Source of the DNA: an uncultured Flavobacteriales bacterium
GTDB lineage: Bacteria; Pseudomonadota; Alphaproteobacteria; UBA8366; CAVOAK01
Direction of reading: 5' to 3'
DNA: 64,000 nucleotides
Assembly (NCBI GenBank): GCA_964419045.1
Contig: CAYQNO010000013.1
Span: 3,808-67,807 of the forward strand
Shown here: piece after piece, positions 1-64,000 of the stretch
Numbering within the stretch: position 1 is the stretch's first letter
Layout of the letters: each line of letters starts with the position of its first letter
Notes under the pieces: generated by a model
What the model was told of the DNA's origin: nothing
Databases searched by the model: none
The model's input: only the letters and a program-made list of their open reading frames with translations
Translations under genes and position numbers: made by a program

Positions 1-731
1 ACAACCACATCACAACCCGCAGCAAGGAGCGCCTCAGCTCGTCTTAACCCAGGTTCACCGACACCGACTGCAGCCGCAACTCGCAACCGACCCTGTTCAT
101 CCTTACAAGCTTCTGGATGGCGTTGTGCCTTTTCAATGTCCTTAACAGTTATAAGTCCGACGCACCTATAGTCCTCGTCGACAACTAAGAGTTTTTCGAT
201 ACGATTTTCATGCAAGAGATGCATGGCTTCTTGTCGACTCACTCCTTCAGCAACTGTAACAAGGCGACGTCGAGTCATAAGTTCACGAATCGGCTGTTCG
301 GCATCACTTGTAAAACGTACATCCCTGTTAGTTATAATTCCGACCAGTTTTCCACCACGTTTCGAAATGACTGGGATACCTGAAATACTATTATGTTCCA
401 TCAAACTGAGAGCGTCTTTTAACGGTCGCTCCGGCGTAATCGTAATTGGGTTGATTACCATACCAGATTCAAATCGTTTAACCCGCCTCACCTCTTCCGC
501 CTGCAGATCAATATCTAGGTTCTTATGGATGACACCAATTCCGCCAGCTTGCGCCATAGCTATAGCCAGTGCGCTTTCCGTCACAGTATCCATGGCCGAC
601 GAGATAAGTGGTATACCTAACTCAATTTCCTGAGTCAGGCGTGTCCGCGTTTTGGCATTCTTAGGGAGCACAGCGGATTCTGCGGGCTGTAAGAGGACGT
701 CGTCAAACGTCAAAGCCTCGCGAAAACTCAT
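1..731 (-). CDS. guaB: IMP dehydrogenase, 5' part (runs off the window start)
   Basis: Manual minus-strand translation from ATG at 731: [19 protein letters not shown]...[32 protein letters not shown], followed by CBS-domain sequence (GISGIPV...[11 protein letters not shown]). Not in the ORF track because it is truncated. Confidence 0.95.
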
Positions 732-857
732 TTCTGCCTCTTAATAAAAAGTGGCGCGCATCATACACCGGAATTCCTCGCTGCCAAGAAAAATCCCAAG
801 TTCGAGTGATTACTTTACAAAGAACATAAACATTTCTGCTCTTCTAATGATCTATCT

Positions 858-1538
858 TTATATAACTGGCCCCCTAAAACCTAACGCTACAATGTAAATT
901 TCACGTGAGTCAGACCGACTCGCCTCTGGCTTGACGTGACGGACACAACGGAAATCGCTTTTCAAGGCCGACAAGAGTTGGCTGTCAGCCCCCCCTTGTA
1001 GGATCTTAACTATAAATGCTCCGCTTTGATCAAGAAGAACCCGGGCACAATTGTAGGCTGTTTCGGCCAATACCATAATTCTTAGGTGGTCCGTTTTGGC
1101 ATGACCAGTAGTAGGTGATGCCATGTCACTTAGAACAAGATCAGCTTTTCCTCTTAATTCATTGCTCAACCGTGAAAGCACTTTTGGCTCGGTCGCGCTT
1201 CCTGTAATCATTACAGACCCAGGAACAGGATCAAATTCAACCAGATCAAGTGATACCACACGGCCACTCACTCCTACACGAGATACGGCTACTTGTGTCC
1301 AACCGCCGGGAGCTGCGCCTAGATCGATTACACGACCACCTGGTTTCAGTAACCCAAACTTATCATCGAGCTGTTGAAGCTTATAAGCGGCTCGGCTTCG
1401 GTAGCCCGCAGCCTTTGCGTTAGCAACGTAGGGATCGTTCAGTTGTCGATCTAGCCAACGCATAGAAGAGACAGATCTCTGCTTTACATTTGTTCGGGAC
1501 CGTCGCCGCCCCTTAACCCCTTTGGACTTAGCCTGCAA
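858..1538 (-). CDS. rlmE: 23S rRNA Um2552 2'-O-methyltransferase RlmE/FtsJ
   Basis: Motifs YRSRAAYKL, DLGAAPGGW, VLSDMA, KPEASRSDSRE. Confidence 0.95.
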   Translation of the reverse strand: MQAKSKGVKGRRRSRTNVKQRSVSSMRWLDRQLNDPYVANAKAAGYRSRAAYKLQQLDDKFGLLKPGGRVIDLGAAPGGWTQVAVSRVGVSGRVVSLDLVEFDPVPGSVMITGSATEPKVLSRLSNELRGKADLVLSDMASPTTGHAKTDHLRIMVLAETAYNCARVLLDQSGAFIVKILQGGADSQLLSALKSDFRCVRHVKPEASRSDSREIYIVALGFRGPVI

Positions 1539-2571
1539 CTACGCGACCTCGGTGCATAAGTTCGAGCAGGATACCCTCTCGAACTCCTCTGTCGGCAACA
1601 CGAAGTTGTTCAATCGGGATACTATTGCAAATCGCTTCAAGTATCGCGCAGCCCGCAATCATGAATTCACAACGCTCTTCACCAATACAAGGGTGAGCTA
1701 CACGGTTAGCCCGATCCATTATACGTAAACTATTAGAAAGCTGGAGTACCGTGGACAATTTCATAAATGCACCATCAACCTTGGAGCGATCATAACGTGG
1801 CAAGCCAAGATCCATAGCTGCTAATGTCGTCACAGTACCGGATGTTCCGACCATCTGTATTTCGCCACGTGACACCGACTTTCGAATTTGATGTTCAGTA
1901 CAAAATGGCGCAAGTTGATCATTTAAATCTTCCACAATAGCTGTATATTGATTATCTGACTCAAGGTCACTACCATATAATTCCGTTAGAGAGACTACAC
2001 CTACGGGAAGTGAAATCCAGCCTAGTGTGTCCACCGAATGCTGGTTAACCTCAAGTAGTACGAGCTCGGTACTGCCACCACCAATATCAAAACCTACTAC
2101 TTTTGAAATATCCTTGTTAAATAGTGGCACGCATCCCGCTAATGCTAATCTTGCCTCCTCAGCACCAGAAATAATCTCCAACTCCAGTTCAGTCTCGTCA
2201 TAAACGCGAGCAATAAACTCATCACAGTTTTCAGCGTACCGGCAGGCGGCTGTGGCGACACTGCGTTGATAATGAACATTACTACGTTTCATTTTATCAG
2301 CACAAATTTGTAGGGCCACAATTGTTCGAGACATTGCCTCCTCCGACAAAACCCTCCTTTTGCTGAGACCTTCACCAAGGCGCACAATACGTGAAAATGA
2401 ATTGGTTACCTTGAACCCCCCCAACGTACGAATCGCAACGAGCAACCTACAATTGTTCGTGCCTAGATCAAGTGCAGCATAGCTCTCTCTATCGGCAGCA
2501 AGGTTTTGGTGCGCAGTTTTCTCTGCATGTGTACTTCCGATATAAGTAACCATACCCACTCCATATCCCAA
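1528..2571 (-). CDS. ppx: Ppx/GppA family exopolyphosphatase
   Basis: Motifs ALDLGTNNCRL, VRLGEGL, DIGGGSTE, GTSGTVTT, DRGVREG. Confidence 0.9.
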   Translation of the reverse strand: MGYGVGMVTYIGSTHAEKTAHQNLAADRESYAALDLGTNNCRLLVAIRTLGGFKVTNSFSRIVRLGEGLSKRRVLSEEAMSRTIVALQICADKMKRSNVHYQRSVATAACRYAENCDEFIARVYDETELELEIISGAEEARLALAGCVPLFNKDISKVVGFDIGGGSTELVLLEVNQHSVDTLGWISLPVGVVSLTELYGSDLESDNQYTAIVEDLNDQLAPFCTEHQIRKSVSRGEIQMVGTSGTVTTLAAMDLGLPRYDRSKVDGAFMKLSTVLQLSNSLRIMDRANRVAHPCIGEERCEFMIAGCAILEAICNSIPIEQLRVADRGVREGILLELMHRGRVVAG

Positions 2572-2761
2572 TCATTGTCATAAACGAAAGTAAACCGAGC
2601 AGCTATTTACAGTAAATAGAGCCTAAATATTTCTCATCAAAAGTGATTCTACACAATCTGTCGCGACCTATGTTACAAGCCATACCTTACAAGTTAAAAT
2701 TCCAAACAATGTGGCAGTAAGAAATCTAAATTTTTCATAATTAGGAATAGAATTCACGCAT

Positions 2762-2835
2762 TGGGGGATAGTTTAACGGTAGAACTCACGGCTCTGAACC
2801 GTGCAATCCTGGTTCGAATCCAGGTCCCCCAGCCA
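2762..2835 (+). tRNA. tRNA-Gln (anticodon CTG)
   Basis: Acceptor stem TGGGGGA/TCCCCCA with encoded CCA; anticodon arm CACGG-CTCTGAA-CCGTG; T-loop GGTTCGAATCC. Confidence 0.95.
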
Positions 2836-2864
2836 AAACAACATAGACAGACATCAAGCAACAC

Positions 2865-2893
2865 AAGTCGACTATTCGACACGAAGTCGACTT
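2865..2893 (+). terminator. Hairpin downstream of tRNA-Gln, possible terminator or processing stem
   Basis: AAGTCGAC-ta-TTCG-aca-CGAA-GTCGACTT inverted repeat 30 nt after the tRNA; no clear U-tract. Confidence 0.35.
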
Positions 2894-2922
2894 AATGGTA
2901 ATCCTCAGGATAGAATAATGTT

Positions 2923-4080
2923 ATGATTCCCTGCCAGCGTCACCTTTTCGATATCCCTGACGATGTCGCCTATTTTAACTGTGCCTCGTTTTCGCCCATC
3001 CTTAAATGTTCACGAGAAGCGGGAGCATTAGGTGCTGCTAAAAAGGCTCGGCCATGGCAGCTTGGACAACTCGAATTTGAAGAGGAACCCAAAGTTGCCA
3101 GAGAATTGTTTGCACAGATTATAGGCGCAGCAACTGAAGACATAGCAATTGTTCCAGCGACGAGCTATGGAATTGCTACTGCTGCAGCAAACCTGCCGAC
3201 CAGTGTAGGTGACCGAATCATTCTCTTAGAAGATCAATACCCTAACAATGTGTTGCCATGGATTGAAAAACAGCAGACTACTGGTGCCGAGCTTGTTTTC
3301 ATTTCAAGAGCCGATGAGGATAACCTCACAAGCGGGGTTCTTCAGGCCATCGATGAGCGAACAAAAATTGTTGCTTTACCACACTGCTTCTGGACTGACG
3401 GTACCCTGATCGATCTTGCCACCATCAGCAAGCATTGCCGTGAGGTGGGAGCCGCCTTAGTTGTCGATGCCACACAATCTGTTGGTGCGGTCCCATTTAA
3501 TATCACTGATATACAACCGGATTTTCTCGTTGTTTCAGGATATAAATGGCTACTCTGCCCATACACTTTTGGTTTCCTTTACGTGGCGCCCCACCGTCAG
3601 GGTGGACGCCCACTAGAAAATGCATGGCGCGACCATGTGCAAAAGGATGGAGGGCCAGATTGGCGAGATGGACATATGTGTTATCCCGCCGACTGGTCAA
3701 TAGGCGCTGGCCGCTTCAATATGGGTGAGACTGCCAACTTCATTACAATGCCAATGGCCATTGCTGGCCTAAAACAAATACATGTGTGGGGCGTAGATGA
3801 AATCAACGCAAGTCTGCGGCTAATAACTGAATCGATAATTGAACGTACGAGCAGCCTTGGACTTATAGCGCCGGTCCCAGACAAAAGAGCCGGACATCTG
3901 ACTGGCTTGCGTCTGGCCGACAAATCACGGTGCAGTGGCATCGCTGACGTTCAGCAGGCACTAGAAAAAAAGAATGTATTTTTGAGCTTGCGTGGTGATG
4001 CTCTACGTATCGCTCCTCATCTCTACGTCAATGAACCTGATATCCATCGACTTATCTCGGCTCTTTCGGACGTTCTCTAA
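2923..4080 (+). CDS. PLP-dependent class V aminotransferase (cysteine desulfurase/lyase-like), substrate unknown
   Basis: VDATQSVG and SGYKW (PLP Lys) motifs; C-terminal LRIAPHLY. Confidence 0.85.
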   Translation: MIPCQRHLFDIPDDVAYFNCASFSPILKCSREAGALGAAKKARPWQLGQLEFEEEPKVARELFAQIIGAATEDIAIVPATSYGIATAAANLPTSVGDRIILLEDQYPNNVLPWIEKQQTTGAELVFISRADEDNLTSGVLQAIDERTKIVALPHCFWTDGTLIDLATISKHCREVGAALVVDATQSVGAVPFNITDIQPDFLVVSGYKWLLCPYTFGFLYVAPHRQGGRPLENAWRDHVQKDGGPDWRDGHMCYPADWSIGAGRFNMGETANFITMPMAIAGLKQIHVWGVDEINASLRLITESIIERTSSLGLIAPVPDKRAGHLTGLRLADKSRCSGIADVQQALEKKNVFLSLRGDALRIAPHLYVNEPDIHRLISALSDVL

Positions 4081-4166
4081 GTACTCTATCCCAAAATTAG
4101 GTAACTAAAGGCCGCCTTACGCGTCAACAATACTTGAGGTCAAGTCGCTATTAACGGAGATGAATT

Positions 4167-5309
4167 ATGTATCGTATAATATCACTGATATTTATTCTGT
4201 GTTTAATGCCCACCGTAGTTGTTGCAGAGAACTTGGAGTTCTGTGAAAAGGCAAACAAAGCGCAGATTACAAACGACTACAAACTAGCAATTTCCTATTA
4301 TATAAAGTGTATCGAAATTGGTAACCTTTCGCCTAAAAATAGGTTCTTAGCATTATACGATCGAGGTACCGCATACTTAGCAAATAGCCAGTTTGGTAAT
4401 GCTATTTCTGATTTTGACCAAGCAATACAAATGGATCCAAAGCATGCTTATGCCTGGAACAACCGGGGACATGCTATGGCTCGGAGTCATGATTACGATC
4501 GTGCCATCCACAGCTACACCAAGGCAATACAACTAGCTCCTAATGACGACGGCCCACTATATAATCGTGGTAATGTGTATAGGTGGAGGAAGCAATTCTA
4601 TACCGCAATTGAGAATTATAATGGTGCAATTAGACTAAATAAAACCAACGTCGCCGCTTACATCAACCGCGGAATTTCATATCGTCGAACTGAGCAGTTT
4701 GACTTAGCTATTACAGACTTCAATACTGTACTCCGACTTGACCCAAATAATTCTTTTACCCATCCTAATCGCGGACTTTCATTTCTCGGAAAACAAAATT
4801 ATAAACGAGCCCTCGAAGATTTCAGTGAAGCTATCCGCCGCAATCCCAACGACGCCACCGCATATTTTGGGCGGGGCAGAGCAAGATTTTTTTCAGGCCT
4901 ATATGATGGTGCAATAAGTGATTTCAAGACGTTAGTATCGCTAGGTCCCAATGATCCATTTGGCAGTATCTGGCTATATTTATCACAGATTCGGTCTGGT
5001 AGAGATGGCCGCCAAGACCTTGCCGCTAATGCTGCAAGGTTTGTTGGCACGAAGTGGCCTGGTCCAATTTACGAAATGTTATTGGGGCAGAAGTCAATAC
5101 AGACCGTTCTGAAGCAAGCGAAGGGCCCTGTTTCAGTAAGCCAAAGAGAGAGAGAGACTGAAGCGTATTTTTATGCTGGTCAACAAGAGCTTGCCCTAGG
5201 CAGCCGTACAGATGCAGAAAACTATTTTCGTTCGGCCGTGGAGCTTGGTATCACCTATTTTCTTGAATACACCTCGGCCCAGGCAGAATTAAAACGACTA
5301 GGGTATTAA
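4167..5309 (+). CDS. Exported TPR-repeat protein with NlpI-like C-terminus
   Basis: Signal peptide, about six TPR repeats (AYxNRGxxY...AIxDFxxAI), C-terminal ETEAYFYAG. Confidence 0.8.
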   Translation: MYRIISLIFILCLMPTVVVAENLEFCEKANKAQITNDYKLAISYYIKCIEIGNLSPKNRFLALYDRGTAYLANSQFGNAISDFDQAIQMDPKHAYAWNNRGHAMARSHDYDRAIHSYTKAIQLAPNDDGPLYNRGNVYRWRKQFYTAIENYNGAIRLNKTNVAAYINRGISYRRTEQFDLAITDFNTVLRLDPNNSFTHPNRGLSFLGKQNYKRALEDFSEAIRRNPNDATAYFGRGRARFFSGLYDGAISDFKTLVSLGPNDPFGSIWLYLSQIRSGRDGRQDLAANAARFVGTKWPGPIYEMLLGQKSIQTVLKQAKGPVSVSQRERETEAYFYAGQQELALGSRTDAENYFRSAVELGITYFLEYTSAQAELKRLGY

Positions 5310-5340
5310 TTTATTCATATTCTGCCCAAGCCCATAGAGC

Positions 5341-5949
5341 TTAGCTCTGAAATTCAATCTTCGCAGCAAGGATACGTGAAGCTGTGGTAATCCAACATGC
5401 AGCTCCAAATATCCAAGAAATCAATACAAAGTGATTTGGAAAAATACAAATTAGGACTAAGTAAGCGATGGTTTCGGTTCCTTCCGTCAATCCACCCAAA
5501 TAATATAGTGATTTTTGTCCCCTTACCTCAGTTGTAATCCCCCGTTTTGCCGCAATAACGGCATAAGTGAGGAAACTCGTACCTGTACCAATAAAGCTGA
5601 AAATTATAAAGGTGGCGGCTAAGCCATTTTCTTCTGGCCTTGCCAAAGCAAAGCCGAAGGGAACTGCGGAATAGAACAAAAAATCACCTACAATATCGAT
5701 ATAACCCCCAAGATCAGTGATCTTACTAGCCCGCGCCACAGCTCCATCCAGCCCATCAATAAGACGGTTAACAATAACTAAAACCAAAGCAATACTGTAA
5801 GCCTCGAACGCTAAGGCAGGTATTACAAACATACCTACCAAGACGCCCACCCCGGTCACGGTATTCGCGCCTACGCCAATACGCGAAATTCCCGCGCCAA
5901 TATAGTCCAGTGGAGGAGTGACTACACGCCTTGTAATTGGGTCAAGCAT
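5341..5949 (-). CDS. CDP-alcohol phosphatidyltransferase family protein (YnjF-like)
   Basis: Signature DGLDGAVARx7GGYIDIVGD; LGGLTEGTET motif. Confidence 0.85.
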   Translation of the reverse strand: MLDPITRRVVTPPLDYIGAGISRIGVGANTVTGVGVLVGMFVIPALAFEAYSIALVLVIVNRLIDGLDGAVARASKITDLGGYIDIVGDFLFYSAVPFGFALARPEENGLAATFIIFSFIGTGTSFLTYAVIAAKRGITTEVRGQKSLYYLGGLTEGTETIAYLVLICIFPNHFVLISWIFGAACWITTASRILAAKIEFQS

Positions 5950-6000
5950 CCAATGATGCGACCATATATTGTAATTGAGAGTTATGTCTCACGATTGATA

Positions 6001-6885
6001 TTAAACTGATCGTAAATTTGGCCAGCGTTGATCCCTAACATCATTCACATCTTTGCTATTGTCTTGCTTTTCTTTTTCTTCGGGCGGGGTTCCATCATCT
6101 GGTGGTTCCCTATGTAAATGCTCAGCTTCCAATTTTAACCGATTGAAAGAACGTACTGATAGCGGAAAACTTGCCATGTAGATAATCATGCAGAACGTTA
6201 AAGTACCCCAGGGCCTGCCAGCGAGCCCAGCGAATAGAAGTCCTATTATCAACAGTAACGGCAAAACAAGCTTGTTAGGTACCTTAATAGCCTTAAACGA
6301 ATATGTTGGTAAGTGACTCACCATCAATAATGCCACGACAATTATCCAGACTCCTGCCAAAACTGGAAACACTGCAAGATCGGGCGTAAACCCAAAGCTG
6401 ATAACCATTGGTAAGACAGATAGTCCAGCAGCAGCCGGAGCAGGTACACCTGTAAAATAATTATAGGCATAGGGAGGAAGCTTACCAAGCATGCTGTTAA
6501 ACCGAGCCAGTCTCAACGAACAACATACCGTGAAAAACAGAACAAGACCCCACCCGACACCACCCAACTCATGCAAAGACCATGAAAAGAGCACTACTGC
6601 TGGCGCTACACCAAAACAAACAAAGTCAGACAGTGAGTCAAGAATTGCACCAAACTCGCTAGTAACATTCAATAACCGGGCCATACGACCATCAAGCGCG
6701 TCAAGTATGCCTGCGACAATAATCGCTACAACCGCATACTCCCATTTTGCATCCAGGCCAAATCGGACAGCGGTCAAACCTACGCACATCGCTGAAACCG
6801 TAATCATGTGCGGAATTATCTTATTGATAGCCTGCCCTTTAAGACGCGGTGTGCGTCTGAATTTGCGAATACTACTACGTCTCAT
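6001..6885 (-). CDS. pssA: CDP-diacylglycerol--serine O-phosphatidyltransferase
   Basis: [10 protein letters not shown]7[23 protein letters not shown]; overlaps the psd stop. Confidence 0.9.
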
Positions 6886-7577
6886 CGAACGTCACCCGTC
6901 CTCGCCGACTCCTTGGAATCGAGATCAGCAATTATAGTTTCACCGGCAATCATTTGTTGGCCCACGCATACAAGTGTTTGTATCCCTTCCGGCAGATAAA
7001 TGTCGACTCGGCTACCAAACCTAATTATCCCAAAACGTTCTCCTGCTTTGACGCTCTGGCCTACGGATAAATTACATACAATACGTCGTGCAATTAATCC
7101 CGCTATCTGTACAAAAGCAATTTCAATTCCATTTGAGTTCACCATGCGAACTGACTGCCGTTCGTTGTCCTCGCTCGCCTTATCCAAAGCTGCGTTAAGA
7201 AACTTTCCGGCTCGATAGGCGAGCCCAGTGATCTCCCCATCTATTGGTATTCGGTTCACGTGCACATTAAATACATTCATAAATATGCTGACCCGAGTAC
7301 GCTGGCCTTCCCCCATGTTTAGGTCCTCAGGTGGTATCGCGGATTTTACCATCTCTATGACACCGTCAGCAGGGCTTACTACTAGCCCTGAGCGTGTCGG
7401 GGTCACACGTGATGGATCACGAAAAAAATAAACACACCAGAGGGTAGCAACTGCACCAACAATCCCTAGGAATGGTAGAGCCAGCCAAAGCAGTAGAGAT
7501 ACAAGCGCAAACACTGCAACAAATATACGACCCTCAGGATGAATAGAAACAAGTGTTCTTTTTAACATGTCGCGCAT
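6882..7577 (-). CDS. psd: Phosphatidylserine decarboxylase proenzyme (short type)
   Basis: [39 protein letters not shown] cleavage motif. Confidence 0.93.
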
Positions 7578-7725
7578 TTTCAGATTCGCCGTAGTTTATT
7601 TAATTTTTGCTCTTGCATTTAGTTTCCAATCATAACGCTGACATCTGCACAGGTTAAGAGTGCTAATGGTATTAAACTACACTCACCCCTCATAATCGGT
7701 CCAAATTCGGATAAATTCTGGATAC

Positions 7726-8769
7726 CTACTTCACATTAGGAACTGATAGTACCTGACCTGGATAAATTAGGTCGGGATCACGAATCTGATCGCTGTTAGC
7801 CTCATAAATCGTCGTAAACGCCATTCCGCGACCTAATGTCCTTCGCGCAATGCGCCAGAGGCTATTACCCGGTTGAACTACAACTACAAATTCTGCATCA
7901 GGTTCACTGATGGCAGCTGACCAAGAGAAGGGCAATTCAACGCGAGCGACCACCTTGCCATCAATGCGCTGGTCTGCTCGCAGTCGGTACAAACCAGGTT
8001 CAACTTGGCTACCAGGTATAATCTCCCAATTACCACTCATATCAACCACTGAACGCCCCAGTAATTTGTTATTTAGATATACAAGAACCTCTGCATTCGC
8101 CTTCCCACGACCTGCAAGTGAGAGGTTTCCCTGGGCATCATAGTCAATGACATCTACCGAGATACTAAGCTTTGGAGGTGACTTAATGCCGCTGACCGAC
8201 GGCACCTGCAAAACCTTACTAGTTCCGATTTTGTTGCGCGGAACCTTCAAAGCAAGCGGCTGAGATTCCCTCGAAACCTGTCTTCCTGCGATATCTTTGC
8301 CCTTCTCTGGTACAACCAGAATAAAAGCAGAGTCTGATACCACTGGTTCGTCATCGCCAACCTTTTGGGTAACTGTGAATTCGTGGCTTCCGTATTCTAA
8401 TTGTTCCTGCGGTAATAAAACCCATTTTCCATGCTTGTCAGCTATAACCGTGCCGATAGGACGGCCGTTGGTAAATACAGTGACTTTTGATCCAGGTTCT
8501 GCCTGGCCAGCGCAAACTACATCGTTATGCTGATTAATACGACAAACGTCAAACTCGGGAGGTTCGATAATTTTAACAACTTGTTCTAAAGGTGTTTCGC
8601 CAGGTGGCGATTTGGAATCGTCACTTTGTGTAAGACTTTCGTTATTACTGGCGTATTGTCCCGACTCCGGGAGAGTGTCAACCGCCGTACGGTTAGCTGA
8701 ATGGTTAAGGACGATGGCAACAAAAATTACCACCACACCAATTCCACCTATTACAAAAGAACGATTCAA
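7726..8769 (-). CDS. Membrane-anchored Ig-like repeat and LysM peptidoglycan-binding protein
   Basis: N-terminal TM; two Ig-like repeats (GxAEPGSKV / GKANAEV); C-terminal LysM VQPGNSLWRIA...IRDPDLIYPGQ. Confidence 0.85.
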   Translation of the reverse strand: MNRSFVIGGIGVVVIFVAIVLNHSANRTAVDTLPESGQYASNNESLTQSDDSKSPPGETPLEQVVKIIEPPEFDVCRINQHNDVVCAGQAEPGSKVTVFTNGRPIGTVIADKHGKWVLLPQEQLEYGSHEFTVTQKVGDDEPVVSDSAFILVVPEKGKDIAGRQVSRESQPLALKVPRNKIGTSKVLQVPSVSGIKSPPKLSISVDVIDYDAQGNLSLAGRGKANAEVLVYLNNKLLGRSVVDMSGNWEIIPGSQVEPGLYRLRADQRIDGKVVARVELPFSWSAAISEPDAEFVVVVQPGNSLWRIARRTLGRGMAFTTIYEANSDQIRDPDLIYPGQVLSVPNVK

Positions 8770-8852
8770 AATGCTTCGTTACCGGCAAACTAGTCAATTT
8801 CCCGATAGCGTAATACGCACCTGCTTATGACGCAACTTTATGTAAACAAAAG

Positions 8853-9728
8853 CTATGGCCTCTTCAGTTTTGCTCGTACAGCTGAAATTGATTTTAAATA
8901 GACAACAATGGCACGGCGATCGGCTACGGTTAACTTGCTAGTAGTCTGATTAATCACTTCGGTCATTGCGCCACTAGCAAAATCACCATCCGGCGTTATC
9001 CCAATAGAGATATAGTCAAAGATCTCGTTATTACTCCACATTCCTATTCCAGTTTCTTTATCAGGAGTGATATTAGCTACAAATTCACCGAGAGGTCCTG
9101 AAGGATTGCCACCTAATTCTAATTCCAAAATAACGGCGCCAAGACTATTTCTAGGAGTGTGGCACTCGCCACAATGTGAAAGTGCACCAACTAGGTAAGC
9201 ACCACGGTTCCATTCTTCAGACATGGCAGTGATCTCTTCTAACTGCCGATTTCTAAAAAATAATAACCTCCATCCCCACATAAGAAAGCGAAAATTATAT
9301 GGAAAAGAGAGTTCGTGTTTTCTATTTGGGTTTGATACGGCCTCACGTGTGGAAACAAAAGCCCAGAGATCAGCAATATCTGTATCGTTCATTCTGCTAT
9401 AGGATAGATAAGGAAACGATGGAAAGTACGGTGTACCATCAGGCGCTTTCCCATAACGCAAGGCATTTACAAAGTCTGCCTTTGACCATGCACCTATACC
9501 ATGGGATATATCAGGTGTGATGTTCGGCGCGTAAAACACTCCGAATTCAGTTTTTAGAGGCCGTCCACCAGCGAGTAGTTTTCCACCTAACTTAATATCA
9601 GTGTGACAACCAATGCAGCCAGCTGCATGAAAAATATATTCCCCGCGCTCTATATCTTCCTGCGTGGCGGCAGATGTCGGATAACCGACCAGAACGCCAA
9701 CTGCAGCTATCAGCGCAAAATAATACAC
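8853..9728 (-). CDS. Exported diheme cytochrome c (gluconate-dehydrogenase cytochrome subunit-like)
   Basis: Signal peptide; CIGCH and CGECH; FYAPNITPD...GIG and PSFPY motifs. Confidence 0.88.
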   Translation of the reverse strand: MYYFALIAAVGVLVGYPTSAATQEDIERGEYIFHAAGCIGCHTDIKLGGKLLAGGRPLKTEFGVFYAPNITPDISHGIGAWSKADFVNALRYGKAPDGTPYFPSFPYLSYSRMNDTDIADLWAFVSTREAVSNPNRKHELSFPYNFRFLMWGWRLLFFRNRQLEEITAMSEEWNRGAYLVGALSHCGECHTPRNSLGAVILELELGGNPSGPLGEFVANITPDKETGIGMWSNNEIFDYISIGITPDGDFASGAMTEVINQTTSKLTVADRRAIVVYLKSISAVRAKLKRP

Positions 9729-9944
9729 GGCATATTCGAAAGTGGCGGGATTAGCTAATTGAACTTTGTGAAGAATATACCCTAGTACGGTATTAGTTTT
9801 GTTCAGCGATCGGATGCTAACAAATATTCTTAATATCCTTTTTGAGTTGGGAGAGTTGAACTTATTATAGACTCTCTAGCGTATGATGACAGGTGGTTAC
9901 GAATTTTATAATACGACAACTTTTCAAATTATTAAGGCAAATCT

Positions 9945-11159
9945 ATGAAAAAAATCCAGGTTAAAAATCCCATAGTCGAGCTTGATGGTGACGAGATGAC
10001 ACGTGTGATCTGGGCATCAATCAAGGAAAGACTAATCATGCCTTATCTCGAAGTAGATTTGTTCTACTACGACCTTGGGATCAAATCCCGCGACAGCACC
10101 AATGATCAAGTAACGGTTGATGCCGCTAACGCCATTAAGGAACACAGAGTTGGAGTTAAATGTGCCACCATAACCCCAGATGAAGAGCGGGTTAGAGAAT
10201 TCGGCCTGAAGGAAATGTGGCGCTCGCCCAATGGAACGATCCGTAACATCCTAGGTGGAACAGTATTTCGCCAGCCTATCCTATGCAAAAACGTTCCACG
10301 ACTCGTGCCAGGTTGGACAAAACCGATTGTTATCGGTCGACACGCATATGGTGATCAGTATCGTGCTACTGATTTCCTCGTGCCAGGCAAGGGTAAGCTA
10401 ACCATTACCTTTGAACCTGAGGACGGTAGTACCAAATTTTCAAGAAAAGTTTTTGACTTTCCCGGATCGGGTACAGCGCTGGCAATGTTTAACCTCGATG
10501 AATCCATTCGTGGCTTCGCCCGCGCTTGCTTTAATTTTGGACTCGGGATCGGATGGCCAGTCTACCTTTCTACAAAGAATACCATTCTCAAGACCTATGA
10601 CGGTCGATTTAAGGATTTATTCAAGGAAGTGTTTGATACTGAATTCAAACAACGGTTCGAAGAACGTGATATTAGTTACGAACACCGTCTCATTGACGAC
10701 ATGGTAGCGTGCGCACTCAAATGGCCAGGTGGTTTTGTCTGGGCCTGTAAGAATTACGACGGTGATGTACAATCGGACACGGTAGCTCAGGGCTTCGGTA
10801 GTCTGGGACTCATGACTTCAGTTCTTATGACGCCGGATGGCCGCACGATCGAAGCAGAAGCAGCTCATGGCACAGTGACACGTCATTTCCGTCAATATCA
10901 GAGTGGAAAAGAGACATCAACTAACCCAATTGCTTCAATTTTTGCTTGGACCCGAGCCCTTCAATTTCGAGGTGAATTTGATAAAACACCAGAAGTAGAG
11001 CAATTCGCCAAGCACTTAGAAAATTTATGTATAGAAACCGTCGAGAGTGGATTCATGACTAAGGATCTGGCCATTTTAATTGGTGCAGATCAGCCTTGGC
11101 TTACAACTGGGCAATTCTTGGACAAACTGGATGAAAATCTATCGGCAACGTATACATGA
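9945..11159 (+). CDS. icd: NADP-dependent isocitrate dehydrogenase (subfamily II)
   Basis: [43 protein letters not shown]. Confidence 0.97.
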
Positions 11160-11189
11160 GCATAACTTCGATTATTAGAGACTTGTTCT

Positions 11190-12362
11190 TTAATTCCCGT
11201 CCTGTAAAGAAAGCCTTTCCTGAGCAGCGTTCCCAATTGTCTCCCGTACAGATGGGAACCGCTCGAGAACGGTCTTGAAATCGTCGCTATCAAGAATAAG
11301 TAGCCTACACTCGGTTAACGCAATTGCTGTTGCGTTGCGAACAGTCGTGTGTAAAAGGCCGACCTCACCAAAGAAATTTCCCTGAGTAAGTATAATAGGT
11401 TCGGGATGTAATTCCATTTCGATTTCGCCGGATGCAATGAAGTACATACAATCCGCCTTCTCTCCCTTACGCGCGATCGTATAACGCGCAGGCACGACGA
11501 CTGCATCAAGCAGTCTTGCTATCTCGGCGATAGAGGTTGCATCCAAAGATGAAAAGGCTGGAACTTGTGCTACCATGTTCCAATTAACAACAAAATCTCG
11601 CTTACGCAGTTCAGCTGCAAAACTAGACGCAAATATCCCAGTCCACAGAACGAACAAAGCTATTCCAGTCAGCATCACAATGCCACCAAGGACTTTTCCC
11701 ATGACTGTTACCGGTGTCACATCGCCGTAGCCGACCGTCGTTAATGTAGCGATTGCCCACCACATTGCGTCCGGAATGCTGCCAAACTTCTCTGGTTGAA
11801 CAGCGTTTTCAACCAGAAATATTAGGCTAGATGCGGCAATCAACATGATCAGCATTACCAAAAACGCCGCAACAATAGACCTGCGTTCGTTTTTTATTAC
11901 CGCAACAAATGTTTGTAGAGCAGGTGAGTAACGCGTGAGTTTAAAAATTCTAATAAGCCTAAACATTCTAAGAAATCTGAGGTCAACGTTAACAAAAAAT
12001 GCCAAATAGAATGGTAGGATTGCGAGTAAATCTATCAAAGCATAGGGAGTGAAGGCGTATCTAAAGCGCGATTTCCAAGGTGTGGCTAAATTATCCGTCC
12101 GTTCTTCCACGCAAATCCACAAACGTACTAAATATTCGATGGTAAAAACGACTACTGAGAATATTTCAAAACCAAAAAAATATTGTCTGTACGCAATACG
12201 TAGTTCCGCAACAGTCTCCACGACTACTGCTGCTACATTTAAAATTATCAAGACGACAAGGAATATGTCGATTACGCGACCCATTCCCTCACTCCGGCCA
12301 ACGCCCTCAAACATCTGAAACGTACGATTTCGATATGTTTCCATGCGCCTGTCTCGAAACAA
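11190..12362 (-). CDS. Cyclic-nucleotide-gated potassium channel (6TM + cNMP-binding domain)
   Basis: S4 LRFLRMFRLIRIFKL, selectivity filter TTVGYGD, C-terminal CNBD with FFGEVGLL...RNAT. Confidence 0.9.
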   Translation of the reverse strand: MFRDRRMETYRNRTFQMFEGVGRSEGMGRVIDIFLVVLIILNVAAVVVETVAELRIAYRQYFFGFEIFSVVVFTIEYLVRLWICVEERTDNLATPWKSRFRYAFTPYALIDLLAILPFYLAFFVNVDLRFLRMFRLIRIFKLTRYSPALQTFVAVIKNERRSIVAAFLVMLIMLIAASSLIFLVENAVQPEKFGSIPDAMWWAIATLTTVGYGDVTPVTVMGKVLGGIVMLTGIALFVLWTGIFASSFAAELRKRDFVVNWNMVAQVPAFSSLDATSIAEIARLLDAVVVPARYTIARKGEKADCMYFIASGEIEMELHPEPIILTQGNFFGEVGLLHTTVRNATAIALTECRLLILDSDDFKTVLERFPSVRETIGNAAQERLSLQDGN

Positions 12363-12479
12363 TTTTAACCCTAGAGTTCATTAAGGAAACATTTAAGCTG
12401 CAATTGCATGCCTATAACTAGATGATCATGATAAGGGTAGGTCTGACATCCAGCAATATTCAGACATGTGGCAGGGGCC

Positions 12480-15137
12480 CTATAGCAAGTCGGCAACCAA
12501 AGACTCTATTGCATCTATGGCAGCGTCGGCGGCATCTCCGTTTGGGCCACCTGCCTGTGCCATATCGGGCCGTCCACCTCCACCCTTGCCTCCAACCTGC
12601 GATGAACCAGCACGAACAAGATTTATAGCACTGATACGATCAACCAAATCGTTAGTGACCCCGACAACTAGCGACGCCGTACCATCGTTCACTGAAACAA
12701 CGGCAACCACGCCTGAACCAACTTGATTTTTTAGACTGTCAACTAGTGATTTCAACTCTTTAGGTGGGATGCCGTCTACCTTTCTAGAGAGAAACTTTAC
12801 CCCACTTATATCACGAGATTTGACCCCAGACCCACTGTCGTCACCAGCTGCAACACGGTGGCGTAAATCGCTCAACTCACGTTCCAACCTGCGCTTATCT
12901 TCAAGCAGTGCCGACACCCTACCCGGTAGTGATTCTATTGGTACCTTTGCAAAACGGGCAGCCGTCGCGAGTACTAATTGGTTATTTTCTACATAATTTG
13001 AGGCAGCATCTCCAGTAACCGCCTCAATCCGTCTGATTCCCGCGGCTATTGCAGTCTCCTGCTTAATTATGAAGAATCCTATATCACCTGTTCTCTGGAC
13101 ATGCGTCCCGCCGCAAAGTTCGGTCGAATAAACATTATTTTCTCCTATCCCCATCGATACAACGCGAACCTCATCCCCATATTTTTCTCCAAACAAGGCG
13201 AGGGCGCCTGCCTCAATGGCATCTTCAGGAGCCATTAGTCGTGTAACAACGATCAAATTATCACGAATACGCGTATTTATTTCCCGCTCAATTATCGCCA
13301 GTTCATCGTCGGCTAGTGGTTTTTGGTGACTGAAGTCGAAGCGAAGATAATCAGGCGCGACTAGCGAACCCTTCTGCGTCACGTGATTACCGAGTTGCCG
13401 TCTCAACACTTCGTGTAAAAGATGAGTAGCCGAGTGATTAGCGCGCAGTGACGCACGATGCTTCAAGTCAACATTCATCTTTAACGAATCTCCAACGCGC
13501 ATTACGCCTTTTGTCACCTGCCCCATGTGGACAATAAGAGCTCCTAGGCGACGTTGGGTGTCTTCTACTATAACCTCTGCACTGCCTTCTGAAAAAGCTA
13601 CGCCCTTATCTCCGAGTTGCCCACCCGCTTCGGCATAAAATGGCGTTTGATTCGTAACAAACTCTACTGCAGAACCATTGCTGGCCTCCTGCACAGGACT
13701 ACCGTCAATCAAAAGAGCTAATATCCTACCTTCTAGGGACTGGCTATCATAACCTAAGAACTCACTGGCGCCGACAGAGGCATGAATATCAAACCAGATC
13801 GCGTCGGTTGACGTATCACCCGACCCGGACCATGCATCACGCGCCTCAGAGCGCTGGCGGTCCATAGCGACCTCGAAGGCCGCCGTATCTACTTTCCATC
13901 CTCGATCTCGTAAGATAGCTTGTGTCAAATCGAGTGGAAATCCATAGGTATCGTAAAGTCGAAACGCCACCTCACCGTCAAGAACTGAGCCCGGTTCAAT
14001 GGCATTTACAGCTTCATCCAGCAGTTTCAATCCTCGATCAAGCGTATTCTTAAAGCGAGTTTCCTCAAATTTTAATGTCTCAGATATCAGAGCTTCAGCC
14101 CGAACAAGTTCAGGAAAAGTCTGCCCCATCAATTGAACTAGTGTAGGGACTAAGCGCCAAATTATTGGCTCTTCAGCGTTTAACATATGAGCATGTCGCA
14201 TTGCACGGCGCATAATGCGACGCAATACATAACCACGGCCTTCGTTCGAAGGCAGTACACCATCAGCAATAAGAAAACAGCTGGATCGCAAGTGATCAGC
14301 AATTACGCGATGGGATACAGCGTGTTCACCGCTGATTGTAGCACCACACGCCTCGACAGATGCGGCAACAAGTGCATAAAACAAATCGGTATCATAAACG
14401 TCACGCTTACCCTGAAGCACTGCAGCAATACGTTCAAGTCCCATGCCAGTATCTATCGACGGTTTAGGCAACGGTAAGCGCGTATCACTCGAAATTTGCT
14501 CGAATTGCATAAAAACTAGGTTCCAAATCTCAACAAACCTGTTGCCATCTTCATCAGCGCTACCAGGTGGGCCACCTGGCACATCCGAGCCATGGTCGTA
14601 AAAAATTTCAGAACATGGACCGCATGGGCCTGTATCTCCCATGGACCAAAAATTGTCGGCTGTCCCTATGCGAATAATTCGTGAATCAGCAAGACCAGAA
14701 ATTTTACGCCATAACGTAAAGGCCTCTTCATCCTCGGAATAAACCGTTACCAGCAATCGTTCTTCAGGTATGCCAAACTCTTTAGTAATCAAATTCCACG
14801 CCAATTCTATTGCAAAATCCTTGAAATAGTCACCGAACGAAAAATTTCCCAACATTTCGAAAAATGTATGGTGACGCGCCGTGTATCCAACATTTTCAAG
14901 GTCGTTGTGTTTTCCACCTGCACGCAGACATTTTTGGGAGGTCACCGCCCTTTTGTAGGGACGCTGCTCAGCACCGACCAATACGTTTTTGAACTGCACC
15001 ATGCCCGCATTGGTGAATAGCAAGGTCGGATCATTCATTGGAACAAGCGGAGACGATGCTACAACTTCATGATCGTGGTGCTTAAAATAGTTAAGAAATG
15101 TGGAACGAATTTCGTCAGAGCTGGTCATAAAACTCAA
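12480..15137 (-). CDS. alaS: Alanine--tRNA ligase
   Basis: [37 protein letters not shown] and ELCGGTH editing motifs, GGGGRP. Confidence 0.98.
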
Positions 15138-15396
15138 AGCGGTTAAACGGGCACCACGACTCCTGGAAATTAAGGCTAATACGGTGGAGCTTCAGAGAAA
15201 TTAACTTAGAAAATCTTACGATCTCCGAATCAACTGATAACTGCTTTTATCCTGCACAATATCAAGTGTAAACAGATCTAACGTTATATTGGTTGGAGTT
15301 GGCATATCTCAACATTTATAAATTACGCGGATAAACAAAACTTTAGAGTAGCAATTGCTAGTCAGGTAGCAAGATTAGAATATATAGAATAGATAC

Positions 15397-16500
15397 CTAT
15401 CTGTCTTTAACAGTACTCTCTTTTGTATCTTCATCCGGTGTTTTAGACTCTGACGATAAGTCAAGCATAGTCTCAGGCATTAACCCTGAATTTTCTCTGA
15501 TTTTTTGTTCTATGGAAACAGCAATTTCTGGGTTTTCTCGAAGAAATGTCTTTGTGTTTTCACGACCTTGCCCAATTCGTTGGCCATCATATGAAAACCA
15601 AGATCCAGATTTCTCTACTATACCAGCATTAACTCCTAAATCTAATAGCTCGCCTGTTTTTGATATACCTTCACCATACATGATATCAAACTCAACAACC
15701 TTGAATGGTGGCGCCATTTTATTCTTAACCACCTTTACTCTAGTCTGGTTGCCTACGATGTCATCGCGATCCTTGATTGCCCCGATACGGCGAATATCCA
15801 ATCGGACACTCGAGTAAAATTTGAGCGCATTGCCACCCGAGGTCGTCTCTGGGCTACCGAACATCACACCAATTTTCATACGAATTTGATTTATAAAGAC
15901 TACCATACATCGTGAGCGCGAAATTGAGCCTGTAAGCTTACGCAGCGCCTGGCTCATCAAACGCGCTTGAAGTCCCACATGTGTGTCGCCCATTTCGCCT
16001 TCAAGCTCTGCCCGTGGCACGAGGGCGGCAACTGAATCGACAACAAGGACATCTATCGCACCGGATCGTACAAGTGTATCGCCAATCTCTAATGCCTGTT
16101 CACCGGCATCAGGCTGCGATATCAACAATTCTTCTACATCTACTCCGAGCTTACGCGCATACACTGGATCAAGTGCATGCTCAGCATCTACAAAAGCACA
16201 TGTACCACCAAGTCTTTGCGCTTCGGCAATTACATGCAACGCCAAAGTGGTTTTACCGGAACTCTCAGGTCCATAAATTTCCACAACTCGACCACGTGGA
16301 AGGCCACCGATACCGAGCGCTATATCTAGCCCCAACGAGCCAGTAGAAACCGATTCGACCTCAACCACCTTATCATTTTGGCCAAGTTTCATAACCGAGC
16401 CTTTACCGAAGGATCGTTCAATTTGGGAAAGGGCGGCGTCTAGTGCTTTTTGTTTATCCATCAAATCATTTTCAACAAGGCGCAAGGCAGATTGTGGCAT
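15397..16500 (-). CDS. recA: Recombinase RecA
   Basis: [25 protein letters not shown]. Start moved from the track's 16551 to ATG 16500, which has a GGAGG RBS and lies downstream of the SOS boxes. Confidence 0.98.
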
Positions 16501-16553
16501 AAGTTGCTCCCTCCTTATTTCACATGCACGGATGTGATGCAATGAAGGCATAT

Positions 16554-16568
16554 GTACATGATTTGTTC
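16554..16568 (-). promoter_or_regulatory. Alphaproteobacterial LexA (SOS) box, GAAC-N7-GTAC variant
   Basis: Plus strand GTAC-atgattt-GTTC, 54 nt upstream of the recA ATG; matches the known alpha LexA direct-repeat variant. Confidence 0.75.
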
Positions 16569-16578
16569 TTTATTACAA

Positions 16579-16593
16579 GTTCTTTTTTTGTTC
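16579..16593 (-). promoter_or_regulatory. Alphaproteobacterial LexA (SOS) box, GAAC-N7-GAAC
   Basis: Plus strand GTTC-ttttttt-GTTC, a perfect alpha consensus upstream of recA. Confidence 0.85.
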
Positions 16594-16707
16594 TATAAGA
16601 CTTCTTTCAGTAAAATTATATAAATAAACTCAGATTTGACATGTATAAATCTACTTCCTAGGTAGTCGAACCCGGCAATTTCTAACTGATACCAAAGTAT
16701 CACTGAA

Positions 16708-17115
16708 TTAGGAAACTCGTTGGATACGTTCCATGCGTTCGTGACGCTCCTGCGCCTCCAAACTTAACGTCGCTATCGGTCGAGCCTGAAGTCGACGAAG
16801 GGAAATCGGTTCGTGTGTATCCTCACAATATCCGTAAGTTCCTCCATCAATACGCCTAAGAGCTTCGTTGATCTTGGCAATTAACTTCCGTTCACGGTCC
16901 CGTGTTCGCAACTCGAGTGCCCGTTCGCTCTCTAGAGTAGCCCGATCCCCGGGATCAGGTTCAGCAGCACTTAACTCTTGAAGATGTTGCACCGTTATAT
17001 TGGAATCCTTCAAAAGTTCATTCTTCCACGTGAGAAGTTTTTTACGAAAATACTCGAGCTGCCGCGGACTCATAAACTCCTCTGTCTCGCTGGGATGATA
17101 GTCAGGAGAAAGCAT
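16708..17115 (-). CDS. dksA: RNA polymerase-binding transcription factor DksA (alpha-type, one Cys)
   Basis: EEFMSPRQLEYFR, coiled-coil tip DPGDRA, GYCEDT...RLQARPIAT. Confidence 0.93.
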   Translation of the reverse strand: MLSPDYHPSETEEFMSPRQLEYFRKKLLTWKNELLKDSNITVQHLQELSAAEPDPGDRATLESERALELRTRDRERKLIAKINEALRRIDGGTYGYCEDTHEPISLRRLQARPIATLSLEAQERHERMERIQRVS

Positions 17116-17510
17116 TTTCCGTATCTGGTACCCAAAAGAAAAGTACTAAAGTACAATTAGGCGTAAGTTATATAAAATTTAGTCATTGGCGGACAAGATC
17201 ATGATTAAATACTTTCCATTAAAACTCTCGAGTAGCCCCTAAACAGTCAAAAAACACAATTAACAGTTAACTGATTGTATGGATAACAAAGACTTGTATA
17301 CAACTAACACCTGGGCAACTGATCTAATTTTAGTATCACCTTTTCGTTTAATGCCTTCGTTTTCAATTCAAAGTGAATACTAACACAAAAATCCAGTAGA
17401 TATTTTTATCCGCATTAAAGCTCGGTTACCTGGGTTGTCAACGAGTTATACCATAGGTTATATCCTCCTGCGGACGGGACAATTAAATTTGCAACCTTGT
17501 ACATTTCTCA

Positions 17511-17696
17511 ATGACGAAACACATAGCTCCCGGTGATTTTGTCCGTAATCCCGCAATGGCGGATTGGGGACTTGGTCAGGTTCAGTCTAAAATTGAGGAC
17601 CGCGTTACTGTTAATTTTGAAAATCAAGGCAAGGTACTAATCAATATCGACTTTGCAATGTTGGCTTTAGCTGAAGAAGAAGCGCAACGAGAATAA
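17511..17696 (+). CDS. DUF3553-like small protein
   Basis: PGDFVRNP..DWGLGQVQS.I..RVTVNFENQGK pattern. Confidence 0.75.
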   Translation: MTKHIAPGDFVRNPAMADWGLGQVQSKIEDRVTVNFENQGKVLINIDFAMLALAEEEAQRE

Positions 17697-17775
17697 AAAA
17701 ATTTTACCTATTATACTAAGTCCGTAACGACGATATAGCTCAATTTTGGCACGATCTGATTTCAACGGTGAATTT

Positions 17776-19494
17776 ATGGCACAAGAGCCTCAACATAGTG
17801 GAAGATACAAACATCCCGGGGCAGGCCGTAAACGCGGCAGGTCTAAGCCCAAAGGGCGCCAAGTTGATTTACAGGCACTGGAAGAAATCCAAAAGTTGCT
17901 TGGCGATAGATCTAGACAACGTGATTTGTTGATCGAATATCTTCATCTTATTCAGGATGAGTTCAACCAGTTGTCTGCTGACCATCTAGCTGCGCTAGCA
18001 CGTGAAATGGGATTGGCACTTGCAGAGGTTTACGAAGTAGCTACATTTTATGCACATTTTGATATTGCTAAGAAGGGAGAAGTTGCACCCAATATCACCA
18101 TAAGAGTTTGTGATAGTCTTACTTGCGACATGATGGGTGCGCAAAATCTTATTGATCAACTCAAAAGAAGCGTGGGTGATAACATTCGAGTAATTCGGGC
18201 ACCGTGCATGGGGCGGTGTGATACAGCGCCTGTTGCAGAAGTTGGCCACAACCATATTACACTTGCAGAAAAAAATTCTGTGATCGAGGCAGCCAACTCT
18301 GGGCAAACGAACCCGGAAATACCAACTTATAAAGATTATAGCGCTTATGTTGCAGATGGTGGATATGCTTTGCTACATGAGTGTATTGAGGGAATGCGAA
18401 CGGTAGATGAAGTCATAGCAACGGTTAATGATTCTTCTTTGCGAGGATTCGGTGGTGCCGGATTTCCGACAGGAAGAAAGTGGAAAATTGTTAGAGAAGA
18501 GCCAAAACCACGATTAATGGCAGTTAACGCGGATGAGGGTGAACCTGGAACTTTCAAAGATCGCTTTTATATGGAGACCGACCCTCACCGTTTCCTAGAA
18601 GGAATGCTAATTGCTGCATGGGCCGTAGAGGCAGACGACGTTTATATTTATCTGCGTGACGAATATCCTCAAATCAGAAATATTCTATTATCGGAGATAG
18701 AGGTAATTGAGGACGCTGGACTTACAGCACACACCAAGTTGCATCTTCGACGTGGTGCAGGCGCATATATTTGTGGCGAAGAGTCGGCTATGCTTGAGAG
18801 TATTGAAGGCAAACGTGGGATGCCGCGCCATCGCCCTCCATTTGTTGCACAGGTCGGGCTTTGGAACCGACCAACACTTGTTAACAACGTTGAAACGCTA
18901 TTCTGGGTGCGCGATATACTGGAAAAAGGACCTGACTGGTTTGCAAATCATGGCCGAAACGGCGGGGCAGGCCTGCGTAGTTTTTCTGTTTCGGGCCGCG
19001 TAAATAATCCGGGTGTAAAGCTTGCGCCAGCTGGAATCACAGTTACTGAACTTATTGAAGAATTTTGTGGCGGAATGCTTAAGGGTCAAAAGTTTAAGGG
19101 CTATTTGCCAGGGGGCGCATCAGGCGGCTTTCTGCCAGCTTCCATGGGGAACTTACCACTGGAGTTCGGACAACTAGAAAAATACGGTAGTTTCGTGGGT
19201 TCGCACGCGGTCGTCATACTCTCAGAGATCGACAACATGTGTGATGTGGCCTTGAACCTAATGCGATTTTTTGAAGATGAAAGTTGTGGTCAATGTACGC
19301 CCTGTCGTGTAGGCACAGAAAAAGCAGTTAAGCTCATGGAACATGATGGATGGAATACAGAACTCCTAGAGGAACTTTCACAGACAATGACCGATGCTTC
19401 AATCTGTGGCCTCGGCCAAGCTGCGGCAAATCCATTGAAAAGTTTGATGAAGTATTTTCCTGAGGATATACCAAGAGTGGATGTAGCAACTTAG
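17776..19494 (+). CDS. NAD-linked formate dehydrogenase beta subunit (NuoE+NuoF-like fusion: [2Fe-2S], FMN, [4Fe-4S])
   Basis: VCDSLTC...PCMGRC, LRGFGGAGFPTG, NADEGEPGTFKDR, YICGEE, SCGQCTPCR...C; directly upstream of the FDH alpha subunit. ATG 17776 preferred over TTG 17746. Confidence 0.9.
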   Translation: MAQEPQHSGRYKHPGAGRKRGRSKPKGRQVDLQALEEIQKLLGDRSRQRDLLIEYLHLIQDEFNQLSADHLAALAREMGLALAEVYEVATFYAHFDIAKKGEVAPNITIRVCDSLTCDMMGAQNLIDQLKRSVGDNIRVIRAPCMGRCDTAPVAEVGHNHITLAEKNSVIEAANSGQTNPEIPTYKDYSAYVADGGYALLHECIEGMRTVDEVIATVNDSSLRGFGGAGFPTGRKWKIVREEPKPRLMAVNADEGEPGTFKDRFYMETDPHRFLEGMLIAAWAVEADDVYIYLRDEYPQIRNILLSEIEVIEDAGLTAHTKLHLRRGAGAYICGEESAMLESIEGKRGMPRHRPPFVAQVGLWNRPTLVNNVETLFWVRDILEKGPDWFANHGRNGGAGLRSFSVSGRVNNPGVKLAPAGITVTELIEEFCGGMLKGQKFKGYLPGGASGGFLPASMGNLPLEFGQLEKYGSFVGSHAVVILSEIDNMCDVALNLMRFFEDESCGQCTPCRVGTEKAVKLMEHDGWNTELLEELSQTMTDASICGLGQAAANPLKSLMKYFPEDIPRVDVAT

Positions 19495-19577
19495 GACTAG
19501 TCGTGAAACATACTATTCCAATCATTATGTTATGTCTAAGTTACTTGTCTGTTAGGTATGAGGTGAGAGACTGATAC

Positions 19578-22328
19578 ATGTCTGAGACAATCCGCTTTTC
19601 TCTCGACGGTAATGAGGTCGAGGCAGTTCCGGGCGAAACTATTTGGCAAATCGCAAGTCGGCTAGGAATTGAGATTCCTCATCTGTGTTTTACACCCAAG
19701 CCTGGCTACAGACCGGATGGTAACTGCCGTGCATGTATGGTGGAAATAGAGGGCGAGCGTGTTTTAGCCGCATCCTGTATCCGCCCACCCACGTCCGGCA
19801 TGAAAGTAATAACTACTTCAAATCGTGCAAAACACGCGCGTCGAACTGTAATGGAACTGCTGATTGCTGACCAACCTGAACGGCAAAAAAGCCATGATCC
19901 AGAGTCCGACCTTTGGCAATGGTCCGACCAAATTGATATAGATTCTAGCCGTTTTCCAACGCGCAACAGTCCAAGTGCTGACTCAAGCCACGCAGCCATG
20001 CGCGTTAACCTCGATGCCTGTATTCACTGTAATCTTTGCGTCCGTGCCTGCCGAGAAGTGCAGGTTAACGATGTAATAGGAATGGCTGGTCGTGGATCGG
20101 ATTCAAAAATCGTTTTCGACTTTGACGATCCTATGGGTCAGTCAACCTGCGTTGCATGTGGCGAATGCGTACAGGCCTGCCCAACGGGTGCTTTGATGGA
20201 GTCTTCGCTACTCGACGAAAATGGCACAAGGATCAATTACTCTGACGAGCGGGTCCATAGCGTTTGCCCATACTGCGGTGTCGGTTGCCAGATCACATAT
20301 AATAAGAAAGATGGGGAAATTCTCTATGTAGACGGCCGTGAGGGACCAGCTAATAGGAATAGGCTGTGTGTCAAAGGACGCTTTGGATTTGACTATGTGA
20401 CGCATCCCCACCGCCTGACTAAGCCGTTGGTTCGCCGTGCAGATGTCAAAAAGGATGCAAACGACTTCGTTGATCCAGCTAACCCGTTTACACACTTTCG
20501 AGAGGTTAGCTGGGAAGAGGCGCTGGAATGTGCTTCCGATGGCCTACGTGGGATACGTGACGAATATGGTGGTGCTTCACTAGCCGGATTTGGCTCGGCC
20601 AAAGGCTCTAATGAGGAAGCGTATTTGTTTCAGAAATTGGTACGTACGGGATTTGGTACTAACAATGTTGACCATTGTACACGCCTCTGCCATGCATCTT
20701 CTGTTGCGGCATTGATGGAATGCGTGGGGTCAGCTGCGGTCACAGCGCCATTCACGGCATGCGAAGACGCTGACGTCATGATTGTCATCGGAGCCAATCC
20801 AACAGAGAACCACCCTGTCGCAGCTACATTTTTTAAGCAGGCAGTAAAAAGGGGTGCAACTTTGATTGTTGCCGATCCACGTGGTCAGGCATTGAAACGT
20901 CACGCGACTCATATGCTTCAGTTTAAACCTGGAACGGATGTAGCTCTCTTAAACGCACTTATAAACACTATAATTCAGGAAAAACTTTACGACAGGCAGT
21001 ATATTGAAGCCCATACTGAGGGCTTTGAGCAGCTCAAGGAAAGCATATTACCCTTTACTCCAGAAGCGATGTCTGACATCTGTGGGATAGATGCGGATAC
21101 ATTAAAAACAGTTGCCCGCACATATGCCCGTGCGAAGGCAGCAATTATATTTTGGGGTATGGGTATCTCGCAGAGCACACACGGCACTGACAATGCTCGC
21201 TGTCTCATTGACTTGTCACTAATCACCGGACAAGTCGGCCGGCCCGGAACCGGACTGCACCCCCTAAGAGGCCAAAATAACGTTCAAGGTGCATCAGATG
21301 CAGGTCTTATTCCTATGGTTTATCCTGACTACCAGCCCGTAGATGCTGTGGACAACATCGCCAAGTTCCAAGACTTTTGGGATACTAAACTCAACCCGGA
21401 AAAGGGCCTAACAGTAGTAGAAATTATGGCAGCTGTTCACTCCAAGGAAATTCGTGGAATGTACATTATGGGTGAAAATCCGGCTATGTCCGACCCCGAT
21501 GCGAATCATGCGCGTGAAGGGCTTGCTATGCTAGAACACCTTGTCGTTCAGGATATTTTCCTTACCGAGACAGCCTTTCACGCAGACGTAGTGTTGCCGG
21601 CATCCGCATGGCCTGAAAAGGATGGCACTGTCACCAATACTAACCGTCAGGTTCAGATGGGAAGACAAGCGCTGGAAATGCCAGGCGATGTACGACAGGA
21701 CTGGTGGATCATCCAAGAAATTGCTAGAGGGATAGGTCTTCACTGGAACTACGGCCATCCACGCGATATTTTTGTTGAAATGGCGCAGATTATGCCTTCG
21801 CTCAAAAACATTTCGTGGGAGCGTTTAGAACAAGAAGATTCAGTAACGTACCCTTCACTATCACCAGACAAACCGGGCGAAGAAATAGTGTTTGGTGATG
21901 GGTTCCCGACTGAATCAGGCCGAGCTAAACTAAAGTCTACGACAGTCATTCCGCCTAATGAACTGCCAGACGAAGAATATCCTATGATATTGACGACAGG
22001 GAGGCAGCTTGAGCATTGGCATACGGGTGCTATCACGCGACGGGCCACGTTACTTGATGAACTAGAACCGGAAGCAGTAGCAAGCCTTAGCCCGGGCGAT
22101 ATAGCCGGGCTTGGTATAGCACCAGGAGATGTGGTCAGAATTGAGACACGACGTGGGACAGTAGAACTAAGAGCACGAATTGATGAAGCACTACCCGACG
22201 GTGTAGTCTTCATTCCCTTTTGTTTTGCGGAGGCACCAGCAAACGTCCTGACAAATCCACAACTGGACCCAATTGGTAAAATCCCTGAATTTAAATTCTG
22301 TGCCGCTCGGATCGAAGCCAGGCAGTAA
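19578..22328 (+). CDS. fdhF: Formate dehydrogenase alpha subunit (Mo/W-bisPGD, Cys ligand)
   Basis: N-terminal [2Fe-2S], two ferredoxin motifs (CIHCNLC, CVACGEC), CPYCGVGC, active-site CTRLCH, LRGQNNVQG. Confidence 0.93.
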   Translation: MSETIRFSLDGNEVEAVPGETIWQIASRLGIEIPHLCFTPKPGYRPDGNCRACMVEIEGERVLAASCIRPPTSGMKVITTSNRAKHARRTVMELLIADQPERQKSHDPESDLWQWSDQIDIDSSRFPTRNSPSADSSHAAMRVNLDACIHCNLCVRACREVQVNDVIGMAGRGSDSKIVFDFDDPMGQSTCVACGECVQACPTGALMESSLLDENGTRINYSDERVHSVCPYCGVGCQITYNKKDGEILYVDGREGPANRNRLCVKGRFGFDYVTHPHRLTKPLVRRADVKKDANDFVDPANPFTHFREVSWEEALECASDGLRGIRDEYGGASLAGFGSAKGSNEEAYLFQKLVRTGFGTNNVDHCTRLCHASSVAALMECVGSAAVTAPFTACEDADVMIVIGANPTENHPVAATFFKQAVKRGATLIVADPRGQALKRHATHMLQFKPGTDVALLNALINTIIQEKLYDRQYIEAHTEGFEQLKESILPFTPEAMSDICGIDADTLKTVARTYARAKAAIIFWGMGISQSTHGTDNARCLIDLSLITGQVGRPGTGLHPLRGQNNVQGASDAGLIPMVYPDYQPVDAVDNIAKFQDFWDTKLNPEKGLTVVEIMAAVHSKEIRGMYIMGENPAMSDPDANHAREGLAMLEHLVVQDIFLTETAFHADVVLPASAWPEKDGTVTNTNRQVQMGRQALEMPGDVRQDWWIIQEIARGIGLHWNYGHPRDIFVEMAQIMPSLKNISWERLEQEDSVTYPSLSPDKPGEEIVFGDGFPTESGRAKLKSTTVIPPNELPDEEYPMILTTGRQLEHWHTGAITRRATLLDELEPEAVASLSPGDIAGLGIAPGDVVRIETRRGTVELRARIDEALPDGVVFIPFCFAEAPANVLTNPQLDPIGKIPEFKFCAARIEARQ

Positions 22329-22365
22329 ACTATGTAACGAGTTTACCCAATAGTAGGTGTGCCCA

Positions 22366-22977
22366 CTATACCTGCGAGATAAGTCGTTCTGCTTCTGTAA
22401 GATCCTCGAGCTTGTTTGTATTAAAGAACGGATCGATTGGGGTAGTGCTGAACTCTGCTTTTGCAAGCCGATAGCATCCTGTGAAGGTGTCTATTTTTCG
22501 GATGTTCATATTGACCAGCGCTCGACGTAATTCTTCCCGCAAATCGACCGGCCAAAGACCTATAACTGGATGAGCGCGCCCAGCAGAGGCGGCGCATGCT
22601 AATTCAGCGTTGTCCTTTACCAATACCTCGCGCAAGCGTGTCACAAGATCCAAAGGTAAGAACGGAGTATCACTCGGAATACTCACTACCCAAGAAGAAT
22701 CCGGAGAGTGTTCAGCTGCCCAGTCCATTCCGCTTAAAATTCCTGCAAGTGGACCAGAAAATCCTGGGACAACATCTGAAACTACCGGCAATTTAAATCT
22801 GGCAAACCTTTTTGGGTCACCGTTGGCACTGAGTACTAGCTGATCTACCTGATCATAAACACGTTCAACGATACGTGCTAATATGGTTGAATCACCAATT
22901 TGCCTCAGACATTTATCTCCCCCACCCATGCGACGGGATAAACCACCTGCAAGCAACACACCTAAAATACTTCCCAA
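22366..22977 (-). CDS. mobA: Molybdenum cofactor guanylyltransferase
   Basis: LLAGGLSRRMGGGDK, GPLAGI, DTPFLP, FFNTN. Confidence 0.93.
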   Translation of the reverse strand: MGSILGVLLAGGLSRRMGGGDKCLRQIGDSTILARIVERVYDQVDQLVLSANGDPKRFARFKLPVVSDVVPGFSGPLAGILSGMDWAAEHSPDSSWVVSIPSDTPFLPLDLVTRLREVLVKDNAELACAASAGRAHPVIGLWPVDLREELRRALVNMNIRKIDTFTGCYRLAKAEFSTTPIDPFFNTNKLEDLTEAERLISQV

Positions 22978-23119
22978 TTTTTAGTCCGATTTTCTAGTCA
23001 ATATGAAATTTTGGTAGTCGTAGTTTACAATCCTATCGTTAATAACAGCATTAATTACACACGCGAGGCTTCTTCGAATTTTGTCCACTGATTCCAGCTT
23101 CAACCTTCAATTAATTTGT

Positions 23120-23983
23120 TTAAGCTTTTTGCTGAGCTAATAGACCAGGCGAGTCAGTAACTCGCATAGAGTCAGAATCATAAATGATTCTCTCCTGCCC
23201 AGCCAATGCAACAAAACGCGTCCCTCTAGCGCGACCGATTAGTGTAAGGCCCGCCTCAACCGCCAATTCGACTCCCCAAGCGGTGAATCCCGAACGCGAA
23301 ATCAGGATAGGAATTCGCATTTGGACGCATTTTATTACCATTTCCGAGGTGAGACGCCCCGTCGTGTAAAAAATTTTTTCTTCTGGATCAATTTTATTCA
23401 ATGTCATATACCCAGCTATTTTATCAATTGCATTATGACGCCCGACATCTTCCATATAAACTAACGGTCTATCAGCTTCGCAAAGAACACAACCATGTAT
23501 TGCTCCTGCAGAGAGGTATAGTGACGGAGAGGTATTAATTTTCTTCGTAATACTATAAAGCCAAGTTGTCCTCAGCACTGCCTCGTTCGATAGTTCAATT
23601 TCCTCAAATTTTTCCATGAGGTCACCGAACACTGTCCCTTGCGCACAACCAGATGTTAGTGTTTTCTTTTTTAATTTTTCTTCAAAGTCTGTCTGCCGTT
23701 CGGTGCGAACAATCACAGTATCGATTTCATAGTCTATATCAACGCTGGTAATCACATCATCCAAAAGTAGCATGTTCTGGTTAACGAGATAGCCTACTGC
23801 CAGATATTTCGGATAGTCGCCAATAGTCATGACCGTGACTATTTCCTGGCCATTAAGGTAAACCGTCATCGGCCTTTCCACTACAACTGACGTTTCCAAC
23901 GGGCTACCTTCTTGGTCTGTGCCCGCTACACGCTTGGTAAGTCGCTTGTCATCTGGGTTTGGCCTAATGGTAAACTCTTTCAT
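23120..23983 (-). CDS. fdhD: Formate dehydrogenase accessory sulfurtransferase FdhD
   Basis: TSGCAQG, GAIHGC, EDVGRHNAIDK, TTGRLTSEMV. ATG 23983 preferred (track starts at GTG 24022). Confidence 0.92.
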   Translation of the reverse strand: MKEFTIRPNPDDKRLTKRVAGTDQEGSPLETSVVVERPMTVYLNGQEIVTVMTIGDYPKYLAVGYLVNQNMLLLDDVITSVDIDYEIDTVIVRTERQTDFEEKLKKKTLTSGCAQGTVFGDLMEKFEEIELSNEAVLRTTWLYSITKKINTSPSLYLSAGAIHGCVLCEADRPLVYMEDVGRHNAIDKIAGYMTLNKIDPEEKIFYTTGRLTSEMVIKCVQMRIPILISRSGFTAWGVELAVEAGLTLIGRARGTRFVALAGQERIIYDSDSMRVTDSPGLLAQQKA

Positions 23984-24197
23984 CCAGCTAATATGAAGTA
24001 AGCAGCCAAAGTCGGCAAGCACAGGCCCGTACCACTAATATCTCAATGTACAAATATCTTAGACAAAATCATAATTGAGGGGCTATCATAACTCGAGGTA
24101 GTTGTGGTACGGCACCGATCATGACATAAAGTATCACTCTGCCAATAAGGCAGGTTGTTGATATCTTCAATTGCCATTGCGGTTGAACACTCTGTCA

Positions 24198-24902
24198 ATG
24201 GACAACCTATCTCAAGCCATCAACGCAGCCGCGAAGCTGGTCATCACTTTTGATAGAGACCTCGTTGAAATTGTTGTGCTATCGCTCCGAGTTAGTCTAA
24301 CGGCGGTTGGACTCGCAGCTGTAATAGGTCTGCCTCTAGGTGCCGCGGTCGCTGTTCTCCGTTTTCCCGGTTCCCGCGCAGTTGTTGTCATCTTGAATGC
24401 GCTAATGGGTCTTCCCCCGGTTGTCATCGGTCTCGTTGTTTACCTCGCCCTGTCAAGAGAGGGTCCGCTGGGTGTCTTGGGGCTTCTCTTCACACCCACA
24501 GCTATGATCATTGCTCAAACATTGTTAACCGTGCCGATAGTAGCCGCATTAACTCGTCAAATTGTTGAGGATTTATGGTTGGAATACTCGGAGCAACTGA
24601 AATCTCTCGGCGCCTCGCCAATTCGCTCAATCAATACCTTGCTTTGGGACGGGAGATTTAGTCTGGTTACTGCAATTCTAGCAGGTTTCGGTCGCGCTTC
24701 TGCCGAAGTTGGGGCCGTTATGCTTGTCGGTGGAAATATCGATCATTTAACACGTGTGATGACGACAGCTATTGCTCTTGAAACTAGCAAAGGTAACCTC
24801 GCACTTGCATTGGGACTCGGGTTAATATTGCTATCGTTGTCCGTCATCGTAAACGGCGCAGTTTACTTGATCGGAGAAGCCGCACAGCGTGCCCAGGGAT
24901 GA
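24198..24902 (+). CDS. tupB: Tungstate ABC transporter permease TupB
   Basis: LMGLPPVVIGL, SREGPLG, FGRASAEVGA, VGGNI..TRVMTTAI. ATG 24198 preferred over TTG 24171. Confidence 0.88.
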   Translation: MDNLSQAINAAAKLVITFDRDLVEIVVLSLRVSLTAVGLAAVIGLPLGAAVAVLRFPGSRAVVVILNALMGLPPVVIGLVVYLALSREGPLGVLGLLFTPTAMIIAQTLLTVPIVAALTRQIVEDLWLEYSEQLKSLGASPIRSINTLLWDGRFSLVTAILAGFGRASAEVGAVMLVGGNIDHLTRVMTTAIALETSKGNLALALGLGLILLSLSVIVNGAVYLIGEAAQRAQG

Positions 24903-25621
24903 TGCAAAAAATTCTACCTTTGTGTGTTCAAGGACTAGCCTACCACGTAAAAGGCGAGGGACTCGTTAATAACCTTGATTTTGTCCTTGATGCCGGACCA
25001 ATGACCATAATTCTGGGTCCGAATGGTGCGGGGAAAAGTCTCACGCTACGAATGTGCCACGGCCTACTTAAGCCCACTTCCGGGAAAGTCTTTTGGCGTG
25101 GACATGAAGCAACAAACAGCGTTGCACGCCAACAGGCGATGGTATTCCAACGCCCGGTCCTATTGCGGCGCTCAATAATTGGCAATATCACCTATGCACT
25201 AGCCCTACGGGGCATAAACCGAACACAACGATTGGCGCGAGCCACCGAAGCTTTAGAAAGAACTGGGCTGGTAACACTGTCCTCCCGGATGGCGCGACGG
25301 CTATCTGCAGGTGAACAGCAACGTTTAGCCTTGGCACGAGCCTGGGCACTCACACCTCAGGTTCTGTTTCTTGATGAACCAACCGCCAACCTTGATCCTG
25401 CGGCAACGCGACAAGTCGAAGAAATAATCCATGCCATGCATAAGGCCGGAACCAAAATTATTATGACTACGCATGACATCGCACAGGCACAACGTCTTGC
25501 CGATGAAATATTGTTTTTGCATCACGGTAAATTGATTGAAAGGTCCGACTCCGAAAAGTTCTTTAATAAACCTATTACGAAAGAAGCTAGAACTTTCCTC
25601 AAGGGGGAATTGCTGTGGTAA
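24899..25621 (+). CDS. tupC: Tungstate ABC transporter ATPase TupC
   Basis: GPNGAGKS, LSAGEQQR, FLDEPT; overlaps tupB and tupA. Confidence 0.85.
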   Translation: MMQKILPLCVQGLAYHVKGEGLVNNLDFVLDAGPMTIILGPNGAGKSLTLRMCHGLLKPTSGKVFWRGHEATNSVARQQAMVFQRPVLLRRSIIGNITYALALRGINRTQRLARATEALERTGLVTLSSRMARRLSAGEQQRLALARAWALTPQVLFLDEPTANLDPAATRQVEEIIHAMHKAGTKIIMTTHDIAQAQRLADEILFLHHGKLIERSDSEKFFNKPITKEARTFLKGELLW

Positions 25622-26439
25622 GGCAAGTTATTGCAGTACTCGTTACTATTAATTTGGCTATATTTTCGGTTCATGCAAAAGATGATTTCATAACGCTAGC
25701 CTCCACTACATCCACTGAAAACTCTGGTTTATTTGGCCATATTCTGCCAATTTTTACTACTAGTACCGGGATTGCGGTTCGGGTTGTAGCCCGGGGAACA
25801 GGACAGGCTATTCAATTAGCGCAAAACGGAGATGCTGATGTATTATTAGTCCATCATCGGGAATCTGAAGAAAGCTTCATCAATGATGGATTTGGACTCG
25901 AACGTCGCGACGTTATGTACAATCACTTTATCGTAGTTGGACCTTTTAATGACCCAGCCTCAATTGAGAAAGTTGATAGTGTGACAGAGGCTTTTGCACT
26001 CATTGCGGGTGCGCGAGCATTATTTATCTCGCGTGGTGACGACAGCGGAACTCACTTGGCAGAACTAAAGATATGGAGAACCGCTGGTGTTGACTTTGAA
26101 ACTGCCTCAGGTACTTGGTACAGGGACGTGGGATCAGGCATGGGAACAACACTAAACATAGCATCCGCTAGCAACGCCTACTGTCTTAGTGATACGGCAA
26201 CCTGGATCGCTTTTAAGAATAAGGGACCTCTTAATATATTGGTCAAAGGCGACGAGAGTTTATTGAATCAATACGGGGTGATAGCCGTAAACCCTCAACG
26301 CCATCCACATGTAAATTGGGAAGGCGCAAAGCGCTTCGTTAACTGGCTTACCTCCGCCGAAGGTCAGACTGCTATAAACACATTCAAAATCGCCGACCAA
26401 CAGCTTTTCTTCGCAAACTCCACCACAGATACTAGATAA
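25615..26439 (+). CDS. tupA: Tungstate ABC transporter substrate-binding protein TupA
   Basis: STTSTENSGL, GTGQA, LVH, SRGDDSGTH motifs characteristic of TupA rather than ModA. Confidence 0.88.
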   Translation: MVRQVIAVLVTINLAIFSVHAKDDFITLASTTSTENSGLFGHILPIFTTSTGIAVRVVARGTGQAIQLAQNGDADVLLVHHRESEESFINDGFGLERRDVMYNHFIVVGPFNDPASIEKVDSVTEAFALIAGARALFISRGDDSGTHLAELKIWRTAGVDFETASGTWYRDVGSGMGTTLNIASASNAYCLSDTATWIAFKNKGPLNILVKGDESLLNQYGVIAVNPQRHPHVNWEGAKRFVNWLTSAEGQTAINTFKIADQQLFFANSTTDTR

Positions 26440-26564
26440 AAAATTGGGTACCATTTCCTATTCGAAACATAGAATTTTATATTTATCTATCCACTATAAT
26501 TTAATGCTAAGCTTACAACATACTATGAATTATATAATTACATAACCTTGGATAATAAAACTTA

Positions 26565-27557
26565 ATGATAGATCCATTCGATAGAGAGATTAATTATTTG
26601 CGCGTGTCGGTCACAGACCGATGTGACTTTCGTTGCGTCTATTGCATGTCGGAAGATATGACATTTTTGCCAAAGTCAGAGGTTTTGACGTTAGAAGAAC
26701 TTGACAGGTTATGTAGTGCATTCATTAGCCAGGGTGTGAGAAAACTGAGGTTTACCGGTGGTGAACCGCTGGTTCGTCGCAACGTTATGAGTTTGATCCG
26801 GAGTATGTCTCGTCATCTCAAGAGTGGAGAACTCGATGAACTTACCCTGACAACTAACGGCAGCTTGCTGCACAAATTCGCTAATGAGCTCTTTGACTGT
26901 GGCGTCAAACGTATCAATATCTCTCTTGATACACTTGATGCAGCTAAGTTTTCGAGCATTACACGTTGGGGCAATATCGACCGTGTTATGGACGGAATTG
27001 ACGCGGCAGAAACGGCAGGGCTCAAGATCAAGATAAATTGTGTGGCACTAAAAGGAATTAACGACGACGAAATTCATGATCTTGTGCGCTGGACTGGGGA
27101 TAGAGGGTTTGATTTGACATTTATCGAAGTTATGCCCATGGGCGATATTGGGGGTGAATCGAGACTTGAACAATATTGGCCACTAACAATGGTTCGCTCA
27201 GATTTAATGAACAAATGGTCACTGAGTGATATAGATCACAGTACTGGAGGTCCGGCACGTTACATGCGGTGCGCCGAGACAGGCGGCCAAATTGGCTTTA
27301 TTACGCCACTTACCCATAATTTTTGTGAGTCTTGTAATCGTGTTCGGCTAACATGTACGGGAACGTTATTCATGTGTCTTGGACAAAACGACGCGGCCGA
27401 TCTCCGAACACCACTGCGTGCAGGTGTAAGCAATGATTCGCTGATAAGAACTATACATAAGGCAATCGCTAATAAACCAAAAGGACATGATTTTGTCATC
27501 GACAGACGGAGCCATGAACCCGCAGTCACGCGTCATATGAGTGTCACCGGTGGATAA
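26565..27557 (+). CDS. moaA: GTP 3',8-cyclase MoaA
   Basis: [41 protein letters not shown]-terminal GG. Confidence 0.96.
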
Positions 27558-27862
27558 CCCATAGTCACTCACCTAACAAAAATTAGAAGGTAAAGATACT
27601 TCCATTATGTGTGAGGTTCCCTTCTGCTGGCAGTCAGGCAAAGAGATTTACGTCTGTTGATGCACCATTCTCCAGCGGGCCTACAAATGAGTTAATCAAT
27701 TTGGTATGTTTATTGCTAGATAACTAATTCGGTAACTAGAATATATTTAAGAAATTGTATCAGATTTTACGATAAGAAATTCATTGACGCTTCTACTGGT
27801 ACTGATCAACGACACCGCTATACTGATATATTACTTAAACTACTAGGAATCCGGACTGGTAC

Positions 27863-28633
27863 ATGGCGAATAACAAGAAAATTGCTTTCACAGCATCCAA
27901 TACACCTGAGGCACAAAAAGCTAAACGATTCCTCAGTAAGATGGTGCCAAGAGTGGAGGAAAGCGAAGCCGATGTTATCGTCGCATTGGGTGGTGACGGA
28001 TTTCTCTTGCAGACCTTACATGACCATATGGGTGAACACGTGGCTATCTACGGCATGAACCAAGGGTCAGTCGGTTTTCTCATGAATGAATATAAAGCTG
28101 AAGGTTTGTTAGATCGTGTAAATAAGGCCCAACCGGTTGACCTTCATCCCTTGCGGATGGAAGCAGAGTGCATAGGTAATACTGTCCACGAGGCTCTCGC
28201 AATAAATGAAGTTTCCCTTTTGCGTGAAACACGCCTGGCAGCAAAGGTACGTATCTCGATAGATAATGTTGTGAGGATGCCAGAGTTAATCTGTGACGGT
28301 GTCTTAGTTTCGACGCCAGCCGGCAGCACCGCATATAACTATTCTGCCCATGGACCAATCGTGCCTGTCGATGCCAATATACTGTGCCTAACACCAATTA
28401 GCGTGTTCAGGCCTCGCCGTTGGCGTGGTGCCTTACTACCGCGCACGGCGACGGTACTTATCGAAGTACTGGAGGCAGAAAAGAGACCCCTTAGCGCAGT
28501 CGCCGATACAACAGAAGTCCGAGATGTCTGCAAGGTAACTATCCGTGAAGACCGTGACATTACACTAACAATGTTATTCGACCCTGAGCACAACTTCGAA
28601 GAACGTATCCTCAACGAACAGTTTGCGGATTAG
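27863..28633 (+). CDS. nadK: NAD kinase
   Basis: [25 protein letters not shown]. Confidence 0.93.
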
Positions 28634-29525
28634 ACAACACGGCGCCGTCACTGTTGGTTGCTTTTTCGCGCGCATAAGAACAAACCACCCCCGCTAGTCG
28701 TGATAAATTAGACTTGAGTTCTTCAAACCCGTCATTTTGTTCGAACGTGCTCTCGTCCATATAGAGCGCACGACTGACTTCAATCTGGATGCTATGACGG
28801 CCCGCGGCAGGATTAGAGAATGCTCGCACCAGCTCAACACCTTTGTAGGGACTGTTAATCCGAACGCTATAGCCGAAGCTTTCCAGTGTTTTACAAATGA
28901 GAGAAGTAAACTCTGGTTCACATGTCGTCCCGTCCCGGTCGCCAAGAACAAATTCAGGTCGGCGAATTGACCTATTTCCTGGTGTGGCTGATAAACCAAA
29001 TGTAGGCATTGAATGGCAATTTACATGCCAAACGTGACCAAATTGATGATGCAGGCGGTCAAAAGATTTGCCAAGCGCTCCATGGTAGGCAAGATAATAG
29101 TTATCAATTCGCCGTCTAACCTCTTTGCCGGTTAATTTTCGATTGTAAATTTGTAAATCCGGTGGGCAGGTATACCATATCAGACCATGACCCTGACGCG
29201 TCTTCTCGCCTGGTAATAGTGGTTCCGGCCATGGCTCATCCAGCAATTCCTCATCCAGATCACACAGGGCTCTGTTTGGATCGATATAACTACGCGGAAA
29301 CAAAGCAGCTAGGAGAATAGCACCGTGATATGGCGCATCCCCGAACAGCTCATCCACGAACATATCCTCGGCACACCGTATCACTTCATCTGGCACAAGA
29401 TAGTCAAAGTCCTTTGGATAGGATTGCCCACTGTGAGGCGAATCGAATATTACTGGCGCGACCGGACCTTGTGCCCGCTCCACATAAAAAATACCCGAAT
29501 CAGTTCTCCGCAAACTATCCCTCAA
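28611..29525 (-). CDS. N-formylglutamate amidohydrolase family protein
   Basis: [36 protein letters not shown]. Confidence 0.88.
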
Positions 29526-30037
29526 ATTCTATTGATAACTCTCATCAGTACGCTGACCAGTTACGGCAAATGATTATACATAAGGCTGTCCGAAGCAGAG
29601 TAATCCATTTTGTAGCTGCCGAATTCAACTAACAATAATCGGTATGCTACTCGAACACGTCCCAAGAGACTCGCGGAATACACTTCTCGTAGAATGTGTT
29701 CAACACTGTAAGCAGTCAAGTGTGTCTTTTGACAGAACGACAAGGTTGAATTTTCGTAGCTACTTTGACATCGTAATTGAAATTTTGTCGAAATTCGTAT
29801 TTTCGATGATAATTGACTTGGGCCTCTTAAGAGTAAAGTAACTAAGGTTGTGGCTATCAAACCTCATCAATTTCAGTTTCTTGTGATAGAAATTATAAAA
29901 TAGAATGGAACCGTCTCGGCCATTGATGGCTAGAATCCCATAGTAGCTATCAATAGTAACCACATATTAAAAGCGCTTTTGCGCCTGAAAAAAGTCATAT
30001 TTCGGTTAAATTTGTCCAGAATTTCAGTTAGATAAAC

Positions 30038-31120
30038 TTGTTGACCAAATCACTGAACATGCAGCAGCGGATGCTACGTATCATTTTAGCACTTGTAGTC
30101 GGAGTGTTTGGTGCCGGATTATTCGTCTATTGGCGTTTGCCATTACCCTGGTTATTAGGGTCAATGTGCGCATGTACTATACTTGCTCTACTCAAGGCTC
30201 CCGTGTTGCCACCGCTCCGGATGCGTCCGTTAATGATTGCCGTACTGGCAGTCATGTTAGGGAGTCGATTTGCACCAGACATCGTTGATCGTATGGGCGA
30301 TTGGATGCTCAGTATGGCTTTACTTACGCTCTACATAGCAATCGTAGCAGCTGTGACGGTCCCTTATTTACGTCGAGTTGCCGGTTATGATCGCGTTACC
30401 GCATATTTTGCTGCAATGCCTGGCGGAATGAACGAAATGGTCATCATTGGTGGGGAAATGGGGGGTGATGAACGTAATATAGCACTGGTGCATGCAACCC
30501 GTATACTGCTTGTTGTATTTATGGTGCCCTTCTGGTTCCAACTCATGAATGGAATCCAGATTGGAGATCGCTCTTCGTTCGGTATTTCATTTATTGAAAT
30601 TCCGTTAATTGACCATCTATTATTAGGCATTTGTATCGCTGTCGGATGGCCAATCGCCCGTAAAGCTCGAATACCCGCCCCCCATTTTTTCGGCCCATTA
30701 ATATTAAGCGCAGGTTTACACCTCTCGGGCTACACCAATTCCCAGCCTCCGAGCGAACTCGTAAATCTTGCACAACTAGTTATTGGTGCCAGCGTTGGTG
30801 CCCGGTTCGTCGGCACCTCAAGCCAGGAAGTCGTGAGAGCGATCGGATTCGGCATCGTAAACACGACTATTCTGCTCGGTATATGTGGTGTTTTTGCATA
30901 TGGATTACACCAATTTACTGGGATTGATATCCCAAGCATGGTTCTCGCTTACGCACCAGGTGGAATGCCCGAAATGAGTCTGATTGGTCTAGCACTGGGT
31001 CTTGATGTTGCATTCATCGTGGCACACCACGCAATGCGCGCAGTACTCATTTTCATTGGCACCCCGCTAGCATTTCGCTTTCTGGAGCGCAGAAGAAAAC
31101 TTAGAGATACCTTGAATTAG
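30038..31120 (+). CDS. AbrB/'putative ammonia monooxygenase' family duplicated membrane protein
   Basis: Two halves each with PxPWLLG/PAPHFFG and (A)PGGMxEM motifs; about 10 TM. Confidence 0.85.
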   Translation: MLTKSLNMQQRMLRIILALVVGVFGAGLFVYWRLPLPWLLGSMCACTILALLKAPVLPPLRMRPLMIAVLAVMLGSRFAPDIVDRMGDWMLSMALLTLYIAIVAAVTVPYLRRVAGYDRVTAYFAAMPGGMNEMVIIGGEMGGDERNIALVHATRILLVVFMVPFWFQLMNGIQIGDRSSFGISFIEIPLIDHLLLGICIAVGWPIARKARIPAPHFFGPLILSAGLHLSGYTNSQPPSELVNLAQLVIGASVGARFVGTSSQEVVRAIGFGIVNTTILLGICGVFAYGLHQFTGIDIPSMVLAYAPGGMPEMSLIGLALGLDVAFIVAHHAMRAVLIFIGTPLAFRFLERRRKLRDTLN

Positions 31121-31287
31121 ACTACTTTTATTATCTACTTCTTCTACAAATTTATAGCTACGGTGAACTTTGGATTTTATTGCTTAAACAACAAACATAA
31201 TACCAATTTTCCATCAAAGATAAGCTGACCATCAGTCGCAAGATTGGATATTTTATAAGTTTAAACAAAAATCAAATGCTTTTTGGC

Positions 31288-31428
31288 CTAATCAACAATA
31301 ACTAAATCAACAAACCAGATAATGACCAGAATCGCAGCATAAGCTGAACCACCATATAGCGCCGCTATTAGCAACACCTTCAAGTGAGACAGCAAACGTT
31401 CGAACACGCGTTTAATAAAATCGTCCAC
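31288..31428 (-). CDS. Possible 46-aa single-pass membrane protein
   Basis: Manual translation from GTG: MDDFIKRVFERLLSHLKVLLIAALYGGSAYAAILVIIWFVDLVIVD*; co-oriented, 40 nt after the AKR stop; no clear RBS. Confidence 0.3.
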   Translation of the reverse strand: MDDFIKRVFERLLSHLKVLLIAALYGGSAYAAILVIIWFVDLVIVD

Positions 31429-31468
31429 TAAATTTATTCTGACTACGACGAGCATAAAATTGTTTCAT

Positions 31469-32449
31469 TCAATAGGGATCGAACCCGGTTTCGTAAAGAC
31501 CTTCGAGCCTTGCTAAAGCTTCAACCGGTAATCCACCAGCGTCGGAGGCTGCCACAGCCTCCTCTATATGTGAAATTTCGCCCGGCCCAATATCGATACA
31601 GGATATGTCGGGGTTAGCTAAGATAAAACGCAATGCTGTTTGGGCAGGAGTTCCATAATCTTCCCCAAGAAGATCATTCACAGCGTGAGCCTTTCTGATT
31701 TCCTCCTCAGCGTAAGTGTGTTGGGTAATAATGATTGGACTTGCTGTTTGGTCGCCACTAGCAATAACCCCTGCTGCAACTGAGCGAATAACAATGACAC
31801 CCACGTCGTTCGATTTACAGCTGTCAATAAGTCCAGAAAAATTTTGACCGGTTGTTATACCTGAATAAGAATTTGCCGAGGTTGGGTTTATAATATTGTA
31901 ATACACCTGCGCGGCATCAAATCGGCCGCTTTCGATTACCTGGCAGCAGCTCTCGACATCACCAAGAGCAGTAAACCCAGTAAATTGAGTAAGGCCCTTT
32001 TCTCGCAAATCATCAAGGGCGTCAGCAACACCTCCAGGTTCAAGAACACTGTCTACCGCTACCGCACGCCTACTATTTTTATTTGCCACATGATTATGGA
32101 ACTGCAGTAAATCTACTGACTGTCGTTGCAGGCGCTCGAGACTTTGGCGGGTATTTCGTTCAATGGCAGCGGGAATATCCGACATATCTCCAGGCATAAG
32201 TCGAACCTTGGTCGATACAAAAGGAGACTCGTTTACTTCTTTAAGTAGTCGGCCTAAGTTTACCTCTGACTGTCCGTTACCATAGGAGCCGGCGGTATCA
32301 AACCAGTTGATTCCAAGATCCAGAGATCGGCGGATGGCGGCACGCTTAATTGCATCTTCGGCTCGGATCATGAGACCACCGACATTGCCACAGCCAAAAA
32401 TTATCTCAGAAACATCGAGTCCTGTTCGTCCAAGTTGCCTAGTTCGCAT
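31469..32449 (-). CDS. Aldo/keto reductase
   Basis: MRTRQLGRTG..VSEIIFG, GINWFDTA..YG, STK, VDLLQFH. ATG 32449 preferred. Confidence 0.9.
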   Translation of the reverse strand: MRTRQLGRTGLDVSEIIFGCGNVGGLMIRAEDAIKRAAIRRSLDLGINWFDTAGSYGNGQSEVNLGRLLKEVNESPFVSTKVRLMPGDMSDIPAAIERNTRQSLERLQRQSVDLLQFHNHVANKNSRRAVAVDSVLEPGGVADALDDLREKGLTQFTGFTALGDVESCCQVIESGRFDAAQVYYNIINPTSANSYSGITTGQNFSGLIDSCKSNDVGVIVIRSVAAGVIASGDQTASPIIITQHTYAEEEIRKAHAVNDLLGEDYGTPAQTALRFILANPDISCIDIGPGEISHIEEAVAASDAGGLPVEALARLEGLYETGFDPY

Positions 32450-32490
32450 AACATCGTCCCTTTTAGAACGAGCTTGTTGCTTCCATGATC

Positions 32491-33477
32491 TCAGTTCCAC
32501 AATTGTTGTGCTAGGCGCAACCAGTTCTCGCCAAGGACACCGCGGATGTCAGTCTCCGAATAACCCGCCTCGATCATATCTTGTGTGAGGCCTGGTAGAT
32601 CTTCTGGTTCTATCTGTTCTATCGGTCGAGGATTATATTCAGGATTATAGGGTCCAGGATTATTGTATTGGTTGTCGTAAACATAATCGAGTGCAAGACC
32701 TACGTGCTGCGGACCAATTAGTTGTGCTATATGGTCAATATGTCGGAAGAGTGCTTTGGTCGTTAATTCACCTTTCTCGCAAACCACAGGCCCAAATCCC
32801 ACAACTCCAATTACTCCCCCAGAAGCTCCGCAAGCCTTGATCTGTTCATCTGGTACGTTGCGGCTATGGTCCTTAACTGCGCGACAATTTGCATGGCTTA
32901 TGATTACCGGTCCTTCGGCCGCCTCAAACACATCCATAGCAGTTCGATGCCCAGTATGAGCAACATCTACAAACATTCCGACGCGGCGCATTTCTGTTAT
33001 AAGATTGTGACCAAACCGACTTAGACCTCCGTCTGTTACCTCTTGGCAACCATCGCCCACTGCATTTTTCAGATTGTAGCACATTAGCATATGGCGGATA
33101 CCAAGCTTGTAGAATGTCTCGACCATATTGAGGTCTTGCGCTACTGGGTTGGTTCCTTGAAAATGAAAACCTACAGCTAACAGGCCTTCTTTTTTTGCTT
33201 TTAGGATGTCTTCGGCCGATTCAATAACTACATAGTTATCTGCATTTTCTCTGAACCAAGAGTGCTCCCTTGCAATAGTCTGCACAGCCTCTTCCATAGT
33301 ATGATAATCAATGGCAAGTGTGAGCGAAACCATGTTGAAACCGTTAGCTTTCATTCGCTCTAAGGCTTCCCACTTAAGAGTGGAATTACCGTAGTCCAGG
33401 TATGGTAACGTCATATCCCAAACCAATGCATCGGCATGCAAAGCTGCCGCCTCTTCCGAAACGTTCCAATTACTCAT
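32491..33477 (-). CDS. M19 (renal/membrane dipeptidase)-like amidohydrolase with non-canonical metal site
   Basis: GGLSRFG, VDVAH, ISHAN, RNVPDEQI, GGVIG, GLALD; strong RBS GAGGAG before ATG 33477. Confidence 0.85.
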   Translation of the reverse strand: MSNWNVSEEAAALHADALVWDMTLPYLDYGNSTLKWEALERMKANGFNMVSLTLAIDYHTMEEAVQTIAREHSWFRENADNYVVIESAEDILKAKKEGLLAVGFHFQGTNPVAQDLNMVETFYKLGIRHMLMCYNLKNAVGDGCQEVTDGGLSRFGHNLITEMRRVGMFVDVAHTGHRTAMDVFEAAEGPVIISHANCRAVKDHSRNVPDEQIKACGASGGVIGVVGFGPVVCEKGELTTKALFRHIDHIAQLIGPQHVGLALDYVYDNQYNNPGPYNPEYNPRPIEQIEPEDLPGLTQDMIEAGYSETDIRGVLGENWLRLAQQLWN

Positions 33478-33730
33478 TACCCCTCCTCGGCCCATCATAT
33501 AATAAGCCTAATCATACGAAATTATGGTCCTTTTAATTAGACAACCTATTAGCAGTCAAATGTGGCAAACATTGATAGCATCCCATAAAACATTGTCACC
33601 CTTAAATTCATGGTTTGAGCATATTTAGCCAATATGATGCCAAAATAATTACAAATACCTGTTAATTGTCGTAAGGATGTTAATCTTAATTTAGTTAATG
33701 AAACTAAGTAGCAGGCACCTGCAATAACAA

Positions 33731-34666
33731 ATGGATATACAAGGTTCAAAGAAGGTCATATATGCCGCTTTCGTGGGCAATCTTTTGATTGCAGTAACAA
33801 AACTGGCGGCAGCGGTATTCACCGGTAGTTCTGCCATGGTGAGTGAGGCTGTCCATTCGATCGTTGACACAGTCAACCAGCTTCTACTCTTATATGGCCT
33901 TCGCCGTGCACAGCGTCAACCAGATGAATCCCACCCGTACGGCTACGGTATGGAGCTATATTTCTGGACCTTCGTTGTTGCGATCCTCATCTTTGGGCTT
34001 GGTGCTGGCGTTTCATTTTATGAAGGGATACAGAAACTACTAAAGCCGCATCCAATCTCAAACCCAGCCGTGAATTATATTGTACTAGCTGTAGCCATGA
34101 TTTTTGAAGCAGCAGCCTGGACCATCGCCTTTCGGGAGTTCCGCAGAGTGAAAGGCTCTGACGGATACATAGCTGCAGTTCGGCGAAGTAAAGACCCGGC
34201 CGTGTTTACGGTGTTGTTTGAGGACAGTGCAGCCATGGCGGGTCTTGTGATCGCGTTTGCTGGAATCCTAGCAGGCCAACTCCTCAACATGCCTATCATG
34301 GACGGAATAGCAGCTATCTGTATCGGTGTTATCTTAGCCATTGTTGGTGCGCTACTAGCCTACGAAGCAAAGGGCCTGCTCATAGGAGAAGCGGCTAAAC
34401 CATCAGTTGTGCGGAATATCAGAAAAATTGTCGAGAATGAATCTGGGATTTTAAATCTAAATGAAATGCTCACAATGCATTTTGGTCCCAAGGACGTCCT
34501 GCTCAACCTTAGTATTGATTTTGCAGATAACCTAAGTTCCCGAGATGTGGAGGAGTCAATTTCTCACATGGAACAGCAAATCAAAGAAAAACATCCTGAA
34601 GTAACCCGTGTATTTATTGAAGCACAAGGTAAACGCGCCAGTGATACTGCTAAAACCAACCACTAA
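33731..34666 (+). CDS. Cation diffusion facilitator (ZnT9/FieF-like)
   Basis: SEAVHSIVD, HPYGYG.E.YFW, FEDSAA, DG, C-terminal metallochaperone-like domain. Confidence 0.9.
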   Translation: MDIQGSKKVIYAAFVGNLLIAVTKLAAAVFTGSSAMVSEAVHSIVDTVNQLLLLYGLRRAQRQPDESHPYGYGMELYFWTFVVAILIFGLGAGVSFYEGIQKLLKPHPISNPAVNYIVLAVAMIFEAAAWTIAFREFRRVKGSDGYIAAVRRSKDPAVFTVLFEDSAAMAGLVIAFAGILAGQLLNMPIMDGIAAICIGVILAIVGALLAYEAKGLLIGEAAKPSVVRNIRKIVENESGILNLNEMLTMHFGPKDVLLNLSIDFADNLSSRDVEESISHMEQQIKEKHPEVTRVFIEAQGKRASDTAKTNH

Positions 34667-34930
34667 TAACGAATTAACTCCCAAACATCACGGCTGAAAC
34701 TAAACTAATAATGTGAACTGATGTTTAATAGGAAAGGCATACATCAAAAATTAATGTCAACTAATATTTCTTCCAATAAATTCTTGAATGATTTCGGCCA
34801 AAATCGTAATAAATCTGTTGGAAACGCGATAGTCGTGATTGCCCATAGTGCCAGTCTAACAATTGGAGGCCAACTGAATTTTGTTTTTCATATTTGACGT
34901 TTTAGCTTTACCAAGTCGGTATGTGCGAAT

Positions 34931-36919
34931 TTGATGGAATATTCGGTGGTTAGAAAAAATTTTATGCATAAGAAAATCGAATTCATTTGTCGCCAATTAG
35001 GTGGCAGTCTTCTAGTAATTATTTTTGGACTTGTTGGCCTGGTAGCAATTACTACGGCCGACGTTCGCGCTTTTGAACTGCAAAATGGAGTATTGTTTTC
35101 CGGATTGCAGCTGGCAAATACTGCGGCAACCACAGATGATGACGAGCTTATCGATGATGATGACCTTATCAGTGACGAAGACGAGGACGAGGAAGCAGAC
35201 GAAGAGGAGGAGTTGGAAGAAGATAATGTGGTAAAGGATGGGTCGGAAGCTCATGAAGCATTGTTTGCCGAAAGTCGCTATCCATCAGCTGGAACCTGCG
35301 GCACTTGCCATCCTAAACATTATCGCGAATGGCGCGTATCTCAACACTCATATTCACAATTAAGTCCTATCTATCTCTCGCTTAATAACAAAATAAACGA
35401 ACTTGCAAACGGTTCAAATGGGGACTTTTGTCTTCGCTGTCATAATCAGGTCGGTGCCAATTTGGGTGAAGACTCATTCGTATCAAATTTAGAACGCCAC
35501 CCAACGTCACGTGAAGGTATTACATGTGTTGTCTGCCACCGTATTAATAAAAGTTACAACAAGGCAAGCGGGCGCCTAGCCTTAGTCGAGGGCGGACTCA
35601 CAGAGCCCATCTTTGGACCTAAGGGGAACGAGGAACTAGCTCGAGTACTCGAAAATACCCACAAATATAGAGTGGTTACAGAGCCCGACGAATCGGGCCG
35701 TCAAATTCATAAGGAGGTAACCCAGTTTACCAATATTTCCCAACCTACATTTTGTGGGACTTGTCATGATGTAACTTTGTTTAACGGTTTCCGGCTGGAA
35801 GAAGCATTTAGTGAATACCGAATGTCACCTGCTGCAAAGCGGGGTGTAACCTGCCAAGACTGTCACATGGGCAAAGTACAGGGTAAGGTTTCTGGATATG
35901 AATTTGGACCAGCAGCCGTCGTAGGTGGTATAGAGACAGAGCCGCGAAAGATTACGGATCACTTTTTCGGAGGGCCCGACTATTCGATCATCCATCCTGG
36001 CATTTTTCCCCATAGTTCAGAAGCGCAACAGATGGCCAGCTTGGGAGAGTGGTTGCAATTCGACGTTGAAGCCGGGTGGGGAACCGACGCGTTCGAAGAC
36101 AATGTTGCGGACGATGCAAGTTTTCCCGAGCGTTGGCAGGCAATAGACGACAGATATGATGCACGTGAAATAATTAACGAACAACTAGAACTCTTGGCGT
36201 GGGCTACGGAGAAACGCCTAGAAGTTTTGCGTAACGGCTATCTTATGACTGACATTGTGACTGAGAAGGCTGATTCTGGAGGCATCAGATTTAAAGTGAA
36301 AGTTGAGAGTGCAACAGACGGCCACAACATACCAACTGGATTTACAGGCGAACGCCTGGTTTGGCTTGATGTGACCGTAACTGACCAAAACGGGACTGTA
36401 ATCATGAGGTCGGGTGACCGAGATCCAAATGGTGACCTTCGTGACGGACATTCAGCGTATGTACATGCTGGGGAAATTGATCTTGATCCTCAACTGTTCA
36501 GTCTCCAGTCTATATTTGTAACGCAGAATGGTCGTGGCGGTGAGATTGAACATGTAATCCCAATTCCTTATCCAGTCATCTCGCTGCCGCGTGTTTTACC
36601 TTCAGTGGCTTCACTGGTCTTTACCGGTGAGCCTGCCACGGAACGTAACCATAAAAAAGGGATAGAGCCACTAGGTCATCGTTGGGCTAAGTATAAAATC
36701 GATGGCAAGAATTTAACTGGAAAGGGACCTTACCGGGCGGTGATTAAGCTAATCCAACAACCGGTACCTATCAACTTGCTTGTGGCAATGCAAAGCGTTG
36801 GCTTTGATTACGGGCTTACTCCCCGCCAGGCAGGTGACGCGGTAATTGCAGGGGCGCAGGTCTTGTGGGAAAAAGAAATTGTATTTGAAGTGGATCAATT
36901 GGCTGAAGCTGCCAAATGA
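34931..36919 (+). CDS. Exported pentaheme c-type cytochrome (c554-like heme core, acidic N-terminal tract, large heme-free C-terminal domain)
   Basis: Five CxxCH: CGTCH, CLRCH, CVVCH, CGTCH, CQDCH; signal peptide ending VRA; HNIPTG motif. Real start may be ATG 34964. Confidence 0.9.
   Translation: MMEYSVVRKNFMHKKIEFICRQLGGSLLVIIFGLVGLVAITTADVRAFELQNGVLFSGLQLANTAATTDDDELIDDDDLISDEDEDEEADEEEELEEDNVVKDGSEAHEALFAESRYPSAGTCGTCHPKHYREWRVSQHSYSQLSPIYLSLNNKINELANGSNGDFCLRCHNQVGANLGEDSFVSNLERHPTSREGITCVVCHRINKSYNKASGRLALVEGGLTEPIFGPKGNEELARVLENTHKYRVVTEPDESGRQIHKEVTQFTNISQPTFCGTCHDVTLFNGFRLEEAFSEYRMSPAAKRGVTCQDCHMGKVQGKVSGYEFGPAAVVGGIETEPRKITDHFFGGPDYSIIHPGIFPHSSEAQQMASLGEWLQFDVEAGWGTDAFEDNVADDASFPERWQAIDDRYDAREIINEQLELLAWATEKRLEVLRNGYLMTDIVTEKADSGGIRFKVKVESATDGHNIPTGFTGERLVWLDVTVTDQNGTVIMRSGDRDPNGDLRDGHSAYVHAGEIDLDPQLFSLQSIFVTQNGRGGEIEHVIPIPYPVISLPRVLPSVASLVFTGEPATERNHKKGIEPLGHRWAKYKIDGKNLTGKGPYRAVIKLIQQPVPINLLVAMQSVGFDYGLTPRQAGDAVIAGAQVLWEKEIVFEVDQLAEAAK
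35135..35224 (+). repeat. Low-complexity Asp/Glu tract (23 of 30 residues acidic)
   Basis: DDDELIDDDDLISDEDEDEEADEEEELEED, encoded by GAT/GAC/GAA/GAG-rich DNA. Confidence 0.9.
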
Positions 36920-36999
36920 TCTTCCTACTAATGTAATTCCACCTTAATCAGACTAGTAGTTAGGACAGGTTATTGAATAAATCAGGGGAGAGTCGCTGT

Positions 37000-38487
37000 A
37001 TGAACACTTCCTTGCGGGATAAGGCCAAATTGCGTGCCCACTCCGCTGCAGTAATATATTCTTTTATGGTTTTCTCCCTGTTTGTGAGTAGCTCTCATGC
37101 CAATGCAGGTAGTGAAAGTAAATGGTATGATTTTTTCTGGCCGCTTGGTGCACCAGTTCACGTTGAAGCCCTCAAGGAAGAATACGTACCATATAAATCA
37201 ACCGGAGAAATACCGTTTCGACCGGGTCTTCTAATAGAATTGGGCGATCCATTTCTTGATACTGGACAACTGGATCCAGGTTTTGAAGTCCCTTTGATCG
37301 AAGCTGTATGGCAACCTCGATTGTGGTCATATTTTATTCATCGCACGACATTACAGACTTTCGACAATGGCGCCGACGGTAGGGATCGAGATACGGAGTG
37401 GGCAAACCGTCTCGATTTTTTTGCAAATTTACAACTAACCGGAACTGAAAAAATTCTCCTTGGTCTTCGTCCAGTGGATAATAATCAACCCGGAAGGTTC
37501 TCCCGAATTGCATTCGATAGTTCGGATAATGGGTTTAAAAATGAGCTTAATTTGGACGTAGAGACTCTATTCTTCGAAGGTGATATAGGAAGTCTCCTCC
37601 CGGTACTCGACCGTGCTGGCATCAAGCCAATAGATTTCGGATTTACTGTTGGTCGACAGCCTTTTACTTTCCAGGAAGGTATCATTATCAACGATACCGT
37701 CGATGCGATTGGTTTTGTTAGGAATAACATCCCCTTTCCTGGAACTTCTAATCTTCGAATTTCAGGTTTGTGGGGTTGGCACCGACTTGACCGGAATGAC
37801 AGAGCTCGCAGCTCTGACGCCAACATGTACGCGCTCTTTACGGCTGTAGATGCGCCCGTTAGCACGTTCAATCTTGATTTAATCTATGTAGATGACAACG
37901 CTAACGACGGTAGTGGTGACGGTTTCTATGTGGGTGCATCCGCCATTCAGCGTATCCGGGCACTGGGTGGGATGAGCACTGCGTTTCGCATTAATAGCTC
38001 TATTGCCCTTGATGATGAGATTGGAGGAAATGTCATTGGTAATGGGACACTGTTAACAGCGGAATTCTCAAAGACACCGCACGGGTCAGATGACATTGCA
38101 TACGTTAACCCATTTCTTAGCATTGGTAACTTCACCCAGGCAGGCCGCGAGCCCATTCTTGGTGGCCCATTAGCTAATACCGGCATACTGTTTGCATCAC
38201 CAAATCTTAGTACCCACGGCGCCGAAATAAACCCATTTACCGACGACGTTTATGGTCTGGCCACCGGCTACCAAGCATTTTGGGATAATAAGAGACGAAA
38301 TCTTATTTTAGAACTAGCGGCTCGTCGTGACTACAGTGGGAATGGGTTTGATTCTTATGGAGCAGGATTCCAGCTGCAACAGGCAGTCGGACAACACTAC
38401 CAGTTACAGTTAGAGGGATTTCATACAATCCAGACAACACGCCAAGATGCCACTGGTGCCCGAGCCGAAATTTTAATTGTATTTTGA
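37000..38487 (+). CDS. Putative outer-membrane beta-barrel (porin-like) protein
   Basis: Signal peptide (SHA cleavage), many amphipathic alternating strands, C-terminal ARAEILIVF ending in Phe (BAM signal), no CxxCH. ATG 37000 has RBS AGGGGAG. Confidence 0.75.
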   Translation: MNTSLRDKAKLRAHSAAVIYSFMVFSLFVSSSHANAGSESKWYDFFWPLGAPVHVEALKEEYVPYKSTGEIPFRPGLLIELGDPFLDTGQLDPGFEVPLIEAVWQPRLWSYFIHRTTLQTFDNGADGRDRDTEWANRLDFFANLQLTGTEKILLGLRPVDNNQPGRFSRIAFDSSDNGFKNELNLDVETLFFEGDIGSLLPVLDRAGIKPIDFGFTVGRQPFTFQEGIIINDTVDAIGFVRNNIPFPGTSNLRISGLWGWHRLDRNDRARSSDANMYALFTAVDAPVSTFNLDLIYVDDNANDGSGDGFYVGASAIQRIRALGGMSTAFRINSSIALDDEIGGNVIGNGTLLTAEFSKTPHGSDDIAYVNPFLSIGNFTQAGREPILGGPLANTGILFASPNLSTHGAEINPFTDDVYGLATGYQAFWDNKRRNLILELAARRDYSGNGFDSYGAGFQLQQAVGQHYQLQLEGFHTIQTTRQDATGARAEILIVF

Positions 38488-38590
38488 TTTGGTATTAACC
38501 TGGATAATGATCCATCCGATCAACCAAATTTGTATAATGCAAACACAAGTGTCCTGCCGCCAAACAAGGTACCTTTAGGTAATAGAGACC

Positions 38591-39877
38591 ATGATGGAGG
38601 CAAATTTCATTTCCACAGCCTTTCAATTTGCCGGTATCATGATTATCGGCGTCGTCTTGATTCAAGTTGTCCTGATGCTTATTTCGTCATTCCGTCATTT
38701 TTCACGTGAGGACGAACGGGAGAAATTAGGGCTCAATACGTTGCGTTACCGGACCGAAGCCCTCCTAGTTCGTAGCAATACTGAGCGGGAACGCGTGGAG
38801 CTTTCCTGGAACGGTTTTCGTAAATTCGAAATACAAAGTATCGTTTCCGAGGCAAAGGACATTAATTCATACTACCTGGTGCCACACGATGGAAAACCTC
38901 TGCCCCCATTTTTGCCAGGCCAATACCTAACATTCCAATTAAAGATTCCAGATTTAGCAAAGCCCCTTATTCGATGTTATTCGCTATCAGACAGTCCAAA
39001 TCACTCGGATCGCTACAGAGTCTCCATAAAAAAAATTCTGTCACCACGTAACGAACCCGATGCCCCACCTGGTCGCTCATCTTCATACTTCCATGAGAGT
39101 CTGAACGTCGGCGATATTCTCGATGTCAAGGCGCCGAGTGGTCATTTTTATCTACAAACTGCAAAAGATAATTCTATCGTGCTAATAGGAGGTGGGATCG
39201 GTATCACGCCTGTACTCAGCATGTTGAACGCGCTTTGCGAATCAGAATCCAAGCGAGAAGTTTGGTTTTTTCTGGGCCTACGAAACGGTTCTGAACACCC
39301 CATGAAGGATCATCTAACGGAGTTAGCTAATGTTCACGAAAATCTCCAATTGAATATTTGCTATAGTAATCCCGAGGAACATGACGTTAAAGGACACGAC
39401 TACCAGCATGCGGAACGAGTCAGTGTTGACTTGTTCAAACGATTACTACCTTCTAATAACTATACATTTTATATCTGTGGACCTCCCCCGATGATGGAAA
39501 TGGTGACTGAGGATTTAAAGTTATGGGGGGTGCCTGAGGATGAAATTCACTTCGAGGCATTTGGCGCAGCGACGGTCAAGCGGACGAAAGTGGTCACAGC
39601 AGAACCCAAGGAAGGAGCGGTTGTTCCGCATATCGTATTTTCTCGGTCAGGAGCTACACTTCCATGGGATGGAAGTGCCGAATCGCTGCTTGACTTTGCA
39701 GAGCGTAACGGAATTGATATCGATTCTGGCTGCAGAGCGGGCAATTGTGGTACTTGCATCACGGCCATAAAATCGGGCGAAATAGAGTATAGTATCGAGC
39801 CTGGAGCTCCACCCGAAGATGGGTCATGTCTGACTTGTATTTCAATACCAAAATCTAATCTAACGTTGGACGCATGA
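38591..39877 (+). CDS. Membrane-anchored FAD/NAD(P)H-binding oxidoreductase with C-terminal [2Fe-2S] ferredoxin (FNR/PDR-type)
   Basis: N-terminal TM (FAGIMIIGVVLIQVVLMLI), RCYSLS, GRSSSY, GGGIGITP, YICGP, FEAFG, CRAGNCGTC...C. Confidence 0.9.
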   Translation: MMEANFISTAFQFAGIMIIGVVLIQVVLMLISSFRHFSREDEREKLGLNTLRYRTEALLVRSNTERERVELSWNGFRKFEIQSIVSEAKDINSYYLVPHDGKPLPPFLPGQYLTFQLKIPDLAKPLIRCYSLSDSPNHSDRYRVSIKKILSPRNEPDAPPGRSSSYFHESLNVGDILDVKAPSGHFYLQTAKDNSIVLIGGGIGITPVLSMLNALCESESKREVWFFLGLRNGSEHPMKDHLTELANVHENLQLNICYSNPEEHDVKGHDYQHAERVSVDLFKRLLPSNNYTFYICGPPPMMEMVTEDLKLWGVPEDEIHFEAFGAATVKRTKVVTAEPKEGAVVPHIVFSRSGATLPWDGSAESLLDFAERNGIDIDSGCRAGNCGTCITAIKSGEIEYSIEPGAPPEDGSCLTCISIPKSNLTLDA

Positions 39878-39983
39878 GTTTACCAAATATCGCCCCGAAG
39901 AAGATGATTTAAACGGATATAATTATTAAGGGGTTAGGCTGTTATTAATACCATAATTACTAGACACGGTAGACCTACGGAGA

Positions 39984-41033
39984 TTGACCGCTATGATAAA
40001 ATTTAATCTGCCAGTCCCAGTTGGCTGCCTCTCAATGATGGCGGCCCTAGCTTTCGGACTCGTTGTTGGGATTTCGGTTTTCCAAGGACAAGTAAATGCC
40101 CAAGAATATCGACTTGATCCGAAAGCAGTTGTGGGGCCTGATGCATGCGGCGAATGCCATAAATCTTCCGTAACAACTTGGAAATTAACGCATCACTCAA
40201 CAACATTTAAGAGCCTACCAAGAAGCAAAAAGGCGAAGGAAATAGCTAACAAACTTGGACTCAAGAGAATCAAGGCAGAAAGCGACTGTTTGACATGCCA
40301 CTTCACAACAGCAGTAAAAAAAGGCAAGGAGGCACCCATTGCCGGCATTACCTGTGAATCGTGTCACGGCGCAGGAAAAGACTGGATAAAATTACACAGT
40401 GATTACGGCGGTAAGGGTGCGACAAAGGATTCAGAATCTGCAGCGCACAAAGCAGAACGTTACGCAAATTCTGAAGCTGCGGGTATGATCAGGCCTTCCC
40501 TTCTCTACGATGTTGCAGCCAATTGTTATGGTTGCCACACAGTGCCAAATGAGGAACTTGTCAACAAGGGTGGGCATCCAGCTGGAAGCAAGTTTGAACT
40601 CGTTGCTTGGACGCAGGGTGAAGTACGCCACAACGTTTGGTATAGCAAAGAAAATAACGAAGCTTCGACTAATCGCAGACGGATGATGTATATCGTAGGT
40701 AAAGCCCTTGATCTTGAATTTGCACTCCGTGGCGTAGGTAAGGCGACAGCAAACAAAACCTATGCAAAATCTATGGCACGGCGGGCAAAATTGGCACGTA
40801 AGGCTATACAAACTATCGCTGCCGTAATTAAAACGCCTGAACTAAATTCGATCGTTATAGCGGCCAGTGAGGCAAAACTGAAGCTCAACAACGACGCTGC
40901 CTTATCGGCCGCGGCTGACAAAATAGCCGCCGCAGCCCGGAAATTTGCAAAAAATTACGATGGTAGCCAATTTATTGGTATCGATGACATGTTACCCGCT
41001 GCCAATAAATATAAGGGTAAAATAGCGCCGTAG
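39984..41033 (+). CDS. Exported tetraheme cytochrome c (c554-like), Lys-rich
   Basis: CGECH, CLTCH, CESCH (GITCESCHG), CYGCH; signal peptide ending VNA. Confidence 0.9.
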   Translation: MTAMIKFNLPVPVGCLSMMAALAFGLVVGISVFQGQVNAQEYRLDPKAVVGPDACGECHKSSVTTWKLTHHSTTFKSLPRSKKAKEIANKLGLKRIKAESDCLTCHFTTAVKKGKEAPIAGITCESCHGAGKDWIKLHSDYGGKGATKDSESAAHKAERYANSEAAGMIRPSLLYDVAANCYGCHTVPNEELVNKGGHPAGSKFELVAWTQGEVRHNVWYSKENNEASTNRRRMMYIVGKALDLEFALRGVGKATANKTYAKSMARRAKLARKAIQTIAAVIKTPELNSIVIAASEAKLKLNNDAALSAAADKIAAAARKFAKNYDGSQFIGIDDMLPAANKYKGKIAP

Positions 41034-41067
41034 TAATAAAATTGCTAGAAACCCAGGGGTACGATAT

Positions 41068-42819
41068 ATGGCAAAATCGGTGCTGATCCAGCAGTCTCGG
41101 CGTTGGGACAATCCATTCAGCGCGGATATGACCGAAGCCGATGTAGATCGAATTTTAGATATCGAGTTATTTCGCAACATGGATGCCGAAAAGTTTCCGG
41201 CATCTGCGTCATTACGAGATATCATACGAAATGACATGTGCATCCGCGAATATCGTAGTGGTGATATTATTATCCGTGAAGATGATTACGATACTTCGGC
41301 ATTCATCGTAATGTCAGGCAGTGTGCGTGCAGTATTGCCGCCAGGGCTAGCCAATGAAGTACTTGGTAGGGCTGATATGCCAAGGAAAGGACTCTGGGAA
41401 GCATTTAAGCAGATCTGGACTAATCCCGAATTTCCGGAGGTTCGTGACCCTTCTCGTTATACTAACGCTCGCGGTACTGGTACACGACAAATCGATTCAG
41501 AAGAAATACATATTTTTCTCCAGAACGTGCCGGATATTTTAGAGAAAAATCGTACCGTACAATTTGGGCCTGGCGAAATGTTCGGTGAAATCGCTGCCCT
41601 TGCTCGTGAGGCGCGGACTGCGACTATCTTTGCTGATGAAGATTCAGTACTCGTCGAAGTTAGACGTCAGGGAATACTCAATATACGACGCCGCGCAGTC
41701 GAGTTTCGCCAATACGTGGATCAGTTATATCGGGAACGTACACTTACAACTCACTTGCAAGAAACGCCAATATTCAACCATCTCAGAGCGGAAATAATTG
41801 AGATGATTGCGGAGAAAACATTATTTGATACTTTTGGGGATTTCTCCTGGTACATAAACTATAAGAAAATGATCGAAGACAGCAGTAGTGAAAGGCTGGC
41901 TCAGGAACCAATTATAGTAGAAGAAGGGCATTACCCTGATGGCCTCTTGATGATCCGAAGCGGATTTGCACGCGTAAGCCGCCGGCTAAACCATGGTCAA
42001 CAGACCGTGCGCTATATTGGTCGCGGTACAGTCTTCGGCTTTGATGAAATTGTGCGGCAATGGCAGAGTGGTAGTAAAGACTCAGAAGGCTATCGCTACT
42101 CCCTACGCTCTGTGGGCTATACTGACGTCCTAAGAGTCCCAACATCGATTATCGAAGAATACGTACTACCCACCATGCCGGAAGATATTCTAACTGCTCA
42201 TTTGGAAACTGAGTTAAATACATACGTAGAAACCAATAAGGATACGTACGAGGAAAACCCGGACGGTGATGATCCTGTAATAGGGACGTCCAAACTCGAA
42301 TTTATCGTTGAGAACCGTTATATTAATGGTACTGCTACGATGCTAATAGATCTTGACCGGTGTGTTCGGTGTGATTCTTGTGTCGAAGCTTGCGCTACTG
42401 GTCATAACAACAATCCGCGATTTCTCAGGCATGGAAGGACTTTCGATCACTTCATGGTGGCTAACGCTTGCATGCACTGTACTGATCCTGTCTGCATGAT
42501 TGGATGTCCAACTGGCGCAATCCACCGTAATGCATTAGGGGGGCAAGTTGTCATAAATGATGATACCTGTATTGGCTGTGCATCATGCGCAAATAATTGC
42601 CCATACGATAATATTAGAATGGTGGAAATTCGAGATTCAAATGGTGAATTTATTCGTGATGAAGCTACCAATTCAACAATCTTAAAAGCCTCTAAATGTG
42701 ATCTTTGTGCTGATCAGCCAGGCGGTCCAGCATGCCAGCGCGCTTGCCCACACGATGCGTTATACCGAGTAAATATGGGCGAGCTGCCATCCATCACTGC
42801 ATTACTGAGCCGACAATGA
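41068..42819 (+). CDS. Cytoplasmic protein with two cNMP-binding domains fused to a DmsB/NrfC-like 4x[4Fe-4S] domain
   Basis: CNBD1 FGEIAALAREARTAT; degenerate CNBD2 (GTVFGFDE); Cys motifs CVRCDSCVEAC, CMHCTDPVCMIGCP, CIGCASCANNCP, KCDLC...PACQRACP; no signal peptide. Confidence 0.9.
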   Translation: MAKSVLIQQSRRWDNPFSADMTEADVDRILDIELFRNMDAEKFPASASLRDIIRNDMCIREYRSGDIIIREDDYDTSAFIVMSGSVRAVLPPGLANEVLGRADMPRKGLWEAFKQIWTNPEFPEVRDPSRYTNARGTGTRQIDSEEIHIFLQNVPDILEKNRTVQFGPGEMFGEIAALAREARTATIFADEDSVLVEVRRQGILNIRRRAVEFRQYVDQLYRERTLTTHLQETPIFNHLRAEIIEMIAEKTLFDTFGDFSWYINYKKMIEDSSSERLAQEPIIVEEGHYPDGLLMIRSGFARVSRRLNHGQQTVRYIGRGTVFGFDEIVRQWQSGSKDSEGYRYSLRSVGYTDVLRVPTSIIEEYVLPTMPEDILTAHLETELNTYVETNKDTYEENPDGDDPVIGTSKLEFIVENRYINGTATMLIDLDRCVRCDSCVEACATGHNNNPRFLRHGRTFDHFMVANACMHCTDPVCMIGCPTGAIHRNALGGQVVINDDTCIGCASCANNCPYDNIRMVEIRDSNGEFIRDEATNSTILKASKCDLCADQPGGPACQRACPHDALYRVNMGELPSITALLSRQ

Positions 42820-43637
42820 ATTTGGCGACCCGTCGCCGACGAAATTTGTTGATTACACTAGCAATTGCGATCGGCTTATATTGTGTACACTGGATTTACA
42901 ACGCAGCTCTTTACAATGCCGCATTCCTCTCAGGATGGGCGCTATTCATCTCGATTCTGTTTCTTACTCTCTACAATTTGCGTAAAAAAATTACTATGCT
43001 ACCAATCGGTTCGAATGCAGCGTGGCTGCAACTACATATCTATCTTGGTTGGCTCGTAATATTTTTATTTGTCCTCCATATTGGATGGCGCGTCCCCGAT
43101 GGGTTAATCGAAGTTACTCTAGCTATCTTGTTCATAGTCGTCGCAGGAACCGGAGTCTTAGGCATTTTACTATCTCGTACCCTACCTAAACGCCTCACTC
43201 GACGAGGCGAAGAAATTATTGTCGAGCGTACGCCAATCTTTCTTGCCAGATTGCGGGAAGAAGCAGAACAGATTGTCATCATTTCGGCCTCAGAAACTGG
43301 CTCAAACACAATTCGTGACTTTTATGCGGAACATCTACATTTCTATTTTAGAAAACCGAGAAATTTTTTGCTACACTTGATCTCCTCAAATCGAGGAGTG
43401 TTCAAATTACAATCTGAATTCAATAATACTGACCGCTACCTCAATGCAGCAGAGCGTGAGCTTTTTGGTAAATTACGCACTCTTGTAGTAAAAAAGGACG
43501 ACATAGATTTTCAATACGCGCTCCAAACCATGCTCAAAGCTTGGCTTTTGATACATATTCCTGTCACCTATGCCCTTATACTGTTGGCAGTGCTACATCT
43601 AGTCATCGTTCACGCATATAGCAGCGGACTTGGATGA
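42816..43637 (+). CDS. Inner-membrane ferric-reductase-like (diheme b) transmembrane protein
   Basis: About 5 TM; His pairs H74-x13-H88 (TM3) and H247-x13-H261 (TM5); ATGA overlaps with both neighbours. ATG 42816 preferred over 42732. Confidence 0.75.
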   Translation: MNLATRRRRNLLITLAIAIGLYCVHWIYNAALYNAAFLSGWALFISILFLTLYNLRKKITMLPIGSNAAWLQLHIYLGWLVIFLFVLHIGWRVPDGLIEVTLAILFIVVAGTGVLGILLSRTLPKRLTRRGEEIIVERTPIFLARLREEAEQIVIISASETGSNTIRDFYAEHLHFYFRKPRNFLLHLISSNRGVFKLQSEFNNTDRYLNAAERELFGKLRTLVVKKDDIDFQYALQTMLKAWLLIHIPVTYALILLAVLHLVIVHAYSSGLG

Positions 43638-45862
43638 CAAACCCACTGCAGCATTTCGATTTCAGGAAAAGTACCTATCAGCGCCCTAATCAGACTTGGG
43701 TCTGTGGCAGAATGGTGGACGGAAACCCCTGTCAGATTGGTCCTGATATCAAGGGGAACTGTCAAGCTCACCACGAATGCCAGCCCAGCAGAAATAAAGA
43801 TAGGTGGCAATGTAATCGATCTGAATCTTCAGGTGGCAAATGCGATGAAGGCCCTATGCCGGACGGCACATGCTGCAGAGCCATCCCACGTTGTCAACCA
43901 ATCAGAAGCTGGCGTGGCCGTATACGTTCTATTAGAAATTGGGTATTCATAGCATCTGTAGGTTTACTTCTTACAGCTCTTAGTAGTCCCTTTACTTCAA
44001 ATTTTTTAAATCCCGGAAATGTTACCTTTCAACATGGTGAAATAGCTGACTGTACCGTGTGCCACTCAGCGCACAATAAGAGCGTATTGAGCTGGCCGCT
44101 GGCAGTTTTTACTCAGTCTACTAAAGATAAGGACAATGAGCTTTGTATTGCTTGTCACGATCTAGGAAAGAATCCTTCTGATCCGCACGGACTACCATCT
44201 GATACTCTCAGCGCTCTCACAAAAACAGCAGACACCAACAACGTCACCGGACAACCACTTCTACTGACCGCAGCATCCTGGGCCAGAGATCTTCCTCTCC
44301 ACGATGATACTGGTATTGCATGTTCAACATGTCACCAAGAACATAACGGTAAAGCATTTGAATTGACGGCAATGTCTAACAAACAGTGCGTAGCGTGCCA
44401 CGTAGTACATTTTTCAGCGTTGTCACGTGGCCACCCAGAATTCACTAATTTTCCGTTTGATCGCCGTACGCGAATTAACTTTGATCACGGGAGTCATCTG
44501 GGAACACATTTTCAAACAACAGAATTCAAGGAACATGCGCCACAGCAATGCACTACATGCCATGTGCCTGAAGACACTGGTCGTAATATGGTGGTCAAAG
44601 AATTCGAAACAATGTGTACTGCCTGTCACGGTGCGCAGATTGTTGGTTTTGGGAGAGCTACCTCGAAGGGGCATAAGATATTTTCTGTACCAGGGCTTGA
44701 CGTTACTGCTCTTGAAGAACGCAACGTACCTATCGGTCAATGGCCTGAAGACGCTGAAGGTGGAATAACGCCCTACATGGACATCCTACTCGCTATGGAT
44801 CAAGAATATAGAATCGCAAAATTGAATCTCCAAGGGCTGGACCTCCTTGACCTCGAGAATGCGAGCGATGAGGAAATTGCGAATATTGAACGCTTAGCTT
44901 GGAGTATAAAGGAATTGTATTTCGATCTTGCAACTAAGGGCATTGCAGCTCTTCAATCACGATTCGAGAATGCTTTGGGCTACGAGTTAGGATCCGACGA
45001 ATTAGCACGACTGACGAACCTGTTACCGATGGATGGAATCATGGCAGCTAAAAACCTTTGGTTCCCCAGTCTATTGGATGAAGTCAGGCGACATCGTGAT
45101 GGTGAAATAGTTGCTATTCAAAATATTAGTCAGATAGATAGTTTTGGTTCTTTATCCAACGTTGTTAAAGGCTCAAGTAAAAATGGTCAGAATATAGGTC
45201 TGAGCGATGATGAAATAGGAGATGATGAAATAGGAGATGATGATATTGAAGAAGAGGAAGTTGGAGACGATGAAGATACAAATATAAAATCAGTCATAAA
45301 CGAAGATTGGGCAAGCGCGGGGGGCTGGTATCGAGAGGGTTTTAGTCTGCGCTATCGACCTTCAGGACATGCAGACACCTTCATTAGGAGTTGGCTTGAT
45401 ATATCGGGGCAAGCAACAACAAATTTGAGCAAAGATTCAACAGTTGAAATATTCGAAAATCTGTCAAATGCTAAATCACCCGGCATATGTTCAAAATGCC
45501 ATAGCGTAGATGTTATTGGAACTGGCCTGTACAAGGTGAATTGGGAGAGTAAACGGCGAATTCCAAACCAGCAGACGTTTACAGCGTTTTCACATGTTAG
45601 TCACTTCACACTTTTGGACGAGCGTGGCTGCCTAACCTGTCATAGCCTAAATCTGGAGGCTGAGTTTGCTGATGGTTACAAGAACTCCGACCCAATGACA
45701 TTCTCAAGTAACTTCAATCCCGTTGAGCGGACCACCTGCGCAGCATGTCATACCGCAGCAGAAGCTGGAGACAATTGCGTAACCTGCCATAACTATCATA
45801 TTGGTATATTTCCACCTGCACAGACTAACACACACAAAATGATGAAACAGGCCCAGAACTAA
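43634..45862 (+). CDS. Membrane-anchored decaheme cytochrome c with duplicated Cys-rich N-terminal module
   Basis: Ten CxxCH (CTVCH, CIACH, CSTCH, CVACH, CTTCH, CTACH; then CSKCH, CLTCH, CAACH, CVTCH) in a 6+4 arrangement; TM near residues 103-121 preceded by an Arg-rich segment. Confidence 0.9.
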   Translation: MTNPLQHFDFRKSTYQRPNQTWVCGRMVDGNPCQIGPDIKGNCQAHHECQPSRNKDRWQCNRSESSGGKCDEGPMPDGTCCRAIPRCQPIRSWRGRIRSIRNWVFIASVGLLLTALSSPFTSNFLNPGNVTFQHGEIADCTVCHSAHNKSVLSWPLAVFTQSTKDKDNELCIACHDLGKNPSDPHGLPSDTLSALTKTADTNNVTGQPLLLTAASWARDLPLHDDTGIACSTCHQEHNGKAFELTAMSNKQCVACHVVHFSALSRGHPEFTNFPFDRRTRINFDHGSHLGTHFQTTEFKEHAPQQCTTCHVPEDTGRNMVVKEFETMCTACHGAQIVGFGRATSKGHKIFSVPGLDVTALEERNVPIGQWPEDAEGGITPYMDILLAMDQEYRIAKLNLQGLDLLDLENASDEEIANIERLAWSIKELYFDLATKGIAALQSRFENALGYELGSDELARLTNLLPMDGIMAAKNLWFPSLLDEVRRHRDGEIVAIQNISQIDSFGSLSNVVKGSSKNGQNIGLSDDEIGDDEIGDDDIEEEEVGDDEDTNIKSVINEDWASAGGWYREGFSLRYRPSGHADTFIRSWLDISGQATTNLSKDSTVEIFENLSNAKSPGICSKCHSVDVIGTGLYKVNWESKRRIPNQQTFTAFSHVSHFTLLDERGCLTCHSLNLEAEFADGYKNSDPMTFSSNFNPVERTTCAACHTAAEAGDNCVTCHNYHIGIFPPAQTNTHKMMKQAQN
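45206..45277 (+). repeat. 15-bp tandem repeat (GATGATGAAATAGGA x2 plus a degenerate third copy) encoding an acidic linker
   Basis: Protein DDEIG-DDEIG-DDDIEEEEVGDDED between heme 6 and heme 7. Confidence 0.9.
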
Positions 45863-45898
45863 TCCAATTCTGCCTAGACTATTAAATTCAATCCACTT

Positions 45899-46390
45899 TT
45901 ACTTACCAATTTTACCCTCTTTTTTACCCCAAGTTTCTAGGCGAACCGGTTCATCCGGATTACGACGAAATATGATGGGCGCTCGACGTTTTGCTATACG
46001 CCATCCCTCGGAGGTGCGTTCCAGCGCCGCATAACAGTCGACCAAACGATGTGGGCCCTCAAATGGTAACGGCCCATCTACCTTCTCAAATTCTGCGTCA
46101 GCTGTGTAATAAAGCGTATGATATTCGTTTAATTCTGCATGGTCCTCATCAATAACGTTAACAACAGTATTCGATAACACATGACGAATAGTTCCTTCGC
46201 CAAGGGCCGCCTGGAGTCCTTTCAATAATTCTTCACGACCATTTAGTTTCACACCATGAGACAGCCAATCGATGTCTTCAGTAAACAGGTTTGCTGCACT
46301 CTCGAAATCTCTATGATCCACGTAGTCGTAGTACTGACGCATGGTTTTTTCGCAATCCCACTCAATTGCACGTTCCTGCTCACGTTTCAT
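45899..46390 (-). CDS. SnoaL/NTF2-like family protein (paralogue 1)
   Basis: YYDYVD.RDF....LFT.D, RHVLSN, GWRIAKR. Confidence 0.85.
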   Translation of the reverse strand: MKREQERAIEWDCEKTMRQYYDYVDHRDFESAANLFTEDIDWLSHGVKLNGREELLKGLQAALGEGTIRHVLSNTVVNVIDEDHAELNEYHTLYYTADAEFEKVDGPLPFEGPHRLVDCYAALERTSEGWRIAKRRAPIIFRRNPDEPVRLETWGKKEGKIGK

Positions 46391-46435
46391 GTTTGCTACT
46401 CCTTGTGACTTTATATTCTAAATTCTTTATGCAAC

Positions 46436-46927
46436 TTATTCTGATGTTCTACCTTCACTTTTACCCCATGTCTCAAGCCTCACCGGTTCTTCTGGATCAC
46501 GTCGGAATACAAGCAATGAGCGCCGCTTGGAAATACGCCATCCATCTGGCGTACGTGTGAGCTCAGCATAACTGTCGAGAAGCCTGTGAGGGCCCTCCAT
46601 TGCCAATGGATCATCAGCTTCTTGGTATTCTGCATCCGCAGTGTAATAAAGGGTATTGTAAGAACGACAAATAGCGTGATCCTTATCTGAAACAGTTACT
46701 ACTGAATTGGTCAGGATATGACGGACTGTTCCTTCACCTAGTGATGCGTAAAGGCCCTTCAGGAGTTCATCGCGACCATCGAGTTTTACTCCGTGCGAAA
46801 GCCAGTCGACATCTTTAGTAAAAAGATCTACCGCTTTTTCAAATTCACGCCTATCTACATAATAATAGTAACGACGCATAATTTTCTGACATTCCCACTC
46901 GATGGCGCGTTCCTGTTCCCGATCCAT
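46436..46927 (-). CDS. SnoaL/NTF2-like family protein (paralogue 2)
   Basis: Same length (163 aa) and ungapped alignment with the neighbour; roughly two-thirds identical by eye. Confidence 0.85.
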   Translation of the reverse strand: MDREQERAIEWECQKIMRRYYYYVDRREFEKAVDLFTKDVDWLSHGVKLDGRDELLKGLYASLGEGTVRHILTNSVVTVSDKDHAICRSYNTLYYTADAEYQEADDPLAMEGPHRLLDSYAELTRTPDGWRISKRRSLLVFRRDPEEPVRLETWGKSEGRTSE

Positions 46928-47308
46928 TAGGCTGCTCCTTATAATTCAATCTTTTAGTTGAACCTCTTTTGTCTAAGGTTTAAGACCGCTGTCAACTAAG
47001 CTTAACTGGCGTTTGACGTGATACTTCCCTGTCACAATTTTAAAACTCAGTAGGTACCGACCAGTATCGTTCCTTGGAACCCATAAAACTAAAGGACGGC
47101 AAGCACTAAATATTTCTCTTTTCAACGTAATTATTAATTCTTTTATAGGCTCTACCGATAACAGCCCCCTAATTGCTCCCAGACATCTACCAATATTAGA
47201 ACCCCATAACTGTCGGTGCAAATCTTGACATTACCGGAGATTAGTTATCAACGAATGATAGCTAATTTGACACATTAAACTTTCACTTTATTTCCAGCGA
47301 TCAGATTT

Positions 47309-47348
47309 AAAACTGAAACAGGCGCACAGTATGAACCGTACGCCTGTT
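47309..47348 (-). terminator. Probable intrinsic terminator of the solute-binding protein gene
   Basis: Minus strand AACAGGCGTACGG-TTCATA-CTGTGCGCCTGTT (13-bp stem with two G-U pairs) followed by TCAGTTTT, about 50 nt after the stop at 47400. Confidence 0.65.
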
Positions 47349-47399
47349 CTAGAATAAAGTATGCTTACCAAAAATTATTCTTGCTAAGCAACAAAAGCA

Positions 47400-48248
47400 T
47401 TACATCTTATCAACCAATTTTGCCCAGTCTTTGCCACCAAACCAGTACTCATAACGCTCCGGCATATAACCGTTTACATGATTCTGGATGATGAAGTTAT
47501 TTACATAATTCATGAACACTGGATCACCCTGCCTCATAGCCATACTCGAGATCCACTTCTGCAGATTTGCCCCTGGCATAGGAATATAGAGCTCATTTGG
47601 ATGGTCAAGTGCCCAGTGAAGATACTGCGGCCTGGACAACCATACGGCGCATGAGCGTCCACTTAACAATTCCTGTTTGACTGTATTTTCATCGTCAAAC
47701 TGCCTTATTTTTGCCTTTGAAAAATGAATTTTAATCTGACCTACTGGATGTGTGCCTCGACGCTGAGCAAAGACGGTTTCCGAGGTATTAAAGTCGCCCA
47801 TCGTACTGCGACCACCACAAGCATTCTTATTTGCTACAAGATTTGCACCGCCCTCCTCATATTTTATAGAGAATGCTACGGTTTGCGCACGCTTAACCGT
47901 TGAGTTCATACCTGCAATTAATATGTCTACCTTTCCAGCTAATAATGCGGGAATAAGACCATCCCATACCATTGGCATGAGTTCTAATTTCCAACCAGAA
48001 TCTTTGGCAAACTTGTTTGCAACATCAATTTCATAGCCAATCATTTCGCCCTTTTTGTCGCGCATTGCCCATGGAACAAACGTTGAAAATGCAACCTTAA
48101 CCACTTTTCTCTTCTTGAGTTCATTAAGTAGGCTAGCCTTTGCCAAATCCGCTGTTAGTGACTGAGCCACTGCCGGCTGCACGGTAAACACAACCGCCAT
48201 CGCCACTAGTCCAATTAACGATCCCATAAAATATTTTACCAAATTCAT
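47400..48248 (-). CDS. Polar amino-acid ABC transporter substrate-binding protein (family 3), no permease adjacent
   Basis: Signal peptide; FVPW, GYEIDVA, WDGLIPALLAGKVDI, TVKRAQTVAFS. Confidence 0.88.
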   Translation of the reverse strand: MNLVKYFMGSLIGLVAMAVVFTVQPAVAQSLTADLAKASLLNELKKRKVVKVAFSTFVPWAMRDKKGEMIGYEIDVANKFAKDSGWKLELMPMVWDGLIPALLAGKVDILIAGMNSTVKRAQTVAFSIKYEEGGANLVANKNACGGRSTMGDFNTSETVFAQRRGTHPVGQIKIHFSKAKIRQFDDENTVKQELLSGRSCAVWLSRPQYLHWALDHPNELYIPMPGANLQKWISSMAMRQGDPVFMNYVNNFIIQNHVNGYMPERYEYWFGGKDWAKLVDKM

Positions 48249-48579
48249 TAATAGTCTCCCTTACCTTAAAAAATACGAGTTAACTGCTCAAGTATCTGCA
48301 TACCTGCCCATACCATTCAATCTGAATGCAATTGGTATTTGTGGTTCCCTCAAGTTACACGTTTGTCGTTGTTGGTCAAGCAGTGCCTTGATTACGGTTA
48401 TATTATCGATGGTGCAATTACGGCGAAAGATTAAGATTTTCCTGCCAGGAGAAAACAAAATTAGTTTGAAAAAACTTACTTTTAAAAATACAGACTGTTT
48501 TATCACCTCTGATTTTTTCTGTCTGAGTGGAAATTGGTGTAATAATAAGCTTTAAAAATTAAAGCGCGGAAAGGTCAAT

Positions 48580-49716
48580 ATGAGTAAAACTAATTCATTG
48601 GATGAATTGCAAAAGGCCCTGGCCGGACTTAGAAACTTAAGTGCTGGAAAGACTCAGACCTTACCATCAGCTTGTTATACGTCTGCGGAATTTCTTGAGC
48701 TTGAGAAAGAGGAAATCTTCCGTAAGGAATGGATTTGTCTCGGTAGAGTCGACGAAATTCCTAAACGAGGTGACTATTTCACGACGGAACTGATCGACGA
48801 GCCGTTGATTGTGGTTCGTGGGCAGGATGACAGGGTCCGTGCACTCTCGAACGTGTGTCGCCACCGCTCCTCTGTGCTTCTGGAGGATAAAGGCAATACC
48901 AAACATTTCGTCTGTCCCTATCATGCCTGGAGCTATGCCACTGACGGCCAGCTCCTGCGGGCGCCCTACATGGACCAAGTCAAGGGGTTCAAGGTTCAGG
49001 AGTGTAAACTACCTGAATTCGCGACTGAGGTCTGGCACGGTTTTCTCTATGTGAATCTGGATGGCAAGGCAAAACCGCTAGCCCCGAGGCTGAAGGGCCT
49101 GGAGCCCTATGTGCGGAACTATCATGCCGAACAGATGGTACATCAGCTAGGGCGGCGCGAAGTTTGGGATGCCAACTGGAAATGCCTCGCCGAAAATTTT
49201 ATGGAGGGTTACCACCTGAGCACCCTTCACTATACCGGCCTGCATAAAATTACACCAACACGCCTTTGTGAAAAAATTCCGGGAGGCAAGGCCTATACCG
49301 GTTTCAAGTCCGGCTACCCTCTTGATCTAGCTCAACGTAAACCCTACCACACTGATCTCACTGAAGCCGAAAAACGCTACTCGATGATGTTTTGGATTTA
49401 CCCTTCTCACGTCGTGGCCTTAGGTCCTGATGCAACCATTTATCTCTGTCTTAGCCCCGCCGCAGTTAATCAAGTTGCGCTCAAGGTGGGCAGGGCGACG
49501 TTTGATCCCAAGCCCGCGCTTGAGACGATAAAGGCAATGTCGAATAATACCCAGACAATGGATGAAGACCGGGCTCAGATTGAACGTCTGCAAGTTGGAC
49601 TAAATTCACGCCATACTGAGCGTTCTCCGCTTGGCCCATCGAACCTTGAAGGTACGGTTTGGGACATGTTTCAGTACTTGGCCGATCGACTTGTACCAAT
49701 AAAACCTAACAATTAA
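48580..49716 (+). CDS. Rieske non-heme iron oxygenase alpha subunit (choline monooxygenase/GbcA/Stc2-like group)
   Basis: Rieske CRH...CPYH; mononuclear Fe ENFMEGYHLSTLH and DEDR. Confidence 0.9.
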   Translation: MSKTNSLDELQKALAGLRNLSAGKTQTLPSACYTSAEFLELEKEEIFRKEWICLGRVDEIPKRGDYFTTELIDEPLIVVRGQDDRVRALSNVCRHRSSVLLEDKGNTKHFVCPYHAWSYATDGQLLRAPYMDQVKGFKVQECKLPEFATEVWHGFLYVNLDGKAKPLAPRLKGLEPYVRNYHAEQMVHQLGRREVWDANWKCLAENFMEGYHLSTLHYTGLHKITPTRLCEKIPGGKAYTGFKSGYPLDLAQRKPYHTDLTEAEKRYSMMFWIYPSHVVALGPDATIYLCLSPAAVNQVALKVGRATFDPKPALETIKAMSNNTQTMDEDRAQIERLQVGLNSRHTERSPLGPSNLEGTVWDMFQYLADRLVPIKPNN

Positions 49717-49780
49717 TTTATGCTAATTATCTAAGTCAGATTGACGCGCGAACAGCCATATTTCCGCACATGGATTTTTT

Positions 49781-50812
49781 ATGAAAGCACAGGTTCTCTT
49801 CGAAGCAGATTCACCGTTCGTCCTGGACACCCTTCCGGACCCGACACCGAACGATGGTGAAGCCGTAGCTCGTGTATTCGCCTGCGGTTCTGGGTTAACC
49901 ATTCATCACGCGAGAGCAGGTCGTGTATCGGTCAAGTACCCTCGAATTATTGGTCACGAAGTGGCTGGTGAAATTGTTGCCATAGGTTCCGGTGTTACTA
50001 ACCTCTCCATCGGAGATCCAGTGACCGTTTACTTCTATCTAACCTGCGGATATTGCAAATGGTGTAGAACCAACCGAGAAAACCTTTGCGAAAACTGGGG
50101 TGGCTATGTGGGTCGGCATATCGATGGCGGTTATGCTGAATATATCAAGTTGCCCGCAAAGAACTTTATCAAACTGCCAGCAGATCTTGACTATAAGACA
50201 AACCCGGCAGAAATCAGCGTCATCACTGATGCGATCGCTACACCAGTAAAGTTGCTGCGGCGTGCGAGGATCACACCAAGTGATACTGTCGCTGTGATAG
50301 GTGCTGGTGGTGGCCTCGGGCTCCACATGGTGATGGTAGCGCACTGGGCCCATGCGCATGTTATTGCCATTGATGTGGCTACCGATAAACTCGAGGCATG
50401 CCGTAAAGCCGGCGCCGCTGAAGTAATAGACGCCTCCTGCACTGAATTCACTGGTACACTCATGGACTTATCGGGTGCAAAAGGTATCGATGTCGTAATC
50501 GATTTCATCTCATCAACGGCGACCCTCGAAGCAGCTGCAGCAGCACTTGGTAGGGGCGGTCGGCTTGTGACTCTCGGGGGAACGGGACAAATTTTCCAAG
50601 CTTCGGCCATGGAAATGCTCGCCAAAGAGCTCGAATTTTTGGGTAGCCGCTACGCGTCAAAACAGGATGTAATAGATTCGCTAGATCTAGTGGCCCGCGG
50701 CGAAATACAACCGGTTGTCACGGAGACACGGCGGCTTGAGGAGGCCGAGGCATTGCACGAACGCCTTGAGAAGGGTCTTATAACAGGCCGTGCAGCACTC
50801 ATTATGAACTAA
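49781..50812 (+). CDS. Zinc-dependent medium-chain alcohol dehydrogenase
   Basis: GHE, structural Zn CGYCKWC...C, GAGGGLG Rossmann motif. Confidence 0.88.
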   Translation: MKAQVLFEADSPFVLDTLPDPTPNDGEAVARVFACGSGLTIHHARAGRVSVKYPRIIGHEVAGEIVAIGSGVTNLSIGDPVTVYFYLTCGYCKWCRTNRENLCENWGGYVGRHIDGGYAEYIKLPAKNFIKLPADLDYKTNPAEISVITDAIATPVKLLRRARITPSDTVAVIGAGGGLGLHMVMVAHWAHAHVIAIDVATDKLEACRKAGAAEVIDASCTEFTGTLMDLSGAKGIDVVIDFISSTATLEAAAAALGRGGRLVTLGGTGQIFQASAMEMLAKELEFLGSRYASKQDVIDSLDLVARGEIQPVVTETRRLEEAEALHERLEKGLITGRAALIMN

Positions 50813-50851
50813 GAAGTCAAATTTATTCAGCCATTTAAGTCATGTGTCACC

Positions 50852-51376
50852 CTATTGCACGGTCACCGTGTTGCTGAACATTGTACTATTCGGTACGAGG
50901 ATCGTCTTTCCACCCGCATCAAGAGTCGAGTAGCGAAAATTGATGCTGGAAACCGTTCCCGTGCTGCCAGCGACCGTAATTATATCGCCTGGTTTGAAGG
51001 GTCGGTAGAGGATAATAAGCGTGCCCGCCAAGAGATTAGAAAGTGCATCGCGCAGCGCGAAGCCGAGCGCAAAGCCGGTAAGTCCAAGCCCCGCTATCAG
51101 TGCAGAAATATCGATACCCATAGTACCGAGACCAGTGATCAAGCCAATTATGATTAACGTGTATCGTGCTGTCTCGTTCGCAAGGTCAATCAACGGCTTG
51201 CGATCTTCCTCGGCACGCTCAGCCATATGTCGGAAAAGACGTCGCGTTATTCGTGTGGATAATAGAAAAACAAAAATTACCGCTAAACCAGCTACAATAC
51301 CGGGCAATGCCTTTCCAAAAACTTCGATTACTTGGGTCCAAATTTGGGCAATCTGGTCCAATTCGTCGACGTTCAT
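50852..51376 (-). CDS. Short MscS-family mechanosensitive channel protein
   Basis: AGLGLTGFALGFALRDALSNLLAG, RPFKPGD.I, VPNS; lacks the C-terminal alpha/beta domain. Confidence 0.85.
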   Translation of the reverse strand: MNVDELDQIAQIWTQVIEVFGKALPGIVAGLAVIFVFLLSTRITRRLFRHMAERAEEDRKPLIDLANETARYTLIIIGLITGLGTMGIDISALIAGLGLTGFALGFALRDALSNLLAGTLIILYRPFKPGDIITVAGSTGTVSSINFRYSTLDAGGKTILVPNSTMFSNTVTVQ

Positions 51377-51499
51377 GAAAAATCATTCATTTTTAAGCAC
51401 AACCCAATACTAGATATACTTCAGACATTGGTTTCTGAGCCCATGCTCTCACCTTTTGGCTAAACTGCCAGCCCACTCGTATCTCTATGCGAATCCCCG

Positions 51500-51877
51500 T
51501 TACTTAATTTTTCGATGACAAGACGAACCTTCTTCAATCGTGCAGCAAGTATATCCCCAACCCTCTTTCATAATCAGTTTTTCATCAATTACATGTTGTA
51601 ACGCCAATTTCTTGCACGAGCTCAACCCAAGAGTTTCCCCAATACTGACTTCCTTGCCATCTGGATATTTGAACATAATATTGAAGTCTAATTTTTCATT
51701 AGAATCTAACTTGCCCTGTGTGCTCATGACTATATCAGACTTGGCCCCACGGCGGACTCCATCGTTCTCGGTCGAGGTCACTCCGTACTGGGTATCGGGT
51801 GTTCCGGACTGTTCGTCACACGCGACAGCTAAAAGCAAAAAAGAACACGCTATTAGTCTCGCTATCAGATTTGTCAA
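51500..51877 (-). CDS. Hypothetical lipoprotein
   Basis: TTG start, lipobox LAVAC, C-terminal Cys cluster (SSC...YTCC...SSC). Confidence 0.65.
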   Translation of the reverse strand: MTNLIARLIACSFLLLAVACDEQSGTPDTQYGVTSTENDGVRRGAKSDIVMSTQGKLDSNEKLDFNIMFKYPDGKEVSIGETLGLSSCKKLALQHVIDEKLIMKEGWGYTCCTIEEGSSCHRKIK

Positions 51878-52447
51878 TTTTTCCTCGTATTCTATGCCAG
51901 CAAAACATTGTGAAGTTGCTACACATCCCGAACTTCAAACTAGAAAACAATTTCAGAATTGTAATTCAAATTGTTGCACTAGTTTCTCATACTCGTTCTA
52001 ATCACTCAACGTTGAGAACAATTTGAATTGTATTTAATCGAACGTAATTAGTTAGTATTTCCATATGATCGTTTACTGGAGATTACCAGGGTTCATCACA
52101 AGTGTCCAACTCACCGATAACAGGTAAGACACGACCTGTGAACCAATGACTTTCTTTAGTGTAATTGAGAATGATCCATTTCATAACTGATAGACGCATT
52201 TTGTTCGTAGATTAACTACTTAACACGCATGCATCTAAAATCTTAAGTGAATTAAATCGCCATACAAACCTTTTGTCCAGGGTGGGGCGATTCCAAAATA
52301 GTCTTATTTATCTAACTCTTACTTGCGATTATAAGAAATATATGAGGTAGCTCTATTTATCCAATTTAGGAATTTAGCGTTGTTGTATATCAGATTATTC
52401 TACAATAGCCCCGACATCACAATTAGTGTGAGTTATTAGTCCACGCC

Positions 52448-54340
52448 ATGCTGAGGATATCCAATATAACTGTGCGTTTGGGTGGGAGGGCAATTCTCGA
52501 TAAAACCTCAGCTTCAATTGTGCCGGGAAGCCGCGTTGGACTCGTCGGTCGAAATGGTGCTGGTAAGTCGACCCTGATGAAAGTGGTCGCAGGAATACTG
52601 GATACTGATACAGGAAATATTCAGACCAATCGTAAAACAAGTATTGGGTACATTGCTCAGCAAGCACCCGCAGGTAACGATTCACCCTTCGATCGTGTTT
52701 TAGCCGCTGACACAGAGCGGACGCAATTGATGGAGATAGCTGAAAATGCGACGGATAGCGATCAGATAGGCGAAACTCACGAGCGTCTAAATGCTATAGA
52801 AGCCCATGCTGCACCCGCTCGTGTTGCACGTATTCTTGCTGGCCTAGGCTTTGATGAAGAGGCCCAAAAACAGACACTCGATAGCTTTTCCGGTGGGTGG
52901 CGCATGCGTGTGGCAATAGCAGAGTTGCTGTTTTCTGGGCCTGAGTTGTTGTTATTAGACGAACCAAGCAACCATTTGGATCTTGAAGCTACGATGTGGT
53001 TGGAATCCTTTCTTAAAAATTATCGTGGTACCCTACTTTTGATCAGCCACGAGCGAGATTTTTTGAACAATGTGGTAGATCATATTCTCCACCTGGAGGG
53101 AGGCAAAGTGACGCTTTATACTGGTGGCTATGATTCGTTTGAGCGCCAAAGAAGCGAACGTCTAACACGTGTCGTGTCAATGCGTGTTAAGAAGGAACGC
53201 CAACGAGCCAATTTACAAGCATTTGTCGATCGATGGCGTTATAAGGCTCATTCTGCAAGGCAGGCACAGAGTCGTCTAAAGGCGCTAGAGCGTATGGAAC
53301 CTATTGCCGCCTCCATAGAAGATCCAAACCTGACTTTTTGTTTTCCTAGCCCGACCAATTTAAGGCCGCCACTTATCGTCATAGATGAAGTAGCAGTTGG
53401 ATATACAGAAAATATTCCTGTCTTGGCCAATCTAAACCTACGCCTGGATCCCGATGATCGGGTTGCGTTCCTCGGCCGCAACGGCAATGGAAAAACGACA
53501 CTAGCACGCCTACTGGGTGGACGCCTAAAGCCTATGTCAGGGTCAGTAAATGCCAGCAGAAAATTACGTGTTGGATATTTTGCACAGCATCAAGTAGAGG
53601 AGTTGGACACCAAAGAAACGCCTATTCAACAAATGTCACGCCTGATGCTGGGTGTAGGTCCCCAAAAAGTGCGTGAGCAGCTTGGCAGATTCGGATTTTC
53701 CGGTGATAGGGCGGAGTTGCCAATTTGTAATCTCTCTGGTGGCGAAAGAGCACGTCTTGCCCTTTCATTGATCACACGAGACGCACCACATCTGCTAATT
53801 CTGGACGAGCCTACTAACCATCTAGATGTTGATGCGCGCGAGGCTCTAGTTCAAGCCCTTAACGATTATAAGGGGGCAGTCATCATTATTAGTCACGATC
53901 GACATTTATTACAGTTAACCGCGGACCGTCTAGTTGTAGTTGCTAATGGTAGCGCTACCGACTATTCCGGTACGTTAGAACAATATAAAGAAAGTGTTCT
54001 AAACGACTCAACAACTGGACCTAGTAAGAACAAGAGACCAAACCAGAAACTAAGCCGAAAGGACGAGCGTCGACTAGCTGCTAGGCAACGTGAGAATACG
54101 AAGTTGCTCCGCAAGACTATGAAAGATGCCGAACGGAAGCATAAAAACCTGTTAGAGGAACGATCAGAGATTGATCAGGCACTGCACGATTCAAAGTTAT
54201 ATAACAAGCGAGAAAACAACAATTCTATAGCCAAACTGATGAGAAAACGCTCTTTAATAGACCAAGCAATTATCGATGCGGAATCTAATTGGTTAAAGGC
54301 TGTTGAGGCGCTGGATTGCGAAAGAGTTGACACTACTTGA
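52448..54340 (+). CDS. ABC-F family ribosome-associated ATPase (YheS-like)
   Basis: Two ABC cassettes GRNGAGKST/FSGGWRMR/LLDEPSNHLD and GRNGNGKTT/LSGGER/LDEPTNHLD; no TM; C-terminal coiled coil. Confidence 0.93.
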   Translation: MLRISNITVRLGGRAILDKTSASIVPGSRVGLVGRNGAGKSTLMKVVAGILDTDTGNIQTNRKTSIGYIAQQAPAGNDSPFDRVLAADTERTQLMEIAENATDSDQIGETHERLNAIEAHAAPARVARILAGLGFDEEAQKQTLDSFSGGWRMRVAIAELLFSGPELLLLDEPSNHLDLEATMWLESFLKNYRGTLLLISHERDFLNNVVDHILHLEGGKVTLYTGGYDSFERQRSERLTRVVSMRVKKERQRANLQAFVDRWRYKAHSARQAQSRLKALERMEPIAASIEDPNLTFCFPSPTNLRPPLIVIDEVAVGYTENIPVLANLNLRLDPDDRVAFLGRNGNGKTTLARLLGGRLKPMSGSVNASRKLRVGYFAQHQVEELDTKETPIQQMSRLMLGVGPQKVREQLGRFGFSGDRAELPICNLSGGERARLALSLITRDAPHLLILDEPTNHLDVDAREALVQALNDYKGAVIIISHDRHLLQLTADRLVVVANGSATDYSGTLEQYKESVLNDSTTGPSKNKRPNQKLSRKDERRLAARQRENTKLLRKTMKDAERKHKNLLEERSEIDQALHDSKLYNKRENNNSIAKLMRKRSLIDQAIIDAESNWLKAVEALDCERVDTT

Positions 54341-54413
54341 TGCGTAGGTGCAAAGATAATTAATGTATCGCGTACAAGCTTTATCAACTTCTAACGCAAC
54401 TGAGTAACCGGTC

Positions 54414-54866
54414 TTGACTGCGGTCTATGTTGATGCAGATGCCTGCCCGGTCAAGGACGAAATAGTCCGTGTAGTTCGTCGCCACAAAATTGTAGCCCAT
54501 ATGATCTCTAATCAGTGGATGCGTCTAGTCGATGACCCACTGATACGGCAAGTAAACGTCGAGCAAGGTCCTAACATCGCCGATAATTGGATAGCTGAAC
54601 GAATTGGACCGAGGGATATCGCGGTTACCGCTGATATACCTTTGGCAGCGCGATGCCTGGATACCGGAGCCATCGTTATGGGGCCTGACGGTCGCTCATT
54701 CACTAAAGCCAGCATCGGCATGACGCTTGCAATCCGCAATTTGAATTTTTATTTGCGGGAAACTGGCGAGATCAGTGGAAACAATCCGACGTTTTCCAAA
54801 AAAGACCGTCTGCGCTTTCTCGATGCCTTAGAAGCCGCAGTCCGAGTTTCTAAGCACTTAAGCTAA
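54414..54866 (+). CDS. YaiI/YqxD (UPF0178) family protein
   Basis: YVDADACPVK, AD.WI, VTADIPLA.RC. Confidence 0.9.
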   Translation: MTAVYVDADACPVKDEIVRVVRRHKIVAHMISNQWMRLVDDPLIRQVNVEQGPNIADNWIAERIGPRDIAVTADIPLAARCLDTGAIVMGPDGRSFTKASIGMTLAIRNLNFYLRETGEISGNNPTFSKKDRLRFLDALEAAVRVSKHLS

Positions 54867-54892
54867 CAGGCGACGGCCGCAGAATTCTGTAT

Positions 54893-55885
54893 CTAAGTAC
54901 CAATCATCTCTCCTACAAGCTCAAAAGATCGCAGGCGTTTTTCATGATCGTGGATATTACTTGTAATCATTATTTCATCCGCCTCGGTTTTTTCAATGAA
55001 TGCTGAAATTTCGCGCTCTACAACTTCGGGTGCACCAGTTGCAGAGCAAGACAACGCCGAGTCCAAAAGCAACTTTTCGGGCGGCGTCAATCGGTCCTCA
55101 TAACCGGCGACCGGCGGTGGTAACTTGCCCGGCAGTCCATGGCGACGGTTAATGAAGGATTGCAGAACTGATGTCTTAAGGAAACTCGCTTCCTCATGCG
55201 AATCTGCTGCAAAAACATTCATGCCTACCATAACATATGGCTTATCTAGTTGGGTGCTCGGTTGGAATCGCTCACGATAGATTTTAATTGCCTGTGTCAA
55301 CGCAGCAGGTGCGAAGTGGGAAGCAAACGCATAGGGTAGACCAAGGACAGCAGCAAGCTGAGCACCGTAAAGACTAGAGCCCAAAATCCAGATAGGCACG
55401 TTGAGCCCAGCTCCCGGTACAGCACGAATCATCTGATCGGGCTCTGGTTCCTTAAAATAGTGTTGCAACTCCAGTACATCCTGCGGAAAAGAGTCTGTGT
55501 CGCTCGTGAGGGTACGGCGCAGGGCATGGGCAGTGAGCTGGTCGGTACCCGGAGCCCGGCCAAGACCCAGTTCTATTCGCCCTGGAAACAGTGAAGCCAA
55601 AGTACCAAATTGTTCCGCTATAATAAGTGGAGCATGGTTGGGGAGCATTACACCCCCAGAACCAACCCTTATGCTCGAAGTTACCCTCGCTACCTGGCCA
55701 ATTACTACTGCTGTTGCAGCACTGGCGATACCGGGCATATTATGATGCTCAGCTAGCCAATAACGCTGATAGCCCCAGGCCTCGGCACTAGAAGCTAAGT
55801 CGAGCGTATTACCTAACGCCTGTCCTGCGTCACTCCCTTCAACAATAGGAGCTAAATCAAGTACGGAGAGAGGAGTTTTTATCAT
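54893..55885 (-). CDS. Luciferase-like (LLM) flavin-dependent monooxygenase, YhbW-type
   Basis: [44 protein letters not shown]. Confidence 0.92.
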
Positions 55886-56331
55886 CTAACTCACTATGGT
55901 TGCTACCTCGCATCGACGAACCAGCATTTATAATTCGGACTTGTAAAATAAGTAACGAATCCGGAAGTAAAGTACACCACGGGCAATGATGTTGCTGTTC
56001 CATTCATTTTTGAAACAACACCACGTGACAACACAACACGTAATGTCACAAATACCTTTAAAGCACGCCAAAAATAAACAGCTGCTAATGTAACGAAAAA
56101 ATGCAAGCTACATCTCTGGCAGAGATTTAATCCATTCCTCCCACTATTATGCTGTAACTTATGACTACTCAATGGCACTGAGATAGCAACACTGCATGCA
56201 AAACCCCAGAACCATGCCAAACAAATTCTGATAGTTTTACAACATCGTGCTCTACCGAACTCTAAGATTGAGTTAACTCGCTGGTGTAAAAATTTGTCAA
56301 TGCTGAATCCCCTGGATTATTCTGAGCTGTT

Positions 56332-57624
56332 ATGTTGACGAGAAAAGATCACAAGAGTAGTGAGCCAAATTCGAGAACTTCATTATCAGTTCTTTCTTGG
56401 GCCACCTACGACTGGGCGAATTCAGCCTATGCTGCAGTTGTAGGCACATTTGTTTTTAGCACCTACTTCACTCAAGGCATTGCGCCAAACCCTGTTGATG
56501 GTACTGCCATGTGGGGGTATGCCATAAGCATTTCTGGGCTCTTAATCGGCTTAATAAGTCCCATTCTCGGCGCCATATCGGATCAAACTGGTAATAAAAA
56601 ATCTTGGATACTTTTCTTCACTTGTTGCCTAATCGTTTTCTCGTCTCTGTTGTGGTTTGCAAAGCCGGATCCAACATACGCAATGTGGGCGTTAATACTT
56701 ATTGCACTGTGCAACTTCTCATTTGAGATGGGAATCATATTTTATAACGCAATGCTTCCCGATGTTAGTGGCCCTGATCGGATCGGTCGGGTTTCAGGCT
56801 GGAGTTGGGGTTTTGGGTACGCTGGTGGGCTCGTTTGCCTGGGACTGACCTTCGTTGGGTTTGTAAATGCAGAGACTCCTTGGTTTGGATTGGACAAAGA
56901 GCAGGCCGAGCACCTTAGAATTACTGGTCCGATCGTCGCTATTTGGCTCCTGATTTTTTCCTTACCTTTATTCCTGTTTACTCCCGAGAGCAGGCCAAAG
57001 AGTATTTCATTTTGGGAGTCAGCAAAATTAGGGCTAGTAACATTCATCAAAACCCTGAAGCGCGTTAGACATTACATGAACATCGTCCGCTTTCTGATCG
57101 CCCACATGATCTATAGGGATGGCCTCACAACGTTGTTCACATTTGGCGGAATTTATGCCGCTGGTACTTTTGGAATGGAATTTTCTGAACTAATTCTATT
57201 TGGGATTGGCATGAGTGTAACTGCTGGAATAGGAGCAACTGCCTTTGGCTGGATAGACGATTGGATTGGTCCAAGGCGAACCATTATTATCTCGCTCGTG
57301 TCAATGACAATACTTTCAGTTATTATTGTATGCATTGAAAGCAAAACACTCTTTTGGGGTATCGCCATGATACTGGGTGTTTTTATTGGTCCTACACAAG
57401 CCGCCAGCAGGTCAATGATGGCTCATCTTTCACCGATTGAATTGAGAACCGAACTGTTTGGTTTTTTTGCTTTATCAGGCAAAGCAACTAATTTTGTCGG
57501 ACCGGCAATTCTTGCCTGGGTTACTTCGATTGCGGGAAGTCAGCGTGCTGGAATGGCAACAATAATAGTTTTTTTCCTTATTGGGCTTCTATTATTCTTT
57601 CGTGTAACAGAGAGACGAAACTGA
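56332..57624 (+). CDS. MFS transporter, UMF1/Atg22-like
   Basis: SWATYDWANS, FYNAMLP, SGWSWGFGY.GG, QAASRS, LFGFFALSGK. Confidence 0.88.
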   Translation: MLTRKDHKSSEPNSRTSLSVLSWATYDWANSAYAAVVGTFVFSTYFTQGIAPNPVDGTAMWGYAISISGLLIGLISPILGAISDQTGNKKSWILFFTCCLIVFSSLLWFAKPDPTYAMWALILIALCNFSFEMGIIFYNAMLPDVSGPDRIGRVSGWSWGFGYAGGLVCLGLTFVGFVNAETPWFGLDKEQAEHLRITGPIVAIWLLIFSLPLFLFTPESRPKSISFWESAKLGLVTFIKTLKRVRHYMNIVRFLIAHMIYRDGLTTLFTFGGIYAAGTFGMEFSELILFGIGMSVTAGIGATAFGWIDDWIGPRRTIIISLVSMTILSVIIVCIESKTLFWGIAMILGVFIGPTQAASRSMMAHLSPIELRTELFGFFALSGKATNFVGPAILAWVTSIAGSQRAGMATIIVFFLIGLLLFFRVTERRN

Positions 57625-57743
57625 ATCGATTTTCGGTGCCCAGAAAATTACCGCCACTATCACAAGACTACTAGCAACATGCCTAATCCGTAGAATCTTA
57701 GAATTACAAATATTTCACGGACCGAATGCCAAATTTATAATAT

Positions 57744-57830
57744 TGGTGCCCGCCCCGGGACTCGAACCCGGACACCCTTTCGGATAAGGGATTTTAAGTC
57801 CCTTGCGTCTACCGATTCCGCCAAGCGGGC
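57744..57830 (-). tRNA. tRNA-Leu (anticodon TAA)
   Basis: Reverse complement GCCCGCTTGGCGGAATCGGTAGACGC-AGGGA-CTTAAAA-TCCCT, long variable arm, GGTTCGAGTCC, GCGGGCA-CCA; 87 nt. Confidence 0.95.
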
Positions 57831-57979
57831 ATGACACCTAAATGTAACTCAATAAATAACTGCGTGCAGAGTGAGTAGCAAGTATGAGTCAGACGTGGCT
57901 ATCAGTTTCTCCGTTCTAGATTTGGCTAAATGAATTCACTAATTACCAAAATAGAGATTTTAGAGCCATAACACGCTTT

Positions 57980-58765
57980 TTAGGAAGGTTCTAACGGCGT
58001 GTCGCCTAACGCAAGGACAAGCTCAGATACTTCGGATACGGCGGCTTCTATTTGGCCTTCATCCACGCCACGTATTACCATTGCAACGTTGTATCCCTCA
58101 TTGCGAAGGTATGAGGGATAACTACCAATTTCTAGGTCAGGATAACGCCCCTGCACATCGCCAAGACCCTCAGCAATAGTCCCTTCTGGTAGTTTACAAG
58201 TAATCGTTCGCGAAATCATAGGCTGGCCTCGTTTCAAACTCTGCTTCAAACCTTCGAACATGGCTTGCATGATACGCGGCACGCCAGCCATGACATATAC
58301 GTTCTCCATCTGAAAACCCGGCACGACAGAATCTGTATTCTCTATCAGCATGGCGCCTTCCGGCATCTTTGCCATTCGCAAACGCGCTTCATTTAGTAAG
58401 GTACCATGCTTACTCACTTGTTGCTCAAGGAGGCGGCGCGCTGTGGGGTGTTCAGCCAACTTTACTTCAAACGCTTTAGCTATACATTCAGAGGTGATGT
58501 CGTCATGGGTCGGGCCAATGCCGCCTGTAGTGAACACATAGTTGTAGCACGATCTTAGTTCATTGACTGCATCCACGATTACTCGTTCTACGTCAGGGAC
58601 AACTCTTACCTCCAATAGCCGTACCCCCAATTTTGTCAGTTCACTAGCTAGATAGTGCAGATTGGCATCTTTTGTACGGCCCGAGAGAATCTCGTTACCT
58701 ATTATTAGCATTGCTGCAGTAACGGCCGTGGCTCCGGTACCTTGTTCGATCGAATCTCCGGCCAT
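57980..58765 (-). CDS. CinA N-terminal-like molybdopterin-binding-domain protein
   Basis: IIGNEILSGRTKDAN, TTGGIGPTHDDIT, MAGVP.IM, IGSYP. Confidence 0.88.
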   Translation of the reverse strand: MAGDSIEQGTGATAVTAAMLIIGNEILSGRTKDANLHYLASELTKLGVRLLEVRVVPDVERVIVDAVNELRSCYNYVFTTGGIGPTHDDITSECIAKAFEVKLAEHPTARRLLEQQVSKHGTLLNEARLRMAKMPEGAMLIENTDSVVPGFQMENVYVMAGVPRIMQAMFEGLKQSLKRGQPMISRTITCKLPEGTIAEGLGDVQGRYPDLEIGSYPSYLRNEGYNVAMVIRGVDEGQIEAAVSEVSELVLALGDTPLEPS

Positions 58766-58975
58766 AAATTATTCTCTCCTGATCCGCCGATGCTTTGTAT
58801 ATTTATAATACTGCGTACCAGAACTGTGGTGAAGTTGCAGTTACATAGTCACTATCTCAACTAGGGTTTGTCGTTTATCAGGACAGACTATTATGTCAAG
58901 TGTGATGAACGGAATTGAGATTACTAGAAATAGCTTTTATTCAATTTATTAAAATCACACCAATCCCAAGTTAGA

Positions 58976-60037
58976 TCACGGCGCTTGATGGACCTCCGTT
59001 GTAATGTGGACAACACCCAATTGCTCGGGAATCAAAGTCTTGTAATGACTTGGTGTTCTTGGGTCACTCGTGACCAAAGTCACCGCCGCCGAATATATAT
59101 CGGGGCCAATAGACCAAGCATGCAGGTCAACAACACTATTTATTTCGTCACTTTCAATTGCATCACGTATACCACTTAAAACACTTTCTGGCGCCTGCCT
59201 ATCCAACAGGATTTTGCTGGTATCCCTCAACAAACCCCAAGACCATCGAGCGATAAGGAAAGAAGCTACTATACCGACAATTGGATCCAACCAATTCCAT
59301 CCAAAATATTTTGCTATAACCAGCGCTAAAATTGCCAAAATAGAAGTTAGTACATCGGCAAGTACATGCAGATATGCAGCCTTAAGATTGAGGTCCTGCC
59401 CTCCATGCCCATGCCCGTGCCCGTGCCCGTGCCCGTGACCGTGACCGTGACCGTTCTCATGATGTCCACCCAAAATATACAAACAAACAGCGTTTACTAT
59501 CAGCCCCAGTACTACAAGAATGATAGCCTCGTTAAAAGCTATGGCAGTGGGGGAGACCAATCGGTTAAAGCTTTCCCATGCAATACCCACGGAAAAAAGA
59601 GCCAAAATTAGCGCACTTACAAACCCACCCAGTGCATTAACTTTCCCAGCACCAAAAGAATAGCGTCCATCACGTGCATGAACGCGAGTATAACGATAGG
59701 AAATGGCCGTAATCCCGAGTGCCAAAACGTGCGACGCCATATGCAGTCCATCAGCCAGCAACGCGATAGAACCAAAGACAATCCCACCCACGATCTCAGC
59801 GACCATGGCTACCACTGTGATTAAAATAACAATGAGGGTACGTCTCTCTCCCTTTCGGACCTTTTCCTGGCCAAATGAATGATCATGCTGCCATGGTTCT
59901 AGCGTATTACTGTGGCGACAGTCAGGAGAGCAGAAATGGTTGGCTGAGACTGGGTTGAACAATACGAAACCCTCCATTGTGGATTCGAAATACCTACAAA
60001 ACGGAGTCAACTCATCAGAACCTATTAGGGTATACAC
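58976..60037 (-). CDS. dmeF: CDF family Co(II)/Ni(II) efflux transporter, DmeF-like
   Basis: WQHDHSF, LLADGLHMASH, His-Gly loop, NLKAAYLHVLAD. The true start is probably downstream of 60037. Confidence 0.82.
   Translation of the reverse strand: MYTLIGSDELTPFCRYFESTMEGFVLFNPVSANHFCSPDCRHSNTLEPWQHDHSFGQEKVRKGERRTLIVILITVVAMVAEIVGGIVFGSIALLADGLHMASHVLALGITAISYRYTRVHARDGRYSFGAGKVNALGGFVSALILALFSVGIAWESFNRLVSPTAIAFNEAIILVVLGLIVNAVCLYILGGHHENGHGHGHGHGHGHGHGHGGQDLNLKAAYLHVLADVLTSILAILALVIAKYFGWNWLDPIVGIVASFLIARWSWGLLRDTSKILLDRQAPESVLSGIRDAIESDEINSVVDLHAWSIGPDIYSAAVTLVTSDPRTPSHYKTLIPEQLGVVHITTEVHQAP
59403..59450 (-). repeat. Hexanucleotide tandem repeat encoding (Gly-His)8
   Basis: Plus strand CCATGC x2, CCGTGC x3, CCGTGA x3. 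Confidence 0.92.
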
Positions 60038-60238
60038 ATTCCTTTGGTGGTATCAAAGTTATAATAATTCCGGACTCCTCTTTGATCCAATTATCAAAAT
60101 ATGAACTGTTTACTAATAATCCACAGATGCTATCCATATTTATGACATCACTTACCAGATCAAGACAAAAATTTACGGCTACAATTACTTTATTCCTAGG
60201 GTGTTGCCGGTGTTTATCAGGGACGGTTATGTTACGCT

Positions 60239-60964
60239 ATGCAATTTAACGAAGCACTCGTGCCGGGAAGACTTATCAAGCGCTACAAGCGATTTCTCGC
60301 CGAAGTGAAGCTTGATGGAGGTGATATAGTTACAGCCCACTGTGCAAATCCGGGATCCATGCTTGGCCTTACCATGCAAGGATCAAGAGTCTGGCTATCA
60401 CCCAATCGCAGTCCGACCGCAAAGCTCGACTGGCGCTGGGAACTAATATGGGTTGATGACCATATGATCGGAATTAATACGGCACGTCCAAATGCGCTGG
60501 CTGCAGAGGCTATCAACGATGGTCGGATATACGAATTGCAACAATACGCCCACATGCGTCGTGAAGTACGGTATGGTGCAAATAGTCGAATAGACATTTT
60601 GCTTGAAGATAAAGATCGACCACCCTGTTATGTGGAGGTCAAAAACGTTAATCTTCGGCGCCCGGAAGGTGCTCATCCAAAGGCAGCTGAATTTCCTGAT
60701 TCGGTCACTAAACGAGGCGCTAAGCACCTAGTTGAATTGTCCGATATGGTGGCCCGTGGTTCACGTGCTGTCATGTTCTACCTTGTACAGCGTGGAGATT
60801 GCGACCATTTCAGAATAGCAGCTGATATTGATCCAACCTATGCAGTCGGACTTGCCCGAGCACTGGATGCTGGAGTTGAGGCTATTTGCTACTATTGCCA
60901 TATTGATGTCGAAGGAATTGAAGTTGAAGGTGCGCTTCCTCTCGTATTTGAGAAAGCGCTATAA
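60239..60964 (+). CDS. sfsA: DNA/RNA nuclease SfsA
   Basis: RYKRFLA, AHCANPGSM, SRIDILL, VEVKNV, FPDSVTKRG.KH. Confidence 0.93.
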   Translation: MQFNEALVPGRLIKRYKRFLAEVKLDGGDIVTAHCANPGSMLGLTMQGSRVWLSPNRSPTAKLDWRWELIWVDDHMIGINTARPNALAAEAINDGRIYELQQYAHMRREVRYGANSRIDILLEDKDRPPCYVEVKNVNLRRPEGAHPKAAEFPDSVTKRGAKHLVELSDMVARGSRAVMFYLVQRGDCDHFRIAADIDPTYAVGLARALDAGVEAICYYCHIDVEGIEVEGALPLVFEKAL

Positions 60965-61004
60965 CAATATCCATCAATTAGGACCAAATTTAAGTTGATA
61001 ATCC

Positions 61005-61832
61005 ATGAATGATATCCACACAAAATTCTACCACGATCAAGAATCAGGAGCTATTAAACTCCACAGCCAAGAAGCTGTTGAGGCCATGCGGCTCGCGGGG
61101 AAACTAGGAGCCGAGGTGCTTGACTACATCACGCCTCTAGTTGTACCCGGGGTCACTACAGGTTCTCTCGACAAGTTGTGTCATGAGTATATTGTTGATC
61201 ATAATGCTATCCCAGCACCACTCAATTACCGCGGATTTCCAAAGTCAATCTGTACTTCAGTAAACCACGTTGTTTGTCACGGGATCCCTAGTGATGAAAA
61301 GTGCCTACAGAATGGTGATATCTTAAATATTGACGTTACAGTGATTCTGGACGGCTGGCACGGTGATACTAGTCGTATGTTTCTTGTGGGTGACAAATCT
61401 GGGCGATTAGCTTCACGATTGATAAAGGTTACGTACGAGGCAATGATGAAAGGTATTTCAGTGGTCAAACCTGGAGCAACACTAGGTGATATTGGCTACG
61501 CCATCCAATCCTATGCTGAGGCTGAACGATTTTCTGTGGTACGTGACTTCTGTGGACACGGAATTGGGCGGATATTCCACGATACACCAAGTATTCTTCA
61601 TTTCGGAATAGCCGGCAAGGGAACAAAACTCCTTGAAGGGATGTTTTTCACGATCGAGCCAATGATCAATGCCGGTAAATACCCGGTAAAGATCCTTCAG
61701 GATGGTTGGACAGCTGTAACGAAGGACAGATCACTGTCAGCCCAGTTTGAGCATACGATCGGTGTAACGGCAGAGGGGTACGAAATTTTTACACTTTCAC
61801 CAGCAGGTTTTACATGTCCGCCATATAGCTGA
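61005..61832 (+). CDS. map: Methionine aminopeptidase type I
   Basis: CTSVN..VCHGIP, NIDVT, DTSRM, GHGIG, TIEPM, AQFEHT. Confidence 0.96.
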   Translation: MNDIHTKFYHDQESGAIKLHSQEAVEAMRLAGKLGAEVLDYITPLVVPGVTTGSLDKLCHEYIVDHNAIPAPLNYRGFPKSICTSVNHVVCHGIPSDEKCLQNGDILNIDVTVILDGWHGDTSRMFLVGDKSGRLASRLIKVTYEAMMKGISVVKPGATLGDIGYAIQSYAEAERFSVVRDFCGHGIGRIFHDTPSILHFGIAGKGTKLLEGMFFTIEPMINAGKYPVKILQDGWTAVTKDRSLSAQFEHTIGVTAEGYEIFTLSPAGFTCPPYS

Positions 61833-62146
61833 TTTGTAACCTAAGTTATTGATTAACGAAAACTAATAACTGAAATTGTAAATTCGCTTGTTTAAATCCA
61901 TTATTGGTTACACAGTGATGGTGGAGCACGTAAAATTGTAAACTAGATGATCAGCGGCAGCGAGTTAAGTGCGCTTACCTCGATTAATATCGAATGTACA
62001 CTCGTCTCAATAATACCCTCGCCGGATGATTTTACTGCAATTTCTCAAAATATATTTTTGGCTCAGGTTAAATGTTATATTTGCCTACATCAAGATGTTG
62101 TATAATCTATGAAAATGGTGTCTATATGATGTAATGGAGTTTAGGC

Positions 62147-62620
62147 ATGTATATTACGTGGCAACTTTGTAAGCTCATCCAGTCCCAGACAAGAGTTCTA
62201 GGAACCCTTTTTGCGTTGGTAGTTGCAGCCTGCTCCACGGCAGGGACCATTCCGACTGGCGCGCCCGCATCTGCTGAAGGCGAACAACCGCAGCAGGGAT
62301 TTGTAGTGTTCACCGACATACCTATGCCAGCCGACGCCTCAATCGTTCTAGACCAGACTATTGTTCTTGGAACAGGTGAGGAATGGATGGGCCGTGTGAC
62401 TATCAAAGCAAAGACAGGCCTAACCAGCGTTTTTGATTTTTACCGAGAGCAGATGCCCCAGTTTGGGTGGAAGGAACTTACTGTTCTGCGCAGCGCAACG
62501 AGTGTCCTCACCTATTCTCGTGATGAGCGTATTGCCACGATCCAGATAGAATCCAATAAGCAACTCTTCAAAGGATCTCGTATAATCTTCAGTGTCTCGC
62601 CGCATGGCACACAATCGTAA
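62147..62620 (+). CDS. Hypothetical lipoprotein
   Basis: Lipobox VAAC; FTDIPMP motif; start codon uncertain. Confidence 0.65.
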   Translation: MYITWQLCKLIQSQTRVLGTLFALVVAACSTAGTIPTGAPASAEGEQPQQGFVVFTDIPMPADASIVLDQTIVLGTGEEWMGRVTIKAKTGLTSVFDFYREQMPQFGWKELTVLRSATSVLTYSRDERIATIQIESNKQLFKGSRIIFSVSPHGTQS

Positions 62621-62725
62621 ATCTGAAACGTAGTAAGTTTTGTTCTTGCAATTAAACATAGGCGATGTGGATACAAATTTTCAGCACTGCTGGCCCATAT
62701 GCTAGTCACCGGTTAGAATAAGACC

Positions 62726-63385
62726 ATGTCGCTTTCTACTCAGTTACCCAACGGGGTAATGCTTGCGTGGCCAACGCCGATTTATCGGAAGGTTTGGTCT
62801 GAAGACCAGAAGTTTGCAGCAAGACTACGTGAGATAATCCTCGAAAGAGAAAACAAATATCCCAGTATACAGCGTTCACTAATAGGTGGATGGCACTCGG
62901 ACCTCGACCTACTGGAGTGGCCACATCCAGAGATGACAGTGCTAAAAGACCGAATCACAGAAGTTACGCGTGAAATGAGCCAACTTTGTGTTCAAGGAAC
63001 AAACTCTAAAATCTCTGGAAACGCGTCTATTACCGCATGGGCAAATGTAAGTCGTAATGGACATTTCCATCGTATCCACACACACGCAAACTCTTGCTGG
63101 TCTGGAGTATATTATGTCGCTACCGGCGAACGTGACCATTCTCATCCAGACAATGGCTTAATTGAGATGATAGACCCAAGACTAGGCGTAGAAATGATTC
63201 CTATACCAGGCGACCCATTTGGTGAAAAACTAAGGTTCGACCCAGAGGTTGGTATGATGCTTGTTTTCCCAAGCTGGCTACAGCACTTTGTTGACCCGTT
63301 CTTTGGTGAAAATGAACGGATTTCAATCGCCTTCAATGTACTTATTTCCAACTTCACAGTTAGTGAAGAAACGGTACAAACCTAA
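62726..63385 (+). CDS. TIGR02466-like putative 2OG-Fe(II) oxygenase
   Basis: WAN, HTH..S.WSGVYY, DPR, FPSWLQH.V, RISIAFN. Confidence 0.85.
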   Translation: MSLSTQLPNGVMLAWPTPIYRKVWSEDQKFAARLREIILERENKYPSIQRSLIGGWHSDLDLLEWPHPEMTVLKDRITEVTREMSQLCVQGTNSKISGNASITAWANVSRNGHFHRIHTHANSCWSGVYYVATGERDHSHPDNGLIEMIDPRLGVEMIPIPGDPFGEKLRFDPEVGMMLVFPSWLQHFVDPFFGENERISIAFNVLISNFTVSEETVQT

Positions 63386-63401
63386 TCTCGCGAGAACTAG
63401 G

Positions 63402-64000
63402 ATGATTCCACGCTACAGCCGACCCGAGATGACTCGTATATGGGAACCAGAAAACCGATACCGTATTTGGCTAGAGATAGAATCTCACGCAGCAGATGCA
63501 CAAGCTAAATTGGGGATAATACCTAAGTCAGCTGCCAAAGCATTGCGAGAGCGTGGGAAATTCGATATTGCGCGTATCGAAGAAATCGAACGTGAAACCC
63601 GTCACGATGTGATCGCTTTTCTCACAAATATCGCGGAACATGTAGGTCCTGAAGCGCGATTTATTCATCAAGGCATGACCTCTTCTGACGTACTAGACAC
63701 ATGCCTCGCTATACAATTATCACAGGCTACGGATCTCCTCATAACCGACCTTAATGAATTGCTAGCTGCTCTTCGTAAGCAGGCGGAAGAGCACAAACTA
63801 ACAATTTGTGTCGGCCGTAGTCATGGCATCCACGCAGAACCAACAACATTTGGCCTAAAGCTCGCCGGACATTTCGCAGAATTTAACAGAGGACTTCAAA
63901 GACTCAAAACCTCACGTAGTGAAATAGCTACATGTGCTATCTCCGGTGCTGTTGGAACGTTTGCTACCGTCGATCCGCGTGTCGAGGGATACGTAGCGGA
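63402..64000 (+). CDS. purB: Adenylosuccinate lyase, 5' part (runs off the window end)
   Basis: Manual translation MIPRYSRPEMTRIW...RHDVIAFL...HQGMTSSDVLDT...GRSHGIHAEPTTFG...ISGAVGT. Confidence 0.95.
   Translation, partial: MIPRYSRPEMTRIWEPENRYRIWLEIESHAADAQAKLGIIPKSAAKALRERGKFDIARIEEIERETRHDVIAFLTNIAEHVGPEARFIHQGMTSSDVLDTCLAIQLSQATDLLITDLNELLAALRKQAEEHKLTICVGRSHGIHAEPTTFGLKLAGHFAEFNRGLQRLKTSRSEIATCAISGAVGTFATVDPRVEGYVA

Follow-up and report, generated by a model that had tools for sequence, protein, structure and literature searches.

A ptdABCDEFG (PCC4 subgroup II) cluster that looks built to pass NAD(P)H electrons to heme proteins and an outer-membrane barrel

The closest described systems are known from bioinformatic work, which left their function unassigned: PCC4 subgroup II was named in 2017 by He et al. 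(PMC5566968) and ptdABCDEFG in 2023 (bioRxiv 10.1101/2023.11.21.568154). In the former study the inner-membrane protein of PCC3 and PCC4 was defined by a W-x3-H-x13-H motif, all three PCC4 cytochromes were predicted to be periplasmic, and the hosts were Zetaproteobacteria iron oxidisers, a Hyphomicrobium from a pyrite-oxidising enrichment and bacteria from a drinking-water filter (PMC5566968). A further point of comparison is MccSep, a periplasmic polysulfide reductase whose gene cluster was once taken for a porin-cytochrome system (bioRxiv 10.1101/2025.11.18.688581).

The window analysed here is a 64,000-nucleotide stretch of contig CAYQNO010000013.1 (assembly GCA_964419045.1), and all coordinates are counted from its first letter. 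Judged by its sequence, the locus is a complete ptdABCDEFG cluster and equates to PCC4 subgroup II: the published ptd description was matched in gene order and content, and the PCC4 match extends to an inner-membrane protein that has five TM helices, two W-x3-H-x13-H motifs and S/T-G-x-x-G on TM4. The preliminary description of this DNA did not recognise a characterised system, which holds in that the cluster is so far uncharacterised; the system is not, however, undescribed, as it bears two earlier names, both from bioinformatics. The features are as follows.

34931-36919, + strand: ptdA, predicted exported pentaheme cytochrome with a C-terminal Ig-like domain, CXXCH at residues 123, 167, 199, 275 and 308 (the ATG at 34934 may be an alternative start)
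35132-35224, + strand: poly-acidic tract of PtdA, roughly residues 68-98, lying between signal peptide and heme domain
36317-36343, + strand: PtdA motif D-G-H-N-I-P-T-G-F (residues 463-471), from alignment and family profile comparison
36973-38487, + strand: ptdB, predicted beta-barrel of the outer membrane, about 18-20 strands over residues ~104-503, with an N-terminal extension that is conserved, from AF2 model and Foldseek (the ATG at 37000 may be an alternative start)
38591-39877, + strand: ptdC, TM helix (residues 13-31), flavohemoglobin-type FAD/NAD(P)H module and plant-type [2Fe-2S] domain (C381-x4-C-x2-C...C), from domains and PDB matches
39984-41033, + strand: ptdD, predicted exported basic (pI 9.5) tetraheme cytochrome, N-terminal half c554-like, C-terminal half Ala/Lys-rich
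41068-42819, + strand: ptdE, predicted cytoplasmic protein with two cyclic-nucleotide-binding domains (CNBDs; an insertion splits CNBD1) and a ferredoxin domain with four [4Fe-4S] clusters, from domain searches
41581-41634, + strand: CNBD1 phosphate-binding cassette of PtdE, FGEIAALAREARTATIFA, residues 172-189, from ortholog alignment
42340-42786, + strand: four Cys groups of PtdE (C432, C468, C501 and C544 series) in a HycB/HydN/DmsB-type ferredoxin domain
42816-43637, + strand: ptdF, inner-membrane protein with five TM helices, a putative di-heme b wire (AF2 pLDDT 87), start overlapping the ptdE stop
43023-43079, + strand: PtdF TM3 motif W70-x3-H74-x13-H88, from ortholog alignment
43542-43598, + strand: PtdF TM5 motif W243-x3-H247-x13-H261, from ortholog alignment
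43634-45862, + strand: ptdG, cytoplasmic Cys-rich N-terminus, one TM helix (~104-122), periplasmic decaheme domain and acidic insertion (~524-548), start overlapping the ptdF stop
43697-43900, + strand: Cys-rich N-terminal module(s) of PtdG (C24, C33, C43 and C87 invariant)

The seven genes are co-oriented and close-packed, as first described, with gaps of 53, 103, 106, 34, -4 and -4 nt in order; the last three are joined by ATGA overlaps (ptdE/ptdF and ptdF/ptdG), both read straight from the sequence. The 19 c-hemes initially counted were borne out by the CXXCH motifs (5 in PtdA, 4 in PtdD and 10 in PtdG). In six or more phyla the set was found in synteny or else together in one genome, with synteny in Alpha- and Gammaproteobacteria, Phycisphaerae, Verrucomicrobiota and Planctomycetota; co-occurrence in other genomes, by which the grouping was to be checked, thus extends to several phyla, in Acidobacteriota even where the genes are unlinked. 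Cross-phylum conservation of the whole set excludes a chance origin. PtdA was encoded on the same contig in 10 of the 12 PtdE-positive genomes of the host's class, and no further recurring gene was found in the flanks of the set. In metatranscriptomes a few exact contigs fell in ptdA, ptdB, ptdD and the 3' end of ptdG, a thin signal in which DNA carry-over is possible.

PtdC combines FAD_binding_6, NAD_binding_1 and Fer2 domains with an N-terminal hydrophobic helix that is present in every ortholog, the TM helix and the basic residues after it being conserved. The domain search returned the Hmp reductase module (E 9e-75), with PDB matches to 3OZU/1CQX (E 2.5e-51) and phthalate dioxygenase reductase (2PIA, E 3e-25). 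PtdE, in which neither a TM helix nor a signal peptide was found, has more than 3000 homologs, and all among the 120 listed carry both cNMP_binding and Fer4 Pfam domains; the 16 Cys of its four groups are all invariant, and its ferredoxin domain is closest to the cytoplasmic HycB/HydN/AegA types (best PDB match HDCR HycB3, 7QV7, E 4e-16). In PtdF, H74, H88, H247 and H261 are invariant and lie on TM3 and TM5 of a confident 5-TM AF2 model; its weak Pfam matches were to heme-b families only (DUF4405, Ni_hydr_CYTB, Ferric_reduct), a Foldseek search of the PDB gave no match, and comparison with E. coli MsrQ by hhalign gave a 3% probability, so that membership of the ferric-reductase domain was not demonstrable. 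All ten CXXCH motifs of PtdG are invariant in 13 orthologs, and a sequence search gave no PDB relative; its Cys-rich N-terminus has no Pfam match, and the second Cys-rich module is missing from the gammaproteobacterial clade. PtdD matched cytochrome c554 (1BVB, E 2.5e-8).

These domains, predicted topologies and invariant ligands fit the compartments assigned in the preliminary description and are consistent with its cofactor order (NAD(P)H, FAD, [2Fe-2S], four [4Fe-4S], two heme b, c-hemes), including the TM-anchored reductase, the protein with two CNBDs and four [4Fe-4S] clusters and the membrane protein with two H-x13-H pairs. Membrane anchoring, claimed for all three cytochromes, stands clearly for the decaheme alone; the N-termini of PtdA and PtdD (in PtdD, for instance, VNA|QE) look like cleavable Sec signal peptides rather than membrane anchors. 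Overall, the earlier interpretation is partly supported.

We infer a carrier order, a direction, a gate and a terminal reaction from what the analysis shows: which genes are present and co-occur, their cofactor-binding motifs and how well these are conserved, the predicted topology, the fold of the barrel and the families to which the proteins are related. The reading given a little better than an even chance is an envelope redox chain of two modules, which would move electrons outward without quinones and have PtdA-PtdB as its terminal module. In the input and transmembrane module (PtdC-E-F-G, with or without D), PtdC, tethered to the inner membrane, would oxidise NAD(P)H and pass electrons from FAD to its own [2Fe-2S] cluster; PtdE would relay them in the cytoplasm through four [4Fe-4S] clusters, with its two CNBDs as an allosteric gate; PtdF would conduct them through the membrane via two b-hemes, ligated by the His pairs of TM3 and TM5, which are parallel helices; and PtdG, anchored beside it, would take them into ten c-hemes, from which the soluble basic PtdD would shuttle them onward. 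At the outer membrane, PtdA would work jointly with the barrel PtdB. Outward flow would be helped by the inside-negative membrane potential and would be downhill from -320 mV. Such a chain would need switching, because both NAD(P)H and membrane potential are spent, and this would explain the sensor domains of PtdE, which probably gate it. The proposed control by cyclic nucleotides is plausible at this locus, where the Gly-Glu...Arg-Thr cassette of CNBD1 is intact and the 2.28-Mb genome encodes 8 class III cyclase domains, but does not extend family-wide: G173 and E174 are invariant, whereas in one gammaproteobacterial clade with four orthologs R183 is retained by L010 but replaced in L009, L011 and L019, so that cNMP binding is not universal in the PtdE family. 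Planctomycetota orthologs have an extra FHA domain at the same place.

For the last step we rank PtdA as a terminal reductase above PtdB as an MtrB-like sheath; PtdA would either reduce a small solute that comes through the outer membrane by way of PtdB, or act at the periplasmic mouth of PtdB. By profile comparison, PtdA belongs to the pentaheme plus Ig-like superfamily of Tch. tepidum c552 (5ZE8, E 6e-13) and MccSep (9WT8, E 1.5e-3), and the periplasmic location of MccSep, its nearest characterised relative, points to a chain that ends in catalysis and not in a wire at the surface. H465 is common to PtdA, c552 and MccSep, and the invariant F471 occupies the position of MccSep selenocysteine U325 (for the role of which see bioRxiv 10.1101/2025.11.18.688581); unlike MccSep, PtdA lacks both Sec and the heme-ligating Cys. 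The motif DGHNxPTGF does not vary among PtdA orthologs, nor do the pocket residues F287, R288, L289, E290, A292, F293 and E295 or four of the CXXCH motifs; in the remaining motif, the first, the second Cys is only nearly invariant, because L009 has CKTYH. Invariant His are numerous enough for bis-His ligation of all five hemes, and PtdA therefore gives no sign of an open catalytic site. The number of c-hemes, nineteen, is also high for a periplasmic reductase, and a wire to the surface fits with a decaheme that could span the periplasm.

A trans-outer-membrane conduit, in which PtdB would sheathe part of a cytochrome or dock PtdA outside, is considered unlikely, though it is the most serious competitor. 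It is the interpretation of the preliminary description and is favoured by Elbon et al., with NAD(P)H electrons reaching extracellular Fe(III), Mn(IV), O2 (giving superoxide) or iodate. The constant adjacency of a multiheme and a barrel gene speaks for it, as do the 19 c-hemes, with an anchored decaheme able to bridge much of the periplasm, the acidic tracts of PtdA and PtdG, which could bind cations, and the lipoprotein-like signal of one PtdA ortholog (L005), as in the surface cytochrome MtrC. The PtdA tract (24 D/E in residues 60-105) occurs in alpha- and gammaproteobacterial orthologs and is absent from those of Planctomycetota and Verrucomicrobiota. Fused cytochrome-porins, of which Cyc2 is one, would show that a heme domain can be housed in a small barrel. 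The 504-aa PtdB, for which no Pfam family was found, does model as an all-beta membrane barrel, as claimed (moderate confidence: pLDDT 68, pTM 0.66). Electron passage through it is nonetheless unproven, because the barrel, of about 18-20 strands, resembles substrate-specific channels (best Foldseek matches MOMP, chitoporin, OccAB/OccK/OprD, AlgE and ScrY, E 7e-12 to 1e-8) and not the 26-strand MtrB sheath, which was absent from the top 50 matches, and no MtrB_PioB Pfam match was obtained. Neither a quinol dehydrogenase nor an MtrA or MtrC ortholog is present, the closest characterised relative of PtdA is an enzyme of the periplasm, and He et al. (PMC5566968) placed all three cytochromes there. 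As PtdB resembles 18-strand substrate channels and PtdA is related to MccSep, a wire across the outer membrane is no likelier than a terminal reductase in the periplasm that is served by a channel of its own.

Inward flow, as in the 2017 model of He et al., is quite improbable; Fe(II), Mn(II) or another periplasmic or extracellular donor would be oxidised at PtdA/PtdB, and the electrons would reach the quinone pool or NAD(P)+ by way of the cytochromes and PtdF. The published hosts, from iron oxidisers to a pyrite enrichment and a drinking-water filter of the Fe(II)/Mn(II)-removal kind, are in its favour, but those found here are mostly marine heterotroph-like or planktonic lineages. Flow from periplasm to cytoplasm runs against the membrane potential, and the route from Fe(II) to NAD(P)+ is strongly uphill in redox terms as well. 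Electron exchange with quinones is known for di-heme b proteins of the Ni_hydr_CYTB type, and weak matches to that family came from 7 of 19 PtdF orthologs; PtdF could carry a quinone site, and the quinone independence of the chain therefore stays a proposal. A quinone sink would, however, leave the strictly conserved cytoplasmic NAD(P)H-type flavoprotein and four-cluster ferredoxin unexplained.

That ptdC-G (an inner-membrane redox complex) and ptdAB (a cytochrome/porin pair with another electron source) are unrelated neighbours is very hard to credit: the groups are on separate contigs in three genomes (two of Acidobacteriota, one of Planctomycetota) and differ in order in Opitutales and some Alphaproteobacteria, but even when unlinked they share a genome, most lineages in the various phyla have them side by side, and the gene for PtdD, the likely shuttle, travels with either. 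In Acidobacteriota, with ptdCDEFG and ptdAB on separate contigs of the same genome, ptdA still adjoins ptdB, a persistence that we read as marking a terminal module.

The preferred two-module outward chain would start from familiar parts: PtdC has an FAD/NAD module that closely resembles the one in flavohemoglobin, and its domains follow the order seen in phthalate dioxygenase reductase, both of these enzymes being NAD(P)H oxidisers. As a whole it may be likened to a NOX enzyme split into subunits, or to the Fre/MsrQ pair of E. coli, in neither of which is a quinone needed.

Positions 34931-45862 of the window were found to be filled by seven forward-strand open reading frames with gaps, in order, of 53, 103, 106, 34, -4 and -4 nt, and the ATGA overlaps of ptdE with ptdF (42816) and of ptdF with ptdG (43634) were read directly in the sequence. 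The preliminary description of seven co-oriented, closely packed genes, with ATGA joins in the last three and 19 c-heme sites, was thus confirmed, the 19 CXXCH motifs being divided between PtdA (five), PtdD (four) and PtdG (ten). Only its account of the tetraheme and pentaheme cytochromes as membrane-anchored had to be dropped, as PtdD and PtdA have N-termini of the cleavable signal-peptide type. The genes and features of the region are as follows.

33731-34666, forward strand: Cation_efflux (cation-diffusion-facilitator) gene, 264 nt upstream of ptdA
34931-36919, forward strand: ptdA, pentaheme cytochrome
36973-38487, forward strand: ptdB, barrel
38591-39877, forward strand: ptdC, FAD/NAD(P)H/[2Fe-2S] reductase
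39984-41033, forward strand: ptdD, tetraheme cytochrome
41068-42819, forward strand: ptdE, CNBD/Fe-S protein
42816-43637, forward strand: ptdF, membrane protein
43634-45862, forward strand: ptdG, decaheme cytochrome
43697-43900, within ptdG (residues 22-89): Cys-rich N-terminal modules, one or two of the form W-x-C-G...C...GP...G-x-C...C-x-P
45899-46390 and 46436-46927, reverse strand: two tandem SnoaL-like (NTF2-fold) genes converging on the ptdG end

The locus is a member of a known, named cluster. Elbon, Stewart & Glass (bioRxiv 10.1101/2023.11.21.568154) gave the name ptdABCDEFG to exactly such an arrangement of penta-, tetra- and deca-heme cytochromes, a porin, an FAD/NAD(P) oxidoreductase, a 4Fe-4S CNBD protein and a ferric-reductase-like membrane protein, in marine Alphaproteobacteria (order UBA11136), Gammaproteobacteria, Nitrospirales and Planctomycetes, and in their words its function "remains completely unknown". 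PCC4 of He et al. 2017 (Front Microbiol 8:1584, PMC5566968) consists of a porin, 4-, 5- and 10-heme cytochromes and an inner-membrane protein with five transmembrane (TM) helices, W-x3-H-x13-H on TM3 and TM5 and SGxxG on TM4; in its subgroup II, from marine Zeta-, Gamma- and Alphaproteobacteria and Planctomycetes, the inner-membrane protein gene is preceded by an Fe-S gene. Cultured carriers include Oceanospirillum beijerinckii DSM 7166 and a Hyphomicrobium strain (He et al. 2017). The window PtdF has five TM helices in its model, both His motifs (W70-x3-H74-x13-H88 and W243-x3-H247-x13-H261) and the invariant G113/G116, and this match to the PCC4 protein assigns the locus to ptd/PCC4. The same seven proteins are encoded in identical order and orientation, marine habitat and host phyla agree, and nothing essential differs, the locus being another member. 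The system, which the preliminary description did not recognise as a characterised one, is thus not new, having been named and bioinformatically described; a literature search found no later functional work on Ptd or PCC4. The finding is a rediscovery, and its value lies in sharper testable predictions (two modules, a small barrel and PtdA as a Sec/Cys-less MccSep relative); the points added here are the four [4Fe-4S] sites of PtdE, the conserved PtdC membrane anchor, the AB/CDEFG modules, the barrel of approximately 18-20 strands and the PtdA-MccSep link.

FAD_binding_6, NAD_binding_1 and Fer2 domains were identified in PtdC (Pfam/NCBIfam), the flavin module being closely similar to that of flavohemoglobin (E 9e-75). 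Its nearest solved relative was the flavohemoglobin reductase module (E 2.5e-51), and phthalate dioxygenase reductase, with the same FNR-plus-[2Fe-2S] order, was also near. The N-terminus of every PtdC ortholog is a hydrophobic helix with basic residues after it, an arrangement expected to leave the flavin domain on the cytoplasmic side.

PtdE has neither a TM helix nor a signal peptide and combines cNMP_binding with a DmsB/HydN/AegA-type four-cluster ferredoxin domain (Pfam/NCBIfam). Its cysteines fall into four groups (C432-x2-C-x2-C-x3-C, C468-x2-C-x4-C-x3-C, C501-x2-C-x2-C-x3-C and C544-x2-C-x8-C-x3-C), and since all 16 are invariant among orthologs, four [4Fe-4S] clusters are assigned to the protein, as against two in the ptd preprint. 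The nearest solved relatives are cytoplasmic HycB-type polyferredoxins (HDCR HycB3, E 4e-16). The predicted phosphate-binding cassette of CNBD1 in the window PtdE (FGEIAALAREARTAT) contains both the Gly-Glu and the Arg-Thr/Ser elements, and CNBD2 is degenerate. Gly-Glu is invariant among orthologs, and the Arg is replaced at three of the four loci of one gammaproteobacterial clade (L009, L011 and L019); with this loss, the cyclic-nucleotide control put forward in the preliminary description could not be upheld as universal. The window's own genome (2.28 Mb, 98% complete) encodes eight class III nucleotidyl cyclase domains. It also encodes four other CNBD proteins, so that its cNMP signalling repertoire is unusually large for its size. 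In Planctomycetota, PtdE is at least 880 aa long and its sensor part has an additional domain, a further type of regulatory input to this one carrier.

L016:9755-12397: Planctomycetota PtdE ortholog, in which an FHA (phosphothreonine-binding) domain follows the CNBD region and precedes the ferredoxin domain

PtdF was modelled with AlphaFold2 (pLDDT 87) as five TM helices and a cytoplasmic helical insert. H74, H88, H247 and H261 are invariant and are carried by TM3 and TM5, two parallel helices in the model, a geometry that would hold one b-heme near each membrane face. The pattern agrees with that of the NOX/ferric-reductase family (PF01794), in which two His pairs with 12-13 residues between them are found on TM3 and TM5. 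The window PtdF gave a borderline match to DUF4405 (Pfam), and the weak Pfam matches among 19 orthologs were to heme-b families only (DUF4405 in 11, Ni_hydr_CYTB in seven and Ferric_reduct in six, the last with a best E of 0.009). The model had no neighbour in the PDB (Foldseek), and comparison with E. coli MsrQ (hhalign) gave a non-significant probability of 3%; no recognisable ferric-reductase-domain, MsrQ or cytochrome b561 fold was thus found, leaving the His pattern and the weak Pfam matches as possible links.

The ten CXXCH sites of PtdG (residues 140, 171, 230, 252, 306, 328, 619, 666, 702 and 715) are all invariant. Paired-CXXCH and c7-type modules were identified in the protein (Pfam/NCBIfam), and no relative was found in the PDB by sequence. 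The heme sites are preceded by a Cys-rich N-terminus, an Arg-rich stretch and one TM helix, in that order, so the N-terminus should be cytoplasmic and the ten hemes periplasmic. C24, C33, C43 and C87 of the Cys-rich part are invariant in 13 orthologs, the gammaproteobacterial clade having a single module. The module had no match in Pfam; it may bind Zn or an Fe-S cluster and serve as a docking site for PtdE or PtdF. PtdD (CXXCH at residues 55, 102, 124 and 181) is c554-like and strongly basic (pI 9.5, net charge +20), with a typical cleavable signal peptide. In Alpha- and Gammaproteobacteria, PtdA (35132-35224 in the window) and PtdG (about 45200-45280, residues ~524-548) carry poly-acidic, repeat-like tracts (DDxL / DDEIG); such a tract is also present in Acidobacteriota PtdG, and the Verrucomicrobiota and Planctomycetota orthologs have none. 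The acidic tracts and the basic PtdD together suggest electrostatic docking or cation binding. As far as the periplasm, the electron path proposed in the preliminary description is well founded in domains, predicted topology and invariant ligands.

PtdA consists of a signal peptide, an acidic tract, five hemes (CXXCH at residues 123, 167, 199, 275 and 308) in a c554/c7-type multiheme part (Pfam/NCBIfam) and a conserved C-terminal domain of approximately 350 residues. With the single sequence as query, the one match was the low-potential pentaheme c552 of Thermochromatium tepidum (5ZE8); when 11 orthologs were combined in a profile, MccSep (9WT8, E 1.5e-3) was reached as well, and the profile aligned with both structures across the heme and Ig-like domains. 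A 2025 study identified MccSep (GSU2936/7, ExtKL) as a periplasmic polysulfide/selenite reductase built of a five-heme cap and an Ig-like stem, with an active site of His/Cys-ligated heme 2 (C239) and a selenocysteine (U325) on an Ig-domain loop (bioRxiv 10.1101/2025.11.18.688581). In the alignment, G-H-S-I-P-D-G-U-P of MccSep lies over the invariant G-H-N-x-P-T-G-F-D of PtdA, with the His in common and the invariant Phe471 at the position of U325, and C239/C240 lie over the invariant L289/E290. The single PtdA Cys outside the CXXCH motifs is located in the signal region. An MccSep-type enzyme was therefore rejected for PtdA, which has neither Sec/Cys at the U325 position nor a heme-ligating Cys. 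Identity with NrfA was also rejected, with five CXXCH, no CXXCK and a Cytochrom_C552 Pfam match (E 0.007) below the cut-off. By these substitutions PtdA is a Sec/Cys-less branch of an enzyme-containing superfamily, with strictly conserved pocket residues of its own. The invariant His suffice for five bis-His hemes, so that kinship with MccSep does not prove catalysis by PtdA. The Geobacter ext cluster, to which the MccSep genes belong, was itself long interpreted as a porin-cytochrome conduit, and the kinship shows that proximity to a porin does not in itself make a cytochrome the wire through it. The Phycisphaeraceae PtdA (L005:4061-5980) has a lipoprotein-like signal at its N-terminus (...LFAVVAC|TGTG), most orthologs having a plain Sec signal, and the localisation of PtdA may thus differ between lineages.

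For PtdB, AlphaFold2 gave an all-beta barrel of approximately 18-20 strands (residues ~104-503) with moderate scores (pLDDT 68, pTM 0.66). The best PDB matches (Foldseek, E 7e-12 to 1e-8) were 18-strand solute channels: C. jejuni MOMP, chitoporin, OccAB/OccK/OprD, AlgE and ScrY. MtrB was absent from the best 50 Foldseek matches, the window PtdB had no match in Pfam/NCBIfam, and none of the 13 PtdB orthologs matched the porin Pfam families, MtrB_PioB (PF11854) included. Strand number, Foldseek neighbours and the missing MtrB_PioB match led to rejection of an MtrB-like sheath as the default reading, and the passage of electrons through the barrel, as claimed in the preliminary description, was not borne out.

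The PtdE family has >3000 relatives in a large protein collection, and cNMP_binding and Fer4 were both present in all 120 of the matches listed. Scanning one genome per species recovered 20 ptd loci, to which all seven proteins gave full-length tblastn matches of 30-86% identity with order kept. The whole set was found in the same order in Gamma- and Alphaproteobacteria, Phycisphaerae, Limisphaerales/Verrucomicrobiales and Planctomycetota, and rearranged (C-E-F-G-A-B-D) in Opitutales. Two Acidobacteriota loci contain ptdC-G alone, and in both genomes a full-length ptdA (E 1e-256 and 1e-249) lies elsewhere, directly followed by ptdB. Co-occurrence of the seven genes in other genomes was therefore verified, the unlinked ptdAB of the Acidobacteriota included, and from these genomes it follows that ptd is made of two modules, AB and C(D)EFG, kept within one genome even if unlinked. 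The cluster occurs in at least six phyla. PtdE was present in 13 of 301 genomes drawn evenly from the window's class (~4%, 12 genera), a patchy spread typical of an accessory, transferable module. PtdA was on the same contig in 10 of the 12 other PtdE-positive genomes of the class; the two exceptions are a 74%-complete genome and one with a partial PtdE match only.

No recurring accessory gene (cyclase, ccm, regulator or substrate-related enzyme) was found in the flanks of 21 ptd loci, with the sole exception of a FecR-domain gene and a small unclassified protein after ptdG in one gammaproteobacterial clade (L009:14505-16565, L010:12575-14477, L011:14832-16696 and L019:14747-16637). The FecR-domain protein bears a Pro-rich tail; the second protein (~309 aa) has no Pfam match, ends ...SYFF in its L009 copy and may be a small outer-membrane barrel. 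The neighbours in the window (CDF transporter, SnoaL-like pair, peptidase and aldo-keto reductase) are all unrelated to ptd. The Cation_efflux gene is not kept beside ptd at other loci.

Consensus matches to internal promoters and terminators within the cluster were at or below chance. The window is well represented in marine plankton and seawater metagenomes. Exact contigs of 151-182 nt from two metatranscriptome runs, in which DNA carry-over is possible, were found in ptdA, ptdB, ptdD and the 3' end of ptdG, and an exact metatranscriptome contig covers 45815-45959, from the end of ptdG into the SnoaL-like gene region. These contigs lend weak support to expression beyond ptdAB, which lay outside what the preprint could assess (bioRxiv 10.1101/2023.11.21.568154), and are too sparse to show one transcript. 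The cluster has been reported as transcribed in an oxygen-deficient zone (ODZ).

Judged by compartment and cofactor type, electrons would pass from NAD(P)H to FAD and [2Fe-2S] in PtdC, be relayed by the four [4Fe-4S] clusters of PtdE, cross the membrane on two b-hemes of PtdF and enter the ten c-hemes of PtdG, from which PtdD would shuttle them on its four c-hemes to the five of PtdA, at or near PtdB. For the last step, we favour PtdA as a terminal reductase and PtdB as its channel or docking site, a tentative assignment given a little less than an even chance. A true trans-outer-membrane conduit is unlikely: Ptd has in common with MtrCAB, PioAB and MtoAB a barrel gene beside multiheme genes, a decaheme and an envelope-spanning logic, but its barrel lies outside MtrB_PioB and is much smaller than MtrB/PioB (about 26-28 strands). 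The remaining probability is assigned to other outcomes. On established bioenergetic grounds, an outward direction is inferred, because the relatives of PtdC all oxidise NAD(P)H and because electrons would then go down in potential, helped by the inside-negative membrane potential; an inward route, as proposed for Fe(II) oxidation, would be uphill in redox potential and against the membrane potential.

Since both NAD(P)H and membrane potential are consumed by such a chain, it has to be switchable, which would provide a rationale for the CNBDs and the Planctomycetota FHA domain. A quinone-independent feed would suit ubiquinone-only bacteria that reduce low-potential acceptors, and a formate-based NADH supply has been proposed for ptd-carrying ODZ Alphaproteobacteria (bioRxiv 10.1101/2023.11.21.568154). 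Ptd has an unusual architecture and is common in the ocean. Should it indeed run outward and be fed by NAD(P)H, it would represent a novel kind of redox machine in the bacterial envelope, quinone-bypassing and switched by a second messenger, which moves low-potential electrons out of the cytoplasm and is a candidate for unexplained redox fluxes at sea. The fullest form of this proposal, a second-messenger-gated, quinone-independent NAD(P)H:acceptor oxidoreductase made of a split NOX and 19 c-hemes that feeds ocean redox flux, is speculative and, on balance, improbable. Were it true, ubiquinone-only marine aerobes would have a route for low-potential electrons as far as the outer membrane or the cell surface, and Ptd could be the missing enzyme of a dark, bacterially mediated ocean redox flux, candidates being extracellular superoxide, the reduction of iodate, Fe(III) or Mn, and sulfur/nitrogen oxyanion turnover in oxygen-deficient zones.

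MtrCAB, PioAB and MtoAB receive electrons from a quinol dehydrogenase (CymA, ImoA), whereas Ptd would be fed by a cytoplasmic flavoprotein/ferredoxin/cytochrome b chain, whose electron carrier bears a sensor domain. No NapC/NirT quinol dehydrogenase (Pfam/NCBIfam) and no MtrA- or MtrC-type protein was found in the cluster; PtdA matched the DmsE-family model weakly (33 bits against a cut-off of 192) and PtdG did not match it. MccSep and the Tch. tepidum c552 (9WT8, 5ZE8) have, like PtdA, a five-heme cap, an Ig-like stem and a G-H-x-x-P-x-G motif contributed by the Ig domain, and MccSep is likewise encoded in a cluster with a porin-like gene. PtdA differs from MccSep in its Phe for Sec/Cys, its Leu/Glu for the heme-ligating Cys, approximately 200 additional residues and the acidic N-terminal tract, and MccSep is fed from the menaquinone side, not by NAD(P)H.

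The nearest working analogies would be NOX/FRE and Fre-MsrQ for the membrane step, and NarHI/FdnHI for a four-cluster protein on a di-heme b. In NOX/FRE and E. coli Fre-MsrQ, an NAD(P)H-oxidising FNR-type flavoprotein feeds a membrane protein with a His pair, about 13 residues apart, on each of TM3 and TM5, and electrons move outward without quinones, as would be the case in Ptd; NOX-type enzymes are tightly regulated. In Ptd, by contrast, separate polypeptides make up the flavoprotein, the 4x[4Fe-4S] relay and the b-heme protein. PtdF has five TM helices rather than six and no significant sequence or fold match to ferric-reductase-domain proteins, and a 19-c-heme chain would accept the electrons, in place of O2, Fe(III) or MsrP as direct acceptors. 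NarHI/FdnHI also pair a DmsB/NarH-class four-cluster protein with a membrane di-heme b across the bilayer, the Fe-S protein being on the cytoplasmic side in NarH as in PtdE. Unlike these enzymes, Ptd has no molybdoenzyme partner and no quinone site shown, PtdE carries CNBDs, and the periplasmic partner is a decaheme cytochrome.

Follow-up and report, generated by a model that had tools for sequence, protein, structure and literature searches.

The ptdF gene probably encodes an inner-membrane diheme-b conduit that passes electrons from cytoplasmic NAD(P)H-linked Fe-S proteins to periplasmic multiheme cytochromes. The gene lies in a window of 64,000 nucleotides, the whole stretch of DNA that was analyzed. 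A diheme-b electron carrier is the best reading of its product because PtdF combines invariant His pairs on helices predicted to be parallel, a ring of coevolving transmembrane (TM) helices, and conserved partners, encoded in the operon, on either side of the membrane. The original prediction had placed the inner-membrane crossing point at this protein and in that respect is supported, but the likely arrangement is more like NarH-NarI and FdnH-FdnI than like NOX.

The operon has been named ptdABCDEFG, with PtdF termed “ferric reductase-like” and ptdB called a porin, in a preprint (bioRxiv 10.1101/2023.11.21.568154). In the accessible part of that preprint, the operon has the components found in the window in like order (pentaheme, porin, FAD/NAD oxidoreductase, tetraheme, cNMP/4Fe-4S protein, membrane protein, and decaheme; Table 1), and its habitat and hosts are likewise marine Alphaproteobacteria, Nitrospirales, and Planctomycetes. 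The window gene occupies the place by which PtdF is defined there, coding for the membrane protein between the cNMP/4Fe-4S and decaheme genes, and its product is a PtdF orthologue. The analyses of His residues, topology, and coevolution, the family-membership test, and the fusion evidence described here go beyond the accessible part of the preprint.

Table 1. The ptd operon and features of PtdF in the window. Counts out of 39 cover the loci flanked by 6 kb or more of sequence on each side.
Feature	Position	Strand	Description	Support
ptdA	34931..36919	+	c-type pentaheme cytochrome whose large C-terminal domain lacks hemes	27/39 loci
ptdB	36973..38487	+	504-aa exported protein, no Pfam match	27/39 loci
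ptdC	38591..39877	+	FNR-type reductase that binds FAD/NAD(P), anchored by an N-terminal TM segment and ending in a plant-type [2Fe-2S] domain	36/39 loci
ptdD	39984..41033	+	Exported tetraheme protein, cytochrome c554-like	36/39 loci
ptdE	41068..42819	+	Cytoplasmic; four Cys groups of the DmsB/HybA type plus two cNMP-binding domains	Directly 5' of ptdF in 71/75 loci
ptdF	42816..43637	+	273-aa membrane protein with five TM helices, predicted diheme-b cytochrome	Translation of the window
PtdF TM3 motif	43023..43079	+	W70-x3-H74-x13-H88, residues 70-88, WLQLHIYLGWLVIFLFVLH	Conservation in 206 homologues
PtdF insertion	43176..43529	+	All-helical cytoplasmic segment linking TM4 to TM5, residues 121-238, ∼118 aa	AF2, alignment, charge
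PtdF TM5 motif	43542..43598	+	W243-x3-H247-x13-H261, residues 243-261, WLLIHIPVTYALILLAVLH, second His pair	
ptdG	43634..45862	+	c-type decaheme cytochrome (10 CxxCH); N-terminal segment rich in Cys, single TM helix	Directly 3' of ptdF in 63/63 loci

Histidine pairs, topology, and helix packing

The start codon of ptdF shares the sequence ATGA with the ptdE stop codon and is backed by homologues of ∼272 aa that align from residue 1. The longer ORF beginning at 42732 lacks such backing. A marine metatranscriptome contributes weak evidence in the form of a 191-nt contig with 100% identity to ptdF.

The AF2 model of PtdF (pLDDT 90.3) has helices at residues 3-30, 35-58, 67-89, 97-129, and 211-269. 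The soluble insertion of about 110 aa originally placed between TM4 and TM5 proves to be right and, at ∼118 aa, is all-helical in the model; it carries the conserved motif RLTRRGEE-x3-ER-x-P and the invariant D231. Positive-inside analysis of 286 sequences gives mean K+R counts of 3.2 for the N terminus, 3.3 for loop 2-3, and 18.4 for the insertion on the cytoplasmic side, versus 0.6 for loop 1-2, 0.7 for loop 3-4, and 0.25 for the C terminus on the periplasmic side. The N terminus is thus predicted to be cytoplasmic and the C terminus periplasmic. With this topology TM3 and TM5 run parallel, so that each membrane level has one His from each pair.

Translation confirms the His pairs of the original prediction, H74/H88 on TM3 and H247/H261 on TM5, each i/i+14 with 13 residues between the partners. 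The TM5 motif is identical to the TM3 motif at 9 of its 19 residues. The expected invariance of the four His is seen in an alignment of 206 full-length homologues that share 33-72% identity with the query (median 40%): conservation reaches 100% at H88 and H261 and 99.5% at H74 and H247, and W70 is retained in 99.5-100%. Just 11 positions are conserved at 97% or more, namely the four His together with G40, W70, P94, G113, G116, D231, and W243. The remaining His residues are poorly kept (H25 at 17%; H173, H175, and H266 not the majority residue), with the exception of H187 in the cytoplasmic insertion, which is 87% conserved. The His-pair pattern is far beyond chance.

Evidence for helix packing comes from mean-field DCA (Neff 231). 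The top 100 couplings include seven contacts between TM2 and TM3, seven between TM3 and TM4, four between TM4 and TM5, and eight between TM2 and TM5, with zero between TM2 and TM4 and zero between TM3 and TM5. The predicted arrangement is a four-helix ring of TM2-3-4-5 in which the His-bearing TM3 and TM5 lie diagonally opposite each other, as in cytochrome b or a bis-His diheme bundle. Both hemes would sit inside this bundle, with H74 of TM3 and H247 of TM5 as likely ligands of a cytoplasmic-side heme b and H88 and H261 as those of a periplasmic-side heme b. The invariant glycines G40 on TM2 and G113 and G116 on TM4 may provide space for the porphyrins.

Family placement and fused relatives

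NCBIfam holds no PtdF model, database names for the family are all “hypothetical protein,” and phmmer and PtdF-profile hmmsearch runs against PDB sequences return chance matches alone. The sole curated Pfam family that PtdF reaches at threshold is DUF4405 (PF14358), matched over residues 39-90 with an E value of 8e-6 and a score of 26.7 bits that equals the cut-off of 26.7. The same model also matches bc1 cytochrome b weakly (22-27 bits) in related genomes. Given the at-threshold score and these cytochrome b matches, the DUF4405 match appears to be a generic diheme helix-pair signal rather than a sign of specific membership. In a true DUF4405 subfamily, W55/H59/H73 (W-x3-H-x13-H) are invariant, and hhalign places this His pair in register with that of TM3, but the alignment is statistically weak (E 0.008, probability 5%). 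One Oscillospiraceae DUF4405 protein, in purified form, and FezC bind heme b (2024; PMC11334425).

Matches at E ≤ 1 among 30 PtdF relatives extend this picture. DUF4405 is matched by 21 of them, Ni_hydr_CYTB by 20, DUF3732 by 12, and Ferric_reduct by four. DUF4405, Ni_hydr_CYTB, and Ferric_reduct are all diheme-b families, and matches to each of the first two are ∼5-fold commoner than matches to the third.

That last difference speaks against PtdF being a true but very divergent member of Ferric_reduct (NOX/FRE/STEAP/MsrQ) that has lost TM6, a reading that is on balance unlikely. Its attractions are a common topology (N-in, His pairs on TM3 and TM5, a TM2-5 core, and an insertion in the TM4-TM5 cytoplasmic loop), the similar W147-x3-H151-x12-H164 motif of MsrQ, and the label “ferric reductase-like” in the accessible part of the preprint. 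The four relatives that match PF01794 (Ferric_reduct) also point this way, although all four matches are sub-threshold (best E 2e-3); PF01794 does not match PtdF of the window at E ≤ 1, and a search of the window's whole genome with this model gives zero matches. Compared with the ferric-reductase domain, PtdF has two His each on TM3 and TM5 with 13 residues between them and a TM2-5 ring that sets TM3 diagonally opposite TM5, but five predicted TM helices and no TM6. Alignment of PtdF with MsrQ by hhalign yields nothing meaningful, pairing the wrong helices at a probability of 11%.

Structure comparison leads to a similar result. Foldseek with the full PtdF model finds nothing in the PDB at E ≤ 0.001; BAR-domain and sensor helical bundles appear at E > 0.7, and the search is dominated by the long cytoplasmic helices. 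A TM1-4 model (AF2, pLDDT 84) retrieves only Cys-loop receptor TM bundles at E > 1.7. Neither model finds a NOX, DUOX, or STEAP chain, all of which the PDB includes, and this counts as a soft negative because Foldseek is weak on short TM bundles. The Foldseek check and MsrQ comparison suggested along with the original NOX/ferric-reductase assignment have therefore both come back negative. What survives of that assignment is the diheme-b signature and the NOX-like logic; membership in Ferric_reduct, with no PF01794, MsrQ, or PDB match and five predicted TM helices instead of six, is not supported.

PtdF is rather unlikely to be a NarI/FdnI/CbcL-type cytochrome b that, by oxidizing quinol or reducing quinone, links the quinone pool to PtdG and/or PtdE and makes Ptd a respiratory branch. 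Such a role would fit the weak matches of 20 of the 30 relatives to Ni_hydr_CYTB, the FdnI/HydC family, and a match at 6e-5 in a 320-aa distant relative, but all of these fall under the cut-off, and PtdF itself scores 14.5 bits (PF01292, E 0.03) against a cut-off of 30.1. A four-cluster DmsB/HybA-type protein with a diheme-b anchor is likewise the design of FdnHI and NarHI, yet the His residues are distributed differently. FdnI has a 1+1+2 distribution and NarI carries its ligands on TM2 and TM5 with spacings of 10 and 18, whereas PtdF lacks the 1+1+2 distribution of the Ni_hydr_CYTB type and has 2+2 on TM3 and TM5. A Nitrospirales variant of the operon without PtdE and the FNR module (see below) would also suit a quinone-linked protein; elsewhere, however, an NAD(P)H reductase and an Fe-S protein are nearly always co-encoded, and one relative is fused to an NAD(P)H flavoprotein, which suggests a complete quinone-free path.

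This fused relative is a NirB-like protein of 723 aa from a Hwanghaeella MAG. Ahead of a C-terminal PtdF-like TM domain, in which the TM4-TM5 insertion is absent, it carries Pyr_redox_2, Rubredoxin_C, and BFD-like [2Fe-2S] domains. An hhalign comparison of the TM domain with PtdF brings the His pair into register at a probability of 92.8% (E 4e-7), and the final TM helix contains a second H-x13-H. Immediately after the fusion gene comes a gene for a multiheme cytochrome of 497 aa. The architecture is also found in a second genome and appears to be rare, as a class-wide search with the fusion protein gave just ordinary NirB N-terminal matches. Natural fusion to an NAD(P)H flavoprotein with [2Fe-2S], beside a multiheme cytochrome, reinforces the NOX-like logic. 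An in-frame PtdE-PtdF fusion, P0124 (843 aa), is a single case and is given little weight. P0475 (660 aa), another candidate PtdE-PtdF fusion, was discarded as a frameshift artefact in which the PtdE C terminus is out of frame.

Operon partners and the proposed electron path

The gene order around ptdF is kept in 84 loci, and ptd loci occur in at least 10 phylum-level groups; the genus Hwanghaeella is among the carriers. In the window, ptdE, ptdF, and ptdG are joined by 4-nt overlaps. Three Nitrospirales loci have neither PtdE nor the FNR module and retain a 155-aa [2Fe-2S] protein alone, which shows that the donor need not be PtdE. Immediately 5' of the operon, the window has a CDF cation-efflux gene, and in one Nitrospirales locus a gene for a copper P-type ATPase is located downstream. 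A Fur-box search of the window (consensus, up to three mismatches) found nothing.

In the proposed path, electrons from NAD(P)H would enter through the FAD and [2Fe-2S] of membrane-anchored PtdC and continue through the [4Fe-4S] clusters of PtdE, which probably docks on PtdF via the helical cytoplasmic insertion. The direct donor to PtdF is most likely the Fe-S protein PtdE, placed between PtdC and the hemes, rather than the FNR-type PtdC, as the ptdE gene overlaps ptdF and is almost always adjacent to it. The split NOX originally envisaged, with the reductase at 38591 as the partner of PtdF, is right in having an NAD(P)H flavoprotein supply a diheme TM module that is connected to multiheme cytochromes but is too simple in leaving out PtdE, which likely intervenes. 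From the PtdF hemes, electrons may be received by PtdG, the membrane-anchored decaheme, and relayed through the tetraheme PtdD to the PtdA/PtdB outer-membrane module where this is present. Outward flow through PtdF would be aided by the membrane potential, and the chain would need no quinone.

Flow in the opposite direction, with PtdF importing electrons that reach it by way of the cytochromes from extracellular or periplasmic donors and delivering them to cytoplasmic ferredoxin-like clusters or NAD(P)+, is quite improbable. Multiheme conduits are reversible in principle, and the operon occurs in chemolithoautotrophs (Nitrospirales, Nitrospinae) that need low-potential reductant. However, transfer from the positive to the negative side would oppose both the membrane potential and the redox gradient to -320 mV, the operon has no energy-coupling subunit, and its carriers are mostly heterotroph-type MAGs. 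It is hardly credible that the four His bind no heme, forming another metal site for transport or sensing or leaving PtdF as a mere scaffold for PtdE and PtdG: the nearby cation-efflux and copper ATPase genes might hint at a metal, but i/i+14 His pairs on parallel diagonal helices with invariant flanking Gly are the classical bis-heme arrangement, the recurrent weak family matches are all to diheme cytochromes with the exception of DUF3732 (12 of 30), and the neighbors are all redox proteins.

Distribution, significance, and comparison with known systems

The PtdF family comprises 1,655 clusters at 50% identity (E ≤ 1e-3) and has been found in no fewer than 429 species genomes, most of them marine. 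Transcription of ptdAB has been reported as high in an oxygen-deficient zone. As a diheme-b conduit, PtdF would be the single component that all electrons must cross, and its four His offer a clean mutational handle.

To our knowledge, the characterized bacterial feeds to periplasmic multiheme cytochromes (CymA, ImcH, CbcL, CbcBA, and NetBCD) all begin at the quinone pool. A small diheme-b conduit fed by NAD(P)H would, if the proposal is true, be an entry to extracellular electron transfer distinct from these. Such a conduit would dissipate energy and so would suit assimilatory or signaling chemistry. More tentatively, and as a possibility short of expectation, PtdC-E-F-G may form a quinone-independent, NAD(P)H-fed export line, a multi-subunit prokaryotic analogue of eukaryotic NOX/FRE enzymes that is extended by multiheme cytochromes (with an added outer-membrane module in ∼70% of loci) and serves non-respiratory extracellular reduction in hundreds of mostly aerobic marine species. 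If so, the line might be gated by a cyclic nucleotide and could, for instance, support the reductive uptake of iron or surface redox reactions. In that case, cytoplasmic flavo-Fe-S dehydrogenases would be coupled to periplasmic cytochromes by PtdF-like diheme domains acting as a general adaptor, as in the NirB-like fusion.

Among known systems, DUF4405 proteins and FezC share with PtdF an invariant W-x3-H-x13-H helix, and DUF4405 cytochromes have been proposed as transmembrane electron carriers (PMC11334425). Described DUF4405 proteins have six TM helices or are dimeric and are linked to ApbE flavinylation or ferrosomes, whereas PtdF, with five predicted TM helices and 118 aa of helical insertion on the cytoplasmic side, is partnered by Fe-S and multiheme proteins. 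MsrQ-Fre and NOX/FRE resemble PtdF in being N-in with His pairs on TM3 and TM5, in having a cytoplasmic NAD(P)H flavoprotein as ultimate donor, and in exporting electrons. The His spacing is 14/14 in PtdF, 13 in MsrQ, and 14/13 in NOX2. Unlike NOX and MsrQ, Ptd would interpose a [2Fe-2S] cluster and about four [4Fe-4S] clusters between flavin and heme, and its acceptor would be a decaheme cytochrome rather than the O2, Fe(III), or MsrP of NOX, FRE, and MsrQ.

NarH-NarI and FdnH-FdnI likewise pair a DmsB/HybA-type four-cluster protein with a diheme-b membrane subunit through which electrons cross the membrane. The NarI and FdnI anchors are quinone-reactive. Ptd differs from both systems in the two cNMP-binding domains of PtdE and in having no catalytic molybdoenzyme. 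Finally, CymA, ImcH, CbcL, and CbcBA resemble Ptd in supplying periplasmic multiheme cytochromes and porin-cytochrome conduits; all four are quinol dehydrogenases, whereas Ptd appears to draw on NAD(P)H through flavin and Fe-S centers.

Histidine pattern and helix arrangement of PtdF

The start codon of ptdF shares an ATGA overlap with the stop codon of the gene before it, and the ptdF stop overlaps the downstream start in the same manner. An alternative start at 42732 was rejected because 72 homologues of ∼272 aa align from PtdF residue 1. The original prediction described PtdF as a diheme b protein of the NOX/ferric reductase type, and translation of the ORF reproduces its histidine motifs and their spacing exactly. 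Residues 70-88 (WLQLHIYLGWLVIFLFVLH) carry H74 and H88, and residues 243-261 (WLLIHIPVTYALILLAVLH) carry H247 and H261, with 13 residues between the histidines of each pair. The expected invariance of all four holds in 206 full-length relatives (33-72% identity to the query, median 40%), where H88 and H261 are 100% and H74 and H247 99.5% conserved. Just 11 positions reach at least 97% (G40, W70, H74, H88, P94, G113, G116, D231, W243, H247, and H261), and the remaining histidines are unconserved except H187 (87%). W-x3-H-x13-H is invariant on both His helices, which are identical at 9 of 19 residues. The histidine pattern is confirmed as strongly non-random.

An AlphaFold2 model built with 30 homologues is confident (pLDDT 90.3, pTM 0.80) and has five long hydrophobic helices, at residues 3-30, 35-58, 67-89, 97-129, and 211-269, with an all-helical TM4-TM5 segment. 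Positive-inside counts over 286 members assign the N-terminus, loop 2-3, and the 118-aa insertion to the cytoplasm (mean Lys plus Arg of 3.2, 3.3, and 18.4) and loop 1-2, loop 3-4, and the C-terminus to the outside (0.6, 0.7, and 0.25). TM3 and TM5 are thus parallel, with H74 and H247 near the cytoplasmic side of the membrane and H88 and H261 near the periplasmic side. The invariant glycines appear to lie on two non-His helices: G40 on TM2, in its periplasmic half, and G113 and G116 on TM4, in its cytoplasmic half. Glycines of flanking helices in cytochrome b leave space for the porphyrins, and their placement in PtdF would be similar.

Helix packing was assessed by mean-field direct-coupling analysis of 286 family sequences (Neff 231), a result independent of the AlphaFold2 model yet drawn from largely the same homologues. 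The top 100 couplings at a separation of at least 6 include 7 between TM2 and TM3, 7 between TM3 and TM4, 4 between TM4 and TM5, and 8 between TM2 and TM5, but none between TM2 and TM4 or TM3 and TM5; the best TM3-TM5 pair ranks 109. Coupled positions fit antiparallel neighbors (43-85, 49-77, 53-67; 75-117, 82-110; 41-266, 51-251, 54-248). This pattern predicts that TM2, TM3, TM4, and TM5 form a ring in that order, with the His helices diagonal. TM3 and TM5 would then not touch directly, which is what hemes between them would lead one to expect. Insofar as couplings can speak to it, the diagonal placement answers the refuting case set for the original prediction, that of histidines not facing each other.

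Family placement

The NOX/ferric reductase family label fails in the tests that were run (Pfam, hhalign against MsrQ, and Foldseek against the PDB). In Pfam, PtdF has no match to Ferric_reduct (PF01794) and a weak one to Ni_hydr_CYTB, and residues 39-90 match DUF4405 (PF14358) with an E of 8e-6 and a score of 26.7 bits, equal to the gathering cut-off. Among 30 relatives, 21 match DUF4405, 20 Ni_hydr_CYTB, and 4 Ferric_reduct (best 2e-3). NCBIfam gave no match for PtdF, sequence searches of the PDB found nothing, and Foldseek against the PDB returned nothing significant for either the full model or a separate TM1-4 model. Comparison by hhalign with an MsrQ alignment of E. coli and alphaproteobacterial sequences, in which W147, H151, and H164 are invariant, paired the wrong helices (probability 11%). 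Ferric reductase domains have six TM helices, whereas PtdF has five.

The PF14358 model scores 22-27 bits on bc1 cytochrome b of related genomes, and its match to PtdF therefore marks a generic diheme helix pair. When the window's own genome was scanned, the sole PF14358 match reported was not PtdF but the bc1-complex cytochrome b, which shows that weak DUF4405 matches are non-specific. In a bona fide DUF4405 subfamily from a relative's genome, W55, H59, and H73 are invariant, giving the same W-x3-H-x13-H as in PtdF, and this helix aligns in register with PtdF TM3 at a weak hhalign score (E 0.008, probability 5%). We place PtdF in an uncurated family of the broad diheme b cytochrome superfamily, with DUF4405 closest; it has the topology of the ferric reductase domain, but membership could not be demonstrated. 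For its nearest curated family, though not for PtdF itself, biochemical precedent exists: a DUF4405 protein and FezC were purified, heme b was detected by pyridine hemochrome, and four central histidines were described, arranged as in MsrQ and PepSY-like proteins (PMC11334425).

The window's own genome has no Ferric_reduct proteins. A 703-aa protein in a relative's genome matches this family and, by eye, has an EF-hand-like N-terminus and an FAD/NAD-binding-like C-terminal half, resembling a NOX5-like bacterial NADPH oxidase.

Gene context, distribution, and fusions

The cluster encodes, in order, a pentaheme cytochrome (PtdA), a 504-aa exported protein (PtdB), an FNR-type reductase with [2Fe-2S] (PtdC), a tetraheme cytochrome (PtdD), a cNMP/4Fe-4S protein (PtdE), PtdF, and a decaheme cytochrome (PtdG); the three cytochromes have 5, 4, and 10 CxxCH motifs, respectively. 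It corresponds to the operon named ptdABCDEFG in bioRxiv 10.1101/2023.11.21.568154, and the original idea is in print as the annotation phrase “ferric reductase-like”; operon and label are thus already public. No use of the ptd names outside that preprint was found in the literature searched.

PtdG begins with a ∼90-aa Cys-rich segment without CxxCH; after it come an Arg-rich stretch and a single TM helix. The positive-inside rule would put the Cys-rich segment in the cytoplasm, adjoining PtdF and PtdE. On the ptdA strand, 265 nt before that gene, is a cation diffusion facilitator gene, which may give the operon a metal-related setting; a search of the window for Fur boxes was negative. Two very similar tandem ORFs directly follow the operon on the opposite strand.

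Coordinates of ptdF and of features discussed with it
Feature	Location	Strand	Description
ptdF	42816-43637	+	273 aa
Cation diffusion facilitator gene	33731-34666	+	Cation_efflux and ZT_dimer
PtdG start	43634-43930		Residues 1 to ∼100
Tandem paralogous ORFs	45899-46390, 46436-46927	-	163 aa each
bc1-complex cytochrome b (L098)	G000:C9:316603-316797		Own genome
Ferric_reduct protein (L090)	G008:C12:416893-420231		703 aa, relative's genome
Nitrospirales ptd variant	L053:4742-12676		Also L075, L084
Fusion protein	L103:2680-4848	-	723 aa, Hwanghaeella MAG; Pyr_redox_2, Rubredoxin_C, BFD-like [2Fe-2S], C-terminal membrane domain
Multiheme cytochrome c	L103:1173-2663	-	497 aa, next gene after fusion
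Tll0287-like protein	L103:545-1144	-	After the 497-aa cytochrome
Distant PtdE-like/PtdF-like pair	L104:1719-4444	-	629 aa then 320 aa, third genome

At E≤1e-3 the PtdF family comprises 1,655 cluster representatives, of which 330 remain at E≤1e-30; all relatives are named “hypothetical protein” in databases. One conserved peptide pattern matches 429 species genomes, almost all marine or saline MAGs, and carriers include Alphaproteobacteria, Gammaproteobacteria, Planctomycetota, Verrucomicrobiota, Nitrospirales, Nitrospinae, SAR324, Poribacteria, Lentisphaerae, and Thermoanaerobaculia. The source organism is a marine planktonic alphaproteobacterium of the same order as Hwanghaeella; ptdF is single-copy in its 2.28-Mb genome and patchy in the order (17/41 genomes). 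A marine metatranscriptome holds short contigs that match ptdF and ptdG exactly and another that differs from ptdB at 3 of 151 nt; these weakly hint at expression.

At loci with enough flanking DNA, PtdE immediately precedes ptdF in 71/75 and PtdG immediately follows it in 63/63; PtdC and PtdD are each present in 36/39 loci, and PtdA and PtdB in 27/39. PtdC, PtdD, PtdE, PtdF, and PtdG, the inner-membrane set, thus make up the conserved core, which an optional outer-membrane module supplements. The Nitrospirales variant encodes PtdA, PtdB, a 155-aa [2Fe-2S] (Fer2) protein, PtdD, PtdF, and PtdG, with a copper-type P-type ATPase downstream.

Profile searches of related genomes uncovered distant PtdF-like domains. 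The 723-aa Hwanghaeella protein consists of soluble domains resembling, as a set, the N-terminal half of NirB, followed by a membrane domain matching PtdF TM2-TM4 (hhalign probability 92.8%, E 4e-7). Its WRLVH...H is in register with WLQLH...H of PtdF, a second H-x13-H lies on its last TM helix, and its TM4-TM5 loop is short, the 118-aa insertion being absent. The same architecture occurs in another genome (732-aa protein P0503, L105), and a class-wide search for such fusions found ordinary NirB only, making the fusion rare. The Hwanghaeella protein looks like an undescribed, putative single-chain NAD(P)H:cytochrome transmembrane reductase. In the distant pair, the 629-aa PtdE-like protein has two cNMP domains, 4Fe-4S domains, and an N-terminal extension resembling part of a pyridine-nucleotide oxidoreductase, and the 320-aa protein matches Ni_hydr_CYTB at 6e-5. 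These loci show independently that PtdF-like diheme domains have NAD(P)H-linked flavo-Fe-S modules as their cytoplasmic partners and multiheme cytochromes as partners on the opposite side. This suggests that the PtdF insertion is a docking surface, needed if the donor is a separate polypeptide. P0124 (843 aa) joins PtdE and PtdF, keeps the reading frame across a complete PtdE C-terminus, and may be a genuine fusion; P0475 (660 aa) was rejected as a frameshift artefact.

Proposed electron path

Electrons would pass from NAD(P)H to the FAD of PtdC, which has an N-terminal TM anchor, then to its [2Fe-2S] and on to the four DmsB/HybA-type Cys groups of PtdE (C432, C468, C501, and C544). PtdE is taken as cytoplasmic because it has two cNMP-binding domains and no export signal. 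It would reduce the cytoplasmic-side heme of PtdF (H74/H247) and thereby the periplasmic-side heme (H88/H261), from which decaheme PtdG, PtdD, and, where present, PtdA and PtdB would follow. Outward transfer would run downhill in potential, helped by the membrane potential, whereas inward transfer would go against both. Heme binding, partner order, direction, and quinone independence are what we infer from these comparisons.

Alternatively, the path may be quinone-linked, as three Nitrospirales loci (L053, L075, and L084) lack PtdE and the FAD/NAD (FNR) module, keeping the 155-aa [2Fe-2S] protein; the donor side of PtdF is therefore variable. Quinone-independent NAD(P)H-to-periplasm transfer through PtdF would, if demonstrated, considerably raise the interest of the finding.

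The predicted function, a transmembrane diheme crossing point with NOX-like logic, is thus well supported in silico, in contrast to the family label. The split module proposed with the reductase at 38591 keeps that logic, but PtdE is a more probable direct partner of PtdF than the FNR-type reductase. In NOX the flavin reduces heme directly, unlike the Fe-S-mediated path proposed for PtdF. The PtdE-PtdF wiring would be closer to that of NarHI and FdnHI, in which an Fe-S protein sits on a diheme b subunit.

Follow-up and report, generated by a model that had tools for sequence, protein, structure and literature searches.

The window examined here (the whole stretch of 64,000 nucleotides that was analysed) contains a cluster of seven genes on the plus strand, arranged as follows:

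34931-36919 (+): ptdA, exported pentaheme cytochrome c whose C-terminal domain is free of heme
36973-38487 (+): ptdB, putative outer-membrane porin, with no Pfam match
38591-39877 (+): ptdC, TM-anchored FNR-like reductase (FAD, NAD(P), [2Fe-2S])
39984-41033 (+): ptdD, exported tetraheme cytochrome c, c554-like
41068-42819 (+): ptdE, ORF of 583 aa for a cytoplasmic protein with tandem CNB domains, a linker and a predicted four-[4Fe-4S] ferredoxin domain
42816-42819 (+): ATGA overlap of the ptdE stop and the ptdF start, translational coupling
42816-43637 (+): ptdF, membrane protein of 5 TM helices with the W-x3-H-x13-H motif twice and a helical insert on the cytoplasmic side, putative di-heme b
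43634-45862 (+): ptdG, decaheme cytochrome c (10 CxxCH) with one TM helix, its gene in ATGA overlap with ptdF

The ptdE gene belongs to a published family and is not new as an object. The cluster is the "PCC4 subgroup II" of He et al. 2017 (PMC5566968), where PtdE is the Fe-S (pfam13247) gene, and the ptdABCDEFG cluster of the preprint of Elbon et al. 2024 (10.1101/2023.11.21.568154), from which the name PtdE comes. It has in common with these the gene order, the 5, 4 and 10 hemes of PtdA, PtdD and PtdG, the protein called a porin in both papers, the FNR-like reductase, the cNMP_binding plus Fer4_11 (pfam13247) architecture of the Fe-S protein with homology over its full length, the 5-TM protein with two Hx13H motifs and the marine hosts, with no essential difference, and the same order occurs in relatives. 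Ptd/PCC4 is highly transcribed in ocean oxygen-deficient zones (10.1101/2023.11.21.568154); both papers leave the function of the cluster unknown, and in the literature we found no functional study of PtdE, PCC4 or any family member. He et al. make no mention of a CNBD in the Fe-S protein (PMC5566968), cNMP gating is proposed in neither paper, and what is new here relative to both is the predicted number of four clusters, the tandem CNB, the linkage to cyclases and the treatment of gene fusions as real.

There were more than 3300 full-length homologues of PtdE, those listed having 100% coverage and 52–80% identity, and relatives were found in at least 588 species genomes. Among 80 genomes compared, with 47–79% identity to PtdE, the E-F-G gene order was found in 76 loci from at least 8 phyla, the four misses being contig ends, and ptdC was present in 69. 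A locus with fused PtdEF (L085) and another locus (L027) had no PtdC nearby, and the electron donor may therefore differ in these two. The window itself matched only marine DNA metagenomes, with no RNA run among the metagenome matches to give transcript evidence for its organism.

The initial annotation had placed a cNMP-type sensor and a four-cluster Fe-S protein in a single ORF, and Pfam and NCBIfam searches bore this out at exactly 41068-42819 (+), with the following parts:

41245-41346 (+): CNBD1 (CNB-A), N-terminal beta-barrel half, aa 60-93, PF00027 profile positions 2-37
41347-41556 (+): insertion within CNBD1 of ~70 aa (aa 94-163), between the two Pfam stretches
41557-41691 (+): CNBD1, C-terminal half holding the phosphate-binding cassette, aa 164-208, PF00027 positions 43-87
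41581-41628 (+): canonical phosphate-binding cassette of CNBD1, from F172-G-E to R183-T-A-T-I187
41896-42159 (+): CNBD2 (CNB-B), aa 277-364, PF00027 positions 4-84, 35.6 bits
42178-42282 (+): linker from sensor head to Fe-S domain, aa 371-405, unconserved and of low model confidence
42340-42792 (+): HydN/HycB-type four-cluster ferredoxin domain, aa 425-575 (phmmer vs PDB, Fer4_11)
42361-42393 (+): Cys group I, CVRCDSCVEAC
42469-42507 (+): Cys group II, CMHCTDPVCMIGC(P)
42568-42600 (+): Cys group III, CIGCASCANNC(P)
42697-42747 (+): Cys group IV, CDLCADQPGGPACQRAC(P)

Membership in the cNMP_binding family is clear (PF00027, 85.8 bits against a gathering cut-off of 27.5; E 2e-24 over three stretches), Fer4_11 and other Fer4 models matched as well, and NCBIfam gave AegA-N, DmsB, HydN and HybA-like matches at aa ~425-575. 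In an AF2 model (pTM 0.74) the tandem CNB fold had its best Foldseek matches in the CNB-A/B domains of PKA-R and PKG (E 1e-16 to 1e-13 over ~360 columns), with trypanosome PKA-R among the matches, and the linker had pLDDT below 50 at aa 382-404 and block conservation of 0.1–0.4. A hydrophobicity scan of the whole protein found no signal peptide or TM helix (maximum KD19 1.26). A Tat signal at the N-terminal "SRRWD" was considered and rejected because no hydrophobic h-region follows it, and no TM segment was found. These data support a cytoplasmic cNMP-type sensor joined to a four-cluster Fe-S relay.

CNBD1 is split into two parts (aa 60-93 and aa 164-208) around the insertion, which is itself partly conserved, with L99, G100, W117 and E124 invariant in alignment A1. 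Its cassette, FGEIAALAREARTAT, has the Gly-Glu and the Arg-[ST]-Ala of cyclic-nucleotide cassettes (FGE...RTAT), and the earlier claim that it is intact with Gly-Glu and Arg-Thr holds, with G173, E174, R180 and R183 all present in every one of the 120 homologues (120/120) that share 52% identity or more. In an alignment (mafft --auto) of 116 distant representatives, G173 was kept in 114, E174 in 97, R180 in 107 and R183 in 100, i.e. G173, E174 and R183 were each retained in 84–98%. The first domain is thus like that of the tandem CNB-A/B of the PKA regulatory subunit and PKG in its canonical F-G-E...R-T-A cassette; unlike these, PtdE has no kinase partner, inhibitor sequence or dimerisation/docking domain, its CNB-A carries the ~70-aa insertion, and its CNB-B has a cassette ~13 aa longer with no Glu at G+1. 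CNBD2 is indeed non-canonical, as the initial annotation had it, with FGFDE, the longer cassette, and G324, E327, H/N/W at 330-332 and R347, retaining only the Gly and the Arg of the cassette pattern. The accompanying statement that it has no conserved Arg was wrong: R347, which in the model lies at the start of beta-7, the usual place of the cassette Arg, was found in 120/120 close homologues and 79/116 distant representatives.

An alternative explanation could be that the CNB tandem works without ligand as a structural module, a pseudo-receptor serving for example as a docking platform for the PtdC [2Fe-2S] domain, with the relay constitutive. The non-canonical CNBD2 is consistent with this, as is the absence of E174 or R183 from ~15% of distant relatives, from which it follows that ligand may not be needed everywhere, and CNBD folds have been reused elsewhere for other ligands or none, as in CooA, FNR, CprK and trypanosome PKA-R. 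This explanation appears unlikely, however, as the complete retention of G-E...R in close homologues is hard to account for without a phosphate-ribose ligand, and as genes for cyclases are enriched beside the cluster. In a search of 50 PtdE-bearing genomes, a PF00211 class-III cyclase gene was found in 19 ptd loci compared with 1.94 expected, an enrichment inflated by shared ancestry in that the Verrucomicrobiia block is one event and ~6 independent lineages remain. The cyclase gene adjoins ptdA directly upstream and co-oriented in SAR324 and Gemmatimonadota, and in two cases the linked cyclase was the sole cyclase of the assembly. Most ptd loci, including that in the window, have no adjacent cyclase; PF00211 was present in 49 of the 50 genomes, and the host genome (2.28 Mb) encodes 8 PF00211 cyclases and a CNBD K+ channel. 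One cyclase match, in locus L027, was a false positive, an aminotransferase. The adjacent cyclases give indirect support to a real cNMP input to PtdE. As to which nucleotide this may be, the Thr after the cassette Arg had been taken initially as a hint of cGMP, but this hint is weak because Thr184 is not conserved in the wider family (44/116 distant representatives) and because the readable linked cyclases look adenylyl, with the Lys plus Thr/Ser signature and none with Glu/Cys. We accordingly dropped cGMP specificity as a feature of the family; judged from these residues, cAMP would be the more likely of the two as the putative ligand of CNB-A.

The C-terminal domain has 16 Cys in four CxxCx(2-8)Cx3C groups (aa 432-442, 468-480, 501-511 and 544-560), all invariant in alignment A1 and each kept in at least 112/116 distant representatives, in agreement with the four groups noted initially. 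These support four predicted [4Fe-4S] sites in PtdE, as opposed to the "two 4Fe-4S clusters" stated by Elbon et al. (10.1101/2023.11.21.568154), and the corrected number matters for distance and redox models of the Ptd conduit. The assignment of the domain to a DmsB/NrfC/HybA type could not be upheld. In phmmer searches of the PDB it aligned along its entire length with HycB3 of HDCR, a four-cluster protein (7qv7_A, E 8e-17), with other matches to 6cz7_B and 7z0s_B, and its nearest relatives are cytoplasmic HydN/HycB relays. PtdE resembles these polyferredoxins (HycB3 7qv7_A, FHL HycB 7z0s_B, the AegA N-terminal domain) in four aligned Cys groups, in being cytoplasmic and lacking a Tat signal, and as an electron relay between modules, although they have no sensor domains and work with formate dehydrogenase or hydrogenase, in contrast to PtdE, whose partner is a small putative di-heme membrane protein. 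The DmsB/NrfC/PsrB/ArrB/NarH beta subunits share the Fer4_11 four-cluster fold, but all of these except NarH are exported with a catalytic subunit bearing a Tat signal and sit on NrfD/DmsC-type quinol anchors, which are absent from the PtdE cluster: PtdE lacks the Tat motif plus h-region of the periplasmic subclass, and Pfam and NCBIfam searches of the ptd cluster found no molybdopterin, NiFe or NrfD gene and thus no catalytic partner.

The partner gene ptdF has its true start at an internal Met at 42816, and not at 42732, which produces the ATGA overlap at 42816-42819. The overlap behind the translational coupling to this downstream gene that was claimed at the outset was confirmed and extends beyond the window: the overlap is 4 nt in 40 of 76 related loci and 1–19 nt in 16 more, and natural PtdE-PtdF fusion proteins recur as two independent types, each on two contigs. 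A single-gene PtdE-PtdF annotation has also been noted for Oceanospirillum beijerinckii (PMC5566968). These observations support a physical tie between PtdE and the membrane protein PtdF. The description of PtdF as a heme-b protein was too firm. Its two Hx13H motifs (H74/H88 and H247/H261) were invariant in 35 orthologues and provide two bis-His heme motifs on two TM helices, as in PF01794, and if the Arg-rich N-terminus is placed on the inside, the two His pairs fall close to opposite faces of the membrane. The hemes are thus predicted from the His motifs, the fold search having been empty: despite a model pLDDT of 90.9, Foldseek against the PDB gave a best E of 0.9. Both He et al. (PMC5566968) and Elbon et al. 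(10.1101/2023.11.21.568154) call PtdF ferric-reductase-like. Ferric_reduct matched only 2/35 PtdF orthologues (E of at least 0.046), DUF4405 was at cut-off in PtdF and matched 16/35, a profile search of PDB sequences gave no hit, those of NOX, FRD and cytochrome b structures included, and neither sequence nor fold showed significant similarity to FRD, NOX, STEAP or MsrQ; a NOX/FRD relationship of PtdF was thus unconfirmed.

It is possible that the CNB head does bind a cNMP but, rather than gating electrons, governs how PtdE assembles, how stable it is, its oligomeric state or which partner it takes, for example by ligand-controlled recruitment of PtdE to PtdF or PtdC. Cassette conservation and cyclase linkage would fit this equally, the flexible, unconserved linker suits tethering no less than gating, and the conserved CNBD1 insertion, with its invariant W117 and E124, could be a docking surface. 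The fusions tell against it, and we think it improbable, since they tether the Fe-S domain permanently to its membrane partner yet retain the full CNB tandem, which leaves no room, in the organisms concerned, for regulation by recruitment to PtdF.

The reading we prefer, to which we give close to an even chance (about 0.48), is that PtdE is a membrane-docked relay of the Ptd/PCC4 conduit whose connection is probably controlled by a cNMP-binding CNB head. Under this reading, NAD(P)H electrons would pass through the FAD and then the [2Fe-2S] of the TM-anchored reductase PtdC, from which the four [4Fe-4S] clusters of PtdE would most likely receive them; PtdE would hand them to PtdF, whose two putative b-hemes would take them across the inner membrane; there the decaheme PtdG would accept them, with PtdD and PtdA/PtdB next in line. 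A cyclic nucleotide bound at the canonical CNB-A cassette, acting via the flexible linker, would probably set whether the wire connects to its donor or acceptor, much like release of autoinhibition in PKA, PKG and Epac, or Ca2+/EF-hand control of NOX5. Such putative gating of electron flow through PtdE is plausible, and a fast post-translational gate would be sensible because electron export from NAD(P)H that bypasses quinone costs the cell reducing power and lowers its membrane potential. NOX5 has a regulatory domain fused to it that binds a second messenger, and Ptd would have in common with NOX5/DUOX and MsrQ-Fre the logic of cytoplasmic NAD(P)H to flavin to two bis-His b-hemes over the membrane. 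In contrast with these, PtdF has 5 TM helices and no significant Ferric_reduct or Foldseek match, the Ptd path runs over three separate proteins and includes a four-cluster Fe-S wire, and, compared with NOX5/DUOX, the acceptor would be a multiheme cytochrome and not O2. In Shewanella, cAMP-CRP controls anaerobic and extracellular respiration, transcriptionally and via the DNA-binding CRP. The proposed link from cAMP to electron export in Ptd would be similar, but PtdE lacks a DNA-binding domain, and its action would be on the electron path itself.

Flow could also be inward, with extracellular Fe(II)/Mn(II) oxidised and electrons passing to PtdF and on to quinone, or via PtdE and PtdC to an acceptor in the cytoplasm, with or without regulation by the CNB head. 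NarGHI, in which a cytoplasmic four-cluster subunit can receive electrons via two b-hemes, is a precedent for this direction. It is the metal-oxidation model of PCC4 put forward by He et al. 2017 (PMC5566968), and it is consistent with relatives of PtdE in Mariprofundus, Acidiferrobacter and Ferruginivarius and with those in Zetaproteobacteria and Hyphomicrobium found where Fe/Mn oxidation takes place (PMC5566968). We nonetheless consider it very unlikely and infer outward flow, in that the sole cytoplasmic end-point encoded is the FNR-like NAD(P)H module, reduction of NAD(P)+ (~-320 mV) from c-hemes against an inside-negative potential would be doubly uphill, and the majority of hosts belong to marine plankton, Verrucomicrobiota and Planctomycetota and are not known as metal oxidisers.

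A stronger form of the preferred reading, possible but somewhat doubtful, is that PtdE is the first second-messenger-gated Fe-S wire, in which cAMP or another cNMP, the product of sensory class-III cyclases whose genes often adjoin the cluster, would directly and post-translationally switch quinone-independent, NOX-like export of NAD(P)H electrons to multiheme cytochromes of the periplasm and outer membrane. In bacteria, the known cases of respiration under second-messenger control are mainly transcriptional. Direct action of a cyclic nucleotide on an Fe-S relay would, if true, be a new regulation of electron transport, spread over at least 588 species and more than 8 phyla, including many abundant marine and soil bacteria, and would give a functional handle on a widespread conduit. 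Hosts of ptd are in culture, among them Hwanghaeella grinnelliae, Ferruginivarius sediminum, Oceanospirillum beijerinckii and Ca. Uabimicrobium amorphum, and the gating hypothesis is therefore directly testable.

Some members of the family differ in architecture. Variants of 899 aa have a ~340-aa N-terminal extension that is low-complexity and helical, with no recognisable domain, and some members, in keeping with the preferred reading, carry FHA signalling domains in the same protein while retaining the C-D-E-F-G context.

PtdE is cytoplasmic and combines four cluster sites with a flexible linker and two CNB domains, CNB-A looking ligand-competent and CNB-B divergent. Patterns in its sequence, predicted fold, and genomic setting are consistent with an electron relay docked on a membrane partner, binding of a cyclic nucleotide, and gating of the relay by that ligand; we put this combined reading at a little under one in two. 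The open reading frame at 41068..42819 (+) encodes 583 aa, and the architecture first proposed, a cyclic-nucleotide sensor joined to a four-cluster Fe-S domain, is borne out by Pfam (cNMP_binding, E 2e-24, and several 4Fe-4S models including Fer4_11) and by NCBIfam matches over aa ~425-575 to the AegA N-terminal domain, DmsB, HydN, and HybA. The cNMP_binding matches form two domains, the first of them split.

Domains and cluster sites of PtdE
aa 60-93, N-terminal piece of CNBD1 (cNMP_binding profile positions 2-37)
aa 94-163 (window 41347-41556), insertion of ~70 aa within the beta-barrel of CNBD1
aa 164-208, C-terminal piece of CNBD1 (profile positions 43-87)
aa 277-364, CNBD2 (cNMP_binding match)
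aa 432-442, 468-480, 501-511, and 544-560, the four Cys groups

Four groups of the pattern CxxCx(2-8)Cx3C in the Fe-S part hold exactly 16 Cys, and one further residue, Cys58, is unrelated to them; all 16 were invariant in a 56-sequence alignment and each was present in at least 112 of 116 distant representatives. The last 166 aa align end-to-end, four Cys groups in register, with 7qv7_A (E 8e-17), the four-[4Fe-4S] HydN-type polyferredoxin HycB3 of the hydrogen-dependent CO2 reductase, and also with ArrB (6cz7_B) and HycB (7z0s_B). Since HycB3 is the closest end-to-end match and PtdE is cytoplasmic, having no hydrophobic segment (max KD19 1.26) and no signal peptide, the DmsB/NrfC/HybA-type label of the initial annotation has to be given up. 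An AlphaFold2 model built from the 56-sequence alignment (mean pLDDT 75, pTM 0.74) reached ~85-95 over the CNB region and less over the Fe-S domain, as expected because the model lacks clusters, while aa 382-404 fell below 50 and were also the least conserved stretch of the protein. Foldseek matched the model to the tandem CNB-A/B of PKA regulatory subunits and PKG in the PDB (E 1e-16 to 1e-13, ~360 columns), so that the head is predicted to be a PKA-R-like CNB tandem, flexibly tethered to the ferredoxin domain. In the CNBD1 insertion, L99, G100, W117, and E124 are invariant and a motif, LW-NP--PEVRD, is conserved; the insertion may be an interface element, and no known CNBD carrying one of this kind was identified.

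The cassette of CNBD1 is intact, as noted from the start, with G173, E174, R180, and R183 each present in 120/120 close homologues and in 114, 97, 107, and 100, respectively, of the 116 distant representatives. CNBD2 is non-canonical but not empty. Its cassette runs ~13 residues over the usual length and has no Glu at G+1, in keeping with its earlier description as degenerate, but the accompanying statement that it lacks a conserved Arg was wrong: R347, which the model places at the start of beta-7, the usual place of the cassette Arg, is present in 120/120 close and 79/116 distant sequences, together with G324 (120/120 and 113/116) and E327 (116/120 and 94/116). PtdE probably binds a cyclic nucleotide. 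The head could alternatively be a docking module that needs no ligand, with which the divergence of CNBD2 would agree better than the constancy of the CNBD1 cassette. Thr184, once taken as a hint of cGMP, occurs in 98/120 close relatives and 44/116 distant ones (Ser in 21), and Thr after the cassette Arg is not diagnostic, because HCN2 has R-x-x-R-T-A and yet prefers cAMP.

A real connection to cyclic nucleotides is supported at the level of genomes. Among 50 ptd loci screened by tblastn with subsequent Pfam confirmation, 19 contained genuine cyclase genes against 1.94 expected from the cyclase count and size of each genome (naive P ~1e-15), with the qualification that the 19 are not independent, 12 forming one Verrucomicrobiia synteny block and leaving ~6 separate lineages with chance probabilities of 0.005-0.11 each. 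PF00211 was present in 49/50 PtdE-bearing genomes vs 4/14 control genomes.

Cyclase-linked lineages
SAR324, 7TMR-DISM cyclase directly upstream of ptdA, co-oriented
Gemmatimonadota, Zn-ribbon-cyclase-AAA protein directly upstream, co-oriented, the sole cyclase of that assembly
Verrucomicrobiia, CHASE2 cyclase ~3 kb downstream of ptdG, conserved, in one case the sole cyclase of the assembly
Puniceicoccaceae, Planctomycetota, and Rhodospirillales, further cyclase-linked lineages

Read by eye against textbook class-III motifs, the cyclases of SAR324, Gemmatimonadota, and Rhodospirillales have the adenylyl-type Lys + Thr/Ser, the remaining linked cyclases are non-canonical, and none of those read has the guanylyl Glu/Cys pair; because of this distribution the ligand may lean, weakly, to cAMP, and the cGMP hint is not upheld. 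The host genome (2.28 Mb, 98% complete) encodes 8 class-III cyclase domains and a number of CNBD proteins, one of them an MloK1-type cyclic-nucleotide-gated K+ channel at window 11190-12362 (-) with Ion_trans, Ion_trans_2, and cNMP_binding matches. The channel and the number of cyclases in so small a genome point to heavy use of cNMP signalling by a small marine bacterium. Some family members carry two FHA domains ahead of the CNB tandem in an unchanged C-D-E-F-G context (loci L086 and L087, 7001-9565), and the variant P0215 likewise has FHA domains added to its CNB/Fe-S core. FHA domains are phosphothreonine readers, and their addition suggests a possible Ser/Thr-kinase input into the conduit, with PtdE as the point where signalling inputs would attach.

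The protein belongs to a cluster of seven genes.

Genes of the ptd cluster (window 34931-45862), in order
PtdA, pentaheme cytochrome (5 hemes)
PtdB, putative outer-membrane protein
PtdC, TM-anchored FNR-like reductase
PtdD, tetraheme cytochrome (4 hemes)
PtdE, CNB + Fe-S protein
PtdF, 5-TM membrane protein
PtdG, decaheme cytochrome (10 hemes)

PtdE, PtdF, and PtdG are consecutive and in the same order in 76/80 related loci, the other four being contig ends. PtdC is found in 69/80 and PtdD in 74/80, whereas PtdA (43/80) and PtdB (45/80) are often displaced or inverted and are missing from many Verrucomicrobiia loci, which makes the inner-membrane module C-(D)-E-F-G the conserved core. Twelve Verrucomicrobiia loci (L047, L050, L056-L061, L068, L075, L076, L080) keep only PtdC-E-F-G, with PtdA/PtdB not found within 10 kb and only a weak PtdD-like match, on the other strand; it would thus seem that the outer module can be exchanged or lost. 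The translational coupling of ptdE to ptdF noted at the outset (ATGA at 42816-42819) recurs as a 4-nt overlap in 40/76 loci and as one of 1-19 nt in 16 more; ptdF and ptdG overlap at 43634-43637. PtdE is also fused to full-length PtdF in two independent types, P0125 (843 aa; tail 40% identical to the window PtdF, E 1e-67) and P0148 (856 aa; 33%, E 3e-54), each found again as a non-identical sequence on a second contig. Linkage to PtdF, with its four conserved TM His, and to the decaheme cytochrome is thus genetically obligate and sometimes covalent, and that to the NAD(P)H-type reductase near-constant. Taken as Rosetta-stone evidence, the fusions and the single-gene annotation in O. beijerinckii seen by He et al. 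(PMC5566968) point strongly to docking of the Fe-S domain on the cytoplasmic N-terminus of PtdF. After the P0125 gene (L085, 8001-10532 of a 46.7-kb JGI contig) comes a PtdG-like cytochrome; neither PtdC nor PtdD is adjacent, and electrons may have another donor in this organism.

In PtdF, H74, H88, H247, and H261 are invariant within two W-x3-H-x13-H motifs, and TM4 carries S-G-x-x-G. The model (pLDDT 90.9) has a fifth, long helix in addition to four TM helices and a ~110-aa helical insert. If the Arg-rich N-terminus is placed inside, the first His of each motif (H74, H247) comes close to the cytoplasmic face and the second (H88, H261) close to the periplasmic face, the arrangement that two stacked b-hemes would require. 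No real link to NOX/FRD proteins came from Foldseek against the PDB (best E 0.9), from a profile search of PDB sequences, or from Pfam, whose matches among 35 orthologues were all marginal (DUF4405 16/35, Ni_hydr_CYTB 8/35, Ferric_reduct 2/35). The firm heme-b label is accordingly softened to a putative one, argued from His motifs.

In the path we infer, electrons would pass from NAD(P)H through PtdC (FAD, [2Fe-2S]), the four PtdE clusters, and two PtdF b-hemes to PtdG, and on to PtdD and PtdA/B. The metal-oxidation model for PCC4 would have them move inward, but outward flow is favored because the FNR-type module is the only cytoplasmic terminus and because electrons from c-hemes would have to climb in redox terms, and also against the membrane potential, to reduce NAD(P)+. 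The relay and docking role appears very likely. On binding to CNB-A, cNMP would rearrange the tandem, as in PKA-R/PKG, and switch the wire in or out. Electrons passing straight from NAD(P)H to the periplasm would skip the quinone pool at a cost in reducing power and membrane potential, so a fast gate would make sense, much like the Ca2+ control of NOX5. Alternatively, the ligand could set assembly or partner choice and not flow through an assembled wire, and the flexible tether would suit either; direct gating is a tentative hypothesis, and one directly testable in cultured hosts. PtdG has ~100 Cys-rich residues (window 43634-43950) ahead of its single TM helix (aa 103-122); if cytoplasmic, these would adjoin PtdE/PtdF, where they might coordinate metal or interact with the Fe-S domain.

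The cluster corresponds to PCC4 subgroup II (He et al. 2017, PMC5566968), with its porin, cytochromes of 4, 5, and 10 hemes, conserved inner-membrane protein (IMP) with two WX3HX13H motifs, and Fe-S cluster (pfam13247) gene upstream of the IMP gene, and also the ptdABCDEFG operon of Elbon et al. (bioRxiv 10.1101/2023.11.21.568154). The cyclic-nucleotide domain goes unmentioned in He et al. ('cyclic', 0 occurrences), literature searches found no functional work on PtdE/PCC4, and the published statement of two clusters should be corrected to four. PtdE belongs to a family that has been described but not characterised, known so far as annotation only, and cNMP-gated electron export is, to judge by the library searched, an unpublished hypothesis, now better supported. 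A word-indexed search gave >3300 full-length matches, the best 120 of identical architecture at 52-80% identity, named only 'cyclic nucleotide-binding domain-containing protein' or 'Fe-S-cluster-containing dehydrogenase component/CRP-like cAMP-binding protein'. At E <= 1e-30, exhaustive scanning of 50%-identity representatives with HMMER found 569 clusters, whose full-length members go down to ~32% identity. Relatives occur in at least 588 genomes (one per species), among them those of Alpha- and Gammaproteobacteria, Planctomycetota, Verrucomicrobiota, Nitrospinota, SAR324, Acidobacteriota, Gemmatimonadota, and Mariprofundus; Hwanghaeella grinnelliae, Ferruginivarius sediminum, and Ca. Uabimicrobium amorphum are among the hosts in culture.

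A gene for a CDF-family cation-efflux transporter (window 33731-34666, +) immediately precedes ptdA in the same orientation, a possible link to metal handling, and ptdG is followed directly, on the other strand, by two tandem SnoaL-like paralogues of 163 aa each (45899-46390 and 46436-46927, -). One contig labelled 'uncultured Flavobacteriales' (L005) has a ptd cluster with 75-86% protein identity to that of the window; it is probably mis-binned or mislabelled, since all remaining close relatives are Alphaproteobacteria-type MAGs.

Follow-up and report, generated by a model that had tools for sequence, protein, structure and literature searches.

The closest described system is the ptd operon, ptdABCDEFG, which has been published but is uncharacterised (Elbon, Stewart & Glass, bioRxiv 10.1101/2023.11.21.568154). 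It encodes a penta-heme protein, a porin, an FAD/NAD reductase, a tetra-heme protein, a cNMP/4Fe-4S protein, a membrane protein and a deca-heme protein; the last of these, PtdG, is presented there as a "periplasmic deca-heme protein". Transcripts of the operon occur in marine oxygen-deficient zones, and the preprint reports high levels for ptdAB. The word "cysteine" is absent from the main text of the preprint, and neither an N-terminal cysteine module nor a signal-anchor topology is described there (bioRxiv 10.1101/2023.11.21.568154). In the literature, this preprint alone mentions the operon, and we found no paper describing a multiheme cytochrome with a module of this kind. Another point of comparison is RseC, whose isolated N-terminal domain reconstitutes an O2-sensitive Fe-S cluster (PMC11729352).

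The window (the whole stretch of DNA that was analysed, 64,000 nucleotides) carries an operon that corresponds to the published ptd operon gene for gene, in the order A-B-C-D-E-F-G. Its decaheme gene has ten CxxCH motifs, is the last of ptdA-G, lies directly after the cNMP/4Fe-4S and membrane-protein genes, and belongs to the published PtdG family and operon. The genes and the parts of ptdG that concern us are as follows.

38591 to 39877, + strand: ptdC, a TM-anchored FAD/NAD(P)H/[2Fe-2S] reductase
41068 to 42819, + strand: ptdE, a cytoplasmic protein with cNMP-binding domains and a Cys-rich 4Fe-4S ferredoxin domain
42816 to 43637, + strand: ptdF, a membrane protein with about five hydrophobic segments, always directly 5' of ptdG
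43634 to 45862, + strand: ptdG, a signal-anchored decaheme c-type cytochrome of 742 aa (open reading frame, 10 CxxCH, multiheme Pfam matches)
43634 to 43696, + strand: N-terminal lead of PtdG, residues 1-21, LQxFxFxxSxYERPNQ (per-position conservation, 158 homologues)
43697 to 43786, + strand: four-Cys unit 1, residues 22-51, W22-x-C24-G-R ... C33-x2-G36-P37-x3-G41-x-C43-x5-C49-x-P51
43787 to 43804, + strand: linker between the units, residues 52-57, with a conserved D-R at its end, then W58 (from conservation)
43805 to 43900, + strand: four-Cys unit 2, residues 58-89, W58-x-C60-x-R62 ... G67-G68-x-C70-x2-G73-P74-x3-G78-x-C80-(C81)-x5-C87-x-P89
43901 to 43936, + strand: Arg-rich juxtamembrane stretch, residues 90-101, consensus V-R-S-L-R-A-R/K-R-G
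43937 to 43999, + strand: single TM helix, residues 102-122, an N-in/C-out signal anchor (Kyte-Doolittle)
44051 to 45790, + strand: periplasmic heme domain with a variable acidic insert; the limits are the outermost of its ten CxxCH

The start of ptdG overlaps the stop of ptdF (ATGA). The ten CxxCH motifs of PtdG lie at residues 140-719, ten being also the number in 111 of 120 full-length homologues, and the multiheme Pfam matches are confined to residues 134-720. Only residues 102-122 pass as a TM helix (19-residue windows with a Kyte-Doolittle mean above 1.4), and RSWRGRIRSIRN precedes these hydrophobic windows, leaving about 12 residues between the four-Cys module and the helix. An Arg-rich stretch and a TM helix had been described after the repeats, with the repeats facing the cytoplasm, and both points are borne out at residues 90-101 and 102-122. 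The module is cytoplasmic: a single TM helix separates it from ten c-hemes that must be periplasmic, and the positive charges lie on the N-terminal side of that helix, with the module. When a Tat twin-Arg motif (S/T-R-R-x-F-L-K) was looked for ahead of the helix, position 96 was R in 60 of the 158 homologues and K in another 55, and position 97 was R in 151; the module would be cytoplasmic whether or not the anchor is a Tat signal peptide. As predicted from its sequence, PtdG spans the membrane and exposes a conserved N-terminal domain to the cytoplasm, and is more than a periplasmic cytochrome.

The two units of PtdG are homologous, and the repeat exceeds chance: profiles of the two units, from 158 homologues, match each other in hhalign with a probability of 95% and an E of 2.7e-8. 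The two tandem four-Cys repeats that the preliminary description had noted at 43697-43900 are thereby confirmed, at residues 22-51 and 58-89. Over 52 units, the W, the four Cys, the G-P, a G and a P are invariant, and in the lead Y15, R17 and P18 are near-invariant across the 158 homologues. The same description had counted nine Cys and no CxxCH, and residues 1-100 do hold nine Cys (24, 33, 43, 49, 60, 70, 80, 81 and 87) and zero CxxCH, but only eight of them are conserved, in 158/158 homologues. C81 is found in 88/158 and is thus variable, and the module is therefore one of 2 x 4 Cys. A ninth ligand at C81 or H82 was considered and rejected, as 37/158 homologues have neither residue, and among the PtdG homologues the module has no conserved His, Asp or Glu ligand. 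The Cys are spaced C-x8/9-C-x9-C-x5/6-C, without CxxC, and each unit is a mini-domain of about 32-36 aa. An AF2 model of the module from 81 sequences is compact, with little regular structure (mean pLDDT 74.8; a model from 9 sequences was uninformative, at 36.8), and such a fold, as modelled, is what would be expected of a small metal-knit domain. The module is basic (pI 9.3, charge +8), as are residues 1-100 of the homologues in general (mean net charge +7.8, n=158).

Searches against known families came back empty. With three module sequences, Pfam at E<=10 gave zero matches, including to Fer4-type or other Fe-S families; NCBIfam gave nothing; the PDB gave nothing by phmmer, by a whole-module profile or by a single-unit profile; and Foldseek found no match in the PDB for the pLDDT-75 model. 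Individual motifs were also compared. The CxxCxxCxxxCP of bacterial 2[4Fe-4S] Fer4 ferredoxins is absent, with no CxxC in residues 1-100 and no Pfam match, and the spacers of 8-9, 9 and 5-6 residues do not fit a zinc ribbon or classical zinc finger, for which there was likewise no Pfam, PDB-profile or Foldseek match. The CX2CX5C core of RseC/RnfF is absent from the PtdG N-terminus. The HdrB-type CCG motif (CXnCCGXmCXXC) also fails, as CC occurs in 88/158 homologues with no G after it, no CXXC and no Pfam match. Two CX9C segments as in twin-CX9C (CHCH) proteins do exist (C33-x9-C43 and C70-x9-C80), but they carry the invariant G-P and G, are modelled by AF2 as coil and not helix, and have no Pfam match. 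On this sequence evidence, the N-terminus of PtdG is a previously undescribed Cys4 domain family. This agrees with the earlier remark that its spacing was not recognised as that of a known ferredoxin or zinc-finger family; of the three observations that had been named as counting against the module (a known family, a periplasmic disulfide-bonded location, Cys not conserved in homologues), none was made.

Among the matches listed and the genomes scanned, the module is restricted to PtdG. Genomes of 327 species, from Alpha- and Gammaproteobacteria, Verrucomicrobiota, Planctomycetota, Nitrospinota and Gemmatimonadota, carry it, always N-terminal on PtdG-type decahemes and downstream of ptdE-ptdF. 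Cultured carriers include Marinobacter sp. CHS3-4, Hwanghaeella grinnelliae Gri0909 and Halofilum ochraceum. Among 1.84 billion representatives there were 644 matches, and in all of the best 150 the module sits at residues ~1-100 of PtdG-type proteins. In 401 genomes of the phylum, a single-unit profile gave strong matches only in pairs, within open frames of PtdG type that are, with one exception, 670-940 aa long, and the source genome of the window has one module copy. Short matches that looked like stand-alone module genes were fragments or frameshifted pieces. Roughly one in ten of the public gene calls for PtdG begins too late, hiding the module: in L088-L091, for example, it lies in frame upstream of the public start, and P0181, P0222, P0228 and P0253 were rejected as module-less forms since their starts are miscalled.

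Within this family the number of units per PtdG ranges from 0 to 3, with one in L112, L142, L153 and L156, two in most, and three in L132. In Nitrospira, P0262 and P0242 have two different in-register deletions, each of which leaves one complete hybrid four-Cys unit; judged from such sequences, the units behave as autonomous modules. Presence or absence of the module changes at least nine times on the PtdG tree, and the module has been lost repeatedly. Nitrospira shows stepwise change from two units to one to none, together with loss of PtdE and reduction of PtdC to its 2Fe-2S domain, and the module-less PtdG of the Nitrospira clade, L128 and L165 keeps all ten hemes and the same anchor. In the distant PtdG-like decahemes L170, L171, L172 and L175, an FHA domain fills the module slot, scoring 23-38 bits in three of the four (cut-off 20.7) and below the cut-off in L170 (14.8). 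These decahemes are preceded by a PtdE-like gene and, except L171, a PtdF-like gene. Like the module, the FHA domain is cytoplasmic and stands directly before the single TM of a decaheme cytochrome; unlike it, FHA (PF00498) has an unrelated fold and no Cys motif. FHA is a non-redox interaction domain that binds phosphothreonine.

Which proteins the module may contact is suggested by its neighbours. In PtdF, two hydrophobic segments carry an H-x13-H pattern, and ~110 aa form a cytoplasmic loop. PtdE has 16 Cys in four ferredoxin-type motifs, sufficient for four clusters, and is a candidate partner of the module; PtdC is a second candidate on the cytoplasmic side. The genes ptdE-ptdF-ptdG are contiguous in 80/80 genome loci, while ptdA-D change position. 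PtdE (pI 5.0) and PtdC (pI 5.45) are acidic, but their complementarity to the basic module counts for little, since an acidic pI is the rule among cytoplasmic proteins. Of the loci that could be scored for both PtdE and module, 127 with PtdE have the module and 7 do not, against 2 with and 6 without among loci lacking PtdE, an association that amounts to only 2-4 independent losses of PtdE, with its absence in Nitrospira and the marine D-F-G lineages scored at the ptd locus or contig. Each PtdE-less lineage includes module-less or decaying forms of PtdG. However, intact PtdE, with intact PtdF and PtdC, also stands beside module-less PtdG (L128, L139 and L165), and since the module persists intact in PtdE-less operons (L114, L116, L126 and L093), PtdE is not its sole partner. 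The Nitrospira clade had led us at first to favour a strict role as PtdE adaptor, which was weakened as all four combinations of PtdE and module occur in metagenome loci. The proposal that the module docks the cytochrome onto cytoplasmic Fe-S proteins thus keeps the support of gene contiguity and of the PtdE-less lineages, but such docking is not obligatory. A fusion of a PtdE Fe-S domain to a PtdG TM (P0252) was set aside as Rosetta-stone evidence; it is on a 2.5-kb contig of patchworked look, on which stops interrupt the PtdE-like sequence just upstream.

Our tentative preference is for an accessory, metal-stabilised (structural Zn) cytoplasmic adaptor or regulatory domain that is not an obligatory relay. 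Each unit would fold round one metal ion through its four invariant Cys, most likely as structural Zn(Cys)4, and the units would jointly form a basic protein-interaction or regulatory adaptor at the cytoplasmic face of the inner membrane, beside PtdF. This adaptor may hold or position acidic input proteins on the PtdF-PtdG core, chiefly the cNMP-regulated four-cluster ferredoxin PtdE and possibly PtdC. Electrons would reach PtdF and the hemes of PtdG from cytoplasmic proteins even without the module, which we regard as accessory and not as an essential link in the chain because lineages exist that have lost it. The missing CxxC knuckle is unusual for structural Zn sites. The redox-chain setting, in which Fe-S would be the natural choice, likewise runs against a Zn adaptor.

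It is possible, though we hold it doubtful, that each unit ligates a cluster, placing two Fe-S clusters at the membrane surface. As a relay, these would carry electrons to the inner heme of PtdF, with PtdE or PtdC as the donor; as a sensor, a cluster responsive to O2, NO or redox state would gate the conduit. With 2 x 4 invariant Cys in ~65 residues, the module has the size and duplication logic of 2[4Fe-4S] bacterial ferredoxins. It lies at most ~12 residues from the membrane, adjoins the H-x13-H protein PtdF and is genetically locked to a multi-cluster 4Fe-4S ferredoxin; the lack of a CxxC knuckle also favours clusters, and the loss of units in Nitrospira parallels a shortened cytoplasmic chain. 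In addition, x5 spacing is found in Fe-S motifs, e.g., CX5CX2CX5C of RseC (PMC11729352). However, a relay is unneeded for the main path, as module-less PtdG coexists with the intact input proteins, and a copy number varying down to zero, a non-redox FHA domain taking the module's place in distant relatives, and zero matches to Fe-S families at E<=10 all argue against clusters.

A thiol redox switch, in which the Cys, Zn-bound or not, would alternate between thiolate and disulfide states under the influence of cytoplasmic oxidants and turn the conduit on or off, is unlikely. It has precedents in zinc-containing anti-sigma factors and Hsp33, and would suit a system that already has a regulatory head in the cNMP domains of PtdE, has regulatory FHA in the same slot of distant relatives, and has a redox core that can dispense with the module; but the CxxC or HxxxCxxC motifs of known switches are absent, all eight Cys are equally invariant, and a switch and a static site look alike in sequence data. 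The position of the module, next to a basic juxtamembrane stretch and the signal anchor that follows, would also fit a fast-folding plug that fixes the N-in orientation or recruits targeting or heme-maturation factors, unrelated to electron input. This we consider very improbable, as many ten-heme PtdG with the same anchor lack the module and as PtdE-less lineages are enriched for its loss, a bias not expected if it served biogenesis alone. Cys repeats rich in Gly and Pro are reminiscent of disulfide modules outside the cell, and several public gene calls begin after the module, yet a periplasmic disulfide module or a translation artefact from a wrong start codon is scarcely credible: the module is on the opposite side of the sole TM from the hemes, 158 homologues keep the reading frame from residue 1 onwards, the ATGA overlap fixes the start, and the late starts are miscalls with the module in frame upstream.

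The module offers a concrete handle on how the two halves of the conduit, cytoplasmic and periplasmic, join and are regulated, with NAD(P)H- and cNMP-linked proteins sharing the cytoplasmic side with a probably metal-bound domain of PtdG, and it gives databases a new Cys4 domain family. If the module bound Fe-S, W-x-C-x-R...C-x2-G-P-x3-G-x-C-x5/6-C-x-P would be a new cluster motif, and PtdG would be a one-chain, two-compartment redox protein with cytoplasmically assembled clusters and ten periplasmically attached c-hemes, its clusters serving as a relay or an O2/NO sensor at the entrance of a widespread electron conduit from cytoplasm to outer membrane.

Among known systems, RseC/RnfF of the SoxR-reducing system resembles PtdG in that a short Cys motif lies at its cytoplasmic N-terminus, ahead of membrane-spanning segments (TM helices in RseC/RnfF, a single one in PtdG), and in being attached to a membrane electron-transfer system, but its motif is CX5CX2CX5C (three Cys conserved), in single copy, with no c-hemes on the chain (PMC11729352), and no sequence similarity between RseC/RnfF and the PtdG module was detected. 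Clostridial-type 2[4Fe-4S] ferredoxins share with the module eight Cys in ~55-65 residues, a tandem duplication and a last Cys near Pro in each unit, whereas their CxxCxxCxxxCP motif, CxxC and Fer4 match are all absent from it. Tandem zinc fingers and ribbons are likewise four-ligand units of ~30 aa with variable copy number and a protein-interaction role, and the zinc-binding ZAS domains of membrane anti-sigma factors share with the module a cytoplasmic, N-terminal position ahead of a TM helix. The module differs from all of these zinc domains in having no CxxC or HxxxCxxC knuckles and spacers that are all 5-9 residues long.

The PtdG family and its operon are already published: gene for gene, the operon in the window matches ptdABCDEFG as defined in bioRxiv 10.1101/2023.11.21.568154, where PtdA is a penta-heme protein, PtdB a porin, PtdC an FAD/NAD oxidoreductase, PtdD a tetra-heme protein, PtdE a cNMP-binding 4Fe-4S protein, PtdF a ferric-reductase-like membrane protein and PtdG a 'periplasmic deca-heme protein', and where the operon's function is called completely unknown. 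Because the word cysteine is absent from that paper's main text, and our literature search found the operon mentioned in no further paper, the N-terminal module of PtdG is undescribed though the gene is known. The ptdG ORF (43634..45862, + strand) encodes 742 aa, and its ATG start codon shares bases with the stop codon of the membrane-protein gene just before it (GGATGA). Ten CxxCH heme motifs span residues 140 to 719, Pfam and NCBIfam matches are multiheme-cytochrome domains only, from residue 134 onward, and residues 102-122, directly preceded by RSWRGRIRSIRN, are the sole strongly hydrophobic segment. Residues 1-100 hold nine Cys and zero CxxCH, and the two tandem Cys repeats of the preliminary description are indeed present there:

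43697-43786, + strand, unit 1, PtdG residues 22-51
43805-43900, + strand, unit 2, PtdG residues 58-89

Further along, an acidic low-complexity insert (…DDEIGDDEIGDDDIEEEEVGDDED…; window 45130-45300), which ranges among homologues from absent to >100 residues, sits in the protein's one hypervariable region (protein alignment A1, columns about 500-640), where both length and sequence differ.

The four-Cys unit is an autonomous, strongly constrained module. A word-based search gave eight PtdG homologues, whose N-terminal profile matched 644 representative proteins among 1.84 billion at E<=1e-3 (572 at 1e-10). The best 150 of the 644 are PtdG-type proteins, all with the module at residues ~1-100, and exactly ten CxxCH occur in 111 of the 120 module-bearing homologues of >=600 aa among the matches listed. 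Across 158 aligned N-termini, C24, C33, C43, C49, C60, C70, C80 and C87 are invariant (158/158), as are Y15, G36, P37, G41, P51 and G78, with R17, W22, G25, W58, R62 and P89 almost so. C81 is kept in just 88, and neither C81 nor His82 is a required residue, since 37 have neither; the module is therefore two times four Cys, not the nine originally counted. The unit 1 and unit 2 profiles align with an hhalign probability of 95% (E 2.7e-8), and W, four Cys, G-P, G and P are invariant over 52 units. In one homologue with PtdE present (P0239, L092:10001-10240), known from a single Logan contig in which an assembly error is possible, unit 1 is deleted and C87 replaced, with C60, C70, C80 and C81 retained; C81 may stand in there as fourth ligand.

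The c-type hemes are attached in the periplasm. This, together with the single TM helix and the positive charges on its N-terminal side, places the first ~100 residues of PtdG in the cytoplasm, as the preliminary description proposed, with the module close to the membrane. The pre-helix R/K-R motif has R at position 96 in 60 and K in 55 of the 158 N-termini, and so is not a strict twin-arginine signal; the module stays inside whichever export route PtdG takes.

The suggestion that the Cys spacing lies outside known families held up. Three module sequences gave no Pfam match at E<=10, and PDB searches with the module sequence, an 81-sequence module profile and a single-unit profile found none either. 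AF2 models of the module had a mean pLDDT of 36.8 with 9 sequences and of 74.8 (pTM 0.49) with 81 sequences from genome loci; the latter folds compactly, with coil and short strands, and in Foldseek against the PDB it had no match better than E 7.4. The module represents a new domain family, but the kind is familiar: a Cys4 mini-domain that a membrane redox protein carries on its cytoplasmic side.

When one genome per species was scanned, 327 genomes carried the module, among them Alpha- and Gammaproteobacteria, Verrucomicrobiota, Planctomycetota, Nitrospinota and Gemmatimonadota. Hwanghaeella grinnelliae, Marinobacter sp. CHS3-4, Ca. Uabimicrobium amorphum and Planctomycetales ZRK34 are among the carriers whose records have no MAG label; Halofilum ochraceum and Ca. 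Scalindua turned up as well. The core of the operon is fixed: ptdE-ptdF-ptdG are contiguous and in the same order in 80/80 loci fetched (window 41068-45862; L006-L085), with ptdA-D upstream, divergent, downstream or absent. Often ptdA/B/C are divergent or downstream, ptdD is displaced in some loci, and L003/L004 have D-E-F-G only, with a Tll0287-like gene before. Among 401 genomes of the window's phylum, strong single-unit matches occurred in 12, only as pairs within PtdG-type open frames, which with a single exception measure 670-940 aa; one copy of the module is present in the 2.28-Mb genome that the window comes from. Short matches were rejected as stand-alone genes, being fragments, and as far as these searches show the unit is confined to PtdG, in 0-3 copies.

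We also searched with the heme domain only and inspected the N-termini of the matches. A recognisable module was missing in 31/107, of which 13 are a truly module-less Nitrospira clade and most others are truncated or start late. Many apparently module-less entries were rejected as miscalled starts; public ptdG calls often start ~100 codons late, leaving a 300-nt 'gap' after ptdF that encodes the module.

Genome and metagenome loci (L) bearing on module loss and replacement; the four PtdE/module combinations are from one marine clade, and the tally covers only loci with both states scorable
Late starts, module in frame upstream: L088:9700-10000, L089:9730-10000, L090:9705-10000, L091:8515-8820
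Nitrospira ptd operon variant: L086:4121-11893, L087:4207-11869, L094:4241-11980
PtdE present, two units: L099, L152
PtdE present, no module: L128; L139, L165
PtdE absent, two intact units: L114, L116, L126
PtdE absent, Cys-less relic or none: L122; L125, L162; L141
Tally, PtdE present: 127 with module, 7 without
Tally, PtdE absent: 2 with module, 6 without
FHA-type N-termini: L170:6179-6590, L171:3927-4340, L172:6329-6745, L175:6257-6680

In the Nitrospira clade, ptdG starts immediately after the ptdF stop, the operon is A-B-C'-D-F-G without ptdE, and PtdC is shortened to a TM helix and 2Fe-2S domain (155 aa; FAD/NAD domains deleted). Its ptdF retains both H-x13-H pairs. The clade is nested inside module-bearing PtdG, and its nearest relatives, which share the D-F-G order, range from two units through one to none: both units are intact in P0257, one hybrid four-Cys unit is left in each of P0262 and P0242, from two different in-register deletions, and the crown group has none. 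Elsewhere, L132 (1412-1900) has three units in one PtdG, and the more distant PtdG of L112, L142, L153 and L156 have one; these four are a deeper-branching group that may represent the pre-duplication state. Module presence changed at least nine times on the PtdG tree and PtdE at least twice. Module loss is commoner in lineages that lost PtdE, in keeping with the proposed docking onto cytoplasmic Fe-S proteins, but PtdE without module and module without PtdE both occur. Since intact PtdE and PtdF accompany module-less PtdG, the E-F-G redox core can do without the module. In distant relatives, PtdG-like decahemes at 22-25% identity, a non-redox interaction domain occupies the module's slot: an N-terminal cytoplasmic FHA domain precedes the TM helix (PF00498, 23-38 bits in three of four; L170 at 14.8, below the cut-off of 20.7), and the genes are preceded by PtdE-like and, except in L171, PtdF-like genes. 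An electron conduit from cytoplasm to periplasm may thus be under phospho-dependent control. Separately, in a 2.5-kb MAG contig (L095:1-2505) the PtdE Fe-S part runs straight into the PtdG TM helix and hemes, without PtdF or module, and stop codons break the PtdE-like sequence upstream; the assembly is probably chimeric or rearranged.

The preliminary interpretation is thus partly supported, and what the eight Cys do is a matter of weighing. No other ligand type is conserved in the homologue alignment, and eight invariant cytoplasmic Cys are otherwise hard to explain, so each unit would hold one metal through its four Cys. The array could then serve as an adaptor or regulatory foot for acidic cytoplasmic input proteins (pI 9.3 for the module, 5.0 for PtdE, 5.45 for PtdC). 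We lean, at somewhat less than even odds, towards structural Zn adaptors and rank this reading ahead of Fe-S because a relay is demonstrably not required. A thiol switch is unlikely and a role in biogenesis more so; a periplasmic disulfide module is excluded, as the module precedes the sole TM helix, and a periplasmic location or an artefact is hardly credible overall.

The choice between Zn and Fe-S is a close call. That the units ligate Fe-S, as relay or sensor, is a realistic possibility, favoured by the lack of a CxxC knuckle in the module and by the redox setting of PtdG, though intact PtdE and PtdF beside module-less PtdG speak against the relay; were the metal Fe-S, the interest of the finding would rise from moderate to high. 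RseC offers a precedent for Fe-S: its cytoplasmic N-terminal Cys motif, with TM helices after it, can be reconstituted with an O2-sensitive cluster (PMC11729352). RseC and PtdG are alike in carrying a Cys motif at the cytoplasmic N-terminus ahead of the TM segment.
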